Shown: positions 1-64,000 of the stretch, piece after piece
Position numbering within the stretch: the first letter of the stretch is position 1
How the letters are laid out: each line of letters opens with the position of its first letter
Assembly (NCBI GenBank): GCA_035632635.1
Contig: DASQGL010000007.1
Span: forward strand, 7,304-71,303
DNA length: 64,000 nucleotides
DNA from: Candidatus Limnocylindrales bacterium
GTDB taxonomy: Bacteria; Chloroflexota; Dormibacteria; CF-121
Direction: 5' to 3'
The notes under the pieces: model-generated
What the model was told of the DNA's origin: nothing
Database searches by the model: none
The model's input: only the letters and a program-made list of their open reading frames with translations
Program-made: the position numbers and the translations under genes

Positions 1-242
1 CAGGGGACGCCGAACGGTCAGCTGGGCTTGACGCGCTGCTGCGCGACTGCGATCACGTGATCGCGGAGATGACGTACGACGCGCCCGGCTCGATGCACCT
101 GGCCCGAACCGAGATCGAGGCGCTGATGGCGGAGCACCCGCAGGTCCGTTTCCTGCTCACTCACCGCGGGCCGGATCGGCCTGTCGACGGCGCCCTCCTC
201 GTCCACGATTTCCAGCGCGTCCACCTTCCTCTCGCCGGGTAG
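1..242 (+). CDS. MBL-fold metallo-hydrolase, C-terminal fragment (gene begins upstream of window)
   Basis: Frame 3 is open from the window edge to a stop at 240-242. The tail ...DHVIAEMTYDAPGSMHLARTEIEALMAEHPQVRFLLTHRGPD looks like the C-terminal H-L-T...E...L-v-L-T-H end of beta-lactamase-fold hydrolases. It overlaps the convergent 3' end of the next gene by 86 nt. Confidence 0.4.
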   Translation, partial: GDAERSAGLDALLRDCDHVIAEMTYDAPGSMHLARTEIEALMAEHPQVRFLLTHRGPDRPVDGALLVHDFQRVHLPLAG

Positions 243-2676
243 TCGCGCCGCCTGACGTGCGGATGCCGCGCGCATACAGGGCGGGGTAGCGCTTGCGCAG
301 GCGGAGCCAGGACCGGCGAGCCTCGATCCGCTCCAGCCCGCTCAACCCGCCCCGGCGGTAGCGCGCCCGGGTGTAGAGGGTTGCCAGGGTGGTGACGTCG
401 GGCTGGATCTCCGGCACGGCCTCGGACAGGCGGGCGCCGAGCTCGGCGGGCGTATCTCCCGGCTGCCGCGGCACCCGCAGCCGGTCACTCAAGAAGAGCA
501 GCCGGCGCCAGATCTGGGGGACGTCCGCGGGAGTCAGCAGCCAGCGGACCAGCAGGCCGGCGCAAAGGAGCAGGAGCAGGACGATGCCGATCGCGATCAA
601 CGCCAGCCGCTTCTCGACGCCGCCCAGGTCGGGCCCGCTGTCCGGCGTGCTGTTGGCGCTGATTTCGAGCAGCCGCTGGTTCGGGTTCCGGCGCGGGGCG
701 GTGGTGCCGCCGCCCGCGACCGGCTGATCGATCTGCGCCGCGGTCTGCGGGCGGGCGATCGGGGAGTTGATGCCGTCGGGCGTCGGCTCGAAGGGGATCC
801 ATCCGTAGCCCGGGAAGTAGACCTCGACCCATGTGTGCGCGTCCGTGGTGTTCACCTGGTAGCGATGCGTGCGGTCGTCGTAGGGACCGAGTCCGAACCC
901 GCTGACGAGCCGCGCCGGGATGTCGAGCGTGCGCAGCATCACGGCCATGGCGGTCGCGAAGTCCTGGCAGTAGCCGCGGTGCGTCTTGAACAGGAAGTTG
1001 TCGAGCGGCCTGACCCCGGCCGCCGCGGTCGGCGGCGACAACGTGTAGCTGAACCGGTTCCCAGTCAGGAACCAGGTCTCGATCGCCTTGGCCTTGTCGT
1101 ACGGGTTCGTCGCGCCGGCCGTGCCGACGATGCTGCGCGCGAGGTCGGCGATCCGCTGGTCCCCGGCGGTCGAGTAACCGGGGGCGACCCGGCCCCAGTA
1201 CAGCGATCGGTAGGGATCCAGCCAGGACGGGTAGTCGGCCGGCGCATCGCGCAGGCTGGCCACGTCGGCGGCGGCGATCATCTCGGTAACGGTATAGGTG
1301 TACGGGGTCCTCGGGTTGTCCGCCAGCTGGACGTGATCGACCGTCACGAAGTGCGGGCCCGTCCCGGGCCCCGAGCCCAGGATCCCGCGCACTGTGACCG
1401 GGTAGCCGGTGACCGTGAGCGGCTCGCCGGCGGCGAAGACGGTCGCGTCCAGCGAACTCGGCGGGACGACCGTCTGGAAGGTCGTGGTGATCTCCCGGAC
1501 CAGCCGGGGATTTGTGGGCAGGTCGGTCCGGGGAACGGATTGCTTCGATGCGAGATGGACCCCCGCGCGGACGACGATGTCGCCACCGGTGCTGAGCTGG
1601 TACCAGGCGGTGCCGTCCCAGCCGCCCAGCGCGATCCCGCGCCAGAACGGATACAGCAAGTCGGTCTGTCCGCTCACGTACATCACCGTTTGCGGGCGCG
1701 CATCCAGGGACGCACCCGGGTGGATGGTCTCGCTGTAGCCGACGTGCGGCCGGCCGATGGGACCGCTGCTCACGCCGATGCCGAACGGATGGAAGTCGAT
1801 CGTGTGCACCGAGCCGGGCACGAGGATGCTGCTGATGTCCTGGCTGGAGAGCGGCGGCAGGATGAAGGCGAGGACGAGGATCAGCACGACCGCCTCCGAG
1901 CCGACCTCGCCGAAATTCCATCCGGTGTCGGACGCCCGAGGCACGCGGCGCTGGCGCCAGCGGTCCTTGAGCGCCACGAAGTTGAGGCGGAGCAGCACGG
2001 TGGCGGCGGCGGCCAGCCAGAGCGCGGTCAGGAAGTAGAGGATCGGACTGGTGTCGTTCAGGACCTCGACCGCCATGATCGATCCCAGCGGGAGCAAGGC
2101 GGCGAGACCATGGCGACGCCGGAATGCCCACCAGGCGGTCCACAGGGCGCTGACCACGACGAGCGCGCAGAGCCCGGCCAGGAGCAGCTGCGGGATGGTC
2201 ATGGTGACGCTGGACAGCGACTGGAGCACGGCTTCGGGCGTGAGCGTCGTGAGCCGGGCGGTGACCCTGGGCGGCGTGAACAGCAGGAGGAGCGCGACCG
2301 TGCAGACCAGGGAGGCGGCGATGAACCAGCGGCCGCTGACACGGCTGATGGCGAGCGCCCATCCGGTAAGGCCCGCCAGGAAGATCGCGGGGATGAGGAT
2401 GCCGCTGCCCGGCTCCCAGCCCGAACGGTCGAGCGCGGTCGCCACCGTCCAGCCGAGCAGCGCGAGCAGGCCGAGCAGGAGCCAGGTGTCCCGGTGCCGG
2501 AACGCGAGCAGCGGCGCGGAACGCCGAGGGATGGCGACCAGGAAGCTGCCGTCCTGCAGCCGCGGGCGGACGAGCCCGGTGGCGACCAGGACGCTGCCGC
2601 CCAGCACGACCGCCACGATCAGGACGCTGCTGCTAGAGATTGGCAACCCTCCGTTCCAGCGAGGGCTCCAGCTCAT
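157..2676 (-). CDS. Transglutaminase-like membrane protein (TgpA-like), third gene of the MoxR operon
   Basis: 839-aa ORF with several N-terminal TM helices followed by a transglutaminase core (HRGYCQDFATAMAVMLRTLDIPARLVSGF ... DAHTWVEVYFPGYGWIPFEPTP). The start could instead be GTG 2616, which would avoid the 44-nt overlap with the DUF58 gene. Confidence 0.85.
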   Translation of the reverse strand: MSWSPRWNGGLPISSSSVLIVAVVLGGSVLVATGLVRPRLQDGSFLVAIPRRSAPLLAFRHRDTWLLLGLLALLGWTVATALDRSGWEPGSGILIPAIFLAGLTGWALAISRVSGRWFIAASLVCTVALLLLFTPPRVTARLTTLTPEAVLQSLSSVTMTIPQLLLAGLCALVVVSALWTAWWAFRRRHGLAALLPLGSIMAVEVLNDTSPILYFLTALWLAAAATVLLRLNFVALKDRWRQRRVPRASDTGWNFGEVGSEAVVLILVLAFILPPLSSQDISSILVPGSVHTIDFHPFGIGVSSGPIGRPHVGYSETIHPGASLDARPQTVMYVSGQTDLLYPFWRGIALGGWDGTAWYQLSTGGDIVVRAGVHLASKQSVPRTDLPTNPRLVREITTTFQTVVPPSSLDATVFAAGEPLTVTGYPVTVRGILGSGPGTGPHFVTVDHVQLADNPRTPYTYTVTEMIAAADVASLRDAPADYPSWLDPYRSLYWGRVAPGYSTAGDQRIADLARSIVGTAGATNPYDKAKAIETWFLTGNRFSYTLSPPTAAAGVRPLDNFLFKTHRGYCQDFATAMAVMLRTLDIPARLVSGFGLGPYDDRTHRYQVNTTDAHTWVEVYFPGYGWIPFEPTPDGINSPIARPQTAAQIDQPVAGGGTTAPRRNPNQRLLEISANSTPDSGPDLGGVEKRLALIAIGIVLLLLLCAGLLVRWLLTPADVPQIWRRLLFLSDRLRVPRQPGDTPAELGARLSEAVPEIQPDVTTLATLYTRARYRRGGLSGLERIEARRSWLRLRKRYPALYARGIRTSGGATTRREEGGRAGNRGRGGRRRQADPARGE

Positions 2677-3832
2677 CGGCGCCCCGGACGATCCACCAGC
2701 TGAGCGCCTCGCTCCAGCGTCCGACGATCGGCAGGCTGGCCTGGGTGCCGCCGAACCCGCGCGGGTCGAGGTAGACCACCAGGTTGCGGTGGCCGCGCAC
2801 CCCGAGGTCGAGGAGCGCCTGCACCCAGGCGGGATCGCCGGACGCGGTGATCACGATCATGCCGCCCCGCGCCCGCCAGTGCTCGCGCTGAGCCTCCAGC
2901 AGACTGTGGAGCGCTACCGTGCCGTCGGCCTGGGCCAGGGTGAACTCTTCCAGCAGCCGGTTGCGCTGCTGGTCGCCACGGGCGGCTTCGATCACCGTCA
3001 GCGCCCGATCGTTGCACAGGAGTCCGACCGCCGCGCCGCGACGCAGCGCGCTGTCCGCGATCGAGGCCGCCAGGCTGATGCCGTACTCGAGCGTCGAGTT
3101 CGGGGGCTGCCCGGCATGGACCTTCGCGTCCAGGTCGAGGACGATCCAGGCGTCGCCACCCTCGCGCGTCTCGAAGCTGCGGCTCATCAGCCGCCCCAGG
3201 CGGGCCGACGAGGACCAGTGGATCCGCTTGAAGCTGTCGGTCGGCACATACTCCCGGATCGTCGTCGTGTTGGGGGGCAGGTCGATCACGCGGCCGCGCA
3301 CCTGCTCGTCGCCGGCCACGCTCGGAGCCAGGGCTTCGAGGTGCGAGACCGAGCGCAGGATCGGATAGACGACGACCGACCGGCTGCCCGGCACGCGCAG
3401 CGTTCGGGGAAAGAGCCCGAACGGGTCCCCGTAGCGCAGCTCGACCGGGCCGAACGTGAACAGGCCGCGCTGCTTGAACTCGCCGTGGGTCGTCCAGCGA
3501 CGCGACTTGTGCCCCTTGAGGGCAAAGACGCGGCCGGGGTCGTAGCCGGGCAGACTCGAGAAATCGACGAGCTCGAGCGCGCCGACCGGCACCCAGGAGC
3601 GGTTCTGGACCGTGAAGCGCTCCTCGAACGGGTCGCCCACCTGGTAGTGCCCTTCGGGGCTGATGCGCTCGACCGTCAGGTTGTCGCCGATCATCCGGCT
3701 CCAGGCCCAGCTCAAGAGGAAGATCAGGAGGAGCGCGTAAAGCAGGAAGTAGGCCTGGCGGATGCCCGTGATGTAGGCGAAGAAGAGCAGCAGCACCAGC
3801 GCCGTGATCAGAGGAAGGCGGGGGAGGCGCAT
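2633..3832 (-). CDS. DUF58 (vWA-like) domain protein
   Basis: 399 aa with an N-terminal TM pair, then REYVPTDSFKRIHWSSSARLGRLMSRSFE, which is typical of DUF58. It sits between a MoxR ATPase and a TGase gene, as in Bat/MoxR operons. Confidence 0.85.
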   Translation of the reverse strand: MRLPRLPLITALVLLLFFAYITGIRQAYFLLYALLLIFLLSWAWSRMIGDNLTVERISPEGHYQVGDPFEERFTVQNRSWVPVGALELVDFSSLPGYDPGRVFALKGHKSRRWTTHGEFKQRGLFTFGPVELRYGDPFGLFPRTLRVPGSRSVVVYPILRSVSHLEALAPSVAGDEQVRGRVIDLPPNTTTIREYVPTDSFKRIHWSSSARLGRLMSRSFETREGGDAWIVLDLDAKVHAGQPPNSTLEYGISLAASIADSALRRGAAVGLLCNDRALTVIEAARGDQQRNRLLEEFTLAQADGTVALHSLLEAQREHWRARGGMIVITASGDPAWVQALLDLGVRGHRNLVVYLDPRGFGGTQASLPIVGRWSEALSWWIVRGADELEPSLERRVANL

Positions 3833-3843
3833 CCCGATCGCGC

Positions 3844-4830
3844 TCAGCTCGCCGCCCGGCGTCCGAACCGCGAGACGACCGACGGCGGCGGCACGGGCTC
3901 GCTCTCGAGGATCTGGGTCACGACCTTGGCGGCCGTGAGTCCGCGCAGCTCGGCGTTCGGCTTCAGGATGACGCGGTGCGCCAGCACCGGCAGGGCGAGC
4001 CCCTTGATGTCGTCGGGGGTGACGAAATCGCGGCCGTCGAGCGCGGCGCGCGCCTGGGCCGACCGGAACAGGCCGAGCGATCCCCGGGGGCTCGCGCCCA
4101 GGCCGACGTCGCCGTGCGAACGGGTCCGATGCGTGATCCGGGCGATGTACTCCTTGAGCTGGTCGTCGACGTAGATGTCCTGCACCGCCTTCTGCCCGGC
4201 GACCACGTCCTCCGCCGACGCGACCGGCTCGAGCTGCTCGATCGGCGACTCGTGCTGGAAACGATCCAGGACCTGGACTTCGTGGGCCACGTCGAGGTAT
4301 CCGAGGTTGACCCGCATCAGGAAGCGGTCGACCTGGGCTTCGGGCAGCGGGAACGTCCCGGCGAACTCGATCGGGTTCTGGGTCGCGAGCACGAGGAAGG
4401 GCAGCCCGAGCGGGTAGGTCGTGCCGTCGACCGTCACCTGGCGCTCCTCCATGGCCTCGAGCAGGGCGGACTGCGTCTTCGGGGTCGCGCGGTTGATCTC
4501 ATCGGCCAGCAGGACCTGGGTGAAGAGGGGGCCCTGCCGGAACTCGAACTGCTGACTCTGGGGGCTGTAGATGTTGACGCCGGTGACGTCCGCCGGCAAC
4601 AGGTCGGGCGTGAACTGGAGGCGCTCGAAGCTGCACCCCAGTGAGCGCGCCAGGGATTTCGCCAGCATGGTCTTGCCCACACCGGGCACATCCTCGATCA
4701 GGACATGGCCGCGGCTTAGCAGCGCGATGACGCACAGCTCGACCTCGGCGTCCTTCCCGACCAGGACCCGCGAGACGTTTTCCACGATGCGGGCGCCGAG
4801 CCCGGCGACGGCGTGATCTTCGACTGCCAT
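3844..4830 (-). CDS. MoxR-family AAA+ ATPase
   Basis: 328 aa with Walker A GVPGVGKT and Walker B LLADEINR. Length and C-terminal lid are typical of MoxR/AAA_3. GGAGGAG Shine-Dalgarno (SD) sequence upstream of the ATG. Confidence 0.93.
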
Positions 4831-4896
4831 GGTTTCTCCTCCGCTGCCTTGATTGCCTGAACCCGTTACAGCTTCAACGCCCCGACCGTTCCCTGG

Positions 4897-5292
4897 TTAC
4901 CGCGCCGTCAGCCTCCGTGCGCTCCGTGCCAGCCAGCCGCCCAGGGTGCCGCCGCCCAGGACGAGCACGTCGTCCAGGACGAGGCCGGCGGTGCCCAGGT
5001 CGCCGGTGCCGATCGGGCCTACCGATCCGACCGCCTGCGCGATCACGATGAAGGCGATGGCCACCACGATGCCGTTCCAGATGGAGGCCGAATCCGGCCC
5101 CAGGTAGCCCGCCAGAAAGCCGCCCAGCAGCAGCGCGCCAAACGTGAGCAGCCCCGATCCAAAGGCGTCGGTGCGGTGACCGCCGAAGAACAGGGTGCCG
5201 CCGATCAGCTGGGCGACGACGGCGAGGACGAGACCCAGCCCGGCCGCGAACCAGTCCACCTGCCGAGCCCCGTTCGGCGGCGTCTTCGCCAT
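4897..5292 (-). CDS. Small Gly-rich polytopic membrane protein (hypothetical)
   Basis: 131 aa with about 4 hydrophobic segments. A TAGACT box lies 7 nt upstream of the ATG. No family recognised with certainty. Confidence 0.6.
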   Translation of the reverse strand: MAKTPPNGARQVDWFAAGLGLVLAVVAQLIGGTLFFGGHRTDAFGSGLLTFGALLLGGFLAGYLGPDSASIWNGIVVAIAFIVIAQAVGSVGPIGTGDLGTAGLVLDDVLVLGGGTLGGWLARSARRLTAR

Positions 5293-5305
5293 CGGGATAA
5301 GTCTA
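5293..5305 (-). promoter_or_regulatory. -10 box TAGACT, N7, ATG (leaderless-type promoter)
   Basis: Minus strand reads TAGACT (5305..5300), then 7 nt, then ATG 5292. Confidence 0.45.
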
Positions 5306-5317
5306 GTCCGGGGTCAG

Positions 5318-6022
5318 TTAGAAAAGCTTAAGACTGTGGAGCGCGGACACCAGCGCCGGCGCGGCCACGAGGCTGGGCAGGAAGCTGGCGACCCGCATCG
5401 ACTTGAGCTGGAGGAGACCGAGCCCGATCGCGATCACGATCACGCCGCCCGCCGCGGTCAGCTCCGCCACCTGAGCGGTGTCCAGGCTCGCGTGGAGTCC
5501 AAACGCGATCAGCGTGAGCGTGCCCTGGACGGCGAGGACGCTGATCGCCGAGAGCAGCACGCCCCAGCCCAGGGTCGCCGCGAAGACGATCGAGGAGAAC
5601 CCGTCCAGCGTCGATTTGACCGCGAGCAGCGTGACATCGCCCCGGGTTCCGTCGTTGAACGTGCCCAGGATCGCCAGCGGGCCGACGCAGAAGAGAAGGC
5701 TGGTGGTGACGAAGGCGACGCTGACCCGCCCGCTGACCGGGTCCCGGGTCACGCGCCGCTCGGCCCACCGACCGATCCGCTGCACGCCATCATCGATCCG
5801 GATCAACTCACCGACGACCACCCCGAGCAGCAGACTGATCAGCAGGATCAGCGGATTCCGCGTCTGGAGCGCCATGCTCAGGCCGTAGACGACCACGAAC
5901 AGCCCGATCGCCTGGCGCACGGTCTCGTGCAGCCGGTCGGGGATGAAACGGCCCAGCGCCAGGCCAACCACGCTTCCGGCAAGCACGGTGCCGACGTTCA
6001 GCACCGTGCCGAGACCCCGCAT
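5318..6022 (-). CDS. DUF554-family membrane protein
   Basis: Internal ATG at 6022, placed 2 nt after the darA stop. The 234-aa product MRGLGTVLNVGTVLAGSVVGLALGRF... is polytopic. The upstream 206 codons of the listed 440-aa ORF are an Arg/Pro-rich overlap with darA/tmk and were rejected. Confidence 0.8.
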   Translation of the reverse strand: MRGLGTVLNVGTVLAGSVVGLALGRFIPDRLHETVRQAIGLFVVVYGLSMALQTRNPLILLISLLLGVVVGELIRIDDGVQRIGRWAERRVTRDPVSGRVSVAFVTTSLLFCVGPLAILGTFNDGTRGDVTLLAVKSTLDGFSSIVFAATLGWGVLLSAISVLAVQGTLTLIAFGLHASLDTAQVAELTAAGGVIVIAIGLGLLQLKSMRVASFLPSLVAAPALVSALHSLKLF

Positions 6023-6024
6023 CG

Positions 6025-6354
6025 TCAGAGCTTTTCGAATCGATCGACCGTGACGATGAAGACGGTGGCGCCTCCGACCTGGACCTCGACCGGATAGGGC
6101 ACGAAGAAGTCGCCGGGCTCGACCAGCGGCGGCATCGGGTTCATGAACTCGCTGCGTGTCCGGCAGTTCTCCTTGATCAGCGCCAGGACCTCTTCGACCC
6201 GATCGTCGTCGAGGCCCGACATCAGCGTGACGTTCTTGTGCTGCAGGAATCCCCCGGAGCTGGCGAATTTCGTCACCGAGATCCCGCGATCGTTCAGGGC
6301 GTCCATGGTGGCGGTCGCGTCCTCGCTGTGCACGATGGCGATCAGCAGCTTCAC
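6025..6354 (-). CDS. darA: Cyclic-di-AMP receptor, PII-like (DarA/PstA family)
   Basis: 109 aa: MKLLIAIVHSEDA...VTKFASSGGFLQHKNVTLMSG...LIKENC...VPYPVEVQVGGATVFIVTVDRFEKL. This aligns by eye along its whole length with B. subtilis DarA (YaaQ). GTG start overlaps the tmk stop (GTGA). Same tmk-darA order as in Bacillus. Confidence 0.9.
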   Translation of the reverse strand: MKLLIAIVHSEDATATMDALNDRGISVTKFASSGGFLQHKNVTLMSGLDDDRVEEVLALIKENCRTRSEFMNPMPPLVEPGDFFVPYPVEVQVGGATVFIVTVDRFEKL

Positions 6355-7019
6355 GCCGACTTCCTCGCCGGCAGGCGGTTCGACTTGCGCATGCGCTCGA
6401 CCGCAACCTCGAACATCCGGTCGGCGAGCGCGTCGGGGTGGCCGGTGGCGTCGAGGACGACCCAGCGGTCGGGCTCCTCGCCCGCCATCTGCAGGTAGGC
6501 TGCCCGGATCTTCTCGTGGAAGGCACGGGTCTCCTGGTCGATCCGGTCGCGGGCGTAGCGCGGGATGCGCGCCAGGCCCTGCTCGACCCGCAGGTCGAGC
6601 AGGAAGGTGAGGTCCGGCCGAATCCCGCCGAGAACGGCATCCTGGAGGTCGCGGAGCCGGGCGAGATCGAGGCCCCGACCGAACCCCTGGTAGGCGATGG
6701 TCGAGTCGGCGAACCGATCGCAGACGACGACCTCGCCCCGCTGCAGGCAGGGCCGGATGACCTCGGCGACCAGCTGGGCGCGGGCGGCGGTGAAGAGGAG
6801 CGCCTCCGCCCAGGGGTCGTTGGCCGTGCCCGACGGGTTCAACAGCAGGGGCCGGATCTGCTCGCCGAGTGCGGTTCCGCCGGGCTCGCGGGTTGCGGTG
6901 GTCACGATGTCGCTCAGGTTCAAACGCGCTTCGAGCTGTCGCGCCTGGGTGGATTTTCCGCCGCCTTCAGGACCCTCCAGGGTGATGAAGAACCCGCCCG
7001 GCTTGCCGTCCGCGCTCAT
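6351..7019 (-). CDS. tmk: Thymidylate kinase
   Basis: 222 aa with P-loop FITLEGPEGGGKST and a DRF/lid region CDRFADSTIAYQG. Confidence 0.92.
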   Translation of the reverse strand: MSADGKPGGFFITLEGPEGGGKSTQARQLEARLNLSDIVTTATREPGGTALGEQIRPLLLNPSGTANDPWAEALLFTAARAQLVAEVIRPCLQRGEVVVCDRFADSTIAYQGFGRGLDLARLRDLQDAVLGGIRPDLTFLLDLRVEQGLARIPRYARDRIDQETRAFHEKIRAAYLQMAGEEPDRWVVLDATGHPDALADRMFEVAVERMRKSNRLPARKSA

Positions 7020-7046
7020 GCCTTTGCGGGCACTATACCGGGTCGG

Positions 7047-8606
7047 TCAATCGGCGGTCGTGTAGATCCGGAGCCGCCGGTTGGGCTGCTTTCCGGTCGA
7101 GCGCGCGGTCAGCTCGTGGCGCTCGACGAGCTGATGCTGCAGACGGCGGACGTATGCGTTCTGGGGCGACAGCTCGACCATCGAGTTGGTCGCCTTCGCC
7201 CGATTGATGCCTTCGATCGTCTCCTGGAGCGCGGACTCCGTCGGGTCGGGCGCCTCCAGTTGATACATGCGGGTCAGCGCACTCTTGATCTGAGTGATGG
7301 TATTGCTCTTGAGCACCTGGATCGGGATCCCATCGGCCTCCGCCTCCTTGATGGGGGAGTCTTTGCGCCGGTAATAGTTCTTGAGCGTGACGATCAGGTC
7401 CGCGTCCTCGATGTGGTTCTGCACCCGGACCGGGACCTTCAGATCCTGGATCGCCTGCTCGAGATAGTTGCGGCTGACCCCGTAGGGAAAGATGTTGAGC
7501 GACTCGTGGACCCCGCGCGTCCTCGAGCCCTCGAGCGGCTCCCGGGGGGCGGTCGCGCGCATGGGCTGCGCCTCGGCTATGCGGGCCACGATCGCTCCGT
7601 CCGCGCCCCGGGTGCGCATCTGGGGCGGCTTGAGGACGCCCCGCAACGCCGCGTCGACCACCTCGGCCAGGGGTTGATGCACGGCCAGCCGGTCCCGGTC
7701 GTGGATCTCAACCAGGACGTCGAAGGTGGGCGGCGACTTGCGCTCCAGCACCGACTTCTGGGTGCCTCGCCGGCGGGCCTCCTCGTCCGACAGCGTCACC
7801 GTCTGGATCCCGCCCAACAGGTCGTTCAGCGTCGGGTTGATCATCAGGTTCTCGAGGGAATTCCCATGGGCCGTCGCCACCAGCTGGACGCCGCGCTCGG
7901 CGATCGTGCGCGCGGCGGCCGCCTCGAGCTCGGTTCCGATCTCGTCGATGACGATCACCTGGGGCATGTGGTTTTCGACCGCCTCGATCATGACGGCGTG
8001 CTGCAGGGCGGGCGTGCGCACCTGCATCCGCCGGGCCCGACCGATGCCGGGGTGCGGGATGTCGCCGTCGCCGCCGATCTCGTTCGACGTGTCCACGATC
8101 ACGACCCGCTTCTTCATCTCCTCGGCGAGCACCCGGGCGCATTCCCGAAGCATGGTGGTCTTGCCGATCCCGGGGCGGCCGAGCAATAGGATGCTCTTGC
8201 CGCCGACGACCATGTCTTTGATGATGTCAATCGTGCCGGTGATGGCCCGGCCCACCCGACAGGTCAGCCCGATGATCTGGCCGGAGCGGTTCCGGATGGC
8301 CGAGATGCGGTGCAGCGTGCGCTCGATGCCGGCCCGGTTGTCGTCGCCGAAGGAGCCGACCCGGGTGGCCACGAACTCCAGGTCCTCCGCGGTGACCGGC
8401 GTCTCGTCGAGCAGGACCTCGCTGTCCGGAAAGCGGGCCTCCGGCTCCCGGCCGAGGTCCAGCACCACCTCGAGCAGGAGCCCCTGGTTGTCGAGCCGCC
8501 GGACCGCCCGGTTGATGTGGGGCGGCAGCGCCTGGAACAGCAGGTCGAGCTCAGCCGGGTCCGCCCGGGCCAGCCCGTTCGCCACGCGGCGGGTCTGCGA
8601 GATCAT
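7047..8606 (-). CDS. AAA ATPase with C-terminal R3H nucleic-acid-binding domain (SpoIIIAA/Ycf45-like)
   Basis: 519 aa with Walker A GRPGIGKTT and Walker B VIVIDEIG. Conserved VVIVDTSNEIGGDGDIPHPGIGRARRMQV. C-terminal R3H-like LSPQNAYVRRLQHQLVERHELTARSTG. Confidence 0.85.
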   Translation of the reverse strand: MISQTRRVANGLARADPAELDLLFQALPPHINRAVRRLDNQGLLLEVVLDLGREPEARFPDSEVLLDETPVTAEDLEFVATRVGSFGDDNRAGIERTLHRISAIRNRSGQIIGLTCRVGRAITGTIDIIKDMVVGGKSILLLGRPGIGKTTMLRECARVLAEEMKKRVVIVDTSNEIGGDGDIPHPGIGRARRMQVRTPALQHAVMIEAVENHMPQVIVIDEIGTELEAAAARTIAERGVQLVATAHGNSLENLMINPTLNDLLGGIQTVTLSDEEARRRGTQKSVLERKSPPTFDVLVEIHDRDRLAVHQPLAEVVDAALRGVLKPPQMRTRGADGAIVARIAEAQPMRATAPREPLEGSRTRGVHESLNIFPYGVSRNYLEQAIQDLKVPVRVQNHIEDADLIVTLKNYYRRKDSPIKEAEADGIPIQVLKSNTITQIKSALTRMYQLEAPDPTESALQETIEGINRAKATNSMVELSPQNAYVRRLQHQLVERHELTARSTGKQPNRRLRIYTTAD

Positions 8607-9613
8607 CCGTACTGCGGCACGAGCCGCTTCTCCCGCACCGGGAGGCGCCGCCGCGCCGGCACCTTGAGGGTCAGCTCTTTCACCATCAGCACCTGGGACG
8701 CGATCACCTCGAACCCCTCCCGCTGGAGGAGCGCGATCGCTTCCTGATCATTGTGCCGCAGACTGCACCAGGCCGGGCCGGGATGATGCTCGGCGACGTA
8801 GGCCAATCCCTGCCGCACCACCGAGGCGAGCAGATCCGGTGGGTCGGGACGCGCCATCAAGGCGAGCACCGTGGGGCGACCGCCCCCGCCCGCCGTGACC
8901 CCGAACCAGGCGACGATTTCGACCCGATCGACGACGAACTGGCGGCGGCGGGTCGGCCGCGGCACGGCGCCCGCGCCCTGGCCGTGCTGGAAGGTGTCGC
9001 GCCATTCTTTGAAGGATGCGGCGAGCACATCCGCGACCTCGCGGGGGGTCACGGCCCGGTACAGGAGGTACAGGGCCAGCTGGTCTTCGCGCCGCATCGG
9101 CCGCAGCCCCGGACAGGACGGCGCCGTGCGCCGGGCCAGCGACTCGTGGAGCAGCGCGTGCTCGGTTGCGATCGCGCGGAACCCGCGGGCCTTGAAGAGG
9201 TCCTGGACCGGATCGTCGACACCCACGCGGACCAGGTAGCGGGTGACCCCGCGCTGCAGGCCCTCGTTGCAGAGATGGTCGAGAAGCGCGGTCCCCGCCT
9301 GGAAACGGTCGAGGTCTTGGGCGATCGAGAGATTCAGGATCTGCCAGGCATGCCCGCCCGGCGCCGTCTCCGCCTGGACGAAGGCGTGCAGGCCCGGACG
9401 CCCCGGGTCCTCGGCGACGAAGACGTGGTCAGCCGCCGACGTGATCGGGACCATCGACGCGAACGTGTGGTTGAGCAGGAACCACAGCCGTCGCGACGCC
9501 ATCTGCCGGAACGTGATCGAGGTCCGGGCCGCGCTGTCACGGTCCTGCTCCCGGAAGAGCGCCTCGATCGCGCCGAGATCTCGGAGCTGAGCTGGACGGA
9601 TCTGCAGGCTCAT
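8603..9613 (-). CDS. GNAT-family N-acetyltransferase (apparently two GNAT halves)
   Basis: ATG 9613 overlaps the pdxT stop (ATGA), and the stop overlaps the next gene's start (ATGA). 336 aa. Acetyl-CoA-binding-like segments LQRGVTRYLVRV and REGFEVIASQVLMVK. The upstream part of the 506-aa ORF overlaps pdxT out of frame and was rejected. Confidence 0.7.
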   Translation of the reverse strand: MSLQIRPAQLRDLGAIEALFREQDRDSAARTSITFRQMASRRLWFLLNHTFASMVPITSAADHVFVAEDPGRPGLHAFVQAETAPGGHAWQILNLSIAQDLDRFQAGTALLDHLCNEGLQRGVTRYLVRVGVDDPVQDLFKARGFRAIATEHALLHESLARRTAPSCPGLRPMRREDQLALYLLYRAVTPREVADVLAASFKEWRDTFQHGQGAGAVPRPTRRRQFVVDRVEIVAWFGVTAGGGGRPTVLALMARPDPPDLLASVVRQGLAYVAEHHPGPAWCSLRHNDQEAIALLQREGFEVIASQVLMVKELTLKVPARRRLPVREKRLVPQYG

Positions 9614-10197
9614 GCCGGCGGCCGCCCCAGCGAGAGGAAGTACTGGTGCCAGGCGCGATCCGGGGTCAGCTCCGGATGGAAGGCGAGCGCGAGCCGGTTG
9701 CCCTGCCGCAGCGCCACCGGAATCCCGCCGTGCTCGGCCACGGTCTCGACCTCGCCTCCCTGCTCCACGACCTGAGGCGCCCGGATGAAGACGGCCGGCG
9801 TCGTCCGGCCCAGGCCCGGGACGTCGACCTCGGTCTCGAAGCTGTCGACCTGCCGGCCGTAGGCGTTGCGGCGGACCGTCATGTCGATCAGGCGGAGCGG
9901 CTCCTGGTCGGCGCGGCCGTCCACGATCTGACGGGCCATCATGATCATGCCGGCGCAGGTCCCGAGCACGGGCATGCCCTCTTCGCTGCGGCGCACGATC
10001 GCCGCTCGCAGCTCTGGATCCATCAGGCGAGCCATGGTCGTGCTCTCGCCCCCGGGAAGGATCAGCCCGTCGACCCCGTCGAGGTCGGCGCCCAATCGAA
10101 CCGGCACGCCCTCCACCTCGCACTCCCCGAGCGCGGCCAGATGCTCGCGAAAATCACCCTGCAAGGCGAGGACGCCGACGCGGCGCCGGCGCGTCAC
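9610..10197 (-). CDS. pdxT: Pyridoxal 5'-phosphate synthase, glutaminase subunit
   Basis: GTG 10197 overlaps the pdxS stop (GTGA). 195 aa: [13 protein letters not shown]...[10 protein letters not shown]...[10 protein letters not shown]...[10 protein letters not shown]. Confidence 0.92.
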
Positions 10198-11099
10198 CAG
10201 CCTCTGCCGGCGAGCAGCTCCTCCTGCGGAATCGTCCCAATCTCCAGGCCGCGCATGGGCTTGCCCAGACTCTTGGAGGCATCCGCCAGAATGTCGGGGC
10301 GGTCGAAGTACGTGGTCGCCGCCACGATCGCCCTGGCGCGGGCGGAGGGATTCTCGGACTTGAAGATTCCGGAGCCGACGAAGACGCCGTCGCAGCCGAG
10401 TTGCATCATGAGCGCGGCATCGGCCGGGGTCGCGAGGCCGCCGGCCGCGAAGTTGACGACGGGCAGCCGCTGCAGCCGAGCGCATTCCTCGAGCAGGTCC
10501 AGCGGCGCGCCGATCCGCTTCGCTTCCATGACCAGCTCCTGGGGTTTGGCGCCCTGCAGGCGGCGGATCTCGCCGGTGACCGCGCGCATGTGCCGGACCG
10601 CCTCGACCACGTTGCCGGTCCCGGCCTCGCCCTTGGTACGGATCATGGCGGCGCCTTCGGCGATGCGGCGCAGCGCCTCACCCAGGTCACGGCAGCCGCA
10701 GACGAATGGAACCTTGAAGGGATGCTTGTCGATGTGGAACTCCTCGTCCGCCGGGGTCAGCACCTCGCTCTCGTCGATGTAGTCGACGCCCAGTGATTCG
10801 AGGATCTGCGCCTCGACGAAGTGGCCGATGCGACACTTCGCCATGACCGGGATGGTGACGGCCTCGACGATGGCGGTGATGATCCCGGGATCGCTCATCC
10901 GGGCCACCCCGCCCTCCTTGCGGATGTCGGCCGGCACGCGCTCGAGCGCCATCACGGCCACGGCCCCGGCGTCCTCGGCGATCTTGGCCTGCTCGGGGGT
11001 GACGACGTCCATGATGACGCCGCCTTTCAGCATCTCGGCCAGCCCGGCCTTGACCTTCCAGGTGCCGCGGCGATCGGTCCCGTTGGGAGCGTGCTCCAC
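10194..11099 (-). CDS. pdxS: Pyridoxal 5'-phosphate synthase, lyase subunit
   Basis: Contains [41 protein letters not shown]... and is highly conserved across its length. Start placed at GTG 11099, 6 nt after a TACAAT box. The track's TTG 11120 is the alternative. Confidence 0.93.
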
Positions 11100-11137
11100 G
11101 AGGCCATTGTACCGCCCCAAACTTACAATTGATCTCG
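11100..11137. promoter_or_regulatory. Divergent back-to-back -10 boxes (TACAAT on each strand) for pdxS and the transglycosylase gene
   Basis: Minus strand: TACAAT (11111..11106), N6, GTG 11099. Plus strand: TACAAT (11124-11129), N8, ATG 11138. Confidence 0.45.
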
Positions 11138-11926
11138 ATGCCGGACGCCCTGACCCGGTCCCCGTCCGATCGCCCTCCGCTTCAGGTGGTCACGCCCGGC
11201 TGGAGGCCCCGCCGGCGGCTGAGCCGGCCGGCGATCCTGCTGGTGGCCGTCCTGGGGCTGACCGCGCTGCTCGGGACGCTGACCGCGATCGGCCTGCTGG
11301 TGACGCCGCCGGTCGACAACCTGCGCGGCCGGGTCCAGGCCGTGCTCGTGGCGCACGGCGGGGGCTACGTTCCGCTCGCCGCGGTCCCCGACCAGCTCAG
11401 CGAGGCGGTGATCGCGACCGAGGACGAACGCTTTTACCAGCACCGCGGCATCGACGTCCAGGGCCTCCTGCGGGCGCTGGCCGCCGATCTCTACCACCAC
11501 CGGGCGCTCGAGGGCGCGAGCACGTTGAGCCAGCAGCTGGTCAAGAACCTGTACATGAACGGGAACGACGACAACTGGCGGAAGCCGGAGGACCTCCTGC
11601 TCGCCCTCAAGCTCGAGGCGGCCTACAGCAAGCACACGATCCTCGAGTCCTATCTCAATTCCGTCTATTACGGTCATGGCGCCTGGGGGATCCAGCGCGC
11701 CGCCCAGGTCTACTTCAGCATGAAGCCGGCCCAGCTCGACCTGGCCCGCGCCTCCATGCTGGCCGGGCTGCCGCAATCGCCGTCCTACTACGACCTGTAC
11801 AGGAATCCCTGCTCCGCCCGGGCGCGGCAATTCGCCGTCCTGGCGCAGATGGCGCACGTCGGCTACATCACCGCCGAGCAGGCAGCCAGGGCGTACGCCG
11901 AGCCCATCGGCTTCCCCTGTAAGTAG
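11138..11926 (+). CDS. Monofunctional peptidoglycan glycosyltransferase (GT51)
   Basis: N-terminal TM segment, then GT51 motifs [26 protein letters not shown] and [13 protein letters not shown]. There is no transpeptidase domain. Confidence 0.85.
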
Positions 11927-11944
11927 TCGTCCTCAGCCTGGTAC

Positions 11945-12697
11945 TTACACGCGCCGCCTGGGAGCGGCGGCGTCTGCTGCTGCGCTTACAAAGCCTGAGA
12001 AGAGGCGCTGGACCCAATCGAGGCTCGCGATCTCCTCCGGGTGCCACTGCACCGTGATCAGAAAGCGATGGTCGGGCGACTCGAGCGCCTCGATCACGCC
12101 GTCTGGTGACCGCCCGGTGATGCTTAGTCCGGGGGCCGCCTGCTTGACGCCCTGGTGGTGGAGGCTGTTGACCTCGACCACGGTCTCGTCGATCAACTGC
12201 GCGAGCCGCGACTGCGGGTCGAGGCTGACCCGGTGCATGAGCGCATCTCGGGCGCGACCGTCCTTGCCGGAATGGTCGACGTCGGTGGCGCCCTGGAAGC
12301 GCAGATCCTGGTACAGGCTTCCGCCGAGCGCGACATTCAGCAGCTGATGCCCGCGGCAGATCCCGAGCAGCGGGAGATCGTCCCGGATCGCCCAGCGGGC
12401 GAGCGTCAGCTCGACCCGATCGCGGACCGGTTCGACCTCGTTCAGGCCGTTGATCGGCTGCTCCCGGTAAGCCTGGGGCGCGACGTCCTCGCCTCCCGGA
12501 AACACCATGCCGTCGAGCCGCCGGTAGATCGCCTGCAGACGGTCCTGGTCCTGCAGCAGCGGGATCAATACCGGCGCGGCGCCGGCTGCGGCGATGGCCC
12601 GGACGTAGGCCTGGTTGATGCCGAAGCGCGCCGGCTTGACGCCCGCCGGAATCGGAAGCGTGGGCAGGCCGATGAGCGGGGGGCCGCCGTTCTTCAA
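11945..12697 (-). CDS. Class-I glutamine amidotransferase, gamma-glutamyl-GABA hydrolase (PuuD/peptidase C26) family
   Basis: 250 aa with GICRGHQLLNVALGGSL (nucleophile Cys) and a HH..V / WHPE C-terminal motif. TTG start overlaps the pmbA stop (TTGA). Confidence 0.82.
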   Translation of the reverse strand: MKNGGPPLIGLPTLPIPAGVKPARFGINQAYVRAIAAAGAAPVLIPLLQDQDRLQAIYRRLDGMVFPGGEDVAPQAYREQPINGLNEVEPVRDRVELTLARWAIRDDLPLLGICRGHQLLNVALGGSLYQDLRFQGATDVDHSGKDGRARDALMHRVSLDPQSRLAQLIDETVVEVNSLHHQGVKQAAPGLSITGRSPDGVIEALESPDHRFLITVQWHPEEIASLDWVQRLFSGFVSAAADAAAPRRRV

Positions 12698-14040
12698 CTG
12701 CTGAACGTGAACGCGCGGACCCGGAGCGCGGGCACCCGGGTCACGCCGAAGGCTTCGCCCGACGCCTGGAGCTTGGTCGAGTCGGCGATCGCCTCGGCGC
12801 CCGAGAGCGCCTCGAGCATGCTCTGCGTGAAACGCATGTCCTTGATCGGACGGGTGATGCGGCCGTCTTCGATGAGGAAGGTGCCGTCGCGTGTCATCCC
12901 GGTGATGATCGAGGCCTTGGGATGGACGACGCGCACGTACCAGAAACGGGTGATCCAGATGCCCCGCTTGATGCCCGAGGTCAGCTCCGACCTGGGAACC
13001 CGGCCGGGCGCCATGAACATGTTCAGCGCGAAGGGGCCGTCCGGGTTCGGCGCGGGCAATCCGTGGCCGGTCGATGGGCGGCCTTCCTTGTGCGCGGTCG
13101 CCTGGTCGTAGACCACGCCGGTGGCGACCCCGCGGGTGATCAGGTCGACCCGCTGCTTGGGCACGCCCTCGAAATCGAAGGGCGCCGGCATCCCCGTCGG
13201 ATCCAGGCCGTCGTCCCAGATGGTCACGTTCTCGGCGGTCAGCTTCTCGCCCAGCCGCATGAAGCTCCGCTGCTCCTGCACCGCCAGCGCCGAGAAACCC
13301 AGGTAACTCATGAACTCGAGCATCTCGCCGACCGCATACTCTTCGAGCACCACCTCGTAGGTGCCGGGCTCGATCGGCGCCGCGTTCTGGTTGCGCCGCG
13401 CCTTGTCGATGACCTCCTCGGCCAGGTCGTCGCCACGCAGCTCCGAGACGTCGATCGCGGCCCGATCGGCATAGCCGCTGCCCGCCTCACCCATCACGAC
13501 CGAGGAGGCGACGGCCTGCGTGGCGCGATGGTGGCGAAAGACGCCGAAGGAGTTCGCAATCGCGATCTGGCCAGCCTGCGTGCTGACGGCGCCGAACGCC
13601 TTGAGGCCCGCACCCGCCGCCTTGCGGCAGACGGCCTGCACGAAATCCGCCCGCTCCTCGGGCGAAGCCGCGGCGGTTGAGTCTGACCAGGCGTTGACCG
13701 GCCGGTGGGGCGAGGGACGGGCCATCGGAACCGGTTCGGAGGGCGGCTGGAGGGCGGCGATCGTGAGCGCCCGCTCGAGCACGTCGGCGAGCGCGGCCTC
13801 GTTCATCTGGTTGACGGAGGCCACCCCGGTCCGTCCGTCCTTGACCACGCGGACGCGGACGCCCAGGTTGCGCTCGGCGACGTTCTGGTGAATCCCGTTG
13901 TTGGCGAACCGGGTCAGCGCGCTGTCCGTCTCGTTGAGCAGGACCTCGGTCTCATCCGCGCTGGATCGCTCGAGGAGATCATCACAGAACCGCTTGATCC
14001 GGGCGGTCTCGATGAGCCGCGCGGTCTCGACGTCCTTCAT
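12694..14040 (-). CDS. pmbA: TldD/PmbA-family metalloprotease subunit (PmbA/TldE-like)
   Basis: ATG 14040 overlaps the tldD stop (ATGA). 448 aa. Paralogous to the upstream TldD. The C-terminal region GMTRDGTFLIEDG is typical. Confidence 0.85.
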   Translation of the reverse strand: MKDVETARLIETARIKRFCDDLLERSSADETEVLLNETDSALTRFANNGIHQNVAERNLGVRVRVVKDGRTGVASVNQMNEAALADVLERALTIAALQPPSEPVPMARPSPHRPVNAWSDSTAAASPEERADFVQAVCRKAAGAGLKAFGAVSTQAGQIAIANSFGVFRHHRATQAVASSVVMGEAGSGYADRAAIDVSELRGDDLAEEVIDKARRNQNAAPIEPGTYEVVLEEYAVGEMLEFMSYLGFSALAVQEQRSFMRLGEKLTAENVTIWDDGLDPTGMPAPFDFEGVPKQRVDLITRGVATGVVYDQATAHKEGRPSTGHGLPAPNPDGPFALNMFMAPGRVPRSELTSGIKRGIWITRFWYVRVVHPKASIITGMTRDGTFLIEDGRITRPIKDMRFTQSMLEALSGAEAIADSTKLQASGEAFGVTRVPALRVRAFTFSS

Positions 14041-15479
14041 TTCATGATCCCGACGCGGACGTTGCGAAAGCGCGCCGGGGCGGCGCCGTGCGCGACATGG
14101 GCCAGCTGCGGCGGCTGTCCCTTCCCGCAATTGACGAGCCCCCACAGCTTCCATTCCGATTGCGGTCCGACGGCATCGCACGAGTTCCAGAATTCGGGGG
14201 TGATGCCGGCGTAGGTCGCGTTCTTGAGCATGCGCCCGCGCTTCCCATCCTTGATCTCGTAGGCAAGCTGCGTCCCGAACTGGAAGTTCAACCGCTTGTC
14301 ATCGATCGACCAGCTGCGGTTCGTCTCCATATAGACGCCGTCCTTGACCTCGGCGACCATCTGCTCGAGCGGTGTTTGGCCCGGTTCCAGGTTGACGTTG
14401 GTCATCCGGATCAACGGGATGCGGTTCCATCCATCCGCCCGCATCGTGCCGTTGCTCGCCTGGCCGATCCGGCGCGCCGTCTCGCGGGAGGTCAGATAGC
14501 CGACGAAGAGCCCCTCTTTGATCAGGTGGGTGCGCTGGGCGGGGACACCCTCGTCGTCCCATGCGAACGTGCCCAGCCCGGCGGGGCTCAAGGCGTCGGC
14601 AATGATCGACACGTGCTCGGAGCCGTAGCGAAGCCGCTGCAGCTTGTCGGTCGTCATGAAGCTCGTCCCCGCGTATGCCGCCTCCATGCCGAAGACCCGA
14701 TCGAGCTCGGTGGGATGGCCGCAGGACTCGTGGATCTGCAGGCCGACCTGGCTGGCGTCCAGGATGACCGTCATCGTCCCGCTCGGACACTGCGGCGCGG
14801 AGAGCAGGGCGACCGCTTCCTCCGCGATCCGCCCCGCGTGCCGCTCGAGCTGCATGGCTTCGACGTACTCGAAGCCGGCCTGGCCTTGCTGGCGGCCGAA
14901 GGAATTCGGATAGGAGCGGTTCTGGACGTCGTCCTGGGTGGTCGCGGTCGCATCGATGGCGGCCCCGCTCTCGACCAGCTCCTGCTCGGTCAGCGCGCCT
15001 TCGGTCGAAGCGAAGAGCTTCCGATCGCGGATGAACTCCATCTGCCCCTCGCGAACGGTGATGCCCTTGACCGCGCCCATCGCGCGGTCGGCCCGCAGCA
15101 GCAACTCGACCTTCTCGCTGAGGGGAACCTGGAACGGGTCGCGTACCAGCGGGGTGCGATAGCTGCCGGTCGAGCGCACCGGGTCGCCAAGGTCGACCGG
15201 TTCCGCATGCACCCGGGCACTGGCGCGCGCGATCCGCACGGCGCGTTCGACGACCTCCGGGACCTCGGCCTGCTCGAGGCGCGCACTGCCCGCGAACCCC
15301 CAGGCGCCGTCGACCAGCACCCGGACCCCGAAGCCCTCATTCGCGTCGTCCTGGACGGCGGCGAGCTCGCCGTTCTTGACCACCAGGTTCTGTTGGACGC
15401 GGTGGCTGACGCGAACATCGGCGTAAGCCGCGCCCTTGACCTGGGCCGCGTTCAAGGCAGCCTCGGCGAGGTCCTTCAT
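14037..15479 (-). CDS. tldD: Metalloprotease TldD
   Basis: 480 aa with HESCGHPTELDR (HExxxH motif) and GYLTSRETA...GNGTMRADGW. Confidence 0.9.
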   Translation of the reverse strand: MKDLAEAALNAAQVKGAAYADVRVSHRVQQNLVVKNGELAAVQDDANEGFGVRVLVDGAWGFAGSARLEQAEVPEVVERAVRIARASARVHAEPVDLGDPVRSTGSYRTPLVRDPFQVPLSEKVELLLRADRAMGAVKGITVREGQMEFIRDRKLFASTEGALTEQELVESGAAIDATATTQDDVQNRSYPNSFGRQQGQAGFEYVEAMQLERHAGRIAEEAVALLSAPQCPSGTMTVILDASQVGLQIHESCGHPTELDRVFGMEAAYAGTSFMTTDKLQRLRYGSEHVSIIADALSPAGLGTFAWDDEGVPAQRTHLIKEGLFVGYLTSRETARRIGQASNGTMRADGWNRIPLIRMTNVNLEPGQTPLEQMVAEVKDGVYMETNRSWSIDDKRLNFQFGTQLAYEIKDGKRGRMLKNATYAGITPEFWNSCDAVGPQSEWKLWGLVNCGKGQPPQLAHVAHGAAPARFRNVRVGIMK

Positions 15480-15495
15480 GACTGGGGCTAGTCTA
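15480..15495 (-). promoter_or_regulatory. -10 box TAGACT, N10, ATG of tldD
   Basis: Minus strand reads TAGACT (15495..15490), then 10 nt, then ATG 15479. Confidence 0.4.
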
Positions 15496-15518
15496 GTCGA
15501 CGCGCGGAACGCCGGACC

Positions 15519-17309
15519 TCAGCCGACCCACCAGTCGGCGGCGTTCCACATCGTGGTCGCCGGGGTCGGATTCAGTTCGAGGTTGTGCAGGCGGGGGGTG
15601 GCCAGCACGGTCAACATGCGTTCGTACAGGGGGAGTTCGGCGCCCAACCGCGCGTAGGCCTGCTCGAACGCCTGATACGCATGCTCGCGGGCTGGCAGGT
15701 CGAGCGTGCTCCGCCCGCGGTCCAGGCTCTGATCGATCGCGACGCTCTGAAAGCGTCCGAAGTTCGCCCCACGTCCCTGGTTGCCCGTGCTCGGAATCTG
15801 GGACGAGTGATCGATCGGGTAGACGCCGTCGGGATCCGGCCCGATGCTCCAGGTCCACAGTCCGGCCTCGAACTGCCCGCGTTCCAGCCAGCCGCCCTGG
15901 TCGAAGCCGCTGAAGAGCTCGCTGTTGTGCCCGTCGCGGGCCACGACGTCGGCGCCGACCATCCGCCAGGCGGCGACCAGGCGATCCCGCAGGCTCTGCC
16001 GCAGCGGGTCGCCGAGCGCCGAGGTCAGGCTGAACGTGAGGCGACGCCCACCCTTGCTGCGGATGCCGTCCGGTCCGCGAACCCACCCGTCCTGGTCGAG
16101 GATCTGATTGGCGCGAGCGAGATCATAGGCGGGCGTCACGGCTTCGTGGTAGCCGGTGAGCGCGCTCGGAATCGGCGAGTCGGCCACCCGCGCCTTGCCG
16201 CCCAGCAGGCTCTGGACCAGTCCCACGCGGTCGATCGAAAGCCGCAGCGCCTCGAGCAGCATGGGATCCCCGTGCCAGACGGCGGGCTGTCAGGTCAGGG
16301 GATCGGGGTCCAACTGGTTGAAGGTGACCTGCTCGTACGCGAGGCTGGCGCGCGAGCGCAGGACGAGCTTGCCGGTCGCCGGCAACGTGGCCAGCGCGTC
16401 ATCCGGAATCTCGACGGCGAGATCGACCTGGCCGGCCCGGGCCGCGTCCAGCAGCTGCCCGAGCTCCGGATAGATCCGGTACACGATGCGATCGAGATGC
16501 GGCCGGGCACCGCCCCGGCCGGCCGAGAAGCGGTCGTTGCGGACCAGCGTGATGTGATCGTCCGGCACGAGCTCCGAGATGGCATAGGGCCCGGCGACCA
16601 CGTCCGGGCGTGACCAGAACCCGTCCTGCGCCAGGCGGTCCGGCGGAATGTCCCGCAGCCGGTGCTCCGGAAGGATCGCCCCGAACAGCTGCAGGTACTG
16701 CGGGTACAGCCGGTCGAAGTGGAGCACCAGCGTGACGTCGTTGCGCACCTCGACTCGCGAGATGTCGGCGTAGCCCTCGGTGGAGATGACGCCCTGGACC
16801 CTGGGATCGACGATCGTCCGCCAGGTGTAGGCGACGTCGGACGCGGTCAGCGGCGCCCCGTCGGACCAGGTCAGCCCGGGCCGCAGGTGATAGGTGACGG
16901 TCATCGCACCCGACTTGCGGTCCCACTGCACGTCGCCGTTGCTGAGCGTCGGGACCCGGCTCGCGACATCCGGGAGCCATTGCAGGTCGGCGGTCTGCCG
17001 GTTGAGCCCCGCGTACAGCAGCGCGTCGACCTGGGCCGCCGGTTGCTCGGCGTTGAAGGGCGGCGCGAAATTGCTGGGCGACTCCCAGTCCCCGATCACG
17101 ATCGTCCCGCCCTGCGCCAGGGCGGGCTCGGGCTGGTACAGGCTGGCGGACCCCGACGGGCTCGCGATCACGGCGCGTACCGCTGCCGGCGGATTGCTGC
17201 AGCCGCCGACCAGTGAGACGGCCGCCAGCGCGCTGGTCAGCAGGCGCCCGGGACGCTTGGGGCCGCTAGATCTTGTCGAGGATCTTCCGCCGCTTACGCT
17301 GGAACTCAC
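15519..17309 (-). pseudogene. ABC transporter substrate-binding lipoprotein (family 5, peptide/nickel type) interrupted by one in-frame TGA
   Basis: ORFs 16290..17309 and 15519..16262 are in the same frame (771 nt apart). The upstream ORF carries a lipoprotein signal (LAAVSLVGGCS) and the N-lobe. The two are separated only by TGA at 16290-16292. The read-through sequence ...FNQLDPDPLT-stop-QPAVWHGDPMLLEALRLSIDR... is continuous with the conserved family-5 ...AL..AIDR motif. Confidence 0.75.
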
Positions 17310-17847
17310 TCTCGCTGATGGCGCCCCGCTTGCGCATCTTCTCCAGCTCGCCGATGTCCGACATGAGATCGACGAGCGGCGACTTCAGGCGGGTGGTGAG
17401 GTAGCTGTCCGCCTCCCCGCTGAATTCCGGCGGCCTCGAGTCCCAGCTCTTGAGGTAGAAGAGCGCCTTCAGCGCCGTGTACGGGACGCCCAGCGTCTCG
17501 ATCCGGTCGCGTTCCACGGTCATGAGCCGGAGCGTCATGCCGTAAACCGCGTGCTGGAGCTCGCCATCCAGGTAGCCCTTGAGCACCTCGCCGTCCTGGA
17601 AGCGCATGGCGACCTTGCGCATGTCGCGGCCGGACTCGGCCGCGGAGGGCGTGGCCTGGTCCAGGGTGACCCGCTTGATAGCGGGGAGAGGGATCAAAGC
17701 CCGCTCATTGTTGCTGGTCCCGTCCGAGACCTGCAAGACGAGGTTGGGCTCATCGAATGTGATCGCGGGCAGGCGACCTTCGATGATCTCGTCGTCCAGA
17801 AACCTGATGATGACGGTGTGCGATTCGGGCGTCTGCGAGCGAGCCAT
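17266..17847 (-). CDS. Hypothetical protein: two internal beta-rich repeats plus a C-terminal SHOCT-like helix
   Basis: 193 aa. The repeat HTVIIRFLDDEIIEGRL...IPLPAIKRVTL matches RKVAMRFQDGEVLKGYL...VPYTALKALFYL. C-terminus LEKMRKRGAISESEFQRKRRKILDKI resembles SHOCT. GGGAGG SD upstream. Confidence 0.6.
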   Translation of the reverse strand: MARSQTPESHTVIIRFLDDEIIEGRLPAITFDEPNLVLQVSDGTSNNERALIPLPAIKRVTLDQATPSAAESGRDMRKVAMRFQDGEVLKGYLDGELQHAVYGMTLRLMTVERDRIETLGVPYTALKALFYLKSWDSRPPEFSGEADSYLTTRLKSPLVDLMSDIGELEKMRKRGAISESEFQRKRRKILDKI

Positions 17848-17876
17848 TGCACACCTCCCGTCTGGATTCGAGCGTC

Positions 17877-17986
17877 AGTATAACGGCGACTTGCCGCGGT
17901 CCTTTCACGAAAATCGCGGGGCTGTGACAAACCGAAAAATGTTCGCCACAACCAGTGCCGGAGGGGCAAGAACCCCGTGCTATACT
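17877..17986. promoter_or_regulatory. Divergent promoter region with a TATACT -10 box on each strand
   Basis: Minus strand: TATACT (17882..17877), about 29 nt upstream of ATG 17847. Plus strand: extended -10 TGcTATACT (17981-17986 hexamer), about 70 nt upstream of GTG 18057. The local GC content is lower than the surroundings. Confidence 0.35.
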
Positions 17987-18056
17987 ACGCCCGCGATCCG
18001 GCTGGAAAGGGCTCCACGTCGAAGCAAATTACCGGGTCCGGAGTGAAGAAAGGCTA

Positions 18057-18926
18057 GTGACGCGAGTCGCGCGTGGCCCCTCGGACCTGGACCTCATACG
18101 GAGTTACCTGGCCGGTGACGTGGCCGCATTCGACACGCTCTTCAAGCGCTACCACAAGGCCATCTACGGATTGACCTTCCGGCTCCTGCGCGACCGGCAG
18201 CTGGCCGAGGACCTGACCCAGGAGACGTTCTTCCAGATCCTCCGCACCATTCATCGCATCAACGACAGCTTCAACTTCTCCGCCTGGATTCATCGGATCG
18301 CCACCAACCTCTGCTACGACGAGCTTCGCCGGCGCAAGAAGTTCCCTGAAGCGCAGGAAATCGACGACGAGGAGAGCGAAGACTCCGTGCTGCAGGTGCC
18401 CGATGCCGATGCCCGCAAGAGTCCCGAGGTCGCGCTCGAGATCAGCGAGCTGCGGGACGCCGTGTGGTCGGTGGCGCGCCGCCTGCCGGAGAAGTACCGG
18501 CTCGTCCTGACCCTCCGCGAGCTCCAGGGCCTGAGCTACGCAAACATCGCGCGCAAGATGAAGGTGTCCGAGAGCGCGGTCGAGACCCTGCTCCATCGCG
18601 CGCGGCGGCGCTTCAAAGAGGAATTCCTCTTCATGGAGGGCAAGGCGCAGACGGAGGAGACCCGCTGTCCGACGATCGCCTACCTGCTGGACAACTTCCC
18701 GCCCGGCACGCTGCGACGGGAGCAACGCAAGATGGTCGCGCAGCACCTGGACGTGTGCGAGCCCTGCAGCGAACGCTATCCGAACCCGCCGCACCTGCAG
18801 CGCGGCGACGTGGTGGTCGCCCTGCCGGCCGCCGTCGTGACCCGCCGGATCACCTCGAAGGTGACGCGCCATCCGCGGATCTCGTTCATGGAAGGGCGCG
18901 TCCAGGGCGGCTACCGAAAGCACTGA
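18057..18926 (+). CDS. ECF-type sigma-70 factor with a fused C-terminal HxxxCxxC (ZAS-like) extension
   Basis: GTG 18057 lies behind GAAGAAAGG. Region 2 (IYGLTFRLLRDRQLAEDLTQETF) and region 4 (VLTLRELQGLSYANIARKMKVSESAVETLLHRAR) are recognisable. These are followed by about 100 aa containing AQHLDVCEPC. Confidence 0.8.
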   Translation: MTRVARGPSDLDLIRSYLAGDVAAFDTLFKRYHKAIYGLTFRLLRDRQLAEDLTQETFFQILRTIHRINDSFNFSAWIHRIATNLCYDELRRRKKFPEAQEIDDEESEDSVLQVPDADARKSPEVALEISELRDAVWSVARRLPEKYRLVLTLRELQGLSYANIARKMKVSESAVETLLHRARRRFKEEFLFMEGKAQTEETRCPTIAYLLDNFPPGTLRREQRKMVAQHLDVCEPCSERYPNPPHLQRGDVVVALPAAVVTRRITSKVTRHPRISFMEGRVQGGYRKH

Positions 18927-20034
18927 CCGCCCGCTCGGCGGCCGCCGCCAGCAGCTCGCCGGCCCGCGCCATGGCGTCCGCCTCGGTGACGGAGCCACCC
19001 GTGAGGGATTCGACCCGGTCGAACACGCGCACCAGCTCGGCTTCGTCCTCGACCGATCCCCCGATCGCGATCACCGGGACGCCGGCCTGCCGCGCCCGCG
19101 CCGCGACCTCGGCCGGGCCCTTGCCGAACCTGGCCGTCTGACGGTCCAGCCGCCCCTCGCCGGTGAGGACCAGGTCCGCCTGCCGTAGCCGATCGTCGAG
19201 ATGGAGCGCCTCGAGCACCATGTCGGCGCCCCGGCGCAGCCGCCCATTCGCGAACGCGGTCAACCCGGCGCCGAGCCCGCCCGCCGCCCCCCCGCCGGGC
19301 AGGTGCAGCACGTCGGTCCCGAGATCGCGGAGGATGATCTGCGCCAGGCGCTCCAGCGCGCGGTCCAGCAACTCGACCATCTCGGGCGTCGCGCCCTTCT
19401 GAGGACCGTAGACCGCGCTGGCGCCCTCCGGGCCGGTCAGGGGGTTTGTGACATCGCAGGCGACGTCGACCTGCGCCTGCTTCCAGTCGCTGTGGACGCC
19501 GCCCACGTGGATCCGCTGCAGGCGGGCGAGCGCCGCCCCGCCGGGGGGAAGCTCCAGGCCGCGCTCGTCGAGCAGGTGGTAGCCGAGCGCCTGCGCCATG
19601 CCGGCGCCCCCGTCGTTGGTGGCGCTCCCGCCGATCCCGATCACGAACCGGCGCGCCCCATCGTCGTAGGCGCGTTGCATCAGCTCGCCGACGCCGTAGG
19701 TGGTGGTGGCGCGCGGATCGCGCCGCTCCAGCGGAACCAGGCCCAGGCCCGCGGCGCGGGCCATCTCGATCACGGCCAGCGCTCCGCCGTCGAGCACGCC
19801 GTAGGCCGCTTCCACCGGCTCGGACAGCGGGCCGCGGACCCGCGCCGTGCGCACCTCCCCCTCGAGCGCCGTGACGAACGCGTCGACCGTCCCGTCACCG
19901 CCGTCGGCGATGGGGAGCAGGTCGACCTGCGCCGCCGGGTTGGCGCGCCGGGCCCCCTCCGCCATCGCCTGCGCCGCCGCGACCGCGGTCAGGCTTCCCT
20001 TGAAGGCGTTCGGGGCGACGAGCAGGCGGAGCAG
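18886..20034 (-). CDS. glxK: Glycerate kinase
   Basis: Contains PIADGGDGT and GGSATNDGGAGM, and has the typical C-terminus. The conserved N-terminal motif LLVAPNAFKGSLTA lies upstream of the first ATG (19965), so the true start must be non-ATG. Candidates are CTG 20034 or ATT 20043, the latter overlapping the ilvE stop. Confidence 0.82.
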   Translation of the reverse strand: MLRLLVAPNAFKGSLTAVAAAQAMAEGARRANPAAQVDLLPIADGGDGTVDAFVTALEGEVRTARVRGPLSEPVEAAYGVLDGGALAVIEMARAAGLGLVPLERRDPRATTTYGVGELMQRAYDDGARRFVIGIGGSATNDGGAGMAQALGYHLLDERGLELPPGGAALARLQRIHVGGVHSDWKQAQVDVACDVTNPLTGPEGASAVYGPQKGATPEMVELLDRALERLAQIILRDLGTDVLHLPGGGAAGGLGAGLTAFANGRLRRGADMVLEALHLDDRLRQADLVLTGEGRLDRQTARFGKGPAEVAARARQAGVPVIAIGGSVEDEAELVRVFDRVESLTGGSVTEADAMARAGELLAAAAERAVSAFGSRPGRALP

Positions 20035-20038
20035 CCGG

Positions 20039-21010
20039 CTAATAGACGGGCGTCAGCCAGTCGCGATACTTCGGGTTACGCCCGCGGACGACCTCGAAGT
20101 AGAGCTGCTGCAGGCGGGTCGTGACCGAGCCCGGACGGCCCTCCCCGATCACGCGGTGGTCGATGTCGACCACCCCGCCGAGCTGAGCCCCGGTGCCGCA
20201 GAGGAAGACCTCATCGGCGGTATAGAGCTCCGATCGATCGATGGAGCGCTCGAACACCTCCAGGGCGAGCTCTTTGCGCATCAGCTCCATCAACGCGAGG
20301 CGCGTGATGCCTTCGAGGATGTTGTCGCTGGGCGGCGGAGTGAAGACCGCACCCTCTTTGACCATGAACAGGTTCTCGGCACTGCCCTCGCAGACGTGTC
20401 CGTCGTTGGTCAGCATGATCGCCTCGTCGAAGCCGTTCTCCATCGCTTCCGTCTTGGCCAGCGCCGAGTTCACGTAGATCCCCGTGATCTTGGCGCGCGG
20501 CGGCGCGACGTTGTCGTCGATGCGGCGCCAGGTGGACACCATGCAGCGCAGCCCGCGATCCATGTCGACGTAGTTGCCGTAGGGGGTGACGTAGACGGCG
20601 AACGAGTCCTTGAGGTTGTGGAGGCGGACTCCGATCTCTTCGGAGCTCTTGAAAGCGAGGGGGCGGAGGTAGACATCCTGCCGGAAACCGTTGCGACGGA
20701 CGAGCTCGACGCTGAGGTCGCAGAGCTCATCCAGGGAAATCGGGATCTTGAGCTTTAGCACCTTCACCGAGCGCTGCATGCGCGCGTAATGTTCGCGGAG
20801 CTTGAGGATGAACAGCTGCTCGTGCTCCGGGTTCCAGTAGCCCCGGATCCCTTCGAAGACGCCAGTGCCGTAGTGCAGCGCGTGGGTCATGAGGCCGAGG
20901 CGGGCATCGGCGTAGCGCAGGACCTCCCCGTCGAGGTACACCCAGTACTGGGCCTGCTCCCGGCGGCGGGCCTCGGCAGCCTTGGCTACGTGCTCAGCCT
21001 TGATCGCCAT
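20039..21010 (-). CDS. ilvE: Branched-chain-amino-acid aminotransferase
   Basis: 323 aa starting at ATG 21010, which is preceded by AAGGAGG with 7 nt spacing. Contains YGTGVFEGIRGY and the conserved C-terminal half. Confidence 0.92.
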   Translation of the reverse strand: MAIKAEHVAKAAEARRREQAQYWVYLDGEVLRYADARLGLMTHALHYGTGVFEGIRGYWNPEHEQLFILKLREHYARMQRSVKVLKLKIPISLDELCDLSVELVRRNGFRQDVYLRPLAFKSSEEIGVRLHNLKDSFAVYVTPYGNYVDMDRGLRCMVSTWRRIDDNVAPPRAKITGIYVNSALAKTEAMENGFDEAIMLTNDGHVCEGSAENLFMVKEGAVFTPPPSDNILEGITRLALMELMRKELALEVFERSIDRSELYTADEVFLCGTGAQLGGVVDIDHRVIGEGRPGSVTTRLQQLYFEVVRGRNPKYRDWLTPVY

Positions 21011-21179
21011 GAAGACGACCTCCTTTCGCGGATCCAGGACGGGCACCCTGGCGTGCGGGCTTCATCAAATTCAACGCGTCCTGACCCGATTATATGCTCG
21101 TCCCGCTTACCGGTAAACTCCCCGAACCTGACAGCGGGAATACCCCCTCCAAGCCCCGGTCGTATTCGAAAAAGCCTGT

Positions 21180-21192
21180 TAAGCTGACGCTG
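21180..21192 (+). promoter_or_regulatory. -10 box TAAGCT, N7, GTG (candidate leaderless start of yvcK)
   Basis: TAAGCT at 21180-21185, then 7 nt, then the in-frame GTG at 21193. Confidence 0.35.
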
Positions 21193-22488
21193 GTGGCCCC
21201 CCTTCGGATGGACCCTCGGCTGGCACGCTGGTTCACTCCGGGCCTGCACGTCAAGCGCTGGCTCCTGCTCTTGATGGTCGGAATGGTCCTGATCAGCCTG
21301 GGGGTCGGCTACCTGCTGCGCAACGTCTACTACTCGTTCACCTTTCCCAAGTTTGTCGGGCCGCTGACACTCCAGTTTCTGCCCCGGCCGGTTCGCGCCC
21401 TGCTCTTCGGGGCGGTCGGGATCAGCCTGATCGGGGTTGCCCTCTACATGCTCACCAAGTCCGTGCTGGGTCCCTTCATGCTGAGCAGCGACCGGACGCT
21501 GGCCGAGATCATCTACAACTACCGGTTCCTGCAAAAGGGCCCGCGGATCGTGGCGCTGGGCGGCGGCACCGGGCTGTCGACCCTGCTTCGGGGCCTGAAG
21601 AAATACAGCCAGAACCTGACTGCGATCGTCACGGTCGCCGACGACGGCGGCTCGTCGGGGAGGCTGCGCGCCGAATACCGCATCCTGCCACCCGGCGATT
21701 TTCGCCAGTGCATCACGGCGCTGGCCGACGTCGAACCGCTGATGAGCACGCTCTTCCAGCATCGGTTCAAGGAGGGCAGCCTGAACGGCCACTCGTTCGG
21801 GAACCTCTTCATCATGGCGATGGCCGAGATCACGGGCGACTTCGAGCACGCGATCCGGGAATCCGGCCGCGTCCTGGCGGTTCGCGGACAGATCGTGCCC
21901 TCGACCCTGCGCGACGTCACGCTGGTGGCCGAGATGGATTCCGGGGAGACCCGGGTCGGCGAGTCGAACATCCCGCATCCCAACGGGAACGGCGCCGCGG
22001 CGACCATCAAGCGGGTCTTCCTCGAACCCGAGCCCACCATCAACCCCGAAGCCGAAGAGGCGATCCTCAACGCGGAGATGATCATCGTCGGCCCGGGGTC
22101 GTTGTACACGAGCATCCTCCCGAACCTGATCGTGGACGGCATGGCCGAAGCGCTCAAGGCATCGCCGGCGATCAAGGTCTACGTCTGCAACGTGGCCACC
22201 CAGCCCGGCGAGACGGACGCGTTCCGCGTCAGCGATCACCTGAAGGCGATCGAGAGCCACCTCGGCGCCAACATCTTCGACTTCGTCCTCGTCAACAGCA
22301 ACAACAACTATCCACTGCCGGCCTCGGCGCAGGAGGCCGGGATCAAGCGCGTGCTCTTCGACCAGCAGACCGCGAACGGGCGCAGCATCCACGCGCTGCT
22401 CGCGGACGTGGTCAACTCGCGGATCTCGACCCACCACGATCCCGACAAGCTGGCAAAGGCCATCATGCGCAAGATCTGGAAGGCGTAA
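21193..22488 (+). CDS. yvcK: Gluconeogenesis factor YvcK/CuvA family (UPF0052) with N-terminal membrane extension
   Basis: Contains GPRIVALGGGTGLSTLLRGLK and VTVADDGGSSGRLR, preceded by two TM helices (RWLLLLMVGMVLISLGVGYLL). The start is uncertain: GTG 21193, ATG 21208 or ATG 21094. Confidence 0.85.
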   Translation: MAPLRMDPRLARWFTPGLHVKRWLLLLMVGMVLISLGVGYLLRNVYYSFTFPKFVGPLTLQFLPRPVRALLFGAVGISLIGVALYMLTKSVLGPFMLSSDRTLAEIIYNYRFLQKGPRIVALGGGTGLSTLLRGLKKYSQNLTAIVTVADDGGSSGRLRAEYRILPPGDFRQCITALADVEPLMSTLFQHRFKEGSLNGHSFGNLFIMAMAEITGDFEHAIRESGRVLAVRGQIVPSTLRDVTLVAEMDSGETRVGESNIPHPNGNGAAATIKRVFLEPEPTINPEAEEAILNAEMIIVGPGSLYTSILPNLIVDGMAEALKASPAIKVYVCNVATQPGETDAFRVSDHLKAIESHLGANIFDFVLVNSNNNYPLPASAQEAGIKRVLFDQQTANGRSIHALLADVVNSRISTHHDPDKLAKAIMRKIWKA

Positions 22489-22525
22489 CGCCTCCAAGGC
22501 GTTACGCCTGCAAGGCGTTACGCCT
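22481..22525 (+). terminator. Perfect 13-bp hairpin with a duplicated 3' arm, spanning the yvcK stop codon
   Basis: AGGCGTAACGCCT-cca-AGGCGTTACGCCT-gca-AGGCGTTACGCCT. Arm 1 contains the TAA stop. No U-tract follows. Confidence 0.4.
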
Positions 22526-22552
22526 GCCCGAAAGCGCTCGGCTGCGTTCACA

Positions 22553-22695
22553 GTACTTACCGCGCCACGGTGCGTCCGGGGCTCCGCGGCGCCCTCGCCG
22601 GCCACACTGTAGTGCCCGGCTCGGATGCTCGCGCCTCGCCCCTCCCGCACCGGCGCTTCTCGCGCGAAAGCGCGGCTCGCCCTGCGGGCTCGCTG
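22553..22695 (+). repeat. Dispersed GC-rich intergenic element, copy A (~140 nt)
   Basis: Aligns by eye over about 140 nt with the reverse complement of 51694-51829. Shared blocks: TACCGCGCCA, GGCTCCGCGGCGCC, GCTCGCGCCTCGCC and CTCGCGCGAAAGCGCGGCTCGCCCTGCGGGCTCG. The core is also present at 59572-59615. Confidence 0.75.
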
Positions 22696-22725
22696 ATCCG
22701 GCTACGGGCGGGAACGGTTACTGCT

Positions 22726-24219
22726 TCAAGCCGCGAGAGGTAGCCAGGCCGTAAAGGTCGCGCCTTCGCCGGGGCGGCTCTCCACCTGGATCACGCCGCT
22801 GTGGGCCTCGACGATCGACCGTGCGATCGCCAGCCCCAGCCCGGAGCCGCCAGTCGACCGGTCGCGCGCCTTCTCGCCCCGGTAGAAGCGCTCGAAGATG
22901 TGAGGCAGGTCGGCGGCCGGGATCCCCGGCCCCGCGTCGTGGACGCGGATGGCGGCCCGGCCGTCGGCGGCGAAGCAGCTCCAATCCTGCTCCGCCCCGG
23001 GCGCGTACTTCACGGCGTTCTGAGCCAGGTTGATGACGACCTGCTTGAGCGCGTCGGGGTCGGCCTTGACCACGATCCCGCCCTGCAGCGCCCGGCGCTC
23101 CGGGCTCCCCTGGTCGGGCAGGTGCAGCTCGTCGAGCGTCTCTTTGAGCCAGCTGTCCAGGGCGATCGGCCGCACCGCGGGCACGCGGCCTGATTCGAAC
23201 CGGGTCAGCGTGAGCAGGTCACCCACCAGCCGGGTCATGCGTGCGCTCTCCCGGCGCATCGCGTCCAGCGCAGCGTGGAGGGTCGAGGCATCGACGCTGT
23301 CACGGCGCGCGAGGACGTCGATGTAGCCGGCGATCGAGGTCAGCGGCGTGCGCAGCTCGTGGGAGGCATCGGCGACGAACTGGCGCATCCGGTCCTCCGA
23401 CTGGCGGCGGACCTCGAAGGCCTGGTCGACGCCGGCCGCCATCTGATTGAAGGCGACGCCGAGCTGACCGATCTCGTCATGCGTCGGCGGCACCGCCACC
23501 CGCTGCGTGTAGTCGCCCGCCGCGATCGCGTTCGCGGTCACCGCCATGTGCTCGAGCGGTTTCAGCGCGCGCCCGATGATCAGGGGGCTGAGCCCGAGCG
23601 CCAGCAGGAGCACGATCAGCGAGCCGATCAGCGCGAACTCGCGATCGAGGGCGAGGGTGCGGTCGATGTCCGCCGTGGAGACGCTGAGCTGGGCGATGCC
23701 GATCGGGCGGGCCCCCGGCTGGATCACCCGCAGGACGGTCAGGTAGGTGGCGGGCGGGTCACCCGCGCTGACCATGTAATAGGGGCGCGGGCCGCGCCGG
23801 ATCGCCGCCACGTAGTCGCTGGGCGCGAGCGCGATGGCCGGCGTGTCGGGGGCCAGGCTCGACGGCTGGAACGTGACGTAGGCGCCGTCGACGTCGTAGA
23901 TCGCGGCCGAGATCTGGCGCGAGGACAGCTCCCGGGCGAGCGCGATCAAGACCTGCCGGGTGCGGGTCGCCGAGGCCGCCGCGGTCAGCGGCAGCGCCCT
24001 CGGGCGCGCCGCCAGCTGCGCCCTGAGGAAGGTCGTCGCCACCGCCTTGTAGTCGTTGGCCAGGACGTCCGCGTTGCTGCGGAAGAGGACCTCGCGGGCG
24101 ACGAAGTATTGCCCAACCCCGAGCAGCAAGAGCAGCACCGAGAGCAGGGCGAGATAGAGAAACGTGAGGCGCCAGCGAAGCGACCGGAAGCGGGCGAGCA
24201 ACGAGGGCCTGGGCTTCAC
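22726..24219 (-). CDS. Sensor histidine kinase (TM-sensor-TM, HAMP, HisKA, HATPase_c)
   Basis: 497 aa with H-box FVADASHELRTPLTSI, N-box INLAQNAVKYA and G-boxes HDAGPGI / GGSGLGLAIA. Confidence 0.9.
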   Translation of the reverse strand: MKPRPSLLARFRSLRWRLTFLYLALLSVLLLLLGVGQYFVAREVLFRSNADVLANDYKAVATTFLRAQLAARPRALPLTAAASATRTRQVLIALARELSSRQISAAIYDVDGAYVTFQPSSLAPDTPAIALAPSDYVAAIRRGPRPYYMVSAGDPPATYLTVLRVIQPGARPIGIAQLSVSTADIDRTLALDREFALIGSLIVLLLALGLSPLIIGRALKPLEHMAVTANAIAAGDYTQRVAVPPTHDEIGQLGVAFNQMAAGVDQAFEVRRQSEDRMRQFVADASHELRTPLTSIAGYIDVLARRDSVDASTLHAALDAMRRESARMTRLVGDLLTLTRFESGRVPAVRPIALDSWLKETLDELHLPDQGSPERRALQGGIVVKADPDALKQVVINLAQNAVKYAPGAEQDWSCFAADGRAAIRVHDAGPGIPAADLPHIFERFYRGEKARDRSTGGSGLGLAIARSIVEAHSGVIQVESRPGEGATFTAWLPLAA

Positions 24220-24914
24220 GCCTTGATCCGGTAGCCAACCCCCCGAACCGTCTGGATCACCTGGTGCTGCTCGTCGTGGAGCTTCTGGCGGAGGTACCGG
24301 ATGTAGACCTCCACGTTATTCGCGTCGCCGAAGAAGTTGTACCCCCAGACCTGGTCGAGGATCCGGTCGCGCGGGAGGACCTGATTCGGGTGCAGCATCA
24401 GGAGCCGGAGCAGATCGAACTCGCGTCCCGACAGCTCGACCGGCTCGCCGGCGCGCATCACCTCCCGAGAGGCTTCGTCGAGCGTCAGGTCCTGCACCCG
24501 GAGCACCGGGCCGGCCGTCGGGTTCCTCCGGCGCATGACCGCCCGGATCCGGGCCAGCAGCTCGCCGAAATCGAACGGCTTGACCAGGTAATCGTCGGCG
24601 CCGACTTCCAGCCCCCTGATGCGATCCTGGACCTCGTCCCGGGCCGACAGGATGATGACGCCGGTGTCCTTGTTGCCGCGGATGGCCTCGGCTACGGCCA
24701 GCCCATCGAGCTTCGGCATCATGACGTCGAGCACGACCACGTGCGGCTTGAACTCGCTGATCTGCCGCAGAGCGGCCTGCCCGTCGGCTGCGGTCGACAC
24801 CTCGAAGCCCTCGTACTGCAGACCCAGCCGGATGAAGTCGACGATGCTCCGCTCGTCGTCGACGACCAGAACGCGTGGAGCCCGAACCGGGGTCAGGTCC
24901 CTCACAGCCTCCAT
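24216..24914 (-). CDS. OmpR/PhoB-family response regulator
   Basis: Contains VLVVDDE...VLDVMMPKLDG...KPF and a winged-helix C-terminus (VEVYIRYLRQKL...TVRGVGYRI). Start placed at ATG 24914, 9 nt after a TATATT box. The stop overlaps the kinase start. Confidence 0.92.
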   Translation of the reverse strand: MEAVRDLTPVRAPRVLVVDDERSIVDFIRLGLQYEGFEVSTAADGQAALRQISEFKPHVVVLDVMMPKLDGLAVAEAIRGNKDTGVIILSARDEVQDRIRGLEVGADDYLVKPFDFGELLARIRAVMRRRNPTAGPVLRVQDLTLDEASREVMRAGEPVELSGREFDLLRLLMLHPNQVLPRDRILDQVWGYNFFGDANNVEVYIRYLRQKLHDEQHQVIQTVRGVGYRIKA

Positions 24915-24929
24915 CTCGGCCCCAATATA
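24915..24929 (-). promoter_or_regulatory. -10 box TATATT, N9, ATG of the response regulator
   Basis: Minus strand reads TATATT (24929..24924), then 9 nt, then ATG 24914. Confidence 0.4.
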
Positions 24930-25009
24930 ACGGCGCACCAGCGCCTTTCCCAGCTTCTTGCGCGTTTCTCAGGCGGCTCTCAGCGAAGCAAGCCGGCGGC
25001 GCCGCTCGC

Positions 25010-25021
25010 TAATCTTTGCCG
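25010..25021 (+). promoter_or_regulatory. -10 box TAATCT, N6, GTG (leaderless-type)
   Basis: TAATCT at 25010-25015, then 6 nt, then GTG 25022. Confidence 0.4.
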
Positions 25022-25933
25022 GTGCCGGAGCCGGAAATCCTGATCGAGCGCAAGCCGCCGCGTCGCCGACCTTCCTGGACGATCCCGGTGCTGGCGGGCT
25101 CCTACCTGGGCGCGGTGACGCTGTTCATGGTGTTCGTCCTCCACCTGTCGGTTTCACCGGAGCGCCTGCTTCTGCTGATGCTGATCGCCGCGCTGGTGCT
25201 CGGCCGCGGCCGCCTCTTCCTCGCCGACTGGATCCCGTTCCTCGTCCTCTTCCTCTCCTACGAGTACCTGCGCGGCCTCGGGTCCCGCACCGGACTCGCG
25301 CACCATGACGTCACCGGGCTCGAGCAGACGCTGTTCGGCGGCACGATCCCGACGCTGACCCTGCAGCACGCTTTCTTCCACCCCGGACAGGTCAGCTGGT
25401 ACGACATCGCCGCGACGGCCTTCTACTTCCTGCATTTCGCCTTCCCCCTGGCGGTCGGCTACCTGCTCTGGATCACGGCCCGGCCTATGTTCCTCCGCTA
25501 TTCGCGGACGCTCCTGGCGATGTCCTTCGCGGCCTTCTTCTTCTTCCTGCTGGTCCCGGTCGCGCCGCCCTGGCTGGCCGTCCACGGCGTGGTGAAGATC
25601 ATCAATTTCACGCTGCCGAGCTACACCGACCTCCCCGGGATCGCGGCGCCGGCGACCGTCTACCACTTCTTCTACGCGAATCAGTACGCCGCCATGCCGT
25701 CCATGCATGCGGCCTACCCGCTGCTGGCCGCGCTCTTCGGGGTCCGGGTCTTCCAATGGCGCGCCCTGCCGCTCTTCGCCTACACCGCCTGCGTCTGGCT
25801 GAGCATCGTCTATCTCGGCGAGCACTACGTGGTCGACATCATCGGCGGGGTCGTGTTCGTCGCGGCCGCCTACCTGGGCGAGGAGGCGCTGACCCGCTGG
25901 TGGAGACGGCGGCAAGCCGCGTCTACGATTTGA
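25022..25933 (+). CDS. PAP2-superfamily membrane protein (inositol-phosphoceramide-synthase-like PAP2_C)
   Basis: Polytopic protein with C-terminal motifs PSMHAAYPLL and GEHYVVDIIGG (phosphatase motifs C2/C3). TTG 25016 is an alternative start. Confidence 0.75.
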   Translation: MPEPEILIERKPPRRRPSWTIPVLAGSYLGAVTLFMVFVLHLSVSPERLLLLMLIAALVLGRGRLFLADWIPFLVLFLSYEYLRGLGSRTGLAHHDVTGLEQTLFGGTIPTLTLQHAFFHPGQVSWYDIAATAFYFLHFAFPLAVGYLLWITARPMFLRYSRTLLAMSFAAFFFFLLVPVAPPWLAVHGVVKIINFTLPSYTDLPGIAAPATVYHFFYANQYAAMPSMHAAYPLLAALFGVRVFQWRALPLFAYTACVWLSIVYLGEHYVVDIIGGVVFVAAAYLGEEALTRWWRRRQAASTI

Positions 25934-26393
25934 GCCGGACGATCGCGCTGATCTCGACCGGCACGCCCAGCGGCAGCTCGTTGGTGCCGAGCGCCTGACG
26001 GGTGTGGCGCCCGCGCTCGCCAAAGACCTTGAAGATGAGGTCCGAAGCGCCATTCATGACCTTCGGCTGCTCGTCGAAGCCCTGGGCGGAGCGGACGAAG
26101 CCGCTCAGCTGGACGAACTGCTCGACTTCATCGAGGCTGCCCGTCTGGTGGCGGATCAGGCTGATGATGTTCAGGGCGCACAGCTCGGCCGCCCGCGCCC
26201 CGTCCTTGACGCTGAGCTCCGCGCCGACGGCGCCTTTGAAGCGCACCTCCCCGTTCCAGCTCGGGATGACGCCGGACGTGTAGAGGAGCTCGCCAACCCG
26301 CTGCACCGGGACGTAGGAGGCCAGGGCTTTGGGCGGCTCGGGAAGCTCGATGCCAAGGGCTCGGAGCGTCGCCTCGGCAGAGTGGGCGCTCAC
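25923..26393 (-). CDS. RidA/YjgF-family protein
   Basis: 156 aa with the typical RidA-subfamily architecture (LYTSGVIP..., ...VEISAIV). Convergent 11-nt overlap with the PAP2 gene. Confidence 0.85.
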   Translation of the reverse strand: MSAHSAEATLRALGIELPEPPKALASYVPVQRVGELLYTSGVIPSWNGEVRFKGAVGAELSVKDGARAAELCALNIISLIRHQTGSLDEVEQFVQLSGFVRSAQGFDEQPKVMNGASDLIFKVFGERGRHTRQALGTNELPLGVPVEISAIVRLKS

Positions 26394-26557
26394 GATCCGA
26401 CGGGGTCGCGTGGTGAGCAGGCGCTATCGACCTCCTCTGGCGAGGACCGGGGAGCCATCGCGCAGAGCCTATCGCGAGACCCGGTTAACCGTCTGCCGCA
26501 AAGCGTGAAATGGTTGTTAAGCAGGCAGGCCCCGGCGCGACGGCCGCGTCACCGGGC

Positions 26558-27841
26558 TCAGCGGCGGTAGGTCTGCAGGTCCTGGCGGCGCATCCGCCAG
26601 CGGCGGACCACCAGCGCGAGGACGAGCACGATCGCCACCGCCGCGCCGATCCCCAGCGTCCGGGCGGCGACGGGCAGCTCGAAGCCGCCCGTCCCGTGCG
26701 CCTGGGACGACGCGGTGCGGGGCTGGGGCGTGGGCAGGGCGGTGGCCCGAGCGGTCGGGCTGGTCACGGGGTTGGACGAGGCGGAGGTGGCCGCGGCGGT
26801 GTCGGGGATCCGGTAGAGGCCGATCTCGTTCGTGGTCGGGTTCCAGGTGTCCGCCAGCACCAGCAGGGCGGGGCCCGGCTGGAGCGCCAATGCGGTCACC
26901 CGCGGCCTGTGGGGAAAGCCGGTGCCCGCCAGCGGCGTCCAGGTGCTGCCGTGGTCGAGGGAGCGGAAGACCCCTCCCTGACCCTGGTCGCCGTCGCTTC
27001 CCACGTAGATCTGGTCCCCGCTCCACGGATTGATGCTGACCGCGTTCACGTCCGCCTGGGGAAGACCGGCGACCGGGTTCCAGCTGGCGCCGGTGTCATC
27101 GCTGCGATACAGGCCCTGGGAGGTCCCGGCGAAGATCGAATGCCCCGTGCTTCCCGATGGCGCCGGGCCCACCGCTATGGTGGCCAGCGTGGCGTCGGCC
27201 GGAAAGTTCCCATGCACGATCGACCACGCGCCGCTGAGCCCGGTGGACGTCTGCAGGTACCCGCCGGCGGTCCCGTTGTCGGCCCCCGCGAACAGCGTCG
27301 TGGTCGAGCCATCCTGGATCACGGCGACCGCCGCGATCGCGAGCGTGGCGAGCCCGAGGCTGTGCCAGCTGGCCGCGGCATCGGTCGAGTAGTAGACGCC
27401 GTGCGCGGTCCCGGCCAGCACCAGGCCCGGGGCGACGTCGATCGCCCGGACGTCCGGGTCGAGACCCTGACCCGCGCGAACCCAGCTCTTGCCCTCGTCG
27501 GCGCTCCGCCACAATCCCTGGGTCGGCGTCCCGGCGTAGACGACGGTGGGCTGCTGGGGATCGAAGTGGACGACCCAGGCGGCGCTGTCCGCGGTCAGGA
27601 CGGGACTCCAGGTCGCTCCGCTGTCGGAGCTGCGCAGCACGCCTCGACCCTGGGTCGCCTGCAGCATGATCGCGGGGTGCGCGGGGGAGATGGCGAGTGA
27701 CCAGACGGGCCGGTCGACGCTGCCCGGAACCTGCAGGCCGAGCACGCTCCACTGTGAGTCCGCGGCGGTGACCGCGCCACTCATCACTGTCGTCAGCGCC
27801 GCGCTCAGGATCAGCCACGCCGCAACTGCGGCGATCCGCAA
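26558..27841 (-). CDS. Secreted BNR/Asp-box repeat beta-propeller protein with C-terminal TM anchor
   Basis: Five Asp-boxes: SSDSGATWS, SADEGKSWV, STDAAASWH, SDDTGASWN, SLDHGSTWT. Signal peptide if TTG 27841 is the start (MRIAAVAAWLILSAALTTVMSGAVTA). Pro/Thr linker followed by a TM segment at the C-terminus. The upstream 440 codons of the 866-aa ORF are antisense to the next gene and were rejected. Confidence 0.7.
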   Translation of the reverse strand: MRIAAVAAWLILSAALTTVMSGAVTAADSQWSVLGLQVPGSVDRPVWSLAISPAHPAIMLQATQGRGVLRSSDSGATWSPVLTADSAAWVVHFDPQQPTVVYAGTPTQGLWRSADEGKSWVRAGQGLDPDVRAIDVAPGLVLAGTAHGVYYSTDAAASWHSLGLATLAIAAVAVIQDGSTTTLFAGADNGTAGGYLQTSTGLSGAWSIVHGNFPADATLATIAVGPAPSGSTGHSIFAGTSQGLYRSDDTGASWNPVAGLPQADVNAVSINPWSGDQIYVGSDGDQGQGGVFRSLDHGSTWTPLAGTGFPHRPRVTALALQPGPALLVLADTWNPTTNEIGLYRIPDTAAATSASSNPVTSPTARATALPTPQPRTASSQAHGTGGFELPVAARTLGIGAAVAIVLVLALVVRRWRMRRQDLQTYRR

Positions 27842-27966
27842 ACGCGCGCGAGGGATTGCGGGGGGATTGCGCGAAAAAACGGTGTAAGGATAGCAGAGAC
27901 CGGTCCGCGAAGCCGCCCCTTCGCCACGCTGCGTCCACGCAGCGGGACATCGCGGGGAGCCTCTAC

Positions 27967-27979
27967 TACAATGGCTCGC
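27967..27979 (+). promoter_or_regulatory. -10 box TACAAT, N7, GTG (leaderless-type)
   Basis: TACAAT at 27967-27972, then 7 nt, then GTG 27980. The ATG listed in the track (27971) lies inside the box. Confidence 0.4.
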
Positions 27980-30667
<2,688 letters not shown>

Positions 30668-32047
30668 TCAGCCGCCCTGACCCGCCCGCCGGCGGTCGAG
30701 GTTCGCGAACTTCGTCTGCTCGTCGATGAACAGCAGATCGATCTTGCCCACCGGGCCGTTGCGGTGCTTCGCGATGATCAGCTCCGCGAGGTTGCGCTTG
30801 TCCTCGGGCAGATTGTCGTTGTAGAACCGGTCCCGATAGATGAAGAGGACGACGTCCGAGTCCTGCTCGATTGAGCCCGACTCGCGAAGGTCGGCGAGCT
30901 GCGGCCGATGGTCGGGACGCTTCTCCGGCTCGCGGCTCAGCTGGGAGCAGGCGAGCACGGGCACGTTGAGCTCCCGCGCGAGCCCTTTCAACGATCGCGA
31001 GATGTCCGAGATCTCCTGGACCCGGTTCTCCTGATTGCGCCCCTGCATGAGCTGCAGGTAGTCGACCACGATCATCCCGATGTTCTCCCGGGCCATCAGC
31101 CGGCGGGCGCGGGTCCGCATCTCCAGCACGGACAGCTGGGGCGACTCCTCGATGAAGATCGGCGCCTCGCCCAGCGCGCCCATCGCCTTGGCGATCGGTT
31201 CCCATTCCGTTTCCTTCATCAGGCCGCGACGCAGTCGGTAGGAATCGACGCCTGCCTCGCTGCAGAGCATCCGGGTTGCCAGCTCGGTCTCCGACATCTC
31301 CATCGAGAAGATCCCGATCCCGACCTTGCCGACGATCGCGGCGTGCTGGGCGATGTTGAGCACCAGGCTCGTCTTCCCGACTCCCGGGCGGGCGGCGACC
31401 ACGATCAGGTTGCCGCGCTGGAAGCCGCCGGTCTTGGCATCGAGGTCCACGAAGCCGCTCGGCACGCCGGAGACGTGGCTCGGATCGAGGTGACTCTTCT
31501 CGATGTCTTCCCAGGTCTTCTGCAGGACCTTGATCAGCGGGACGAAGTCCTGCCGGATGCGGCGCTCCGCGACCGCGAAGACGATCTCCTCCGCCTTGTC
31601 GACCGCGAGATCGGCCGCCATCCCGTCTTCGAAGGCGAGGTTGCCGATCCGATCTCCGGCCGCCGTCAGGCGTCGCTTGGTGGCGGCGTCCTCGACGATC
31701 TTCGCGTAGTACTCGATGTTCGCCGCGGTCGGCACGCTGCTCTCCAGCTGGGCGAGGAACTCCTGGCCGCCGACCCGCTCGAGCTGGCCTTTGCGCTCCA
31801 GCTCGGCCGAGAGCGTCAGGAGGTCGATGGGCTCGGAATGCTCGTACAGGTTGAGCGCGGCCTGAAAGACGACGCCGTGGTTGGGGAAGTAGAAGTCGTC
31901 TGGATGGATGAAGTCCGCCACCTTCGCGATCGCGCCGCGATCGAGCATCAAAGCCCCCAGGATCGCGATCTCGGCATCGATGTTGCTTGGAGGGACTCGG
32001 CCCTGGGCGGTTCCTGCTCCGCGGGCGGCGCGGAGGTCGACGGTCAT
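30668..32047 (-). CDS. dnaB: Replicative DNA helicase
   Basis: ATG 32047 overlaps the rplI stop (ATGA). Contains PPSNIDAEIAILGALML, Walker A ARPGVGKTS and IVVDYLQLM. Confidence 0.95.
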   Translation of the reverse strand: MTVDLRAARGAGTAQGRVPPSNIDAEIAILGALMLDRGAIAKVADFIHPDDFYFPNHGVVFQAALNLYEHSEPIDLLTLSAELERKGQLERVGGQEFLAQLESSVPTAANIEYYAKIVEDAATKRRLTAAGDRIGNLAFEDGMAADLAVDKAEEIVFAVAERRIRQDFVPLIKVLQKTWEDIEKSHLDPSHVSGVPSGFVDLDAKTGGFQRGNLIVVAARPGVGKTSLVLNIAQHAAIVGKVGIGIFSMEMSETELATRMLCSEAGVDSYRLRRGLMKETEWEPIAKAMGALGEAPIFIEESPQLSVLEMRTRARRLMARENIGMIVVDYLQLMQGRNQENRVQEISDISRSLKGLARELNVPVLACSQLSREPEKRPDHRPQLADLRESGSIEQDSDVVLFIYRDRFYNDNLPEDKRNLAELIIAKHRNGPVGKIDLLFIDEQTKFANLDRRRAGQGG

Positions 32048-32490
32048 CCGGAGGTGACCACGAGCGGGACCCGGGCGGAGACCTGCTGGTGCACCTTGAC
32101 CAGCGCGACCGCCGGCCCGAGCGCGCGCACCGGTTCGGCGAACTCGATCTTGCGCCGGTCGACCACGATCCCGTGCTGCTGCTTGAGCGCCGAGGCGACG
32201 TCCGCGTTGGTCACCGTGCCGAACAGCTTCCCATCCTTGCCGGCCCGCAACGTGATCGTGACCTGGGCGCTCTCCAGCCGCTTGCCCAGCTCCCGGGCGC
32301 CCTCGAGCTCGCGCTGCTCCCGACGCTCGAGGGTCGCCTTCTCGCGCTCCATGCGCTCCACCGCGCCCGCGGTCGCCGCCGTGGCGAGCTTGCGCGGGAT
32401 CAGGAAGTTGCGGGCGAAGCCGTCGGCGACGTCCTTCGTCTCCCCCGACTTGCCGGTGCCCTTGACGTCCTCGAGCAGGACGACTTTCAC
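32044..32490 (-). CDS. rplI: 50S ribosomal protein L9
   Basis: GTG 32490. VKVVLLEDVKGTGKSGETKDVADGFARNFLIPRKLA... over 148 aa. Confidence 0.93.
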   Translation of the reverse strand: MKVVLLEDVKGTGKSGETKDVADGFARNFLIPRKLATAATAGAVERMEREKATLERREQRELEGARELGKRLESAQVTITLRAGKDGKLFGTVTNADVASALKQQHGIVVDRRKIEFAEPVRALGPAVALVKVHQQVSARVPLVVTSG

Positions 32491-32867
32491 AGGGGGCCCC
32501 CCCGGCGCGCCTGCCACCACTGGCTGACGCGACCACGGGCCCGCTCCCGGCTCCCCTCCAGGTCGCGGTCGAATGCGCTCCGGCCCTGCGCGATCTCGGC
32601 CTCGATCTCCCGGACGACCTCGCGCGGCGCGCGGTCGACGAAGAGCTTGACCGCCAGCACGGTGAGCGCGAGCGCGTCCATCTCGCCGACCACCGGGATC
32701 CACAGCGGGATGTCGATGACCGGGTTGAAGATGGCGACCAGCCCGGCCGCCAGCAGGACCTTGTTGCGCTGCGGCACGCGCGGATCCCGGAACAGGCCGT
32801 AGGTCAGCTTGCCATAGCGGGGAAGCTCGCGGGCGATTCGGCGCAGGAGTCCCAGGGCAACGAGCAT
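32487..32867 (-). CDS. DUF1232 (YkvA-like) membrane protein
   Basis: 126 aa with the typical YGLFRDPRVPQRNKVLLAAGLVAIFNPVIDIPLWIPVVGEMDA. The stop overlaps the rplI GTG (GTGA). Confidence 0.75.
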   Translation of the reverse strand: MLVALGLLRRIARELPRYGKLTYGLFRDPRVPQRNKVLLAAGLVAIFNPVIDIPLWIPVVGEMDALALTVLAVKLFVDRAPREVVREIEAEIAQGRSAFDRDLEGSRERARGRVSQWWQARRGGPL

Positions 32868-32882
32868 GCTTCCCTCAATCTA
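32868..32882 (-). promoter_or_regulatory. -10 box TAGATT, N9, ATG
   Basis: Minus strand reads TAGATT (32882..32877), then 9 nt, then ATG 32867. Confidence 0.35.
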
Positions 32883-32992
32883 CCGGCCGGTGACGGCCAT
32901 GCACCCCATCTCCCATGGTGTCCGCCGGCGCGGCGTGCTGGCGGATGGGGACCAAAGCAGAGGCGATTTTACCACCAAGGCGGCGGTGGAAC

Positions 32993-33976
32993 TCAGCGGA
33001 CCGCGAAGACCAGGAAGGCGGCGTAGATCCCGATCAGCAGCAGCCCGGCCCGGCGCGAGAGATCGTGGCGAGGATAGCCGAGGGCGATCGCCACCAGCGT
33101 CATCCCGAGCAGCCAGGCGAGGCTGCTTCCGGCAGCCCGCGTGTTCTGGAGCCCGCCCAAGACGAGCGCCGGGAGGCTGATCCCGGCGAGCAGGTTCAGG
33201 GTGTTGCTGTTGAAGGCCTCGCTCAGGACCGCCGGGCCGTTGCGGCGCTGGGCCAGGCGCACCGCCGCGTACGCATTGGGCAGGCTGGTCAGCGCCGCCA
33301 GGACGACCGTCCCGAGGACCGCCCGCGACACCTGCCAGCGGTCGCCCAGGGTGAGCGCCGCGGTCACCATCAGGTAGCTGCCCAGGACGATCGCCGCGAT
33401 CGCCGGCGGAATCCACCACGCGAATTTCACGGACCGCCCCGGCTCGGTCGGGGCAGGCTCCCCGTGCACCAGCCGTGAGACCGCCGCGATCCGGCGGTTC
33501 ACCCGGGCCGGCATCGGAAGGCGGGTGAGCGCCTGGGGTCGCGCAGCCAGCAGGAACGCATAGGGCACGAACACGACGGCCATCAGGATCACGCCCGCGA
33601 TCGGGGGCAGGCCGGTGAAGAGCATCAGCGCGACGATCGCCGTGGTCGCGACCGCGACCCCGCCGTCGAGCGTGAGCAGCGCCCGGTGGAAGCGCAACCG
33701 GCCCGCGATCACCGCCGAGAGTCCGAGCAGCGCCGCGAGATTGAACAGGTTGGATCCCAGGATGACCCCCACCCCGACGTCGCGCGCACCGGCGAGGGTG
33801 GCCGTCACGGACGACGAGATCTCCGGCGAGTCCGCGCCCAGGGCGACGAGCAGTCCGAGCAGACCGGCCGACAGCCGCAGCCGGCCTCCCAGGCGCCCCA
33901 GCGCAGTGACCAGGACCTCGCTGGCCAGCAGGCTCAGGAGGAGTCCGAGCACGAAGCCGAGCAGTGGCAGGATCAC
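32993..33976 (-). CDS. Ca2+/cation antiporter (CaCA, YrbG-like)
   Basis: GTG 33976 overlaps the cca stop (GTGA). Two alpha-repeats: GADSPEISSSV and LTSLPNAYAAV. About 10 TM segments. Confidence 0.8.
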   Translation of the reverse strand: MILPLLGFVLGLLLSLLASEVLVTALGRLGGRLRLSAGLLGLLVALGADSPEISSSVTATLAGARDVGVGVILGSNLFNLAALLGLSAVIAGRLRFHRALLTLDGGVAVATTAIVALMLFTGLPPIAGVILMAVVFVPYAFLLAARPQALTRLPMPARVNRRIAAVSRLVHGEPAPTEPGRSVKFAWWIPPAIAAIVLGSYLMVTAALTLGDRWQVSRAVLGTVVLAALTSLPNAYAAVRLAQRRNGPAVLSEAFNSNTLNLLAGISLPALVLGGLQNTRAAGSSLAWLLGMTLVAIALGYPRHDLSRRAGLLLIGIYAAFLVFAVR

Positions 33977-35331
33977 TCGTCGAGCAGCTCGGGGTGGGCG
34001 TCCAGGTAGGCCCAGGCCGCGGCCTTGTCCGCGGTGAGGGCCCCGTCGACCATGGCCTCCTCCAGCGCCGTCTTCACCCGCTTGATCCATGGTCCCGGGG
34101 AACGACCGGTCTTCGCCATCAGCTCCTCGCCGGAAAGGGGCGATCGGATGGCACGCGTCGCGGCCGCGTCCAGGACGCGGATGCGCTGCTCGAGGTGATC
34201 GATCTTCTCCACGCTCGGGTAATGGCTGGCACGCATGTCCGCGCGAGCGAGATCGAGCAGGCGGTCGATGTCCTCGCCGGCCTCACGCACCAGCCGGCGG
34301 ACGGCCTGGTCGGCCCAGGTCGCGGGATCGTACTGGATCGGCCGCATATGGAGGCGCACCAGGTTGGCGACACGGTCGACCGTCTCCCCCGGGAAGCGGA
34401 GCCGGCGCAGCGCCTCCGCCGCCATGCGCGCCCCGACCTCCTGGTGGTTGATGAACGTAGGCTTGCCGTCCTTGACCTCGCAGGTCGCCGGCTTGCCGAC
34501 GTCGTGCAGCAGGCCGGCGAGCCGGGTCACCAGGTCGGGCGCGGTCAGCGCGGCCGCCAGCAGGTTGTGCCCGAACACGTCATGGCTGTGCCAGCCGCCC
34601 TGCTGCATGCCCCTGCCCGCCTCGAGCGCGGGCACGACCTGCTTCAGCAATCGGGTCTCCGCCATCATCAGCAGGCCGCGCTCGGCCCCGCGATCGAGGA
34701 GCAGCTTGACGAACTCATCACGGATCCGCTCCATCGAGACCACCGGGGGCTGCAGCCGCGGCGCATGGGCCACGATCGCGGCGCGCACCGCCGGGTCGAG
34801 CTCGAAGTCGAGGACGGTGGCGAAGCGGACCGCCCGCAGCATGCGCAGCGGATCCTCGTCGAAGGTGGCCTCCGGCTCGAGCGGCGTCCGGATGCGGCGC
34901 TCACGCAGGTCCTCGAGCCCACGCCCGGTCAGATCGAGGACCGTCCCATCCCAGTCCATCAGGAGCGCGTTCACGGTGAAGTCCCGGCGGCGCACGTCCT
35001 CCTCGAGCGTGCCCGGCGTCACCTGCGGTTTTCGGCTGCGCGGATCGTACTGCTCCTTGCGCGTGGAGACGAACTCGATCGCGTAGGGCGGCACCTCGAG
35101 GTGCGCGGTCCCGAAACGCTCGAACACCACCGGCGCGTGCGCCCGCATCGCCTCGGCCACCGAGCGGGCCAGCTCGAGTCCCTTTGCGCGCTCGACCAGC
35201 ACGTCGACCTCGTGGATCGCGGCGGCGCGGTCGCCGCCGAGCAGCCGGTCGCGCACGTAACCGCCGACCACCAGCGCGCGGGTGTCGAGCGCCGCCGCGC
35301 GCTCGGCGATGACCCGAAAGAGCGGCTCCAT
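33973..35331 (-). CDS. cca: CCA-adding tRNA nucleotidyltransferase / poly(A) polymerase family with HD domain
   Basis: ATG 35331. Contains VGGYVRDRLLG, RDFTVNAL and an HD region (HDVGKP). 452 aa. Confidence 0.85.
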   Translation of the reverse strand: MEPLFRVIAERAAALDTRALVVGGYVRDRLLGGDRAAAIHEVDVLVERAKGLELARSVAEAMRAHAPVVFERFGTAHLEVPPYAIEFVSTRKEQYDPRSRKPQVTPGTLEEDVRRRDFTVNALLMDWDGTVLDLTGRGLEDLRERRIRTPLEPEATFDEDPLRMLRAVRFATVLDFELDPAVRAAIVAHAPRLQPPVVSMERIRDEFVKLLLDRGAERGLLMMAETRLLKQVVPALEAGRGMQQGGWHSHDVFGHNLLAAALTAPDLVTRLAGLLHDVGKPATCEVKDGKPTFINHQEVGARMAAEALRRLRFPGETVDRVANLVRLHMRPIQYDPATWADQAVRRLVREAGEDIDRLLDLARADMRASHYPSVEKIDHLEQRIRVLDAAATRAIRSPLSGEELMAKTGRSPGPWIKRVKTALEEAMVDGALTADKAAAWAYLDAHPELLDE

Positions 35332-35363
35332 GCCGGGCAACGCCGGTGGATCGATGCGGTGAG

Positions 35364-36317
35364 TCACCGGATGGCGCACAGCCGGGCCCACTCGATGGCC
35401 CCCACCAGACCGACGTCGGCTCCCAGCCGCGGACGCACCACGCGCAGGTCTTTGCGCGCCGAAGCGAACGAGGATCGGGCCATCGAAGCCCGCATCGGGT
35501 CGGCGATGAGCCGGCCGGCGTTCATGACGCTGCCCCCGATCACGATCATCTCCGGGTTGAAGAGGTTGACGAGCGTGCCCAGGCCGATCCCGAGCGCCGC
35601 CCCGGCGCCCTGCAGCAAGCGCCGGGCGAAGGCGTCGCCGGCACGCGCGGCCCGGTCCACGTCGCGCGCGGTCGGTCCGGGCGGCTCGATCCGCCGCAGG
35701 CTCGTCCGCACGCCGCGGCGCACGCCCTCCCGCGCCTCGCGCCCGATCGCCGTCCCGCTCGCGAGCGCCTCGAGGCACCCCCGGTTGCCGCAGTTGCAGC
35801 GCGGCCCGTCCGGCTGGATGACGATGTGTCCGACCTCGCCCGCCGAGCCGCGCGCGCCCGCATAGAGCCGCCCGTCCAGGACGAGGCCGGCGCCGATCCC
35901 GGTCGAGACGGTCACGTAGATCATGTCGCGCGTCCCCTTCGCCACCCCGCGGTGCAGCTCGCCCAAGGCGGCGAGGTGGGCATCGTGGTGCAGGAAGCTC
36001 GGGATCCCGGTCATGCGTGTGAGCAGTGCGTTCAGCGGGACGTCTTCCCAGCCGGGCAGGTTCGCCGGGGAATGGACGAGCCCGCGCGCCGGATCGACCG
36101 GACCGGGCAGGCCGATGCCCAGGGCGCGCACCCGGCTCCGGCCGATGCGCGACTCACCGAGCACCTCCTGGACCGTCGCCGCGATCCGTGCTATGACGCG
36201 CTGCGGCCCCTCCTCCGCTTTCGTCGGCTGCCGCCTGACGGCAACGATGCGACCCTGCGCGTCGGCGGCCGCCACCCGCAGGCGCGTGCCGCCGAGGTCG
36301 ACGCCAACGTAGGCCAT
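35364..36317 (-). CDS. ROK-family sugar kinase (glucokinase-like)
   Basis: ATG 36317. Contains GVDLGGTRLRV, the Zn motif CNCGNRGCLE and GGSVMNAG. Confidence 0.85.
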   Translation of the reverse strand: MAYVGVDLGGTRLRVAAADAQGRIVAVRRQPTKAEEGPQRVIARIAATVQEVLGESRIGRSRVRALGIGLPGPVDPARGLVHSPANLPGWEDVPLNALLTRMTGIPSFLHHDAHLAALGELHRGVAKGTRDMIYVTVSTGIGAGLVLDGRLYAGARGSAGEVGHIVIQPDGPRCNCGNRGCLEALASGTAIGREAREGVRRGVRTSLRRIEPPGPTARDVDRAARAGDAFARRLLQGAGAALGIGLGTLVNLFNPEMIVIGGSVMNAGRLIADPMRASMARSSFASARKDLRVVRPRLGADVGLVGAIEWARLCAIR

Positions 36318-37858
36318 CAGAGGCTCGACCGTGGTGGGCGCAGCGTGGCGGCGGCGATCAGCGCGCCGCACAGGACGAGCGCGGCGGCGATCGTGAAGAT
36401 GGTGTGGTACTCGTCGAAGATCGCCTGACGGAGCTGGAGCTCGTACTGCGCCAGCCGCAGGCCGTAATCGGGCCGCAGGCTGAACAAGGGCGGCGTCAGC
36501 TGCGCCGTCACGCGGTTGAAGTGATAGAGGCCGAACCCCGCGACCGCCGAGAACCCGACCAGCATGCCGCACAGCCGCATGACGATCAGGAACGCGGCGC
36601 CCGCACCACGCTCCGCCTCAGAGACGAGGTCGAGGAGCGCCGCGCTCACGGGGGCGATCTCCAGCCCCAGCCCCAGCCCGGCGGCGAAAAGCTCGACGTC
36701 GGCGATCCGGAGCGGGGTGCCGAGGAAGTGGGGGCGCAGGGCGTCCTGGCCCCACCCGGCGAGCATGGCAAAGGCGAAGGCCGCGATCAGCATCCCGATC
36801 GCGGCGATGCCGCGGTTGCTGCGCAGCCGCCCGGCCACCAGCCCGCCGAGCAGCGCCCCGACCGGGATCCCGAGCATCAGCCGCAGCAGGAGGAGGGCGG
36901 CCTGGCGTGGATTCATGCTGAAGACGGGCGACTCGGCGAGCACCGGGATGAAGACGAGCGCCACCATGAGGCCGGCGCCCGCCAGCCCGTTGACGAGGGC
37001 CGCGCCGGTGAAGCCGGTGTCGCGGAAGTGCCGCACGTCGATGAGCGGCGCGGGCGCTCGTCGCTCGCGCCACACGAACAGGATGAGGAGGACGACCGCC
37101 GCCGGCGCCTGCCACCAGAAGCCCGAGCCGACCGGGCTGTGCTCCGGGTCCTGCGCGTACAGCGCGAGCGTGAGGAGCGCGAGGGCGAGCGCGGCGAGCA
37201 GCGCGCCGATCCCATCGAGCGGCGCGGCCGTGACCCCAACCGGACGCTGGCGGATGCCCGGCCAGAGCGCCCAGAGGAGCCCGCCCGCGAACAGGACGTT
37301 GATCCAGAAGATCCAGCGCCAGCCGCCCTGCGAGGTGGCGGCGAGCACGCCGCCCCAGAGCGGCCCGAGCACGCTGCCGACCTCCTGGAGCCCGCTGACC
37401 GCGCCCAGCGCGGTGGCGCGCGACCGGCCGGTGTAGAGGTCGGCGACCAGCGCCAGGACGACCGGCACCAGCGCCCCGCCGCCCGCCCCCTGCAGCACCC
37501 GTCCGGCCACGATCTGGGACAGCGACGACGCGGTCGCCGTGACCAGCGAGCCCAGCGCGAAGGCCACGAGGAAGATGGCGAAGACACGCAGCCGGCCGAA
37601 GCGGTCGCTCAGCGGACCGGCGATCGGCATCACCGCGAGGTAGCCGAGCAGGAAGCCGGTCACGACCGGCGTCGCGCGCTCCAGATGGTTGACCGGCACC
37701 TGGGCCGCGGTCAGCATGGGGAGCAGGGCGGCGACCACCACGTAGGCGTCGAGCGCGGCGACGAACAGGCCGGCCGCGGCGAGCGCGAGCAGCGCCGGCG
37801 AGTCAGCCGAGCGGAGGCGCGGTGATCGTGACGGGTTGGTCATGCTTCGAGAAATCAA
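36317..37858 (-). CDS. MFS transporter, 14-TM drug:H+ antiporter (DHA2/EmrB-like)
   Basis: 513 aa with GPLSDRFGRLRV (motif A) and 14 hydrophobic segments. The 5' end overlaps the lipoprotein gene by up to 56 nt, so the start is uncertain. Confidence 0.88.
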   Translation of the reverse strand: MISRSMTNPSRSPRLRSADSPALLALAAAGLFVAALDAYVVVAALLPMLTAAQVPVNHLERATPVVTGFLLGYLAVMPIAGPLSDRFGRLRVFAIFLVAFALGSLVTATASSLSQIVAGRVLQGAGGGALVPVVLALVADLYTGRSRATALGAVSGLQEVGSVLGPLWGGVLAATSQGGWRWIFWINVLFAGGLLWALWPGIRQRPVGVTAAPLDGIGALLAALALALLTLALYAQDPEHSPVGSGFWWQAPAAVVLLILFVWRERRAPAPLIDVRHFRDTGFTGAALVNGLAGAGLMVALVFIPVLAESPVFSMNPRQAALLLLRLMLGIPVGALLGGLVAGRLRSNRGIAAIGMLIAAFAFAMLAGWGQDALRPHFLGTPLRIADVELFAAGLGLGLEIAPVSAALLDLVSEAERGAGAAFLIVMRLCGMLVGFSAVAGFGLYHFNRVTAQLTPPLFSLRPDYGLRLAQYELQLRQAIFDEYHTIFTIAAALVLCGALIAAATLRPPRSSL

Positions 37859-38507
37859 ACGTGATCGTCGCCTCCAGCGTAGGGTCGAAGAGCCGCCCGG
37901 ACAGCGTCGCCCGCCAGAGCGTGGCGGGGGGCTCGATCCAGTAGGTCGTCTGGTAGGAGCCCTCCGATCGTGCGACGGAGAGCAGGTCGTGGACCTGCGC
38001 GGCCTCGAGCCGGCCGCTGACCGTCCAGGTTGGGTGCCCGTTCAGCGTCTGCTGGCCGCCCCGGGTCACCTGGGTGGTTTTCGCCATCGCGCTGAACAGG
38101 CCGCGGGTGGGATCGAAGAGCGCGTGCACGTCGAAGAACTGGGCGACCTCCGCCGGCGTCAGCTCCTGCCACCCGCCCGTGAACGACTTCAGATAGACGT
38201 GCGAGCCGAGGACGATGACGTTGACCTCGAGCAGCACGCCGTTCTGCGCCAGCTCCACCCGCGTGGTCAGGTCGGGCGGGTGCGCGTCGCCCTCGGCGCT
38301 CTGTACCGGGATCGCGGCCGGCGGAGCCCCCTGGATGGCGAGCGTGAAATGGAAGCCGCGCACGGCGTTCATGTGCGCGCTCGTCTGCCGCAACAGCGCC
38401 GCGGCATCGGGCGGCGGCGACCCGCAGCCGCCGGCCAGCAGGCAGAGCAGCGAGACGACCCCGAGCGCCATCCGGCGCCGTCGGAGCCGGCGGAGCACGC
38501 TCATCAA
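37803..38507 (-). CDS. LppX/LprAFG-family lipoprotein (LprG-like)
   Basis: Lipobox LLAGGCGS. 234 aa. The mature start ALLRQTSAHMNAVRGFHFTL... is typical of the LppX_LprAFG fold. Followed directly by an MFS pump, as in M. tuberculosis lprG-p55. Confidence 0.78.
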   Translation of the reverse strand: MMSVLRRLRRRRMALGVVSLLCLLAGGCGSPPPDAAALLRQTSAHMNAVRGFHFTLAIQGAPPAAIPVQSAEGDAHPPDLTTRVELAQNGVLLEVNVIVLGSHVYLKSFTGGWQELTPAEVAQFFDVHALFDPTRGLFSAMAKTTQVTRGGQQTLNGHPTWTVSGRLEAAQVHDLLSVARSEGSYQTTYWIEPPATLWRATLSGRLFDPTLEATITFDFSKHDQPVTITAPPLG

Positions 38508-40399
38508 GGCCTCAGGATACGGTCATCTCCAACCCGGCGGGTCACCTTCTGGGCGTCCAGCCATTCGAGCAGCGGGAGCACGTATCGGCGGCTGGACCCG
38601 AGCAGGTCTCGCGCCTGGGCCACGCTGATGCGCCCCTGGCTCGCGAGATGGTCCCGGATCGCCTGCACGGCGCGGTCGTAGGCGCCCCTGGCGAAGACGG
38701 TGTGCTCGTCCACCCGGACGACCTGACCCCCGGCAACCAGGCGTTGCAGGACCGGCGGGCTCAGTGTGTGTTTGCGGACGAGGTCATCGAGCGAGGGCGG
38801 GCTCATCCCACCGGCCTCCAGCTCGGCGAGCGCGGCGGCGACGGCCTGCTCCTGCTCCGGCGACAGGCGAACCGCGTGTCCGCTGAGCGCCACCTCGCCG
38901 GCCGCGTCCCGCACCCGTCCGGCCCGCACCATCGCCTCGACGGCGGCGGCGAAGAGCGGCGCGCCGGCCGCGACCCGGCTCTTGAGCTCTTCGCGCGGCA
39001 TCCCTTCCTTCAGCGGGTTGCGGGCGTGGTACTCACGCAGCGTGGTCTCGATCCGCGCCTCCAGGTCCCGCGCCGCGGCGGCGGTCAGGACGGCCGGGCC
39101 GAGGCGGACGGCGCCGCCGGTCGAGACCAGCGCGTCCAGCGCGCGGTCGACCTCGGCCCGCGAGGCGCTCAGCCGCTGCGCGAGCTCGTCCGGCCGCAGC
39201 CCGAACCGGTGCTTGGCCAGCTCGGCGGCCACCATGACCCGCGGATCCGCGTGCTCACGGGCGCGGAGATCGCCGAGCACGGCGGCGTCGCGCCGGCGGT
39301 GACGCCGTGGGTTCGCGTCGATGACGACGCCCCCGGCAACCGTCGCCGTCGGCGACGGCTGGCGAAGGATGAAGCGGTCCGAGACGACGGCGGGGAGGGG
39401 CGCGCTGAGGTAGAGCTGCGCGTACCCGCTCGCTCCCCGCTCCAGACGATCCTCATCCAGGAGGACGACATCGACCGGCACCTCCGCCGTCCCGAGATAG
39501 AGGTTGAGCCGGGCGCGGGAGGCGAGCGGCCGGGGCGCCGTGGGCAGCACCTGGAGCCGCGCGTCCAGCCGCCGGCCGGCGACCATCGTCCCGGGAAGCG
39601 TGAGCAGCTCACCGCGTGAGACGTCGGCGCGCTCGACGGCCGCGAGGTTGACCGCAGCGCGGCTGCCGGGGAGCGCGCGGCTGACCGCCCGGTTGTGCTG
39701 CTGCAACCCGCGCACCCGGACGTGCCGTTGGCTCGGGAGCAGGACCAGCTCGGCGCCGACGTCGATGCTCCCCCCCGTCAACGTGCCGGTGACGACGGTG
39801 CCGAACCCGGCCATGGTGAAGCTGCGGTCGACCCACAACCGCGGCCGGCCGACGTCGGGACGCGGGGTGGTGCCGGCGAGCTCGGCGTCGAGGGCGCGGC
39901 GCAGCTCGTCGAGTCCGGCCCCGGTCGAGCCGGAGACTGGCACGATCGCCGCGTCCTGGAGGCTGTGCCCGGTCAGCGCCCGGCGCACCTCCGCGGTGAC
40001 GAGCGCGAGCCACTCCGCATCGACCAGGTCCGCCTTGGTCAACGCCACCACGCCGTGCCGGACATCGAGCAGGTCGAGGATGGCGAGGTGCTCGTGCGTC
40101 TGGGGCATCGGGCCCTCATCGGCGGCGACCACGAAGAGCACCGCATCGATGCCGTGCACCCCGGCCAGCATGTTCTTGAGAAATCGCTGATGGCCGGGGA
40201 CGTCGACGATGCCGACATGGCGGCCGCTGCCGAGATCGAAGAAGGCGAAGCCGAGATCGATCGTCATCCCACGGCGCTTCTCCTCCTCGAGCCGGTCGGG
40301 ATCGATGCCGGTGAGCGCCCGCACCAGGGTCGACTTCCCGTGGTCGATGTGCCCCGCAGTGCCGACGACGTACGAGCCCGAGACCGTCGCCAACGCCAT
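38504..40399 (-). CDS. selB: Selenocysteine-specific translation elongation factor
   Basis: [39 protein letters not shown] and DVPGH. 631 aa with a long winged-helix C-terminus. Confidence 0.92.
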
Positions 40400-41751
40400 C
40401 AGGCGAATGCGGCGCCAACCGCGCGGAGCAGGCTGTCGTCCTCACCGGGCAGGACGGTGCGCGGATCGAGCAGGAGGCGGCCGTCCGCGATCCGGGCGAT
40501 CACCGGCGGATCGCCGCGGCGCAGGCGATCCATGGCTCGCGTCAGCCGCGCCCCCGAGGCCGCGACCCGGACCACGTGGGTGGGCAGCGTCTGGCCGGGC
40601 AGGGAACCGCCACCGACCTCCGAGGCGCCCGCGGCCACGTCGACCATGAGCCCGGCGCCCCTGAGCGCCGCCGCCCAGCGTTCGGCACGCTCGGCCAGTT
40701 CCGCAGGAGCGACGCGGAGCATCGCCCAGACCGGCAGGGACGCCTGCGCCCCGGTCAGGTAGAGGTCGAGGGTCGCGGCAAGCGCGGCAAGCGTCATCTT
40801 GTCGACCCGGACGGCACGCGCCAGGGGGTGCGCGATCGCGCGCGCCACCAGCGCCTTAAGGCCGAGCAGGAGCCCGGCCTGCGGCCCCCCGAGCAGCTTG
40901 TCGCCGCTGCAGACGAGCAGGTCGACGCCCGCCTGGAGGCTCGCCGCCACGGTGGGCTCCGAGGGGACGCCGGGCCACCCGGTTTCCTGGAGCGCGCCGC
41001 TGCCGAGATCGTGGAGCAGCAGGATGTCGCGCTCGTGGGCAAGCGCCGCGAGGCTTGCGACCTCGACCGACTCGGTGAACCCGACCACCTGGAAATTGCT
41101 CGTGTGGACCTTGAGGATGGCAGCGGTCCTGCCGCCGATCGCCTGCCGGTAGTCGTCCAACCGGGTCCGGTTCGTGGTGCCGACCTCGACCATGCGGGCG
41201 CCGCTCAACCGCATGATGTCCGGCATGCGAAAGGCGCCCCCGATCTCGATCAGCTCGCCGCGCGAGACGATCACCTCCTTGCCGCGGGCGAGCGCCGCCA
41301 GCATCAGCAGGGTGGCGGCCGCACCGTTGTTGACGACCGCGGCGGCCTCGGCGCCGGTCAGCCGGCAGAGCGCCGCGGTGACCAGGTCGTGGCGGCGCCC
41401 TCGCCGGCCGGTCCCAAGATCCAGCTCCAGGTTCGAGTAGCCGGTCGCGATGGTGGCCGCGGCGGCGGCCGCCTCCGGTGCCAGCGGCGCGCGCCCGAGG
41501 TTCGTGTGCAGGATGACCCCGGTCGCGTTGACGACCCGTCGTAATCGCGGCCTGCGGACGTCCGCGATGATCGCGTCGACCGCGGCCCATCGAGAGGCGG
41601 GATCGGCCGCCTGCCCGCTCTCACGTTCCGCCTGCAACGCGCGCTGGACGGCGTCGAGCACGAGCGCGCGACCATGGCGCCCGATCAGCGCCGCGCCCGC
41701 CTCGGACTCGAGCAGGTCGTGCACGCTGGGCAGGCGGCGCAGGACGTCCAT
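40399..41751 (-). CDS. selA: L-seryl-tRNA(Sec) selenium transferase
   Basis: Contains [16 protein letters not shown] and VVNNGAAA, with the PLP lysine context [13 protein letters not shown]. The stop overlaps the selB ATG (TGATG). Confidence 0.92.
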
Positions 41752-41757
41752 CGGGCC

Positions 41758-42426
41758 CTAGGGCGCGACGCCCAGGAGGGTCGAGATGGGGATGAAGACG
41801 GCGTTGAACACGGTCGTGAAGACGCCGGGTACCAGGAAGAGGACGAGGAGCAGGCCGAGGCTGATCACCATCCGGTAGGAGTCGATCTGGAAGAAGAGCC
41901 GCGGAAAGCGACGGCGGAACAGGGTGTCGACCAGGTTGTAGCCGTCCAGCGGTGGGACGGGCAGCACGTTGAAGACCGCCAGCAGCACGTTGAGCCGGAA
42001 GGCGACGAAGAGCACCGTGATCAGGATCACGCCGGGCGTCGAGGAGGTGAAGGTCTGGGTGGCAACCGACCCGGTCGGGCTGATCAGGGCCCGAAGCGGG
42101 ATCGACAGGCCGACCGCGACCAGGAGGTTCATGGCGGGCCCGGCCAGCGCGACCAGCGCGGCATCGAAACGATGCCGCATCCGGGACGGGTTGATCCGCA
42201 CCGGGCGCGCCCAGCCGAACCCGATCAGGAAGACGGCGATCGTGCCCAGGGGATCGAGGTGATGACTCGGGTCGAGGGACAGCCGGCCGTCGAGCCGCGG
42301 CGTCTGGTCTCCGCGGGCGACGGCGACCCGGGCGTGCGCCCACTCGTGCAGCACGAGTCCCAACAGCAGACCGGGGATCGCGTACAGCGCGTTGATGATG
42401 AACTGCTGCGGGTCGCTGAAGAGCAC
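41758..42426 (-). CDS. Site-2 protease family (peptidase M50) membrane protein
   Basis: Contains HEWAHA (HExxH) in TM1 and a downstream LNVLLAVFNVLPVPPLDG motif. Confidence 0.85.
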   Translation of the reverse strand: MLFSDPQQFIINALYAIPGLLLGLVLHEWAHARVAVARGDQTPRLDGRLSLDPSHHLDPLGTIAVFLIGFGWARPVRINPSRMRHRFDAALVALAGPAMNLLVAVGLSIPLRALISPTGSVATQTFTSSTPGVILITVLFVAFRLNVLLAVFNVLPVPPLDGYNLVDTLFRRRFPRLFFQIDSYRMVISLGLLLVLFLVPGVFTTVFNAVFIPISTLLGVAP

Positions 42427-42457
42427 GGTCCCTAGTGTAGGGACGGCCGCGGAGGCC

Positions 42458-42493
42458 CCCGAAACGAAAACGGGCTCCGGGTGACCGGAGCCC
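42458..42493 (-). terminator. Intrinsic terminator after the bactofilin gene
   Basis: Minus strand reads GGGCTCCGG-TCAC-CCGGAGCCC (9-bp stem) followed by GTTTTCGTTTCG. Confidence 0.55.
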
Positions 42494-42513
42494 GAGGATG
42501 AAACGCGCGGCGG

Positions 42514-42930
42514 TCAGGCGGCGGCGGGCGCAGCCTCCAGGCCTCGCACGGTCACGGACGACGGCGCGGGCTCCCCGCCCTGCACGGCGCTCTTGCCCCG
42601 CAGGATGCCTCCCTCGTCGATGATCAGCGAGCCGACCACGATGTTGCCGAACACCTTCCCGGTCGCCAGGATTTCGAGGCGGCCGCTGGTCGTGATGTTG
42701 CCGTCGATCGTGCCGGAGACGACCACGTTGCGACCGGTGACGTTGCCCCTGACGCGGCCGTTGTCGCCGACCACGACGTCGCCGTCGGTCGTGAGGTCGC
42801 CGAGCATCTCGCCGTCGAACTTGATGTTGGAGGTCGAAGTCAGCTTGCCTTCGAGCTTGATCTGGTTACTGAGGACGGTTTCGGTCGTGATCGGGGTCAC
42901 TGTCTTGCGGGCGGATCGTTCTTGAAACAC
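42514..42930 (-). CDS. Bactofilin (polymer-forming cytoskeletal protein)
   Basis: GTG 42930 lies behind GGAGG with 6 nt spacing. Repetitive beta-helix windings: G.L.TDGDVVVGDNGRVRGNVTGRNVVVSGTIDGNITTSGRLEILATGKVFGNIV. Confidence 0.85.
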   Translation of the reverse strand: MFQERSARKTVTPITTETVLSNQIKLEGKLTSTSNIKFDGEMLGDLTTDGDVVVGDNGRVRGNVTGRNVVVSGTIDGNITTSGRLEILATGKVFGNIVVGSLIIDEGGILRGKSAVQGGEPAPSSVTVRGLEAAPAAA

Positions 42931-43041
42931 GCATTGCCTCCTGGATGTGGTTGACCTCAGGCAGAAACGCCGTTGCACGACCGTTTCTTGCTCGTTACCG
43001 GAGGCGCGCTCGCCCGGCGGGGCCGGCCGCGGCCGGGGGGG

Positions 43042-43371
43042 TCAGTGGATGAGCTGGGCGCCCCCGATCAGGATCACGACCATGACCAGGCCGGTGATCG
43101 CGATCCGGCGCAGGTCGGAGCGGAAGTAGGGCACCCGGTCGAGCGGGATGGCGGCCGTCTGGGATGAGGCCGGGCCGATCGAGCCGCGAGTGCCCGAGGA
43201 GCGCGCCGGGCGGGCGGCAACGGCCGGCGCCGCAGGCGCGGCCGGGCCGGGCGCGGGGGCCGCGCCGGGGCGGGTCAGCGGCGGGGGCGCGCCCGCCGGG
43301 CGGGCGGGGCCCGGGCCCTGGCGGCCTCGCTGGGGCTTACGCGGTTGCTGGCGCTTGTTCTTGCGTGCCAT
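43042..43371 (-). CDS. Hypothetical basic Pro/Ala-rich protein with a C-terminal TM anchor
   Basis: 109 aa. MARKNKRQQPRKPQRGRQ..., ending in ITGLVMVVILIGGAQLIH. A TAAACT box lies 18 nt upstream of the ATG. Confidence 0.5.
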   Translation of the reverse strand: MARKNKRQQPRKPQRGRQGPGPARPAGAPPPLTRPGAAPAPGPAAPAAPAVAARPARSSGTRGSIGPASSQTAAIPLDRVPYFRSDLRRIAITGLVMVVILIGGAQLIH

Positions 43372-43427
43372 CTCGATCGTGCGCAGGCCAGTTTACCGCC
43401 GCCAGCCACGCAATCGTGGATAACCGC

Positions 43428-43577
43428 TTGACACCACCCACATGCTGTGGTACAAAGTCGCCCGGGTACAACATTTAGCGTCGTACCCGAGCCGCGAGCC
43501 GACAAGGGCCAGATTCCTGCAGCCGTCCTGCCATCGCCGCTGCAATGCCCCTCCTCATCTGGTCCTTGTCGTTTTTA
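43428..43577 (+). ncRNA. Candidate small RNA (promoter + two hairpins + U-tract), antisense-oriented to both flanking genes
   Basis: TTGACA (43428-33), N17, TACAAA (43451-56). Hairpin CGGGTAC/GTACCCG at 43463-89. 14-bp outer stem GACAAGGGCCAGAT/ATCTGGTCCTTGTC (43501-70) enclosing TGCAGC/GCTGCA, followed by GTTTTTA. The local GC content is clearly lower than the surroundings. Confidence 0.3.
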
Positions 43578-43630
43578 TGGGACGGTGACGCTCCTGTGGG
43601 GTCGGGACCCCCGGCGGCCACCCAGCCGGG

Positions 43631-44728
43631 TCAGACGTTGAAGCGAAACAGGCAGACGTCGCCGTCCTGCATGACGTACTCCCGCCCTTCCAGGCGGACC
43701 TTGCCGCGCTCCCGGGCCGCGGCGTAGGAGCCGGCCGCCGCCAGCTCGTCGAAGGAGACGATCTCCGCCTTGATGAACCCGCGTTCGAAGTCCGTGTGGA
43801 TGACGCCGGCCGCCTCGGGCGCCTTCGCGCCGCGGTGAACCGTCCAGGCCCGGACCTCGGGCTCGCCCGCGGTCAGGAAGGTCAGCAGGTCGAGGAGCTG
43901 ATACGCCGCGTGGATGAAGGCGGGCAGCGCCGGCTCGCGCAGGCCCGCATCCTCGAGGAAGGCCTGGGCCTCGTCATCGGGCAGCTCGCGCAGCTCGGCC
44001 TCGAGCCGGGCCGAGAGGACGACCACCTCCGCACCCTCGAGCGCGGCCTCCTTGCGGAGCGCGTCGACCGCGGCGGTCTCCTTGCCGATGTCCGCTTCCG
44101 CGATGTTCGCCACGTAGATCACCGGCTTGGCGGTCAGGAAGGCGAAGCTGCGCAGCAGCTTCTCCTCCTCCGCGCTCAGCGCGAGCGATCGAATTGGCTT
44201 GCCCGCGTCGAGATGCTCGGCGATGCGGTCGAGCACCTGGAGCTCCTCCTGCTCCTTGCTGTTGGGCTTGAATCGCGCGGTGCCGCCGATCTTCTCGCGC
44301 CGTTTGTTGACCACCTCGAGGTCGGCCAGCGCCAGCTCGAGGTTGAGCATCCCCATGTCGGCGAGCGGGTCGACCCGGGCGCCCCCGGCCGGGGCGCTGC
44401 CGTCCTCGAAGCAGCGGACCACGATCGCGATCGCGTCCAGCTCGCGGATGCGGGAGAGGAACTGGTTGCCCATGCCCTCGCCCTTGCTGGCGCCGGCGAC
44501 CAGCCCGGCGACGTCCACGAAGGTCATCGTGGTCGGCGTCACCTTCTTCGGCTTGTACATCGCGTTGAGCACGTCGAGCCGCCGGTCGGGGACGCTGACC
44601 ACGGCCGTGTTCGGCTCGATGGTGGAGAACGCGTAGCTGGCGACCGTCGCGCCGGCGCGGGTGAGCGCGTTGAAGAGCGTGGTCTTGCCCACGTTGGGCA
44701 GCCCGACGATCCCGACGCCTAACGCCAC
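43631..44728 (-). CDS. ychF: Ribosome-binding ATPase YchF (Obg-family)
   Basis: Contains GIVGLPNVGKTTLFNALT and DVAGLV, with the C-terminal TGS-like tail HRGAKAPEAAGVIHTDFERGFI...MQDGDV. Confidence 0.95.
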   Translation of the reverse strand: MALGVGIVGLPNVGKTTLFNALTRAGATVASYAFSTIEPNTAVVSVPDRRLDVLNAMYKPKKVTPTTMTFVDVAGLVAGASKGEGMGNQFLSRIRELDAIAIVVRCFEDGSAPAGGARVDPLADMGMLNLELALADLEVVNKRREKIGGTARFKPNSKEQEELQVLDRIAEHLDAGKPIRSLALSAEEEKLLRSFAFLTAKPVIYVANIAEADIGKETAAVDALRKEAALEGAEVVVLSARLEAELRELPDDEAQAFLEDAGLREPALPAFIHAAYQLLDLLTFLTAGEPEVRAWTVHRGAKAPEAAGVIHTDFERGFIKAEIVSFDELAAAGSYAAARERGKVRLEGREYVMQDGDVCLFRFNV

Positions 44729-44753
44729 GGTGCGACCCGGGTGAGGAGGAACA

Positions 44754-44780
44754 AGGCGGCCTCGATTCTAGAGGCCGCCT
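44754..44780 (-). terminator. GC-rich 10-bp hairpin downstream of the acidic micro-ORF
   Basis: AGGCGGCCTC-gattcta-GAGGCCGCCT. On the minus strand it is followed by TGTTCC, a weak U-tract. Confidence 0.4.
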
Positions 44781-44784
44781 CAGG

Positions 44785-44898
44785 TCAGACGTCCTGCGAG
44801 GTGAAGTCCGGCGTCGGGTCGTCCCAGCGGCGCAGCTCCTCACGGTACTCGTCGTACAGCGCGTCGTCCTGGTTGTCGGGATCGTCGTCGCTGATCAT
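44785..44898 (-). CDS. Unlisted 37-aa acidic micro-ORF (MISDDDPDNQDDALYDEYREELRRWDDPTPDFTSQDV)
   Basis: The ATG at 44898 is preceded by GAGGAGG, which starts right at the ssb stop. The ORF ends just before a hairpin. It is below the 60-aa cutoff of the track. Confidence 0.4.
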   Translation of the reverse strand: MISDDDPDNQDDALYDEYREELRRWDDPTPDFTSQDV

Positions 44899-44908
44899 GG
44901 CCGCCTCC

Positions 44909-45301
44909 TCAGACGCCGGCCGCGACCGGCTCGGCCGGCTCGGCGGGGGCATCCGCGCCATCGGCCGCCGTCTCGGGTCGGGGCCCGATCATCTGCATCT
45001 GGTCGAGGGTCACCTCGGTCGTGTAGCGGCGCAGTCCGTCCTTGCCCTCCCACTCCTTCGTCCGCAGCTTGCCCTCCGTGTAGACGAGCCGGCCTCGCGA
45101 AAGATACTCGCGGCAGATCTCGGCCAGGCGTCCGAAGGCCACCAGCGAGTGGTACTGGACGTCCTCGACGCGGTTGCCGTCGTCGTCGCGGGCGTGCGAG
45201 TTGGTCGCCAGCCGCAGCTTGGCGATGGTGGTGCCTTTGGAGGTCGTCACCATCTCGGGGTCGCGTGTCAACCGTCCAATCAAGATCACCCGGTTCACCA
45301 T
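44909..45301 (-). CDS. ssb: Single-stranded DNA-binding protein
   Basis: ATG 45301 lies behind AAGGAG. OB fold: MVNRVILIGRLTRDPEM...YHSLVAFGRLAE...LVYTEGKLRTKEW. The C-terminus lacks the usual acidic D-D-(D/E)-x-P-F tip. Confidence 0.9.
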   Translation of the reverse strand: MVNRVILIGRLTRDPEMVTTSKGTTIAKLRLATNSHARDDDGNRVEDVQYHSLVAFGRLAEICREYLSRGRLVYTEGKLRTKEWEGKDGLRRYTTEVTLDQMQMIGPRPETAADGADAPAEPAEPVAAGV

Positions 45302-45348
45302 GTCGTGCTTCTCCTTTCTCAAGAGGCTGTGCGATCAGCAGGTTTGGC

Positions 45349-45924
45349 TCAGCCACCACCTCCCTGGCGCGCGGGAGGCAGATACGGCGCCGGATCGACC
45401 GGGACGCCGTGGACGCGCACCTCGAAGTGCAGATGCGGGCCGGTGCTGTTTCCGGAGCTTCCGACCAGCCCGATCGGCTGACCGGACCGGACGGTGTCGC
45501 CGGCCGAGACGAGCGCGACGCTCAGGTGGGCATAAACCGTCGCGAGCTGGCCCAACGCGTCCCGCTCCACGATCACGTAGAGGCCGTACCCCGCCGGGTT
45601 GAAGCCGGCCGAGGCGATCCCGGCATGCGCGGCGAGAACCGGCGTGTGCCAGGGCGCCGCCAGGTCGATGCCGCTGTGGAAGTGGCCGGTGGCGCACTGG
45701 CGGCTGACCGGCTCCAGGGTCAGCGTCGTGCAGCCGAAGGGCTGGGTGACGACCCGAAGCGGCAGGGGATCGACGAGGGGGATGGGACCGGCCGGGGCCA
45801 CGATCGACAGCACCCCGGCCGCGAGCAGCGCGGGGATGAAGACGACGGCGATGCCCGCGATGATCAGCCCGCGACGCCAGCGAAAGGCGAAGAGGAGCAG
45901 CCGCCCGGCCAGCAGGGCGCTCAT
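45349..45924 (-). CDS. Membrane-anchored M23 (LytM-type) peptidoglycan endopeptidase
   Basis: ATG 45924 overlaps the upstream stop (ATGA). N-terminal TM segment. Motifs HFHSGIDLAA and GNSTGPHLHFEV. Confidence 0.85.
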   Translation of the reverse strand: MSALLAGRLLLFAFRWRRGLIIAGIAVVFIPALLAAGVLSIVAPAGPIPLVDPLPLRVVTQPFGCTTLTLEPVSRQCATGHFHSGIDLAAPWHTPVLAAHAGIASAGFNPAGYGLYVIVERDALGQLATVYAHLSVALVSAGDTVRSGQPIGLVGSSGNSTGPHLHFEVRVHGVPVDPAPYLPPARQGGGG

Positions 45925-46817
45925 CCGACCGCCTTGGGCACCCTGGTGGCCGCCTTGTAGGCGTGCTTGGCCGCGGTGACCGCGTAATGCTGGACCCGGC
46001 CCTCCAGGTGCGCCGAGGAACTGAGCACGCCGGGCACCTTGATCACGAGGTAGAGGACGGCGGCGCCGTAGAGGGCGGCAATCGGGTTGCCGTTGAGCTC
46101 GGTCGTGAAGGCGCTGGCGAGGCGCAGGACGAGCACCTGCCCGAACTGCATGAACACCGTCACCATGAAGAGCCGGTTCCAGCCGCGCGCGAAGCTCTTC
46201 GTCTCGGGAAGGACGAGACAGAGCGCGGCGAGCGGCGCGACCGCCAGCAGGATCGTGAGCAGGGCGAACCGCATCACGTAGCTCAGGCCGAGGATCAGCA
46301 TCATGACGACGATCGCGCCGCGGACGGCGAGCTGAAACAGCGGCAGGCCGAACGTCTGCGTCAACGCGAACGTCCAGGGGAAGACCGGACCGTCGACGCC
46401 GGGCAGGCGCGCCGTCCAGACCGCGTGGACCAGCGCGTTGTTGAGGTCGATCGCCATCTGCCCGAAGACGAGCGCGAAGTGGGCCAGCGCGATCGCGGCC
46501 ATGGCGCTGGGCAGCATGGTCTTGAGCCCGTAGCGGGCGCGGATCCCGCGCTCCCACTGGGTGCGCAGGAAGGCATAGGTCAAAAAGAGCACCAGCAGCA
46601 GATCCGCCATCCCGAGCGTGAGGTGGTAGACGCCTTGCAGGGCGGGGTCGTCGGTCAGCGGCCGCGGCGTCAGCGAAGTCACGTCGTGCGTGCTCAGGAG
46701 GTAGGTCTCGACCAGCCCGGAAACGGAGTCGCGGATGTCCGACAGCAGGTGGTCCAGGAATCCCGTGATGAGCGAGGAGAAGACATCGAGGACACCGCCC
46801 GGTCCTGGGCCCGGCAC
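45921..46817 (-). CDS. Polytopic membrane protein, TrbL/VirB6-like (tentative)
   Basis: 298 aa with about 6 TM segments. Architecture and gene context (after a VirB2-like gene, before a cell-wall hydrolase) resemble T4SS VirB6 proteins. There is no motif-level proof. Confidence 0.5.
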   Translation of the reverse strand: MPGPGPGGVLDVFSSLITGFLDHLLSDIRDSVSGLVETYLLSTHDVTSLTPRPLTDDPALQGVYHLTLGMADLLLVLFLTYAFLRTQWERGIRARYGLKTMLPSAMAAIALAHFALVFGQMAIDLNNALVHAVWTARLPGVDGPVFPWTFALTQTFGLPLFQLAVRGAIVVMMLILGLSYVMRFALLTILLAVAPLAALCLVLPETKSFARGWNRLFMVTVFMQFGQVLVLRLASAFTTELNGNPIAALYGAAVLYLVIKVPGVLSSSAHLEGRVQHYAVTAAKHAYKAATRVPKAVG

Positions 46818-46824
46818 GAAGCGG

Positions 46825-47055
46825 CTAGTGGGTGACCGAGTCCGTCAGCACGCGAACCAGCAGCCCGGCCATCTCGACCCCGATCGTGCCGAAGACGATG
46901 CGGCCGATCCAGCGTTTGGCCTCGGTCACGCTGCGGGTGTCGATCGCGACCATCTTCCAGATGAACGCGCAGACGAAGGCCAGCGCGCCGATCGAGCCCG
47001 CCAGGCCCTGCGCGTATCCGGTCCAGACATCGATCAGGTGCTTGAGCTGATCCAT
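46825..47055 (-). CDS. 76-aa two-TM protein, TrbC/VirB2-pilin-like (tentative)
   Basis: ATG 47055 overlaps the upstream stop (TGATG). MDQLKHLIDVWTGYAQGLAGSIGALAFVCAFIWKMV...AKRWIGRIVFGTIGVEMAGLLVRVL follows the helix-TM-loop-TM pattern of VirB2-type pilins. Confidence 0.45.
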   Translation of the reverse strand: MDQLKHLIDVWTGYAQGLAGSIGALAFVCAFIWKMVAIDTRSVTEAKRWIGRIVFGTIGVEMAGLLVRVLTDSVTH

Positions 47056-47417
47056 CAGCGCCGTCCCTCCATGGCGGGCACCACGCGCTGCTCGAGGAAG
47101 CGCTCGACGGTGTGCGTGAGCCGCTGCAGGATGTCCCATTCGGTTTGCAGCTGGGTCCGATCGTCGCGGTTGAACTGCGCCATCCATCCCGGGGTCAGGT
47201 CCGCAGGCGCGGCGACCGCGGTCGCGGCGAGCGACGGCGCGGGCGCCGCGGTGGTCAGTCCGGGAAAGGCGCCGGCTCGCGTCCGGGGCAGGGTGATGGG
47301 CGGCGGCGCCTGGGCGAAGCGATGCGGCTGGAGAAAGAGATGGAGGCCGACGCCGGTGAAGGCGGCCAGCACGGTGACCTCGCCGGTGATGACGACCGTC
47401 TTGAGCGATACGCGCAT
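47055..47417 (-). CDS. Hypothetical single-TM protein with a Pro/Ala linker (first gene of the module)
   Basis: 120 aa. TM segment VVITGEVTVLAAFTGVGLHLFL. C-terminal helical domain WMAQFNRDDRTQLQTEWDILQRLTHTVERFLEQ. Confidence 0.45.
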   Translation of the reverse strand: MRVSLKTVVITGEVTVLAAFTGVGLHLFLQPHRFAQAPPPITLPRTRAGAFPGLTTAAPAPSLAATAVAAPADLTPGWMAQFNRDDRTQLQTEWDILQRLTHTVERFLEQRVVPAMEGRR

Positions 47418-47456
47418 GCGGGGACCTCTGATGACGGGTGGTCGGGGGCAGGTGCC

Positions 47457-47484
47457 ATACTGCCACAGATTTGTATATCTGTCA
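47457..47484 (-). promoter_or_regulatory. Candidate sigma-70-type promoter TTGACA-N16-CAGTAT
   Basis: Minus strand reads TTGACA (47484..47479), a 16-nt AT-rich spacer (gatatacaaatctgtgg), then CAGTAT (47462..47457). It lies about 39 nt upstream of ATG 47417. Confidence 0.35.
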
Positions 47485-47520
47485 AGGCCAGCAACCTTCT
47501 CGGCACCGGCACGCGCGACC

Positions 47521-47556
47521 GGGGCCGGGCTGCCCGAGTCGTGGATCCCCGGCCCC
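47521..47556 (-). terminator. GC-rich 9-bp hairpin after the PocR-GAF-GGDEF gene (no U-tract)
   Basis: GGGGCCGGG, an 18-nt loop, then CCCGGCCCC. Confidence 0.3.
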
Positions 47557-47621
47557 TGCGTCAGGCGTTCTGCTTGCGGGTGTTCCCGTTGTCCCCTTGC
47601 GGGCCGGCCGGCGGCCGTGCC

Positions 47622-49124
47622 TCAGGGGTTGATCCGGAAGGCGTCGCGGCGGCGCTCGGCGCGCGCCTGCTCCAGGCTCTGCTCGGCCTGGGCGAGCATG
47701 GTCGCGCGGTCGTCCCGCCCGGCCTCGGACGCGGCCACGCCCGCGTCGACGGCGAGGCGCAGGATCTCCCCTTCCGCGGTCGCGCTGAACGGGTGCTCCT
47801 CGATCGCCTGCTTGAGCCGCTGGCCGAGGGTGACGGCCACCTCGCGGGCCGCTTCCGGGATCACCAGGCAGAAGCGTCCGTCCTGGATGCGGGCGAAGGT
47901 GTTGACCTTGCGCGTCTTGGCCCGCACGAGCGCGACGAGCTCGCGCAGCACCCGGGCGAGGCCGGCCTCCCCGTACTTGCCGCGCAGCACCTCGTAGCCA
48001 TCCACCTCGACGAGCACGATGGCGAGCGGATGGTTGAAGCGCGCCGCCCGACTGATCTCCCGGTCGAGCAGTTCCTCGAGGTAGCGCGCGCTGTAGGCGC
48101 CGGACTGGGTATCGAGGAGTGCGAGCTGCTCGGCCTGGATCAGCTTGCGGCCCATGACGATCGCGTACAGGCCTTCGCCGATGAAGTCGCTCAGCAAGCT
48201 CATCGGTTCGTTCAGGTCTTCCCGCGGACGATCCCAGCCGACCACGATCGCCCCGTAGGTCGCGCCCGTGGCCGCCACCGGGATGGGCACGCCGATGATG
48301 CTGCCGACCTGGACCTCGTCGTCCGTCAGGTAGCGGCACCAGGCGCTCTTGCCGACGTCGGGCACGGTGACCGTCCGGTCCGCGTGCCGCACCCACTCGG
48401 CGATGCCCGCGGTGAGCCGCCGTTTGGCCTCGACCAGGTGATCGGGCACCGGCTGATCGAAGCCGGAGGCCAGGTCCGATCCGTTGTCGTCGAGGAGCAG
48501 CACGAGCCCGTAATCCCCACGTGTGAGGTAGAGCGCCGCCTCGACCAGGTGCTGGGCCAGCATCTGCGAGTTCGACTCGGCGATCTGTGATTGGAGCCGA
48601 CGCAGCGCATGGCCGACTCGCTCCCGCGCCTGCATCTCGGCCAGCAGGTTGAGCCCGACCGCCGCCAGCTCGCCGGCGCCCAGCAGCTTCTCGGCGTCGA
48701 CCGCCTGGACCGCGTCGGCGGCCTGGATCAGCTCGTCGGGGAAGACCTTGAGCTTGAAGGCCAGCTCCGCCAGCGGTTCGACGGCGTTGGGCGCGAACTT
48801 GACGGCGGGCGACACGACCGCGCCCACCTGCTCCTCCTTCTCGTCACGGATCGGCGCCACGAAATGCCCGACCCCGGCGCAGCAGACCGCCATCCCCTCC
48901 GAGGGACGCCGGAGGAACTCCGGGTCGAAGTAGAGCGGACAGGCCTTCCGCTCCTGGAGCAGGCGGCAGTAGCGGGGATAGTCTTCGACCGGCGTGAGCG
49001 GCTTGCCCTGCAGGTCGAACACCTGCAGGCGCTGGCCGGTGGAGCTCTCGAACCGCTGCACCAGGCGCGTGAATTCGGGGCTCTGAATCAGCGGCGCCAG
49101 CTCGCCCTGTGAATCGTGCTCCAT
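47622..49124 (-). CDS. PocR-GAF-GGDEF(degenerate) signalling protein
   Basis: ATG 49124. N-terminal PocR-like Cys pattern (YCRLLQERKACPLYF...AVCCAGVGHFVAPI), a central GAF-like region, and a C-terminal GGDEF fold in which the signature reads RIQDGRF instead of RxGGDEF. Confidence 0.8.
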   Translation of the reverse strand: MEHDSQGELAPLIQSPEFTRLVQRFESSTGQRLQVFDLQGKPLTPVEDYPRYCRLLQERKACPLYFDPEFLRRPSEGMAVCCAGVGHFVAPIRDEKEEQVGAVVSPAVKFAPNAVEPLAELAFKLKVFPDELIQAADAVQAVDAEKLLGAGELAAVGLNLLAEMQARERVGHALRRLQSQIAESNSQMLAQHLVEAALYLTRGDYGLVLLLDDNGSDLASGFDQPVPDHLVEAKRRLTAGIAEWVRHADRTVTVPDVGKSAWCRYLTDDEVQVGSIIGVPIPVAATGATYGAIVVGWDRPREDLNEPMSLLSDFIGEGLYAIVMGRKLIQAEQLALLDTQSGAYSARYLEELLDREISRAARFNHPLAIVLVEVDGYEVLRGKYGEAGLARVLRELVALVRAKTRKVNTFARIQDGRFCLVIPEAAREVAVTLGQRLKQAIEEHPFSATAEGEILRLAVDAGVAASEAGRDDRATMLAQAEQSLEQARAERRRDAFRINP

Positions 49125-49133
49125 CTTTACCGA

Positions 49134-49163
49134 CCCGTGACACCCGTGCGACGGGATGTCACC
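49134..49163. promoter_or_regulatory. Imperfect palindrome in a divergent intergenic region (operator or 5'-UTR hairpin candidate)
   Basis: CCGTGACACCCGT-gcg-ACGGGATGTCACCG. GTGACA/TGTCAC arms, about 11 bp with one bulge. Confidence 0.3.
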
Positions 49164-49233
49164 GTCCCCAGCACAACGCGCCGTTCCGGCAAAACTTCTA
49201 AGCAATTCTGCCGGGCTGCCCGCCGAACGCGGC

Positions 49234-49247
49234 TAGACTGGCAGCAG
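49234..49247 (+). promoter_or_regulatory. -10 box TAGACT, N8, ATG
   Basis: TAGACT at 49234-39, then 8 nt, then ATG 49248. Confidence 0.4.
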
Positions 49248-50012
49248 ATGCTGACCGCCCAGCGCCTGACCAAACGGTACGGCGCGCTGACGGCCGTCGA
49301 CAACCTCGATCTCGAGGTCTCACCCGGTGAGCTGTTCGGGTTCCTCGGCCCCAACGGGGCGGGCAAGACCACCACCATCAAGATGCTGGTCGGACTGCTG
49401 CGGCCCACCTCTGGCAGCGCGGTGGTCGCCGGCCGGGACCTGCTGCGCGAGCCCGAGGCCGCCAAGGCCCGGATCGGCTACGTGCCGGACGAGGCCCGGG
49501 TTTACGAGCGGCTGGCCGCCCGGGAGTTCCTGGAGTTCTCGGGCGACCTCTATCACGTCCCGCGCGCCTCCCGCGACCGGCGGATCGACGCGCTCCTCCA
49601 GCTGTTCGAGCTGAAGGACCGCGCGGACGACTTCCTCTCGAACTACTCGCGCGGGATGCGCCAGAAGATCTCCCTGGCCGCGGCCCTCCTCCACGACCCC
49701 CAGGTGCTCTTCCTCGACGAACCGACCGTCGGGCTCGACCCGCGGAGCGCCCGGCAGATGAAGGACATCTTGATCGACTTCACCCGCGAAGGCAAAACGG
49801 TGTTCCTCTCCACCCACATCCTGGAAATCGCGGAGCGCATGTGCACGCGGGTCGGCATCATCAATCGCGGGCAGCTGGTCGCGGCGGGCACCCTGACCGA
49901 GCTGCGCGCCATGGTGCGCGCCGATGGCCAGTCCCTGGAACAGATCTTCCTCCAGCTCACCGGCGGCGGCGAAGAGGACGTGCGGGCGCTGCTCAACGAG
50001 CTGGAGAAATGA
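49248..50012 (+). CDS. ABC transporter ATP-binding protein (ABC-2/DrrA-like)
   Basis: Walker A GPNGAGKTT, signature YSRGMRQK and Walker B LFLDEPTVGLD. Confidence 0.92.
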   Translation: MLTAQRLTKRYGALTAVDNLDLEVSPGELFGFLGPNGAGKTTTIKMLVGLLRPTSGSAVVAGRDLLREPEAAKARIGYVPDEARVYERLAAREFLEFSGDLYHVPRASRDRRIDALLQLFELKDRADDFLSNYSRGMRQKISLAAALLHDPQVLFLDEPTVGLDPRSARQMKDILIDFTREGKTVFLSTHILEIAERMCTRVGIINRGQLVAAGTLTELRAMVRADGQSLEQIFLQLTGGGEEDVRALLNELEK

Positions 50013-51685
50013 GCCCGCTCGCCAGACTGAACGCCGGACTCCGGCTGGGGCTGCTCCTCTGGCGGGCGCAGATGCGCATGCTCTGGAATCACACCATCCG
50101 CAGCCGCAAGCCCCTGTACCTGGTCGGGGTCGTGCTCGCGGCGGTGACCGTGATCGTCTGGTGGATCCAGGTCGCCTTCCTCAGCGCGGTGGCGGCGACG
50201 GCGGCCTCGCGGGTACACACCGGGGTTCCCCTGGACCGATTGCTGGGCCTGGTCTTCATCGGCTACACCGCGTTCCTGATCTTCTCCAGCTTCCTGTTCA
50301 CCCTGAACGCGCTGCTCGTCAACGTGGACCTCGAGCTGCTGCTTCCGGCCCCCTGGCCGATCGAGGCGGTCGTGATCGGGCGGATGGTCGCGCAGGGGCT
50401 GCGGTTGCTCGTCATCTCGCTGCTCGTGACGCTGCCGGCCGTGATCCTGCTGCCGGTCTTCCTCGGGCATCCGTTGGCCGCGCTCGGCCTGCTCGCCATC
50501 ATCGCCATCTATCCCGTGATCCCGCTGGTGCTCGTGACCCTCGTCACCCTGGTGGCGATCCGGCTCGTGCCACCCGGGCGCGGGCGCGAGGTGATCACCG
50601 CCCTCAGCCTGCTGGTGGCACTCGGGATCAACCTCGTCAACATCCTCGCCAACCCGGCCCTCCAGGGGCGCGCGCCGCGGCTGCACGGTGGGTTTCCGGA
50701 CATCCCGGTCGCCGCCTCCCCGGTGCTGCCGTTCGGGTGGGCGGCCCGGGCCAGCGCCGCCGGGCTGGAGGGCGACCTGGCCCGCATGCTCGCCTGGATC
50801 CTGGTCCTGCTGCTGGCGTCCGCGGCTGCGCTGGTGATCGGCGTGCGTGTCAGCGGGGCGATCTACGTCGCCGGTTGGATCCAGGGCGCGCAGGGCCGAG
50901 GCCGGCGGCGGCGACCGGCGGGGGCCCGCGGGGCGATCCACATTCCGGGACTGACGCCGGTCGTCACCGCCCTGATCGTGAAGGACTGGCGGCTTCGGCT
51001 GCGCGACCTGACCCAGCTGGCCCGGTTCGTCATGCCGATGGTGTTTCTCATCGTGCTCGTCGTGCTGCGCGCGGGACCCTTGTTCCGGTTGGTGCACGCG
51101 CTCGGCCCCGGCCCGATCGCCGCGCTGCTCGCCCTCGGCCCCGCCTGGTTGGTGCTGCTGGCGATCACCAGCGCGTTCGGATTGTCCGCGGTCAGTCTCG
51201 AGGGCCAGGCGATGTGGATCTATCTCGCCTCGCCCAACGGGATGCGCGAGTTTCTCGAAGCGAAATGCTGGAGCGTCGTGCTGCCCGCGCTGGCCTTGAG
51301 CATGCTGGTCGGCATCGCGCTCGAGGTGCTCGTCCATCCGGGCACCGCCTGGGCGGTCGCCACGCTCGCCTTGCTGCCCATCGCCGGCGTCGGGCTGGGA
51401 AGCCTGATGGTCGCGATCGGCGCGCTCTGGGCGCGCTTCGACTGGACGGACACCCGCCGGATGGTGCACCCGGCCGGCGGCCTGCTCGGCTCGGTCGCCC
51501 AGATGGTCGCCTCGGGCGCGATCGCGCTGCTCGGCGTCGGCGCCGCCTTCTTCGCCCGGCCGCTGGGCCTGCCCCAGTGGCCCACGTTCGTGCTCGCGCT
51601 GGCGCTCCCCTGCGCGGCGCTCCTGGCAGTCAGCCTGGCAGCGCTGATCCTCGCGGCGCAGCGGCTACGACTATTGCAGCTGTAG
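50009..51685 (+). CDS. Large polytopic permease of the putative-ABC-exporter type
   Basis: ATG 50009 overlaps the ATPase stop (ATGA). 558 aa with at least 12 TM segments. No recognisable catalytic motif. Confidence 0.72.
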   Translation: MSPLARLNAGLRLGLLLWRAQMRMLWNHTIRSRKPLYLVGVVLAAVTVIVWWIQVAFLSAVAATAASRVHTGVPLDRLLGLVFIGYTAFLIFSSFLFTLNALLVNVDLELLLPAPWPIEAVVIGRMVAQGLRLLVISLLVTLPAVILLPVFLGHPLAALGLLAIIAIYPVIPLVLVTLVTLVAIRLVPPGRGREVITALSLLVALGINLVNILANPALQGRAPRLHGGFPDIPVAASPVLPFGWAARASAAGLEGDLARMLAWILVLLLASAAALVIGVRVSGAIYVAGWIQGAQGRGRRRRPAGARGAIHIPGLTPVVTALIVKDWRLRLRDLTQLARFVMPMVFLIVLVVLRAGPLFRLVHALGPGPIAALLALGPAWLVLLAITSAFGLSAVSLEGQAMWIYLASPNGMREFLEAKCWSVVLPALALSMLVGIALEVLVHPGTAWAVATLALLPIAGVGLGSLMVAIGALWARFDWTDTRRMVHPAGGLLGSVAQMVASGAIALLGVGAAFFARPLGLPQWPTFVLALALPCAALLAVSLAALILAAQRLRLLQL

Positions 51686-51693
51686 CAGGTCTA

Positions 51694-51829
51694 CGAGCCC
51701 GCCGGGCGAGTCGCGCTTTCGCGCGAGGAGCGCCGCGGCGGCCCGGCGAGGCGCGAGCCATGCGAGCCCATCACATTTCTGGCGAGCGCGCCGCGGAGCC
51801 GCTGGCCGCCGCATGGCGCGCGTAGCTAC
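51694..51829 (-). repeat. Dispersed GC-rich element, copy B
   Basis: Its reverse complement aligns with 22553-22695. It starts 9 nt after the permease stop, and its distal ~59 nt are the last ~19 codons plus the stop of the thymidine kinase ORF. Confidence 0.75.
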
Positions 51830-52940
51830 CGTCCAGAGCCGGGATTTCATGGTGGTGGCGGCAGCGCGCCTGGTAGCGCGCGGCGCCGCCGATCACGACC
51901 AGCGGCGAGTCGGATGAGGCCGGCTGGCCGTCCTCGAGCCGCTGGGTCCGGGTGGCCTGGCGCGAACCGCACCCGGGAAACTGGCAGGAGGCCTGCAGCT
52001 TGGTGAGGCGATCCGCGTGCGCCATCAGCCACGGCATCGGTCCGAACGGGCGGCCCAGGAAGTCGAGCTCGAGTCCCGCCACGATCGTGTGCAGCCCGCG
52101 ACCAGCCAGCTGCTCGCACAGACTCACGATCCGGTCATCGAAGAACTGCGCCTCATCGATCCCCACCACGCGGGTGTCATCCCGCAGCTGGTCGACCAGC
52201 GCATCCACGTCGGGCACGGCCAGCGCCGGAAAGCGGAGATCGCGATGCGAGGCCACCGCTTCGATGGCGTAACGATCATCGAGCGCGGGCTTGAACACCT
52301 GGATCCCGGCGCCCGCATAGCGCTCCTGGTCGAGGCGGCGGATCAGCTCCTGCGTCTTGCCGCTGAACATGCAGCCGGCGACCACCTCGAGGCTGCCGGT
52401 CGGCTCCTCGAACCAGCCCTCCTGGAAGGCCTTCGTGCGCCCCTGCGGGTCGTGATGACGCCGGCACACGGGCGCAAAGCGCTCGGCGCCGTCTTCCAGG
52501 ACGAACCGCTGGGTGCGGCTGGCCGGATTGCGGCAGCCGGGCGAGGCGCAGACCCCGTCGTCCAGCTTGATCGCGAAGTCCGCCGTGCAGAGCAGCTGCG
52601 GCAGGGGCCCGTGCGGCTGGCCCCGATAGTCGAGCTCCCAGCCCGCCACGACCACGTCGATGCGGTGCCGGCTGCCGGCCAGCGTGTCGGTCGCGCCCAC
52701 GAGATCCGGGAGGAACGCTTCCGCGCGGTCGATCACGAGCAGCTCGGTCTCGGGCTCGATCATGGCGAGGAGGGTCGCGGCCTCCATCGGGGCGTCGACC
52801 CGCTGCACCGCGCGCCCCTGCCGCTGCGCCCGCTCCACCTCGGCATCGAGCTTCTTGGTCTTGCCGGAATGGGTCGGGCCGCTGTACACGGTCAGGCTGC
52901 CAAGCCGCCGGCGCTCCCGGTCGGCGAAGAACCGGTCCAC
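51771..52940 (-). CDS. tdk: Tandem-domain thymidine kinase (degenerate N-terminal TK fold + canonical C-terminal TK)
   Basis: GTG 52940 overlaps the M20 stop. C-terminal half: CMFSGKTQELIRR, GIDEAQFF, and zinc ribbon CQFPGC...ARCRHHH. N-terminal half: GPTHSGKT, VIDRAEAF, CASPGC...PVCRRHH. Confidence 0.85.
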   Translation of the reverse strand: MDRFFADRERRRLGSLTVYSGPTHSGKTKKLDAEVERAQRQGRAVQRVDAPMEAATLLAMIEPETELLVIDRAEAFLPDLVGATDTLAGSRHRIDVVVAGWELDYRGQPHGPLPQLLCTADFAIKLDDGVCASPGCRNPASRTQRFVLEDGAERFAPVCRRHHDPQGRTKAFQEGWFEEPTGSLEVVAGCMFSGKTQELIRRLDQERYAGAGIQVFKPALDDRYAIEAVASHRDLRFPALAVPDVDALVDQLRDDTRVVGIDEAQFFDDRIVSLCEQLAGRGLHTIVAGLELDFLGRPFGPMPWLMAHADRLTKLQASCQFPGCGSRQATRTQRLEDGQPASSDSPLVVIGGAARYQARCRHHHEIPALDGSYARHAAASGSAARSPEM

Positions 52941-54133
52941 TAGCCGGGGCGCCGGAACTCCGTCTTCGCCTCGTCCACCAGTGCCGGATCGAGGAGCAGG
53001 TCGGCTCCGGTCATGGCCAGCGCCTTGGCGGCGTCGATCATCGCCTGGTACCCGCGCAGTGAATCGGATGCCTGCAGGAACGCCTGCGAGTGGGTGGCGA
53101 TGTCGGGCGCCGTGATCGCGAGCGTCGGATGGATCGCCGGCACGACATGACTCACATTTCCCATGTCGGTCGAGCCCGCCGTCTCCCAGGGCACCGGATC
53201 CGACACCGGCTGCACCCCGAGGCGCCGCAGGTTCTCCTCGAACAGGTGGGCGAGCACGCCGTTGTTGCGCATGTCCTCGTAGGGGTCGCCTTCCAGCGAG
53301 AGCTTGACGCTGCACCCGGTGGCCAGGGCGGCGCCCTGGAAGATGTTCTTCACCTTCTGGACCAGCTCTTCCATGTAGGCCCGCTCGCGGGCGCGCACCA
53401 GGAACTCGCCGGTGCTCCGCTCGGGCACGATGTTGGGAGCCGTCCCCCCTTCCCTGATGATGCCGTGGATCCGGGCGCCTTCCTTCATGTGCTGGCGCAG
53501 CATGCTGATCCCGTTGTAGGCCATCACGAACGCATCGAGCGCGTTGATGCCCTTCTCCGGATCTCCGGACGCGTGGGCCGCCTTTCCGGTGAACTCGAAG
53601 CGGAGGTGAGTCACCGCCAGCGCCCAGTGCGGCACCTGGGTGCGTGCATCCGGGTGGAACATCATGGCCACGTCGACGCTCTGGAAGATGCCCGCCTGGA
53701 TCAGGCGGACCTTGCCGCCGCCGCCTTCCTCCGCCGGCGTGCCGATGACCAGCACCCGCCCCGGCTGCTGCTGAAGCAGGTCGGCGAGCGCGACGCCGGC
53801 CCCGGTCGAGGCCATCGCGATCAGGTTGTGCCCGCAGCCATGCCCGAGCCCGGCCAGCGCGTCGTATTCGGCGAGGAAGGCGATCGTCGGACCATCGCCG
53901 TTGCGGCGGCTGGCCACGAAGGCGGTGGGCGTCGAGGCGACCCCGCGCTCCACCGAAAAGCCTTGCGACTCCAGGAACGCGGTCAGCCATCCGGCCGCCT
54001 TGTGCTCCTCGTAGCCGAGCTCCGGGTTGTGGTGAATGTCGCGCCCGATACGCTCGAGCTCGGGGCGCAGCGCGTCGATCCGCGCGCCCAGCTGCTCGCG
54101 AACCCGGTCTGTCACGGGAGGGGCAACCGACAT
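52940..54133 (-). CDS. M20-family metallopeptidase/amidohydrolase (AbgB-like)
   Basis: 397 aa with EYDALAGLGHGCGHN, GTPAEEGGGGK and the dimerisation-domain layout. Confidence 0.88.
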   Translation of the reverse strand: MSVAPPVTDRVREQLGARIDALRPELERIGRDIHHNPELGYEEHKAAGWLTAFLESQGFSVERGVASTPTAFVASRRNGDGPTIAFLAEYDALAGLGHGCGHNLIAMASTGAGVALADLLQQQPGRVLVIGTPAEEGGGGKVRLIQAGIFQSVDVAMMFHPDARTQVPHWALAVTHLRFEFTGKAAHASGDPEKGINALDAFVMAYNGISMLRQHMKEGARIHGIIREGGTAPNIVPERSTGEFLVRARERAYMEELVQKVKNIFQGAALATGCSVKLSLEGDPYEDMRNNGVLAHLFEENLRRLGVQPVSDPVPWETAGSTDMGNVSHVVPAIHPTLAITAPDIATHSQAFLQASDSLRGYQAMIDAAKALAMTGADLLLDPALVDEAKTEFRRPG

Positions 54134-54154
54134 GGCGCGATTATCCTACAGAGG
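54134..54154. promoter_or_regulatory. 21-nt divergent intergenic region with overlapping opposite-strand -10 boxes
   Basis: Plus strand: TATCCT (54142-47), N7, ATG 54155. Minus strand: GATAAT (54145..54140), N6, ATG 54133. Confidence 0.45.
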
Positions 54155-54685
54155 ATGCCGGATTCCAACGATCTCGCGCAGCTCTCGGACGACGCGCTGA
54201 GCCGACGGGTGCGCGAGCTGATGGCCGAGATGAGTCCGCTCGAGGAGGCGCTGGGCCGGCTGCGCGCCCAGATCCAGCAGGTCGCGAGCGAGCAGCGCCG
54301 CCGCGAGCGGCAGCAGCATCTCGCCACCCGGATGCAGGTCCGCACCACGGTCGCCCAGGGACAGATGCCGACCCTGCAGCAGGTGGCCGAAAGCCTGGAG
54401 GAGCTGATCCCGTCAGGGTCAGCGCTCACCGGGCTGCGTTTCTACCGCGACAGCGGGACCGAGGTCGGGCTGGGATACGCGACCGGGCGCGAACCGACGC
54501 TGTGGATGACGAACGGCGCCGAGACGGCGACCGTGCGATCGATCGCCGAGCTGCGCGCGCGCTACGCGGACGGCTGGGATTTCGGCACCAGCGCCCATCC
54601 CGGCGTGCGCATCCACCTGCCGAACACCCGGACCGAGAAGATCCTCACGCCGGCCGAGGTGTTCGTGCGCAGCCGGGAGGCTTAA
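54155..54685 (+). CDS. Hypothetical protein (N-terminal coiled coil + C-terminal globular domain)
   Basis: 176 aa in the tail of an otherwise antisense 531-aa ORF. The composition changes to normal after MPDSNDLAQL. Leaderless-type -10 box upstream. Confidence 0.5.
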   Translation: MPDSNDLAQLSDDALSRRVRELMAEMSPLEEALGRLRAQIQQVASEQRRRERQQHLATRMQVRTTVAQGQMPTLQQVAESLEELIPSGSALTGLRFYRDSGTEVGLGYATGREPTLWMTNGAETATVRSIAELRARYADGWDFGTSAHPGVRIHLPNTRTEKILTPAEVFVRSREA

Positions 54686-56955
54686 GGAAGCCGGATCACG
54701 CCCGCGGTCTGCCCGGTCAGGGTCGCGCCCGCGCCGTGCACCCGGACGGCGGCCGGATACGCCAGGCCGGCGTGGAGCGTCAAGGCCTGCGCAGTCTGCT
54801 CGACCCGCACCGCGATCCGGCGCCGGTCGTCTCGGACCTCGAGCTCGCGGCGCCCCGGGTCTCCGAGGTAGACCTCGAAGGTCAGCGGGTCCCAGGCCCG
54901 CTCGTCGCTGAACGCGAGGTCCGGCCCCATGGGGAGCACCGCGCCGGCCCGCACGAACAGGGGCAGCGTGCGCAGGTCGGCCCGGCGGTCGATCCAGCGT
55001 CCCCCCTCGTGGCGCGCGTCGGTCCAGAAGTCGTACCAGGCGCCCCGGGGCAGGTAGACGGCGCGGGTGCCCTCCGCCTCGAACATGGGCGCCACCAGCA
55101 GGTCGGGACCGAGCAGGTACTGGTCGTCGACATCGTGCGTGGCGCGATCGTCCGGATGATCGAAGACGAGCGGTCGGACCAGCGGCACGCCGTCGGGCGC
55201 GCGGAGCGCCGCATTATAGAGGTAGGGCAGCAGCCGGTAGCGCAGGCGGGCGTACTCGCGGAAGATGGCGAGCGCCTGCTCGCCGTAGGCCCATGGCTCG
55301 CGCGGCGCGGTGTGACCGTGAGTCCGCGCGTGGGAGAAGAAGAAGCCCATCTGGCACCAGCGCACGTAGAGCTCGGGCGGAGGTGGGTCCTGCACCCGCG
55401 GGAGGCCGAAGAACCCGCCCATGTCGAAACTCGCGAAGGCCATGCCGGACAGGATCCAACTGAGCGCGCCGCGCAGGCTGGCGGCCATGTCGGTGAACGT
55501 GCAGGCGGGGTCGCCGCCCCACTGCAGCGGAAAGCGCTGCGATCCCGCGTAGCCGGAGCGGGCCCAGACCAGTCCGTAGCCTTTGACCTCTTCGGTCACC
55601 TCGAAGACGGCGCGCTGGTAGAGCAGCGGATAGAGGTTGTGCAGCTCCTCGGCCGGCGTGTGGTCGAAGGCGATCGCATCGCGGGGGAGGTCCTCGCCGA
55701 AGTCCGTCTTGAGGACGGCGACGCCCTGCGCCAGCAGACGACGGTTCCGCTCTTTGAACCACTCCACTGCCTGCGGGTTGGTGAAGTCGACCGCGGCGCT
55801 CGGCTTGACGAAGCCGGTCACCAGCGCCGGCGACCCGTGACCGTCTCGGACCAGGAACCCGCGGGCCGCGCCCTCGCGGCAGAGATCGGAGTCGAGCGGC
55901 AGGTACGGACTTTCCCACAGGCTGAGCCGGAAACCCATCGCCTTCAACTCGGCGATCATGCCGGCCGGATCGGGGAAGGCGGACTCGTCCCAGGTCAGGT
56001 CGCCGTGATGACCCTCGTGGTAGCGCAACCAGTAGGGGTCCAGGTGGAGGACGTCGCAGGGGATCCCCTCCGCCCGCAGGCGTCGCGCCACGCTCATCAG
56101 CTCGTCGCGATTGCGATAGCCCCAGCGGCTCATCCAGAGCCCGAAGGAAAAGGCGGGTGGGACCCGGGGCGCCCCGGTCAGCCGATGATAGCCGCGCAGC
56201 TGGTCGGCCGGGCCGTCGCCCGCGATCAGGTAGACGCGCAGGTGATCGGCGCGCGCGGTGACCTGCCAGGCGCTCACCGAGGCCTCGCCGAGATCCCAGT
56301 AGAGCGGCGCCGTCATGTCGAGGAAGACGGCGCAGCCGGCGCTGCTCAGGAGCAGCGGCAGGTTCTTGTAGGCGCGATCGCTGCGGACGCCAAAGGCGTC
56401 GACCGTCCAGGAGGCGAAGGCTTGCCCGCGCCGGTTCACCGCCCCGAAGTGCTCACCCAGGCCGAAGAGCGCCTCGCCCGGTCGCAGGCGCGCCGTCAGC
56501 CAGTGCAGGCCGCGCGCCCGACCGGAGGGGAAATGATGGTACTGGCCGCGGATGTCGCGGTCGAGCGGGTCCTCGGCAAACCGTTCGCGATCGTCGCCGT
56601 CGAGCAGGCGGATCCGGTACGGATCGCGGTCGACCTCGAGCCGGATGGCCGGGGTGCGCACCGTCCATCCACCGCCCCGCTCCTCCAGCGCCCAGGGAGT
56701 CGCGGTGGGGGCCGAGTCCACCGTCAGCCGCGAGCGGCGCCCGGGGTGCCTCCCAACGTGCAGGCGCACGATGTCGGGGGCGACCGGCCAGATCTCGATC
56801 GGCAGCGCTCGGTCCAGGTCATCCCGGGCGTCGACCCGGAGACGGTCCGCTGTCCGGCGGACCGCTTCGACGCGGCGGATCGAGACGGGATCGCGCGGCC
56901 AGAAGTCCTTCCGGGGCCGCGCCGGCGGAGCGGCTACCAGCCGCGGGCGATCCAC
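54682..56955 (-). CDS. Glycoside hydrolase family 31 (alpha-glucosidase/alpha-xylosidase-like)
   Basis: 757 aa with WMSRWGY, the nucleophile region VLKTDFGE and WGGD. Confidence 0.9.
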   Translation of the reverse strand: MDRPRLVAAPPARPRKDFWPRDPVSIRRVEAVRRTADRLRVDARDDLDRALPIEIWPVAPDIVRLHVGRHPGRRSRLTVDSAPTATPWALEERGGGWTVRTPAIRLEVDRDPYRIRLLDGDDRERFAEDPLDRDIRGQYHHFPSGRARGLHWLTARLRPGEALFGLGEHFGAVNRRGQAFASWTVDAFGVRSDRAYKNLPLLLSSAGCAVFLDMTAPLYWDLGEASVSAWQVTARADHLRVYLIAGDGPADQLRGYHRLTGAPRVPPAFSFGLWMSRWGYRNRDELMSVARRLRAEGIPCDVLHLDPYWLRYHEGHHGDLTWDESAFPDPAGMIAELKAMGFRLSLWESPYLPLDSDLCREGAARGFLVRDGHGSPALVTGFVKPSAAVDFTNPQAVEWFKERNRRLLAQGVAVLKTDFGEDLPRDAIAFDHTPAEELHNLYPLLYQRAVFEVTEEVKGYGLVWARSGYAGSQRFPLQWGGDPACTFTDMAASLRGALSWILSGMAFASFDMGGFFGLPRVQDPPPPELYVRWCQMGFFFSHARTHGHTAPREPWAYGEQALAIFREYARLRYRLLPYLYNAALRAPDGVPLVRPLVFDHPDDRATHDVDDQYLLGPDLLVAPMFEAEGTRAVYLPRGAWYDFWTDARHEGGRWIDRRADLRTLPLFVRAGAVLPMGPDLAFSDERAWDPLTFEVYLGDPGRRELEVRDDRRRIAVRVEQTAQALTLHAGLAYPAAVRVHGAGATLTGQTAGVIRLP

Positions 56956-57536
56956 TCGTCCAGGTGCGGGCGCTCGCTGCCGATGGTCGTCGCCTTGCCG
57001 TGCCCGGGCAACACGCGGGTGTCGTCAGGGAGGGTGAAGAGCTTCGATCGGATGCTCTCGATGATGGTCTCGAAGCTCGCGTTGGGGTTGCTGGTGTTGC
57101 CGGGACCCCCGGGAAACAGCGTGTCGCCGGAAAAGAGCAGGTCGTCGATCAGGAAGCAGATGCTGCCCGGGGTGTGCCCCGGCGTGTGCAGCGCGCGCAC
57201 CTGGTGGGCGCCGAATCGGAAGGTCTCGCCGTCTTTGACTCGATGATCCGGCGGGATGGGCATCATCGGTGCATCGTCGGGGTGGCAGGCGAAGCTCGCG
57301 TGGGTGGAGCCGCGGACCGAGCGCAGCGCCTGGACATGATCCGGGTGCCCGTGGGTGGTGAGAATGGTGGTGACGCGCAGCCCCTCGAGCTCCTCGAGGA
57401 TGCGGGGCGCTTCATTCGCGGCGTCAATCAGGATGGCCTCCTTGGCCCGGGGATCCTGGAGCACGTATACGTTGTTGTCGTAGGGGGGAACCGCAAACGT
57501 GGTCACCCGGTAGGGGCCGTCGCGAAGCATGCTCAC
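56934..57536 (-). CDS. MBL-fold metallo-hydrolase (glyoxalase-II-like)
   Basis: Contains TTHGHPDHV, HTPGHTPGS and GHG. GTG 57536 lies 6 nt after TAGACT. Confidence 0.88.
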   Translation of the reverse strand: MSMLRDGPYRVTTFAVPPYDNNVYVLQDPRAKEAILIDAANEAPRILEELEGLRVTTILTTHGHPDHVQALRSVRGSTHASFACHPDDAPMMPIPPDHRVKDGETFRFGAHQVRALHTPGHTPGSICFLIDDLLFSGDTLFPGGPGNTSNPNASFETIIESIRSKLFTLPDDTRVLPGHGKATTIGSERPHLDEWIARGW

Positions 57537-57608
57537 CGGCTCAGTCTACGGAGGTCGGGATCGACCGGGGCGTGAAAGCGGCGTCCGGAGCGTGCCTAGA
57601 ATCGAGAC
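57537..57608. promoter_or_regulatory. Divergent leaderless-type promoters
   Basis: Minus strand: TAGACT (57548..57543), N6, GTG 57536. Plus strand: TGAAAG (57573-78), N18, TAGAAT (57597-602), N6, ATG 57609. Confidence 0.5.
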
Positions 57609-58463
57609 ATGCCAGGGACGCGACGCATCGGCATGCACATCCGGACCGGGCGCGGGCTCGACCGGGCGGCGCAGAGCGTCAAGGACCTGGGGTTGGACAC
57701 GGTCGCGCTGTTCACCGGGAATCCGAGCGCCTGGCGCTCGGCTCCGGTCGACGCCGGGGCGACCGACCAGTTTCGGCAGACGATGCGGGCCCTGGACGTC
57801 CACCCGGTGCTCTCCCACGCCATGTACCTGATCAACCTGGCGAGTCCGAATCCGACCTTCTACCAGAAGTCGCAGGATGCGCTGGTCGCCGAGCTGAGCC
57901 GCGCCCAGGCCTATGGCTGTGCGGACGCCGTCACCCACGTCGGCAGCCACATGGGGGAGGGCCGCGAGGCCGGCATCACCCGCGTGGTGAGAGCGCTCGA
58001 CGCGGTGCTGGGCCGCTCGCAGAGCCCGGTCGGGCTGCTGCTCGAGATCTCGGCCGGCGGCGGCGCCTACATCGGCTCCCGCTTCGAGGACCTGGCCGAG
58101 ATCCTGGACCGGCTCCCACAGCACGCGCCCCGCCTCGGGGTCTGCTTCGACACGGCGCACGCGTACGCGTCGGGCTACGACCTGGCGGGCGCCGAGCCGA
58201 TGGCGAAGGCCATCGATCGCCTGACCGCGCTCGTGCCGGCCGCGCGCATCCGCGCCGTCCACTGCAACGACACGACCGTCGAATGCGGGGGCAAGGGCGA
58301 CCGCCATCACCACATCGGCCAGGGCCACATCGGGATGGAGGGGTTCCGCGCGCTCCTGCATCACCCGGCGCTGGCTCACGCGGCGTTCATCCTGGAGACG
58401 CCCGGTGAGGAGCGCATCGAGGGTGTCCAGAACCTCACGACCCTGCGGGAGCTGGCACAGTGA
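57609..58463 (+). CDS. nfo: Deoxyribonuclease IV (endonuclease IV, AP endonuclease)
   Basis: Contains HAMYLINLASP, THVGSH, CFDTAHAYASGYD and HCNDT...G...DRHHHIGQG. Confidence 0.93.
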   Translation: MPGTRRIGMHIRTGRGLDRAAQSVKDLGLDTVALFTGNPSAWRSAPVDAGATDQFRQTMRALDVHPVLSHAMYLINLASPNPTFYQKSQDALVAELSRAQAYGCADAVTHVGSHMGEGREAGITRVVRALDAVLGRSQSPVGLLLEISAGGGAYIGSRFEDLAEILDRLPQHAPRLGVCFDTAHAYASGYDLAGAEPMAKAIDRLTALVPAARIRAVHCNDTTVECGGKGDRHHHIGQGHIGMEGFRALLHHPALAHAAFILETPGEERIEGVQNLTTLRELAQ

Positions 58464-59251
58464 GCGGCACGAACCTCCGAGCCGTGCTGTTCGACTACGG
58501 GCACACGCTCATCCATTTCGATGAGCACCCTCACGAAGGACTGGTCGAGGCCTACCAGCGGATCAACCATCTGCTTCGGGACACGCTCGAGCGCGAGGTT
58601 CCGGATGCGCACACGCTGATCGGCAACGTCTCGATCAAAGTCGACGACGAGATCCAGCAGGACTACCAGGAAGGACGGCCGGAAGAAGTGGAGATCTCGC
58701 ACATCTACGACCGCGTGCTGCGGCGGATCGGGCTCGAGCTGGAGCCGGCCCTGATCGAGCAGATCATGGAGCTGGAACAGGAGGGCTGGTTGTCGAGCGT
58801 GCACGTCGGCGACGACGTGCGCCCCACCCTGGAGCGCATCCGGGAGGCGGGCCTGAAGGTCGGCCTCGTCTCGAATGCCGCCTACCGCCCGCGGCTGATG
58901 CGCCGCCAGGTCGAGGCGCTCGGGCTGCTCCCCTATTTCGACTCCCTCACGTTCTCCTCGGAGGTCGGCTTCCGCAAGCCGCACCCGCGCATCTACGCCG
59001 ACGCGCTCCACAAGCTCCAGGTCGAGCCGGCCACCGCGCTGTTCGTCGGCGACCGGGTTCGGGAGGACGTCCGCGGCCCCAAGGCGCTGGGGATGCGTGC
59101 CGTCCTCCTGCGCGAATGGCGCCAGGACGACGACCCGGCCGGGGAGGCCGACTACACCCTGGCCCGGCTGGGCCAGCTCTGGCCCGTGATCGACGCGCTG
59201 GGCCGCCGCGAACTCGATTCGCCGGACGACCGCGGGAAGAAGCATAATTGA
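58460..59251 (+). CDS. HAD-superfamily hydrolase
   Basis: GTG overlaps the nfo stop (GTGA). Motif I is degenerate (VLFDYGHTL). Motifs VSNA and VGDRVREDV are present. Confidence 0.82.
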   Translation: MSGTNLRAVLFDYGHTLIHFDEHPHEGLVEAYQRINHLLRDTLEREVPDAHTLIGNVSIKVDDEIQQDYQEGRPEEVEISHIYDRVLRRIGLELEPALIEQIMELEQEGWLSSVHVGDDVRPTLERIREAGLKVGLVSNAAYRPRLMRRQVEALGLLPYFDSLTFSSEVGFRKPHPRIYADALHKLQVEPATALFVGDRVREDVRGPKALGMRAVLLREWRQDDDPAGEADYTLARLGQLWPVIDALGRRELDSPDDRGKKHN

Positions 59252-59276
59252 GCCGCGGAGGGGTAGGAGGGCACCG

Positions 59277-59564
59277 GTGGATTTCCGCGAGTACCTGAAG
59301 CGCAAATGCCGCGAGCAGAACATCTCGCTGCACCGGCTCGCGGTCCGCTGCGATCTGAACCAGATCTACTTCTACCAGGCGGTCAACAAGAACAAGGAGA
59401 ACCCGCCGCCCTGGGTGCTGCGCCGGGCGGCGCCCCACCTGGGCGTCACCTACATCGAGCTGATGATCGCGGCCGGCCACCTGAACGAGGACGACCTGCG
59501 CGAGTACGAGCAGCGATCCCACGAGCGCACGCGCTCTCGCGAGCGCGAGAAAGTCACGGTCTAG
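59277..59564 (+). CDS. Small helix-turn-helix protein (XRE-like)
   Basis: GTG lies behind GGAGG. HTH segment ISLHRLAVRCDLNQIYFYQAV. GC content is lower than its neighbours. The C-terminal Arg/Glu tail is encoded by a duplicated repeat unit. Confidence 0.6.
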   Translation: MDFREYLKRKCREQNISLHRLAVRCDLNQIYFYQAVNKNKENPPPWVLRRAAPHLGVTYIELMIAAGHLNEDDLREYEQRSHERTRSREREKVTV

Positions 59565-59615
59565 CGCACGCACTCGCGCGAGCGCGAGAAAGCGCGGCTC
59601 GCCCGGCGGGCTCGC
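59526..59615 (+). repeat. 39-nt tandem duplication merging into the dispersed-element core (copy C)
   Basis: Unit 1 (59526-59564) is cgcacgcgctctcgcgagcgcgagaaagtcacggtctag. Unit 2 (59565-59603) is cgcacgcactcgcgcgagcgcgagaaagcgcggctcgcc. The core GAAAGCGCGGCTCGCCCGGCGGGCTCGC matches copies A and B. Confidence 0.7.
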
Positions 59616-59855
59616 ACTCCTTCTTAGCCCCCTCGCAGCGGCGCATGCCGGCATGACGCGGGCGTAAGGCGCTCGTGGCGAGGCCGGTGAGGGGGAGGGG
59701 GCTGAGCTGGCCCGCCGGAGAGGAGGGGTAGTCGTTGGAGGGAATCGGGGACCGGATCAGGGACGCCCGGCGGGCCTCGCCAGCCCCGGCATGATAACCC
59801 GTTTCGGGCGCCGTCACCCCCGTTACACCGGATCGTGACCGGGCCGTTACACGGC

Positions 59856-59891
59856 TGAAAGGGCGGGGGTCAACCGCCTATACTGCCGCCC
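59856..59891 (+). promoter_or_regulatory. Leaderless-type promoter TGAAAG-N17-TATACT-N7-ATG
   Basis: TGAAAG at 59856-61, TATACT at 59879-84, ATG at 59892. Confidence 0.5.
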
Positions 59892-61067
59892 ATGGACGCC
59901 GTGCTCGAGCCGGTCGCGCAGGCGCAGCTCCAGGGGACGCTCGCCCCGTTCGGCGCCTCGGCTGGCCTGCCCGGCGATGCCTACCGCTCGCCGGCCACGT
60001 TCGCCTGGGAACTGCGGCACTTCTTCGAGGGCGGATGGGTGTGCGTCGGACGCGCCGATGACCTCTCGCAACCCGGTGACCGCCGGGCCGTGAGGGTGGG
60101 GACGGAGACGGCCGTGCTGGTCCGGGACACCACGGGCACGCTGCGCGCGTTCTTCAACGTCTGCCGGCACCGCGGCCACGAGTTGCTGCAGGCCGGCGAG
60201 TCGGGCTCCGGAGAGACGGTCGAGTGCCCCTATCACGGCTGGGAGTACGCCCTTGACGGTCGCCTGCGATCGGCTCCGCGGCTGGGCAGGCGGACGAGCT
60301 TCCAGGTCGGTGAGCACGGACTCGCGCCCATGCGGCTTGCGCAATGGCACGGATTCGCGTTCGTCAACGTGTCCGGGGACGCGCCGGACCTTCAAACGTA
60401 CCTCGGGAATGTCGAGGCCTACGTCCAACCCTATGCGCCCGAGTCGCTGATCAGTGCGGCGCGCACGGAGTACGTCGTGCGGGCCAACTGGAAGCTGATC
60501 GGCGAGAACTACCACGAGTGCTACCACTGCCCGAAGATCCATCCCGAGCTCTGCCGGGTCACGCCACCCGATAGCGGCGAGAACTCGTCGCCGGACGGCG
60601 CGTGGGTGGGCGGCTCGATGGACCTGATGGACCATGCCCAGACGATGTCGATGACCGGGGAGAGCCGGGGCGAGATGCTGCCGGGGCTCAACGCGAAACA
60701 GCGCCGCCAGGTCTATTACATCGGTCTCTTCCCCAACCTGTACGTCAGCATGCACCCCGATTACGTGCTGACCCATCGCGTTGAGCCGCTCACCGCGGAC
60801 TCCTCGCGGGTGGAATGCGAATGGCTCTTTCCCCCCGAGGCGCTGGCGCGGCCGGGCTTCGATCCCACCTATGCGACGGAGTTCTGGGACGTCACCAACA
60901 AAGAGGACTGGGCGGCCTGCGAGTCCGTCCAGCGCGGGACGTCCTCGCGTGCCTACAAGCCGGGACCGATCTCGGGCCCGGAAGACGCCGTCTACCAGTT
61001 CGTCACGATGGTCGCCGACGGCTACCTGAACGGTCGCGCGCAAAGACCCCGCGTGCCACCTCGATAG
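59892..61067 (+). CDS. Rieske [2Fe-2S] aromatic-ring-hydroxylating oxygenase, alpha subunit
   Basis: Rieske motif CRHRGHEL...CPYHGW. Mononuclear iron motif NYHECYHCPKIHPEL. Confidence 0.9.
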   Translation: MDAVLEPVAQAQLQGTLAPFGASAGLPGDAYRSPATFAWELRHFFEGGWVCVGRADDLSQPGDRRAVRVGTETAVLVRDTTGTLRAFFNVCRHRGHELLQAGESGSGETVECPYHGWEYALDGRLRSAPRLGRRTSFQVGEHGLAPMRLAQWHGFAFVNVSGDAPDLQTYLGNVEAYVQPYAPESLISAARTEYVVRANWKLIGENYHECYHCPKIHPELCRVTPPDSGENSSPDGAWVGGSMDLMDHAQTMSMTGESRGEMLPGLNAKQRRQVYYIGLFPNLYVSMHPDYVLTHRVEPLTADSSRVECEWLFPPEALARPGFDPTYATEFWDVTNKEDWAACESVQRGTSSRAYKPGPISGPEDAVYQFVTMVADGYLNGRAQRPRVPPR

Positions 61068-61076
61068 CATCGCGTC
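61065..61076 (+). promoter_or_regulatory. Possible internal -10 box TAGCAT, N6, ATG of dinB
   Basis: TAGCAT at 61065-70 includes the TAG stop of the oxygenase gene. ATG at 61077. Confidence 0.25.
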
Positions 61077-62294
61077 ATGGCGCGCGTCGTCATGCACGTC
61101 GATCTCGACGCCTTCTATGCCTCGGTCGAGCAACTGCGCCGGCCGGAGCTGCGCGGCCGTCCGGTGATCGTCGGCGGATCGGGCGCACCCGGGGAGCGCG
61201 GCGTGGTCTCGGCGGCATCCTACGAAGCCCGCCCCTTCGGCGTGCGCTCGGCCATGCCGCTGAGCCGGGCCCGCCGGTTGTGCCCGCAGGCGGTCTTCTT
61301 GCCCTGTGATTTCCCCGCGTATCGGGCCGCCTCGCAGCGCGTCTTCCGCGTCCTCGACCGATACTCGCCGCTGGTGGAGCCGATCTCGCTCGACGAGGCC
61401 TACCTGGAGCTGACCGGCGCGGAGGCCCTGCTGGGCACGCCCGCCGAGCTGGCGCCGCGCCTGCGCGACGAGGTCAAACGCGACTGCGGCCTCGACCTGA
61501 GCATCGGCATCGCGAACTGCAAGGTGGTGGCCAAGGTCGCCTCAGACCTGCGCAAGCCGCGCGGCCTGGTGATCGTCGCCCCAGGCGAGGAAGCCGCCTT
61601 CCTCGCACCGCTCCCGCTGCGCAGACTGCCCGGCTGCGGCCCGGCGACGGCGGCCCGGATCGAACGCCTCGGGGTGCACACGATCGGCGAGCTGGCCGCA
61701 CTCCCCGAAGCGCTGATGGCCGAGCTGCTCGGGCAATTCGGCCGCCTCCTGCACGCCCACGCACGCGGCGTCGACCCGAGCCCGGTCATGCCGCCCGGCG
61801 ACCCGCGGAGCATTTCGCGCGAGGTCACCTTCGATGCGGATGTACGCGATCGCGATCGGTTGCGGGAGACGGTCAACGGGTTGATCCAGGACGTCGCCCA
61901 CAGCCTGCGCGCCCACGGGATGGCCGCGCGCACGGTCACGCTCAAGGTGCGCTACCACCCGTTCGAGACCCAGTCCCGCCAGACGACGCTCAGCGCGCCC
62001 ACCGATCGGGACGACGAGCTGGTCCGGGCCGTGTCCGAGCTGCTCAGCACCCACCTGGAGGCGCACCGGCCGGTCCGGCTGATCGGCGCCGGGGTGAGCA
62101 ACATCGAGTCGCGCGCCACCCAGCTGAGCCTGCTCGAGGCGAGGGCGGGCGGCAAGGCCGCCCTCGATCAGCGCCTCGATGCGCTTCGAGAACGCTTCGG
62201 CGTTCATGCGATCTTTCGCGGGGTCAGGCCCGCCACCGTGCAGAAGGATGTCCGGCGCGACGACCTGGACCGGCTGCGCCCGGAGGATCGATGA
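61077..62294 (+). CDS. dinB: DNA polymerase IV (Y-family)
   Basis: Contains HVDLDAFYASVE, SLDEAYL and the HhH/little-finger regions. Confidence 0.93.
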   Translation: MARVVMHVDLDAFYASVEQLRRPELRGRPVIVGGSGAPGERGVVSAASYEARPFGVRSAMPLSRARRLCPQAVFLPCDFPAYRAASQRVFRVLDRYSPLVEPISLDEAYLELTGAEALLGTPAELAPRLRDEVKRDCGLDLSIGIANCKVVAKVASDLRKPRGLVIVAPGEEAAFLAPLPLRRLPGCGPATAARIERLGVHTIGELAALPEALMAELLGQFGRLLHAHARGVDPSPVMPPGDPRSISREVTFDADVRDRDRLRETVNGLIQDVAHSLRAHGMAARTVTLKVRYHPFETQSRQTTLSAPTDRDDELVRAVSELLSTHLEAHRPVRLIGAGVSNIESRATQLSLLEARAGGKAALDQRLDALRERFGVHAIFRGVRPATVQKDVRRDDLDRLRPEDR

Positions 62295-62830
62295 ACGCAG
62301 CGCGCTTGAGCCACCTGGACGCTGCCGGCCGGGCCGGCATGGTCGACGTCTCGGCCAAGCCGCTCACGCTGCGCGAGGCGGTCGCGCGCGGCGCGGTGCG
62401 GATGACGAAGGAGGCCCTGCGCGTGGTGACCACGGGCACGAGTCGAAAAGGAGACGTCCTGACCACCGCCCGGATCGCCGGGATCATGGGCGCCAAGGCG
62501 ACCAGCGCGCTGATCCCGATGACCCACCCGCTGCCGCTGACCCTGGTGGAGCTGCGATGCACGCCGGACGCCGCCCTGCCCGGGATCCGCATCGAGAGCC
62601 GCGTCCGCTGCCAGGCCCCGACCGGGGCGGAGATGGAGGCACTCACGGCGGTCGCGGTCGCCGCCCTCACGATCGTCGACATGGTCAAGAGCGCGGACCG
62701 GTGGATGACGATCGAGCAGGTCGAACTCGTCCACAAGAGCGGCGGGAAGAGCGGCCGGCTGGATCGCCCGACGAAGCCGCGCCGGGCTAGTGCCCGGACG
62801 CGGCCTTCAGCCCCGCGTCGTAGCCCTTGA
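62291..62830 (+). CDS. moaC: Cyclic pyranopterin monophosphate synthase
   Basis: ATG overlaps the dinB stop (ATGA). Contains LSHLDAAGRAGMVDVSAK, KGDVLTTARIAGIMGAK and IPMTHPL. Carries a basic C-terminal tail of about 25 aa. Confidence 0.9.
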   Translation: MNAARLSHLDAAGRAGMVDVSAKPLTLREAVARGAVRMTKEALRVVTTGTSRKGDVLTTARIAGIMGAKATSALIPMTHPLPLTLVELRCTPDAALPGIRIESRVRCQAPTGAEMEALTAVAVAALTIVDMVKSADRWMTIEQVELVHKSGGKSGRLDRPTKPRRASARTRPSAPRRSP

Positions 62831-64000
62831 CCAGCGGCGCGAACGTCCTGGTGTTCCAGTCGTCCACGGCGCTGCCACTGAAGGCCGAGAAGGCCTTCGC
62901 GCCTGATTGCACGAGCGCGGAATACTTCTGCACCCCGGCGGCGTCCTTGTTCTGAATCGCCTGCACCAGCAGCTCCGTGTTCTCGACCAGGTCGCTGAAG
63001 GTCGACACCTCCTGGGCGAGCACCGGTGGAATGCCGGCGGCCAAGGCCAGCTGGACGGCCTGGGCCAGCTTCTGGTGCGCATCCGGATACGGCGCGCCGG
63101 CGCCGGCCAGATCGTGCCGCCCCAGCGCGGCGCCCACCTTCACGTAATCGGCGCTGGCGTCGATCAGCGGCAGCGCGAGGGTGGCCTGGTCGACGGCCGC
63201 GGTGAGGACCTGATCCGCGTCCTTGATCGCAGTCAGGGCCAGCGCCGTCTTCGCACGCGCGGCGGCGATCGCCGGACGGCTGGCCAGCGCGGCGTAGGAG
63301 AGCCAGACCAGGTGCTGGTCGAGGGAGGCGATCGCGGCCTCATCGGCCTTGACCGCCGTGAGCGCCGACTGCACCTGGGCCAGGTCCTTGTTGAGCGCCG
63401 CCTTTTCCGCGGTGGGGTCGTTCGACGACGTGGTAGACGGCTTCAGGAAGAGCGCCATGGCCGCATCCGCGGCCTGCTGATGCGCCCCGGCCGCCGCAAT
63501 CGCGTGGCGGGCGCCGCTGATCTGCGCGGAGGCAACCACCGGGAGGAGCCCGAAGACCAGCACCACCACCAGCACGACGGCCGCGACCGGGGCGAGGACG
63601 CCGGTTCCGGCGCCCTCGATCCGGGCGAGCGCCGCCTGGACCTGGCTGGGGACGGGAAAGGGCAGGGCGACCTGGCGGCCGAAGATGGTCAGCGAGGGCG
63701 CCGGCGGGACAGCCTGCGGGTAGCCCTGGTACGCCTGCCCGTACGGCTGACCGGGATAGGGCTGCCCGCCATAGGGATCCGCGCCCGGGTATCCGGGCTG
63801 GCCGTAGGGATTGGCCGGGTACGGATAGGGATAGCCGGGCTGGGGCTGGCCCCCGGGGTAGGCCTGGCCAGGCTGGCCTGGCGGAAAGGCCTGGGGTGGA
63901 TACGCCTGACCCTGGCCCGGATACGGCTGGCCCTGGCCGGGGTAGGGCTGCCCCTGCCCGGGCTGGCCCGGATAGCCGCCCGCCTGACCGGGGTACGGGC
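62787..64000 (-). CDS. Membrane protein with a Pro/Gly/Gln/Tyr-rich N-terminal region (partial; start beyond the window end)
   Basis: The frame stays open from 63575 to the window edge. It encodes ...GYPGQPGQGQPYPGQGQPYPGQGQAYPP...GQPGYPGADPYGGQPYPGQPYGQAYQGYPQ, then a TM segment (VAAVVLVVVLVFGLLPVVA), then an Ala-rich helical ectodomain. Confidence 0.6.
   Translation of the reverse strand, partial: PYPGQAGGYPGQPGQGQPYPGQGQPYPGQGQAYPPQAFPPGQPGQAYPGGQPQPGYPYPYPANPYGQPGYPGADPYGGQPYPGQPYGQAYQGYPQAVPPAPSLTIFGRQVALPFPVPSQVQAALARIEGAGTGVLAPVAAVVLVVVLVFGLLPVVASAQISGARHAIAAAGAHQQAADAAMALFLKPSTTSSNDPTAEKAALNKDLAQVQSALTAVKADEAAIASLDQHLVWLSYAALASRPAIAAARAKTALALTAIKDADQVLTAAVDQATLALPLIDASADYVKVGAALGRHDLAGAGAPYPDAHQKLAQAVQLALAAGIPPVLAQEVSTFSDLVENTELLVQAIQNKDAAGVQKYSALVQSGAKAFSAFSGSAVDDWNTRTFAPLVKGYDAGLKAASGH

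What the first reader, a model, noticed from the sequence alone, without database searches (positions are those of the whole stretch)
45349..47484. Orphan VirB2-like / VirB6(TrbL)-like / M23-hydrolase membrane module with no secretion ATPases, embedded among core genes
Four tightly coupled minus-strand genes sit behind their own AT-rich TTGACA-N16-CAGTAT promoter patch. The junctions are TGATG at 47055, a 7-nt gap at 46818-46824, and ATGA at 45921-45924.

Gene products:
- a 120-aa single-TM protein with a Pro/Ala linker
- a 76-aa two-TM hairpin protein with the layout of TrbC/VirB2 pilins
- a 298-aa protein of about 6 TM segments with the layout of TrbL/VirB6
- a TM-anchored M23 endopeptidase (HFHSGIDLAA, GPHLHFEV), which is the usual wall-hydrolase partner of monoderm T4SSs

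ssb follows directly, as on many conjugative elements. However, there is no VirB4, VirD4/FtsK-like coupling protein, relaxase, integrase or flanking direct repeat anywhere in the 64 kb. Composition looks the same as the flanking ychF and signalling genes.

It is therefore either the last remnant of a decayed integrative and conjugative element (ICE), or a domesticated ATPase-less envelope module (wall remodelling, DNA or protein passage). The second option has not been described to my knowledge.
Basis: partly seen in the sequence, partly recalled or inferred. Interest (0 to 1): 0.7.

Follow-up and report, generated by a model that had tools for sequence, protein, structure and literature searches.

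The report
Domesticated conjugation-type membrane module in Dormibacterota
A soil bacterial phylum (Dormibacterota) keeps, in its core genome and under strong selection, a small piece of DNA-conjugation machinery (pilin-like protein, VirB6-like membrane protein, wall-cutting enzyme) linked to a single-strand DNA-binding protein. No motor ATPase lies nearby, so it is a working, repurposed device, not a dead mobile element.

Summary
Four translationally coupled minus-strand genes at 45349-47417 encode:
- a bitopic Pro/Ala-rich protein (gA);
- a 76-aa two-TM protein (gB);
- a TrbL/VirB6-family protein (gC; Pfam TrbL_4 above threshold, best PDB fold matches all R388 VirB6);
- an anchored, catalytically intact M23 endopeptidase (gD).

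A tail-less ssb follows.

The window comes from Candidatus Dormibacterota. The operon and its promoter are collinear in all 37 species-level genomes recovered, with one apparent 5' truncation. The promoter is TTGACA-N17-extended -10, with a palindrome in the spacer.

dN/dS is 0-0.03 for gB and 0.04-0.11 for gC, like YchF. This refutes the decaying-ICE reading.

More divergent sub-lineages carry gB-gC, with or without M23 and ssb, behind the same operator in other core contexts.

The nearest outside relatives of gC (hhalign E 2e-41) sit in complete monoderm-type T4SS clusters: TrbL_4, NlpC/P60, T4SS_pilin, PrgI, VirB4, primase, coupling protein. The ancestry is therefore T4SS.

No VirB4, PrgI or coupling protein occurs in 756 kb of Dormibacterota loci. 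Whole genomes could not be scanned.

Best reading: a domesticated T4SS-derived envelope module, plausibly handling ssDNA like archaeal Ced/Ted. Its motor is either encoded elsewhere or absent.

The parts
47480..47485 (-). -35 hexamer TTGACA of the operon promoter
   Evidence: Read directly. Conserved upstream of gA in related loci: a strict pattern matched once per locus in 32 of them, and variants occur in divergent sub-lineages L042-L044, L127 and L129.
47463..47476 (-). Operator-like palindrome inside the 17-nt spacer. In the window it is degenerate (ATACAAATCTGTGG); the consensus in relatives is ACACAGATCTGTGT.
   Evidence: It is the only match in the 64-kb window (3 mismatches). A related TACAC-N5/6-GTGTA occurs in the divergent sub-lineages. 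Binding of a regulator is inferred, not shown.
47457..47462 (-). -10 hexamer CAGTAT, preceded by TGG (extended -10)
   Evidence: The position is conserved and the hexamer varies (AAGGAT, CAGGAT, CATTAT). The consensus scan did not call it.
47055..47417 (-). gA: 120-aa bitopic protein with an N-terminal TM helix, a Pro/Ala-rich linker and a C-terminal helix
   Evidence: No family match. It is 40-60% identical across the main lineage, with dN/dS 0.07-0.41 across ten pairs. A protein of the same architecture sits in the same position in L129. It is absent from L042-L044.
46825..47055 (-). gB: 76-aa two-TM hairpin, a VirB2/T4SS_pilin-like small subunit
   Evidence: PF18895 E 0.015 for the window protein; 6 of 14 homologues hit PF18895 and 5 of 14 hit PF04956, all sub-threshold. 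NCBIfam Mbov_0395 pilin-like E 0.038. hhalign against T4SS_pilin proteins of VirB4 clusters gives E 0.0014. It is 82-93% identical across the phylum. dN/dS is 0-0.03 in nine of ten pairs and 0.17 in the window-L004 pair.
45921..46817 (-). gC: TrbL/VirB6-family polytopic membrane protein (possible true start at 46793)
   Evidence: PF19597 TrbL_4 E 9e-12, above the gathering score. AF2 model pLDDT 84. Foldseek PDB ranks 1-5 are all R388 TrwI/VirB6. hhalign E 1.9e-41 to T4SS-embedded TrbL_4 proteins. dN/dS is 0.04-0.11 in nine of ten pairs and 0.25 in the window-L004 pair.
45349..45924 (-). gD: membrane-anchored M23 (LytM-type) peptidoglycan endopeptidase
   Evidence: PF01551 E 1e-27. The HxxxD and HxH zinc motifs are present in 34 of 34 homologues. 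The N-terminal TM segment is seen. The start overlaps the gC stop (ATGA), as the NlpC/P60 hydrolase does with TrbL_4 in the outgroup T4SS clusters.
44909..45301 (-). ssb: 130-aa OB-fold single-strand DNA-binding protein without an acidic C-terminal tip. Probably the fifth gene of the operon.
   Evidence: PF00436 E 3e-31 and TIGR00621. It lies 47 nt after gD with no hairpin between. It is linked to the module in the main lineage and, in different genomic contexts, in L042, L127 and L129.
44785..44898 (-). 37-aa highly acidic small ORF with its own GGAGG Shine-Dalgarno, 10 nt after ssb
   Evidence: It is conserved as a 37-50-aa acidic ORF 8-16 nt after ssb in 32 related loci. It occurs in all three relative frames and after all three stop codons.
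44753..44781 (-). 11-bp GC-rich hairpin after the small ORF: a candidate operon terminator, with a weak U tract
   Evidence: Comparable hairpins occur in many relatives. In five loci ychF starts 13 nt after the small ORF instead.

Best explanation
This is a vertically inherited operon derived from a type IV secretion system (T4SS). It is fixed in the core genome of Candidatus Dormibacterota.

Shown:
- gC is a VirB6/TrbL-family membrane protein. Its closest relatives outside the clade sit in complete monoderm-type conjugation clusters.
- gB is a very strongly constrained 76-aa two-TM partner encoded next to it.
- gD is an active-site-intact, membrane-anchored M23 wall endopeptidase.
- All the genes, plus a tail-less SSB, lie behind one conserved promoter that carries a palindrome.

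Inferred mechanism:
- gC oligomerises into an inner-membrane platform or pore, as VirB6 does in R388.
- gB subunits dock on it, either as a membrane-embedded channel lining or as a short conduit.
- gD opens the peptidoglycan locally. gA, with its Pro-rich spacer, reaches into the wall.
- The co-expressed SSB coats single-stranded DNA on the cytoplasmic side.

On this reading the module is a bacterial counterpart of the archaeal Ced/Ted systems: a domesticated conjugation apparatus that moves chromosomal ssDNA, regulated through the operator. The energising ATPase is not in the operon. It is either encoded elsewhere or has been dispensed with. In Sulfolobus, cedA and cedB carry distant locus tags, which I recall from memory and did not check here.
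For: Family membership and ancestry:
- gC matches Pfam TrbL_4 above threshold.
- A confident AF2 model has its five best PDB fold matches all to TrwI/VirB6.
- hhalign gives probability 100% and E 1.9e-41 to a family whose loci read PEGA-domain protein, TrbL_4, NlpC/P60, T4SS_pilin, PrgI, VirB4-like ATPase, DnaG-like primase, coupling-protein-like ATPase.
- gB gives weak pilin hits only, and only to pilin families.

Domestication:
- The order gA-gB-gC-gD-ssb is the same in the loci of 37 GTDB species genomes and 3 long metagenome contigs, wherever the contig reaches. L033 is the one exception.
- Identity to the window is 82-93% for gB, against 73-82% for YchF.
- In nine of ten species pairs, dN/dS is 0-0.03 for gB and 0.04-0.11 for gC. 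It is 0.13-0.39 for gD and 0.07-0.41 for gA across ten pairs (gA is 0 in the near-identical L038-L040 pair). In the window-L004 pair all genes run higher (gB 0.17, gC 0.25, YchF 0.20).
- Composition is native.
- There is no integrase, relaxase, tRNA or att repeat.
- The family is absent from viral contigs.

Regulation:
- The promoter and palindrome are conserved. A strict pattern matched once per locus in 32 loci, and variants persist in sub-lineages whose gC is only 35-40% identical.

DNA link:
- A tail-less ssb directly follows the module in the main lineage. It also does so in three other sub-lineage loci (L042, L127, L129) that lie in unrelated genomic contexts.

Precedents:
- Ced/Ted are domesticated VirB2/VirB6/VirB4 systems for DNA import, and Ced is induced by DNA damage (PMC9905601, PMC11868833).
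Against: - No ATPase (VirB4, HerA, FtsK, VirB11, VirD4), PrgI/VirB3 or VirB8 was found in the window or in 756 kb of related loci. Every characterised T4SS and Ced/Ted system needs a VirB4-type motor.
- Whole genomes could not be searched, so the energy source is unknown.
- gB does not reach any curated pilin threshold. The hhalign probability is only 18%.
- The ssb linkage is absent in one sub-lineage (L043, L044, L128). This ssb could also simply be the housekeeping gene.
- M23 is missing in L042 and L127.
- No direct evidence of DNA transport, of expression or of a regulator exists.
- The organisms are uncultured.
Confidence: 0.45

Rival explanations
1. It is the visible half of a complete but scattered T4SS. 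This system would secrete proteins or mediate cell contact rather than move DNA. VirB4, VirB3/PrgI and other parts would be encoded at other loci, as in the Rickettsiales rvh system or some Patescibacteria.
For: In Patescibacteria many T4SS components are not adjacent to virB4. That system mostly lacks a relaxase and appears co-opted for non-conjugative roles (PMC12102498). A Rickettsia paper in the library describes an anomalous, reduced T4SS (PMC2653234, listed; the scattered gene arrangement is my own recollection). The module's own strong conservation fits an important envelope machine.
Against: No other T4SS gene lies in 756 kb of sampled neighbourhoods. The recurrent operon partner is an SSB, which points to DNA rather than protein substrates. 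No candidate effector genes are linked.
Confidence: 0.2
2. It is an ATPase-independent envelope or cell-wall remodelling complex. A VirB6-like/VirB2-like membrane scaffold would position or gate the M23 endopeptidase, for growth, division or septum splitting. DNA would play no role, and ssb would be only a neighbour.
For: An intact anchored M23 enzyme is translationally coupled to gC in most lineages. No motor is nearby. The constraint is at housekeeping level and the module is universal. Bactofilin and M50 protease genes lie a few kb away in the same synteny block.
Against: The invariant core is gB-gC, not the hydrolase: M23 is absent from the operon in L042 and L127 while ssb is kept. No known wall-hydrolase regulator uses VirB6/VirB2-like proteins. 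In T4SSs the hydrolase is the accessory part, not the point of the machine (established knowledge).
Confidence: 0.2
3. It is the last remnant of a decayed integrative conjugative element.
For: The gene content (pilin-like, VirB6-like, wall hydrolase, ssb) resembles a fragment of a monoderm conjugation module. One relative (L004) carries a 290-bp duplicated piece of gB/gC and inserted foreign genes at the operon's 5' end.
Against: The order and location are the same in 37 species-level genomes. dN/dS is as low as or lower than that of YchF and SSB. The promoter is conserved. Composition is native. There is no integrase, relaxase or att site. The ORFs are intact wherever the contigs allow.
Confidence: 0.03
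4. The resemblance to T4SS proteins is spurious, and these are unrelated helical membrane proteins.
For: The Foldseek E-values are weak (0.05-0.12) and TM-scores are 0.35-0.46. A PDB sequence-profile search found nothing. The gB hits are sub-threshold.
Against: The Pfam TrbL_4 match is above the gathering score. hhalign gives E 1.9e-41 over 257 columns to proteins encoded beside VirB4, PrgI and T4SS_pilin. The only weak hits of gB are to pilin families. gB and gC weakly hit a Mbov_0395 / Mbov_0396 family pair of Mycoplasma ICE proteins, with consecutive locus numbers.
Confidence: 0.02

Closest known systems
Archaeal Ced (Sulfolobales) and Ted (Thermoproteales) DNA-import systems: CedA/TedA (VirB6-like), CedA1/TedC (VirB2-like), CedA2, CedB/TedB (VirB4/HerA-like)
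   Same: It is chromosomal and lineage-wide, and derives from conjugation machinery. It consists of a VirB6-like polytopic protein plus two-TM VirB2-like small proteins, without relaxase or coupling protein. CedA1 is apparently not processed at the N-terminus, and gB likewise has no signal peptide. The link to DNA metabolism is DNA-damage induction for Ced and an operon SSB plus operator here. (PMC9905601, PMC11868833)
   Different: Ced/Ted always include a VirB4/HerA-type ATPase, which is essential for import. None was found here within reach. There is no detectable sequence similarity to Ced/Ted (not tested directly; different domains of life). This module adds an M23 wall hydrolase, a Pro-rich bitopic protein and an SSB. 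No pilus or DNA transfer has been observed for it.
Monoderm (MPF-FATA-like) conjugative T4SS clusters found as the sequence outgroup (loci L053, L062, L074, L077, L082 and others)
   Same: gC is homologous to their TrbL_4 protein (hhalign E 1.9e-41). They encode a 77-aa T4SS_pilin of the same length as gB, with a similar N-terminus. A membrane-anchored wall hydrolase overlaps the TrbL stop codon in the same way.
   Different: Those clusters also carry PrgI/VirB3, VirB4, a DnaG-like primase, a coupling-protein-like ATPase and a PEGA protein. All of these are absent from the Dormibacterota loci. Their hydrolase is NlpC/P60, not M23. The gene order differs (the pilin lies after the hydrolase). 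Their distribution across genomes was not examined here.
Chromosomal T4SS of Patescibacteria (CPR)
   Same: It belongs to a neighbouring lineage. It is chromosomal and mostly lacks a relaxase. It is derived from monoderm conjugation machinery, includes VirB6 and PF18895-type pilins, and is thought to be co-opted for a non-conjugative role (PMC12102498).
   Different: The CPR system is defined by VirB4, with TrsD and PrgI/VirB3. Its pilins are often in variable arrays (about 25% identity on average), whereas gB is single-copy and 82-93% conserved. There it is tied to an epibiotic lifestyle. Dormibacterota are, to my knowledge, free-living soil bacteria.
Helicobacter pylori ComB DNA-uptake T4SS
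   Same: It is a T4SS (with VirB2-, VirB6-like and other parts) used to take up DNA rather than export it. PMC11868833 cites it as the rare bacterial case.
   Different: ComB retains ComB4 (VirB4) and the diderm core ComB7-10 (my own knowledge, not checked here). It is confined to a narrow group. There is no evidence of homology beyond the family level.

Membership tests
TrbL/VirB6 family (Pfam PF19597 TrbL_4, PF19590, PF04610) | Sequence match above the curated Pfam gathering score | tested here: met
   gC scores PF19597 E 9.2e-12 and 45.3 bits against a cut-off of 27, covering 12-288 of 298. Homologues carry precomputed PF19590, PF19597 and sometimes PF04610.
TrbL/VirB6 family (Pfam PF19597 TrbL_4, PF19590, PF04610) | Polytopic all-helical fold like solved VirB6 (R388 TrwI) | tested here: met
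   The AF2 model has pLDDT 84. Foldseek PDB ranks 1-5 are all TrwI/VirB6 chains (7o3v, 8rt9, 8rtd), with probability 0.85-0.99 over 271-290 columns. E is only 0.05-0.12 and TM 0.29-0.46, so the support is moderate.
TrbL/VirB6 family (Pfam PF19597 TrbL_4, PF19590, PF04610) | Homology to members that are encoded within VirB4-containing T4SS gene clusters | tested here: met
   hhalign A3 against A5 gives probability 100% and E 1.9e-41 over 257 columns. The A5-type loci carry T4SS_pilin, PrgI, a VirB4-like ATPase and a coupling-protein-like ATPase.
VirB2/TrbC/T4SS_pilin family (PF04956, PF18895) | Sequence match above the curated threshold | tested here: not met
   gB scores PF18895 E 0.015 and 15.8 bits against a cut-off of 26.6. 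Six of 14 homologues hit PF18895 (best E 0.007) and 5 of 14 hit PF04956 (E at least 0.1). The PDB profile search found nothing.
VirB2/TrbC/T4SS_pilin family (PF04956, PF18895) | Profile-profile similarity to bona fide T4SS_pilin proteins | tested here: inconclusive
   hhalign A4 against A6 gives E 0.0014 and probability 18%, with 57 collinear columns from residue 1. The shared features are MDxI/L..L at the N-terminus and AF(I/L)(Y/W).M.A...P...ME..K.
VirB2/TrbC/T4SS_pilin family (PF04956, PF18895) | About 75-aa two-TM hairpin encoded next to a VirB6 homologue | tested here: met
   TM segments lie at roughly 14-40 and 53-71. gB is immediately upstream of gC in nearly every locus of every sub-lineage; it is truncated in L033 and L046.
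VirB2/TrbC/T4SS_pilin family (PF04956, PF18895) | Polymerises into a pilus or conduit | not testable with these tools
   This needs cryo-EM or cryo-ET, or purification.
Functional type IV secretion system | A VirB4-family ATPase, the one ubiquitous T4SS protein (PMC4027160 abstract) | tested here: not met
   None was found in the 64-kb window: every Walker-A ORF was identified as something else. tblastn with an outgroup VirB4 found none in 756 kb of window plus 46 related loci. The rest of the genomes could not be searched.
Functional type IV secretion system | Coupling protein and/or relaxase (for conjugative systems) | tested here: not met
   There were no matches in the window or the loci. 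This was not tested genome-wide.
Integrative conjugative element, intact or decaying | Integrase or relaxase, att repeats or a tRNA target, atypical composition | tested here: not met
Integrative conjugative element, intact or decaying | Patchy distribution and relaxed selection or pseudogenes | tested here: not met
   The module is collinear in 37 species genomes. dN/dS is 0-0.41 for all genes, and gB and gC equal or beat YchF.
Ced/Ted-like domesticated DNA-transfer system | Chromosomal, lineage-wide VirB6-like plus VirB2-like genes | tested here: met
Ced/Ted-like domesticated DNA-transfer system | VirB4/HerA-like ATPase (CedB/TedB) | tested here: inconclusive
   It was not found locally. It was not testable genome-wide. 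In Sulfolobus the ATPase gene is also not adjacent to cedA (my own knowledge).
Ced/Ted-like domesticated DNA-transfer system | Moves DNA and is induced by DNA damage | not testable with these tools
   There is only indirect evidence: operon linkage to ssb and a conserved operator-like palindrome.
Peptidase M23 (LytM-type endopeptidase) | M23 domain with HxxxD and HxH zinc ligands | tested here: met
   PF01551 E 1e-27. The motifs are present in 34 of 34 homologues.

The most novel reading that the evidence does not exclude
Dormibacterota genomes contain no VirB4/HerA-type partner at all. On this reading the gB-gC pair is the first T4SS-derived machine that works without the otherwise universal VirB4 motor. 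For example, it could be a passive or proton-motive-force-driven ssDNA channel, whose substrate is captured and pulled in by the co-expressed tail-less SSB.
Probability: 0.2. Interest if true: 0.9.

Novelty: new variant of a known kind. Interest (0 to 1): 0.68.

Why it matters
Conjugation machinery is normally the property of mobile elements. Beltran et al. (PMC9905601, 2023) wrote that, to their knowledge, its domestication for DNA transfer had not been reported in organisms other than the archaea they studied. A chromosomal T4SS has since been described in the reduced, host-dependent Patescibacteria (PMC12102498).

This operon would add a phylum of (to my knowledge) free-living soil bacteria in which a minimal VirB2-like/VirB6-like/hydrolase set has been fixed. 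It is kept under housekeeping-level constraint, given its own operator-bearing promoter, and tied to an SSB.

It bears on two open questions. What is the minimal functional core of a T4SS, and in particular is VirB4 really indispensable? And how do uncultured soil phyla exchange or take up DNA?

It also gives a concrete, small target for structural and heterologous work: 76 aa plus 290 aa.

Tried and rejected
- Generic sigma-70 scan: no promoter called. Phylogenetic footprinting superseded this.
- PDB sequence-profile searches for gC and gB: nothing relevant.
- PHROGs and PADLOC: no phage or defence family.
- Viral contigs: no relative of gC.
- Rfam and tRNA scans of the region: nothing credible.
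- Direct and inverted repeat search for att sites: only chance GC-rich matches.
- HMMs of gA, gB and gD against all ORFs of the 80 outgroup loci: no hits. gA and the M23 hydrolase are therefore not shared with the outgroup T4SS. gB similarity appears only at profile-profile level.
- Single-sequence AF2 model of gA: low confidence (pLDDT 58), showing only a TM helix, a disordered linker and a helix. I did not use it for fold search.
- Programmed frameshift or stop-codon read-through joining ssb to the acidic ORF: rejected, because the frame offset and stop codon vary freely and a Shine-Dalgarno sequence is present.
- Searching for VirB4 elsewhere in Dormibacterota genomes: not possible.
- Literature searches for Dormibacterota with T4SS, secretion, VirB4 or TrbL: no prior description of this module.

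Full report
**Observation**

The window is about 70% GC throughout, and the module region (0.68-0.70) does not stand out.
- gA, 47055-47417, 120 aa.
- gB, 46825-47055, 76 aa. Its ATG overlaps the gA stop in TGATG.
- gC, 45921-46817, 298 aa from a GTG. Alignment with homologues suggests the real start may be the GTG at 46793.
- gD, 45349-45924, 191 aa, with an ATGA overlap with gC.

ssb starts 47 nt further on (ATG 45301) and ychF follows.

The quoted promoter is present. The spacer between TTGACA (47480-47485) and CAGTAT (47457-47462) is 17 nt, not 16, and the -10 is preceded by TGn. A generic consensus scan does not call it, because the -10 matches only 3 of 6.

**Source organism and conservation**

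A protein search with gC returned about 200 close relatives (59-83% identity). Those that carry names are Candidatus Dormibacteraeota, or older 'Chloroflexi bacterium' soil MAGs.

A scan of one genome per GTDB species found 37 loci. tblastn of the window's proteins shows the same order, gA-gB-gC-gD-ssb and usually ychF, in every locus as far as each contig reaches. A PocR-GGDEF gene lies 0.1-4 kb upstream. The single exception is L033, a co-assembled MAG contig in which gA and most of gB are replaced by an unrelated gene.

Identity to the window by gene:

| Gene | Identity to window |
|---|---|
| gB | 82-93% |
| YchF | 73-82% |
| SSB | 66-83% |
| gC | 53-83% |
| gD | 49-69% |
| gA | 40-60% |

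Nei-Gojobori dN/dS over ten species pairs:

| Gene | Typical range | Window-L004 pair |
|---|---|---|
| gB | 0-0.03 (dN = 0 in six pairs, with dS up to 0.77) | 0.17 |
| gC | 0.04-0.11 | 0.25 |
| YchF | 0.02-0.12 | 0.20 |
| SSB | 0.01-0.07 | 0.12 |
| gD | 0.13-0.27 | 0.39 |
| gA | 0.07-0.32 (0 in the near-identical L038-L040 pair) | 0.41 |

These are working genes of the core genome, not a decaying insert.

**Promoter**

I aligned the 130 nt upstream of gA from more than 30 loci. This shows a block TCTTGACAAATACACAGATnTGTGTAAGGAT: a -35 TTGACA, a 17-nt spacer containing the palindrome ACACA-N4-TGTGT, and a TGn-extended -10.

A strict pattern for this block matches exactly once in each of 32 loci, always 50-70 nt upstream of gA. 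In the window the palindrome is degenerate, and it is the only such site in 64 kb.

It probably carries an operator. The regulator is unknown.

**What the proteins are**

- gC matches Pfam TrbL_4 above the gathering score (E 9e-12) and weakly matches TrbL/VirB6.
- An AlphaFold2 model built on 86 homologues is confident (pLDDT 84). Against 350,000 PDB chains, its five best Foldseek matches are all TrwI/VirB6 from the R388 T4SS, aligned over essentially the full length. The probability is 0.85-0.99, but the E-values are weak (0.05-0.12) and TM is 0.29-0.46.
- gD is an M23 peptidase (E 1e-27) with an N-terminal TM anchor. Both zinc-ligand motifs are present in 34 of 34 homologues.
- gB is a two-TM hairpin. 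Its only database hits are sub-threshold matches to pilin families: PF18895 T4SS_pilin at E 0.015 for the window protein (6 of 14 homologues), PF04956 TrbC/VirB2 (5 of 14), and NCBIfam Mbov_0395 'pilin-like conjugal transfer protein'. gC weakly hits the Mbov_0396 family, the consecutively numbered gene of Mycoplasma ICEs.
- gA has no family. It has an N-terminal TM helix, a roughly 40-residue Pro/Ala-rich disordered linker and a C-terminal helix.

**Ancestry**

An exhaustive profile search with gC found 1599 relatives.

The nearest clusters are further Dormibacterota-type proteins of 300-320 aa. Beyond them comes a family of 350-600-aa TrbL_4 proteins.

I fetched 80 metagenomic loci for that family. 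The long ones show a conserved cluster:
- a PEGA-domain protein;
- TrbL_4;
- a membrane-anchored NlpC/P60 hydrolase, whose start overlaps the TrbL stop;
- a 77-aa T4SS_pilin (PF18895, above threshold);
- PrgI (VirB3-like);
- a VirB4-like ATPase (P-loop_TraG/AAA_10);
- a DnaG-type primase;
- a coupling-protein-like ATPase.

Profile-profile comparison of the Dormibacterota gC family with this family gives probability 100% and E 1.9e-41 over 257 columns.

gB compared with the genuine pilins of those clusters gives only E 0.0014 and probability 18%. The alignment is collinear from residue 1, and the proteins are the same length and share N-terminal and loop motifs.

The module therefore descends from a monoderm-type conjugative T4SS. 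This is firmly shown for gC and plausible for gB.

**What is missing**

Every Walker-A ORF in the window is something else: thymidylate kinase, a SpoIIIAA-like/R3H ATPase, DnaB, SelB, YchF or an ABC transporter.

Pfam scans of about 50 of the window's predicted genes show ordinary metabolic and housekeeping functions, with no integrase or relaxase.

tblastn with the outgroup's PEGA, hydrolase, pilin, PrgI, VirB4, primase and coupling proteins against the window plus 46 Dormibacterota loci (756 kb) hits only gC.

There are no tRNA genes, no att-like repeats, no viral relatives and no defence-system matches.

I could not search whole genomes. 'No ATPase' is therefore established only for these neighbourhoods.

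**Wider family and the ssb link**

More divergent sub-lineages have gC 35-40% identical and gB about 65% identical. Some of their homologues are named Dormibacteraeota. They carry the module in different core contexts:
- L042 and L127: gB-gC-ssb.
- L043, L044 and L128: gB-gC-M23, next to phosphatidylinositol-mannoside-type lipid genes.
- L129: a gA-like 114-aa protein, then gB-gC-M23-ssb.
- L046: a truncated gB, then gC-M23, in a still more distant group.

All loci with intact upstream sequence keep a recognisable version of the same promoter and palindrome: TACAC-N5/6-GTGTA between a -35 and a -10.

The invariant core is thus promoter/operator-gB-gC. M23, gA and ssb are frequent partners.

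An SSB lacking the acidic C-terminal tip travels with the module in three sub-lineages despite genome rearrangement. This is the main hint that the substrate is single-stranded DNA.

In the window there is no hairpin between gD and ssb. An 11-bp GC hairpin follows the small ORF after ssb. Many relatives show a comparable hairpin there. The likely transcription unit is therefore gA-gB-gC-gD-ssb-small ORF.

**Mechanism**

The shown and inferred steps of the preferred mechanism are set out in the Best explanation section. In brief, it is a gC platform with docked gB, a wall opening made by gD, and SSB acting on translocated ssDNA.

The closest functional precedent is the archaeal Ced/Ted system. 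It is a domesticated VirB2/VirB6/VirB4 apparatus that imports chromosomal DNA, and Ced is induced by DNA damage (PMC9905601, PMC11868833).

The chromosomal, mostly relaxase-less T4SS of the neighbouring Patescibacteria is another precedent (PMC12102498). Both keep a VirB4-type motor.

Here the motor is either elsewhere in the genome or absent. The second possibility would be unprecedented, since VirB4 is the one ubiquitous T4SS protein (PMC4027160).

**Rivals**

- A scattered complete T4SS used for proteins or contact.
- An ATPase-independent wall-remodelling complex centred on the M23 enzyme. This is weakened because M23, not gB-gC, is the dispensable part.
- A decayed ICE. This is refuted.

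**Novelty**

Library searches found no description of this module in Dormibacterota.

I class it as a new variant of a known kind: a domesticated T4SS derivative. The points of interest are its minimal composition, extreme conservation, dedicated operator, SSB linkage and the unresolved motor.

Noticed in passing
window 44785-45301 (-); also L002-L041: The operon SSB has no acidic C-terminal tip. A separate 37-50-aa very acidic ORF (for example MIPEPHPYDPDDPTYDE...DPLEY) follows 8-16 nt downstream with its own GGAGG. It occurs in all three relative frames and after TGA, TAG and TAA alike, so it is an independent microprotein rather than a frameshift or read-through product. It looks like an SSB acidic tail supplied in trans. 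In L034 it appears fused to a shortened ssb.
   Followed up: partly
L004 9013-9302 and 4595-8804: In the closest relative, a 290-bp copy (94.8% identical) of the gB 3' end plus gC 5' end sits directly upstream of the intact operon's promoter. It lies beside about 4.5 kb of extra genes (HicB-like, DUF4238) that other genomes lack. This is a recent duplication or insertion scar at the operon's 5' end.
   Followed up: partly
L033 1-2075: In one co-assembled MAG contig, gA and all but the last 18 codons of gB are replaced by a 497-aa ORF on the same strand (no family search was run; the sequence looks like a glycosyl/methyltransferase). gC, gD and ssb are intact. This is either a real loss or a chimeric assembly.
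   Followed up: no
window 47463-47476; L002-L041, L042-L044, L127, L129 upstream of gA/gB: A conserved palindrome (ACACA-N4-TGTGT, or TACAC-N5/6-GTGTA) lies inside the promoter spacer across sub-lineages whose gC is only 35-40% identical. It does not match any SOS or other operator consensus I know. The regulator and regulon are unknown. A short hairpin at the start of the 5' UTR (GGCAGCGTTGCC-like) is also conserved in the main lineage.
   Followed up: partly
window 7050-8747 (-): A 566-aa protein combines a SpoIIIAA-like AAA ATPase, a PTPase-like domain and an R3H (single-strand nucleic-acid-binding) domain, next to thymidylate kinase. To my knowledge SpoIIIAA-type ATPases resemble secretion ATPases, and no other ORF in the window does. 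It lies 38 kb from the module, and nothing links the two.
   Followed up: no
window 30671-32490 (-): rplI and dnaB are adjacent, but there is no rpsF-ssb-rpsR set upstream of them (a 126-aa protein with no Pfam match lies there instead). In this window the only ssb is therefore the one in the module operon.
   Followed up: partly
L129 8025-9449: In one divergent sub-lineage the module plus ssb is followed by a 474-aa receiver-domain plus ParA/CbiA-type ATPase (CpaE/TadZ-like). Ted systems in archaea are associated with a VirC1/ParA-like ATPase (PMC9905601). This is a single observation.
   Followed up: no
L053, L062, L074, L077, L082 (outgroup loci), about 8.5-19 kb: An apparently coherent monoderm-type T4SS cluster from high-GC metagenomic organisms. 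It reads: PEGA-domain protein, TrbL_4, NlpC/P60, 77-aa T4SS_pilin (70-88% identical to one reference pilin across most of these loci), PrgI, VirB4, DnaG-like primase, and a roughly 910-aa coupling-protein-like ATPase. No relaxase was recognised in the ORFs scanned.
   Followed up: partly
window 38504-41757 (-): By length, and by synteny with the annotated relatives (SelA, SelB and LppX_LprAFG follow ychF, bactofilin and M50), these two ORFs are probably the selenocysteine genes selA and selB. They lie 2-5 kb beyond ychF. They were not scanned against Pfam in the window. I checked TGA read-through for ssb and rejected it.
   Followed up: partly
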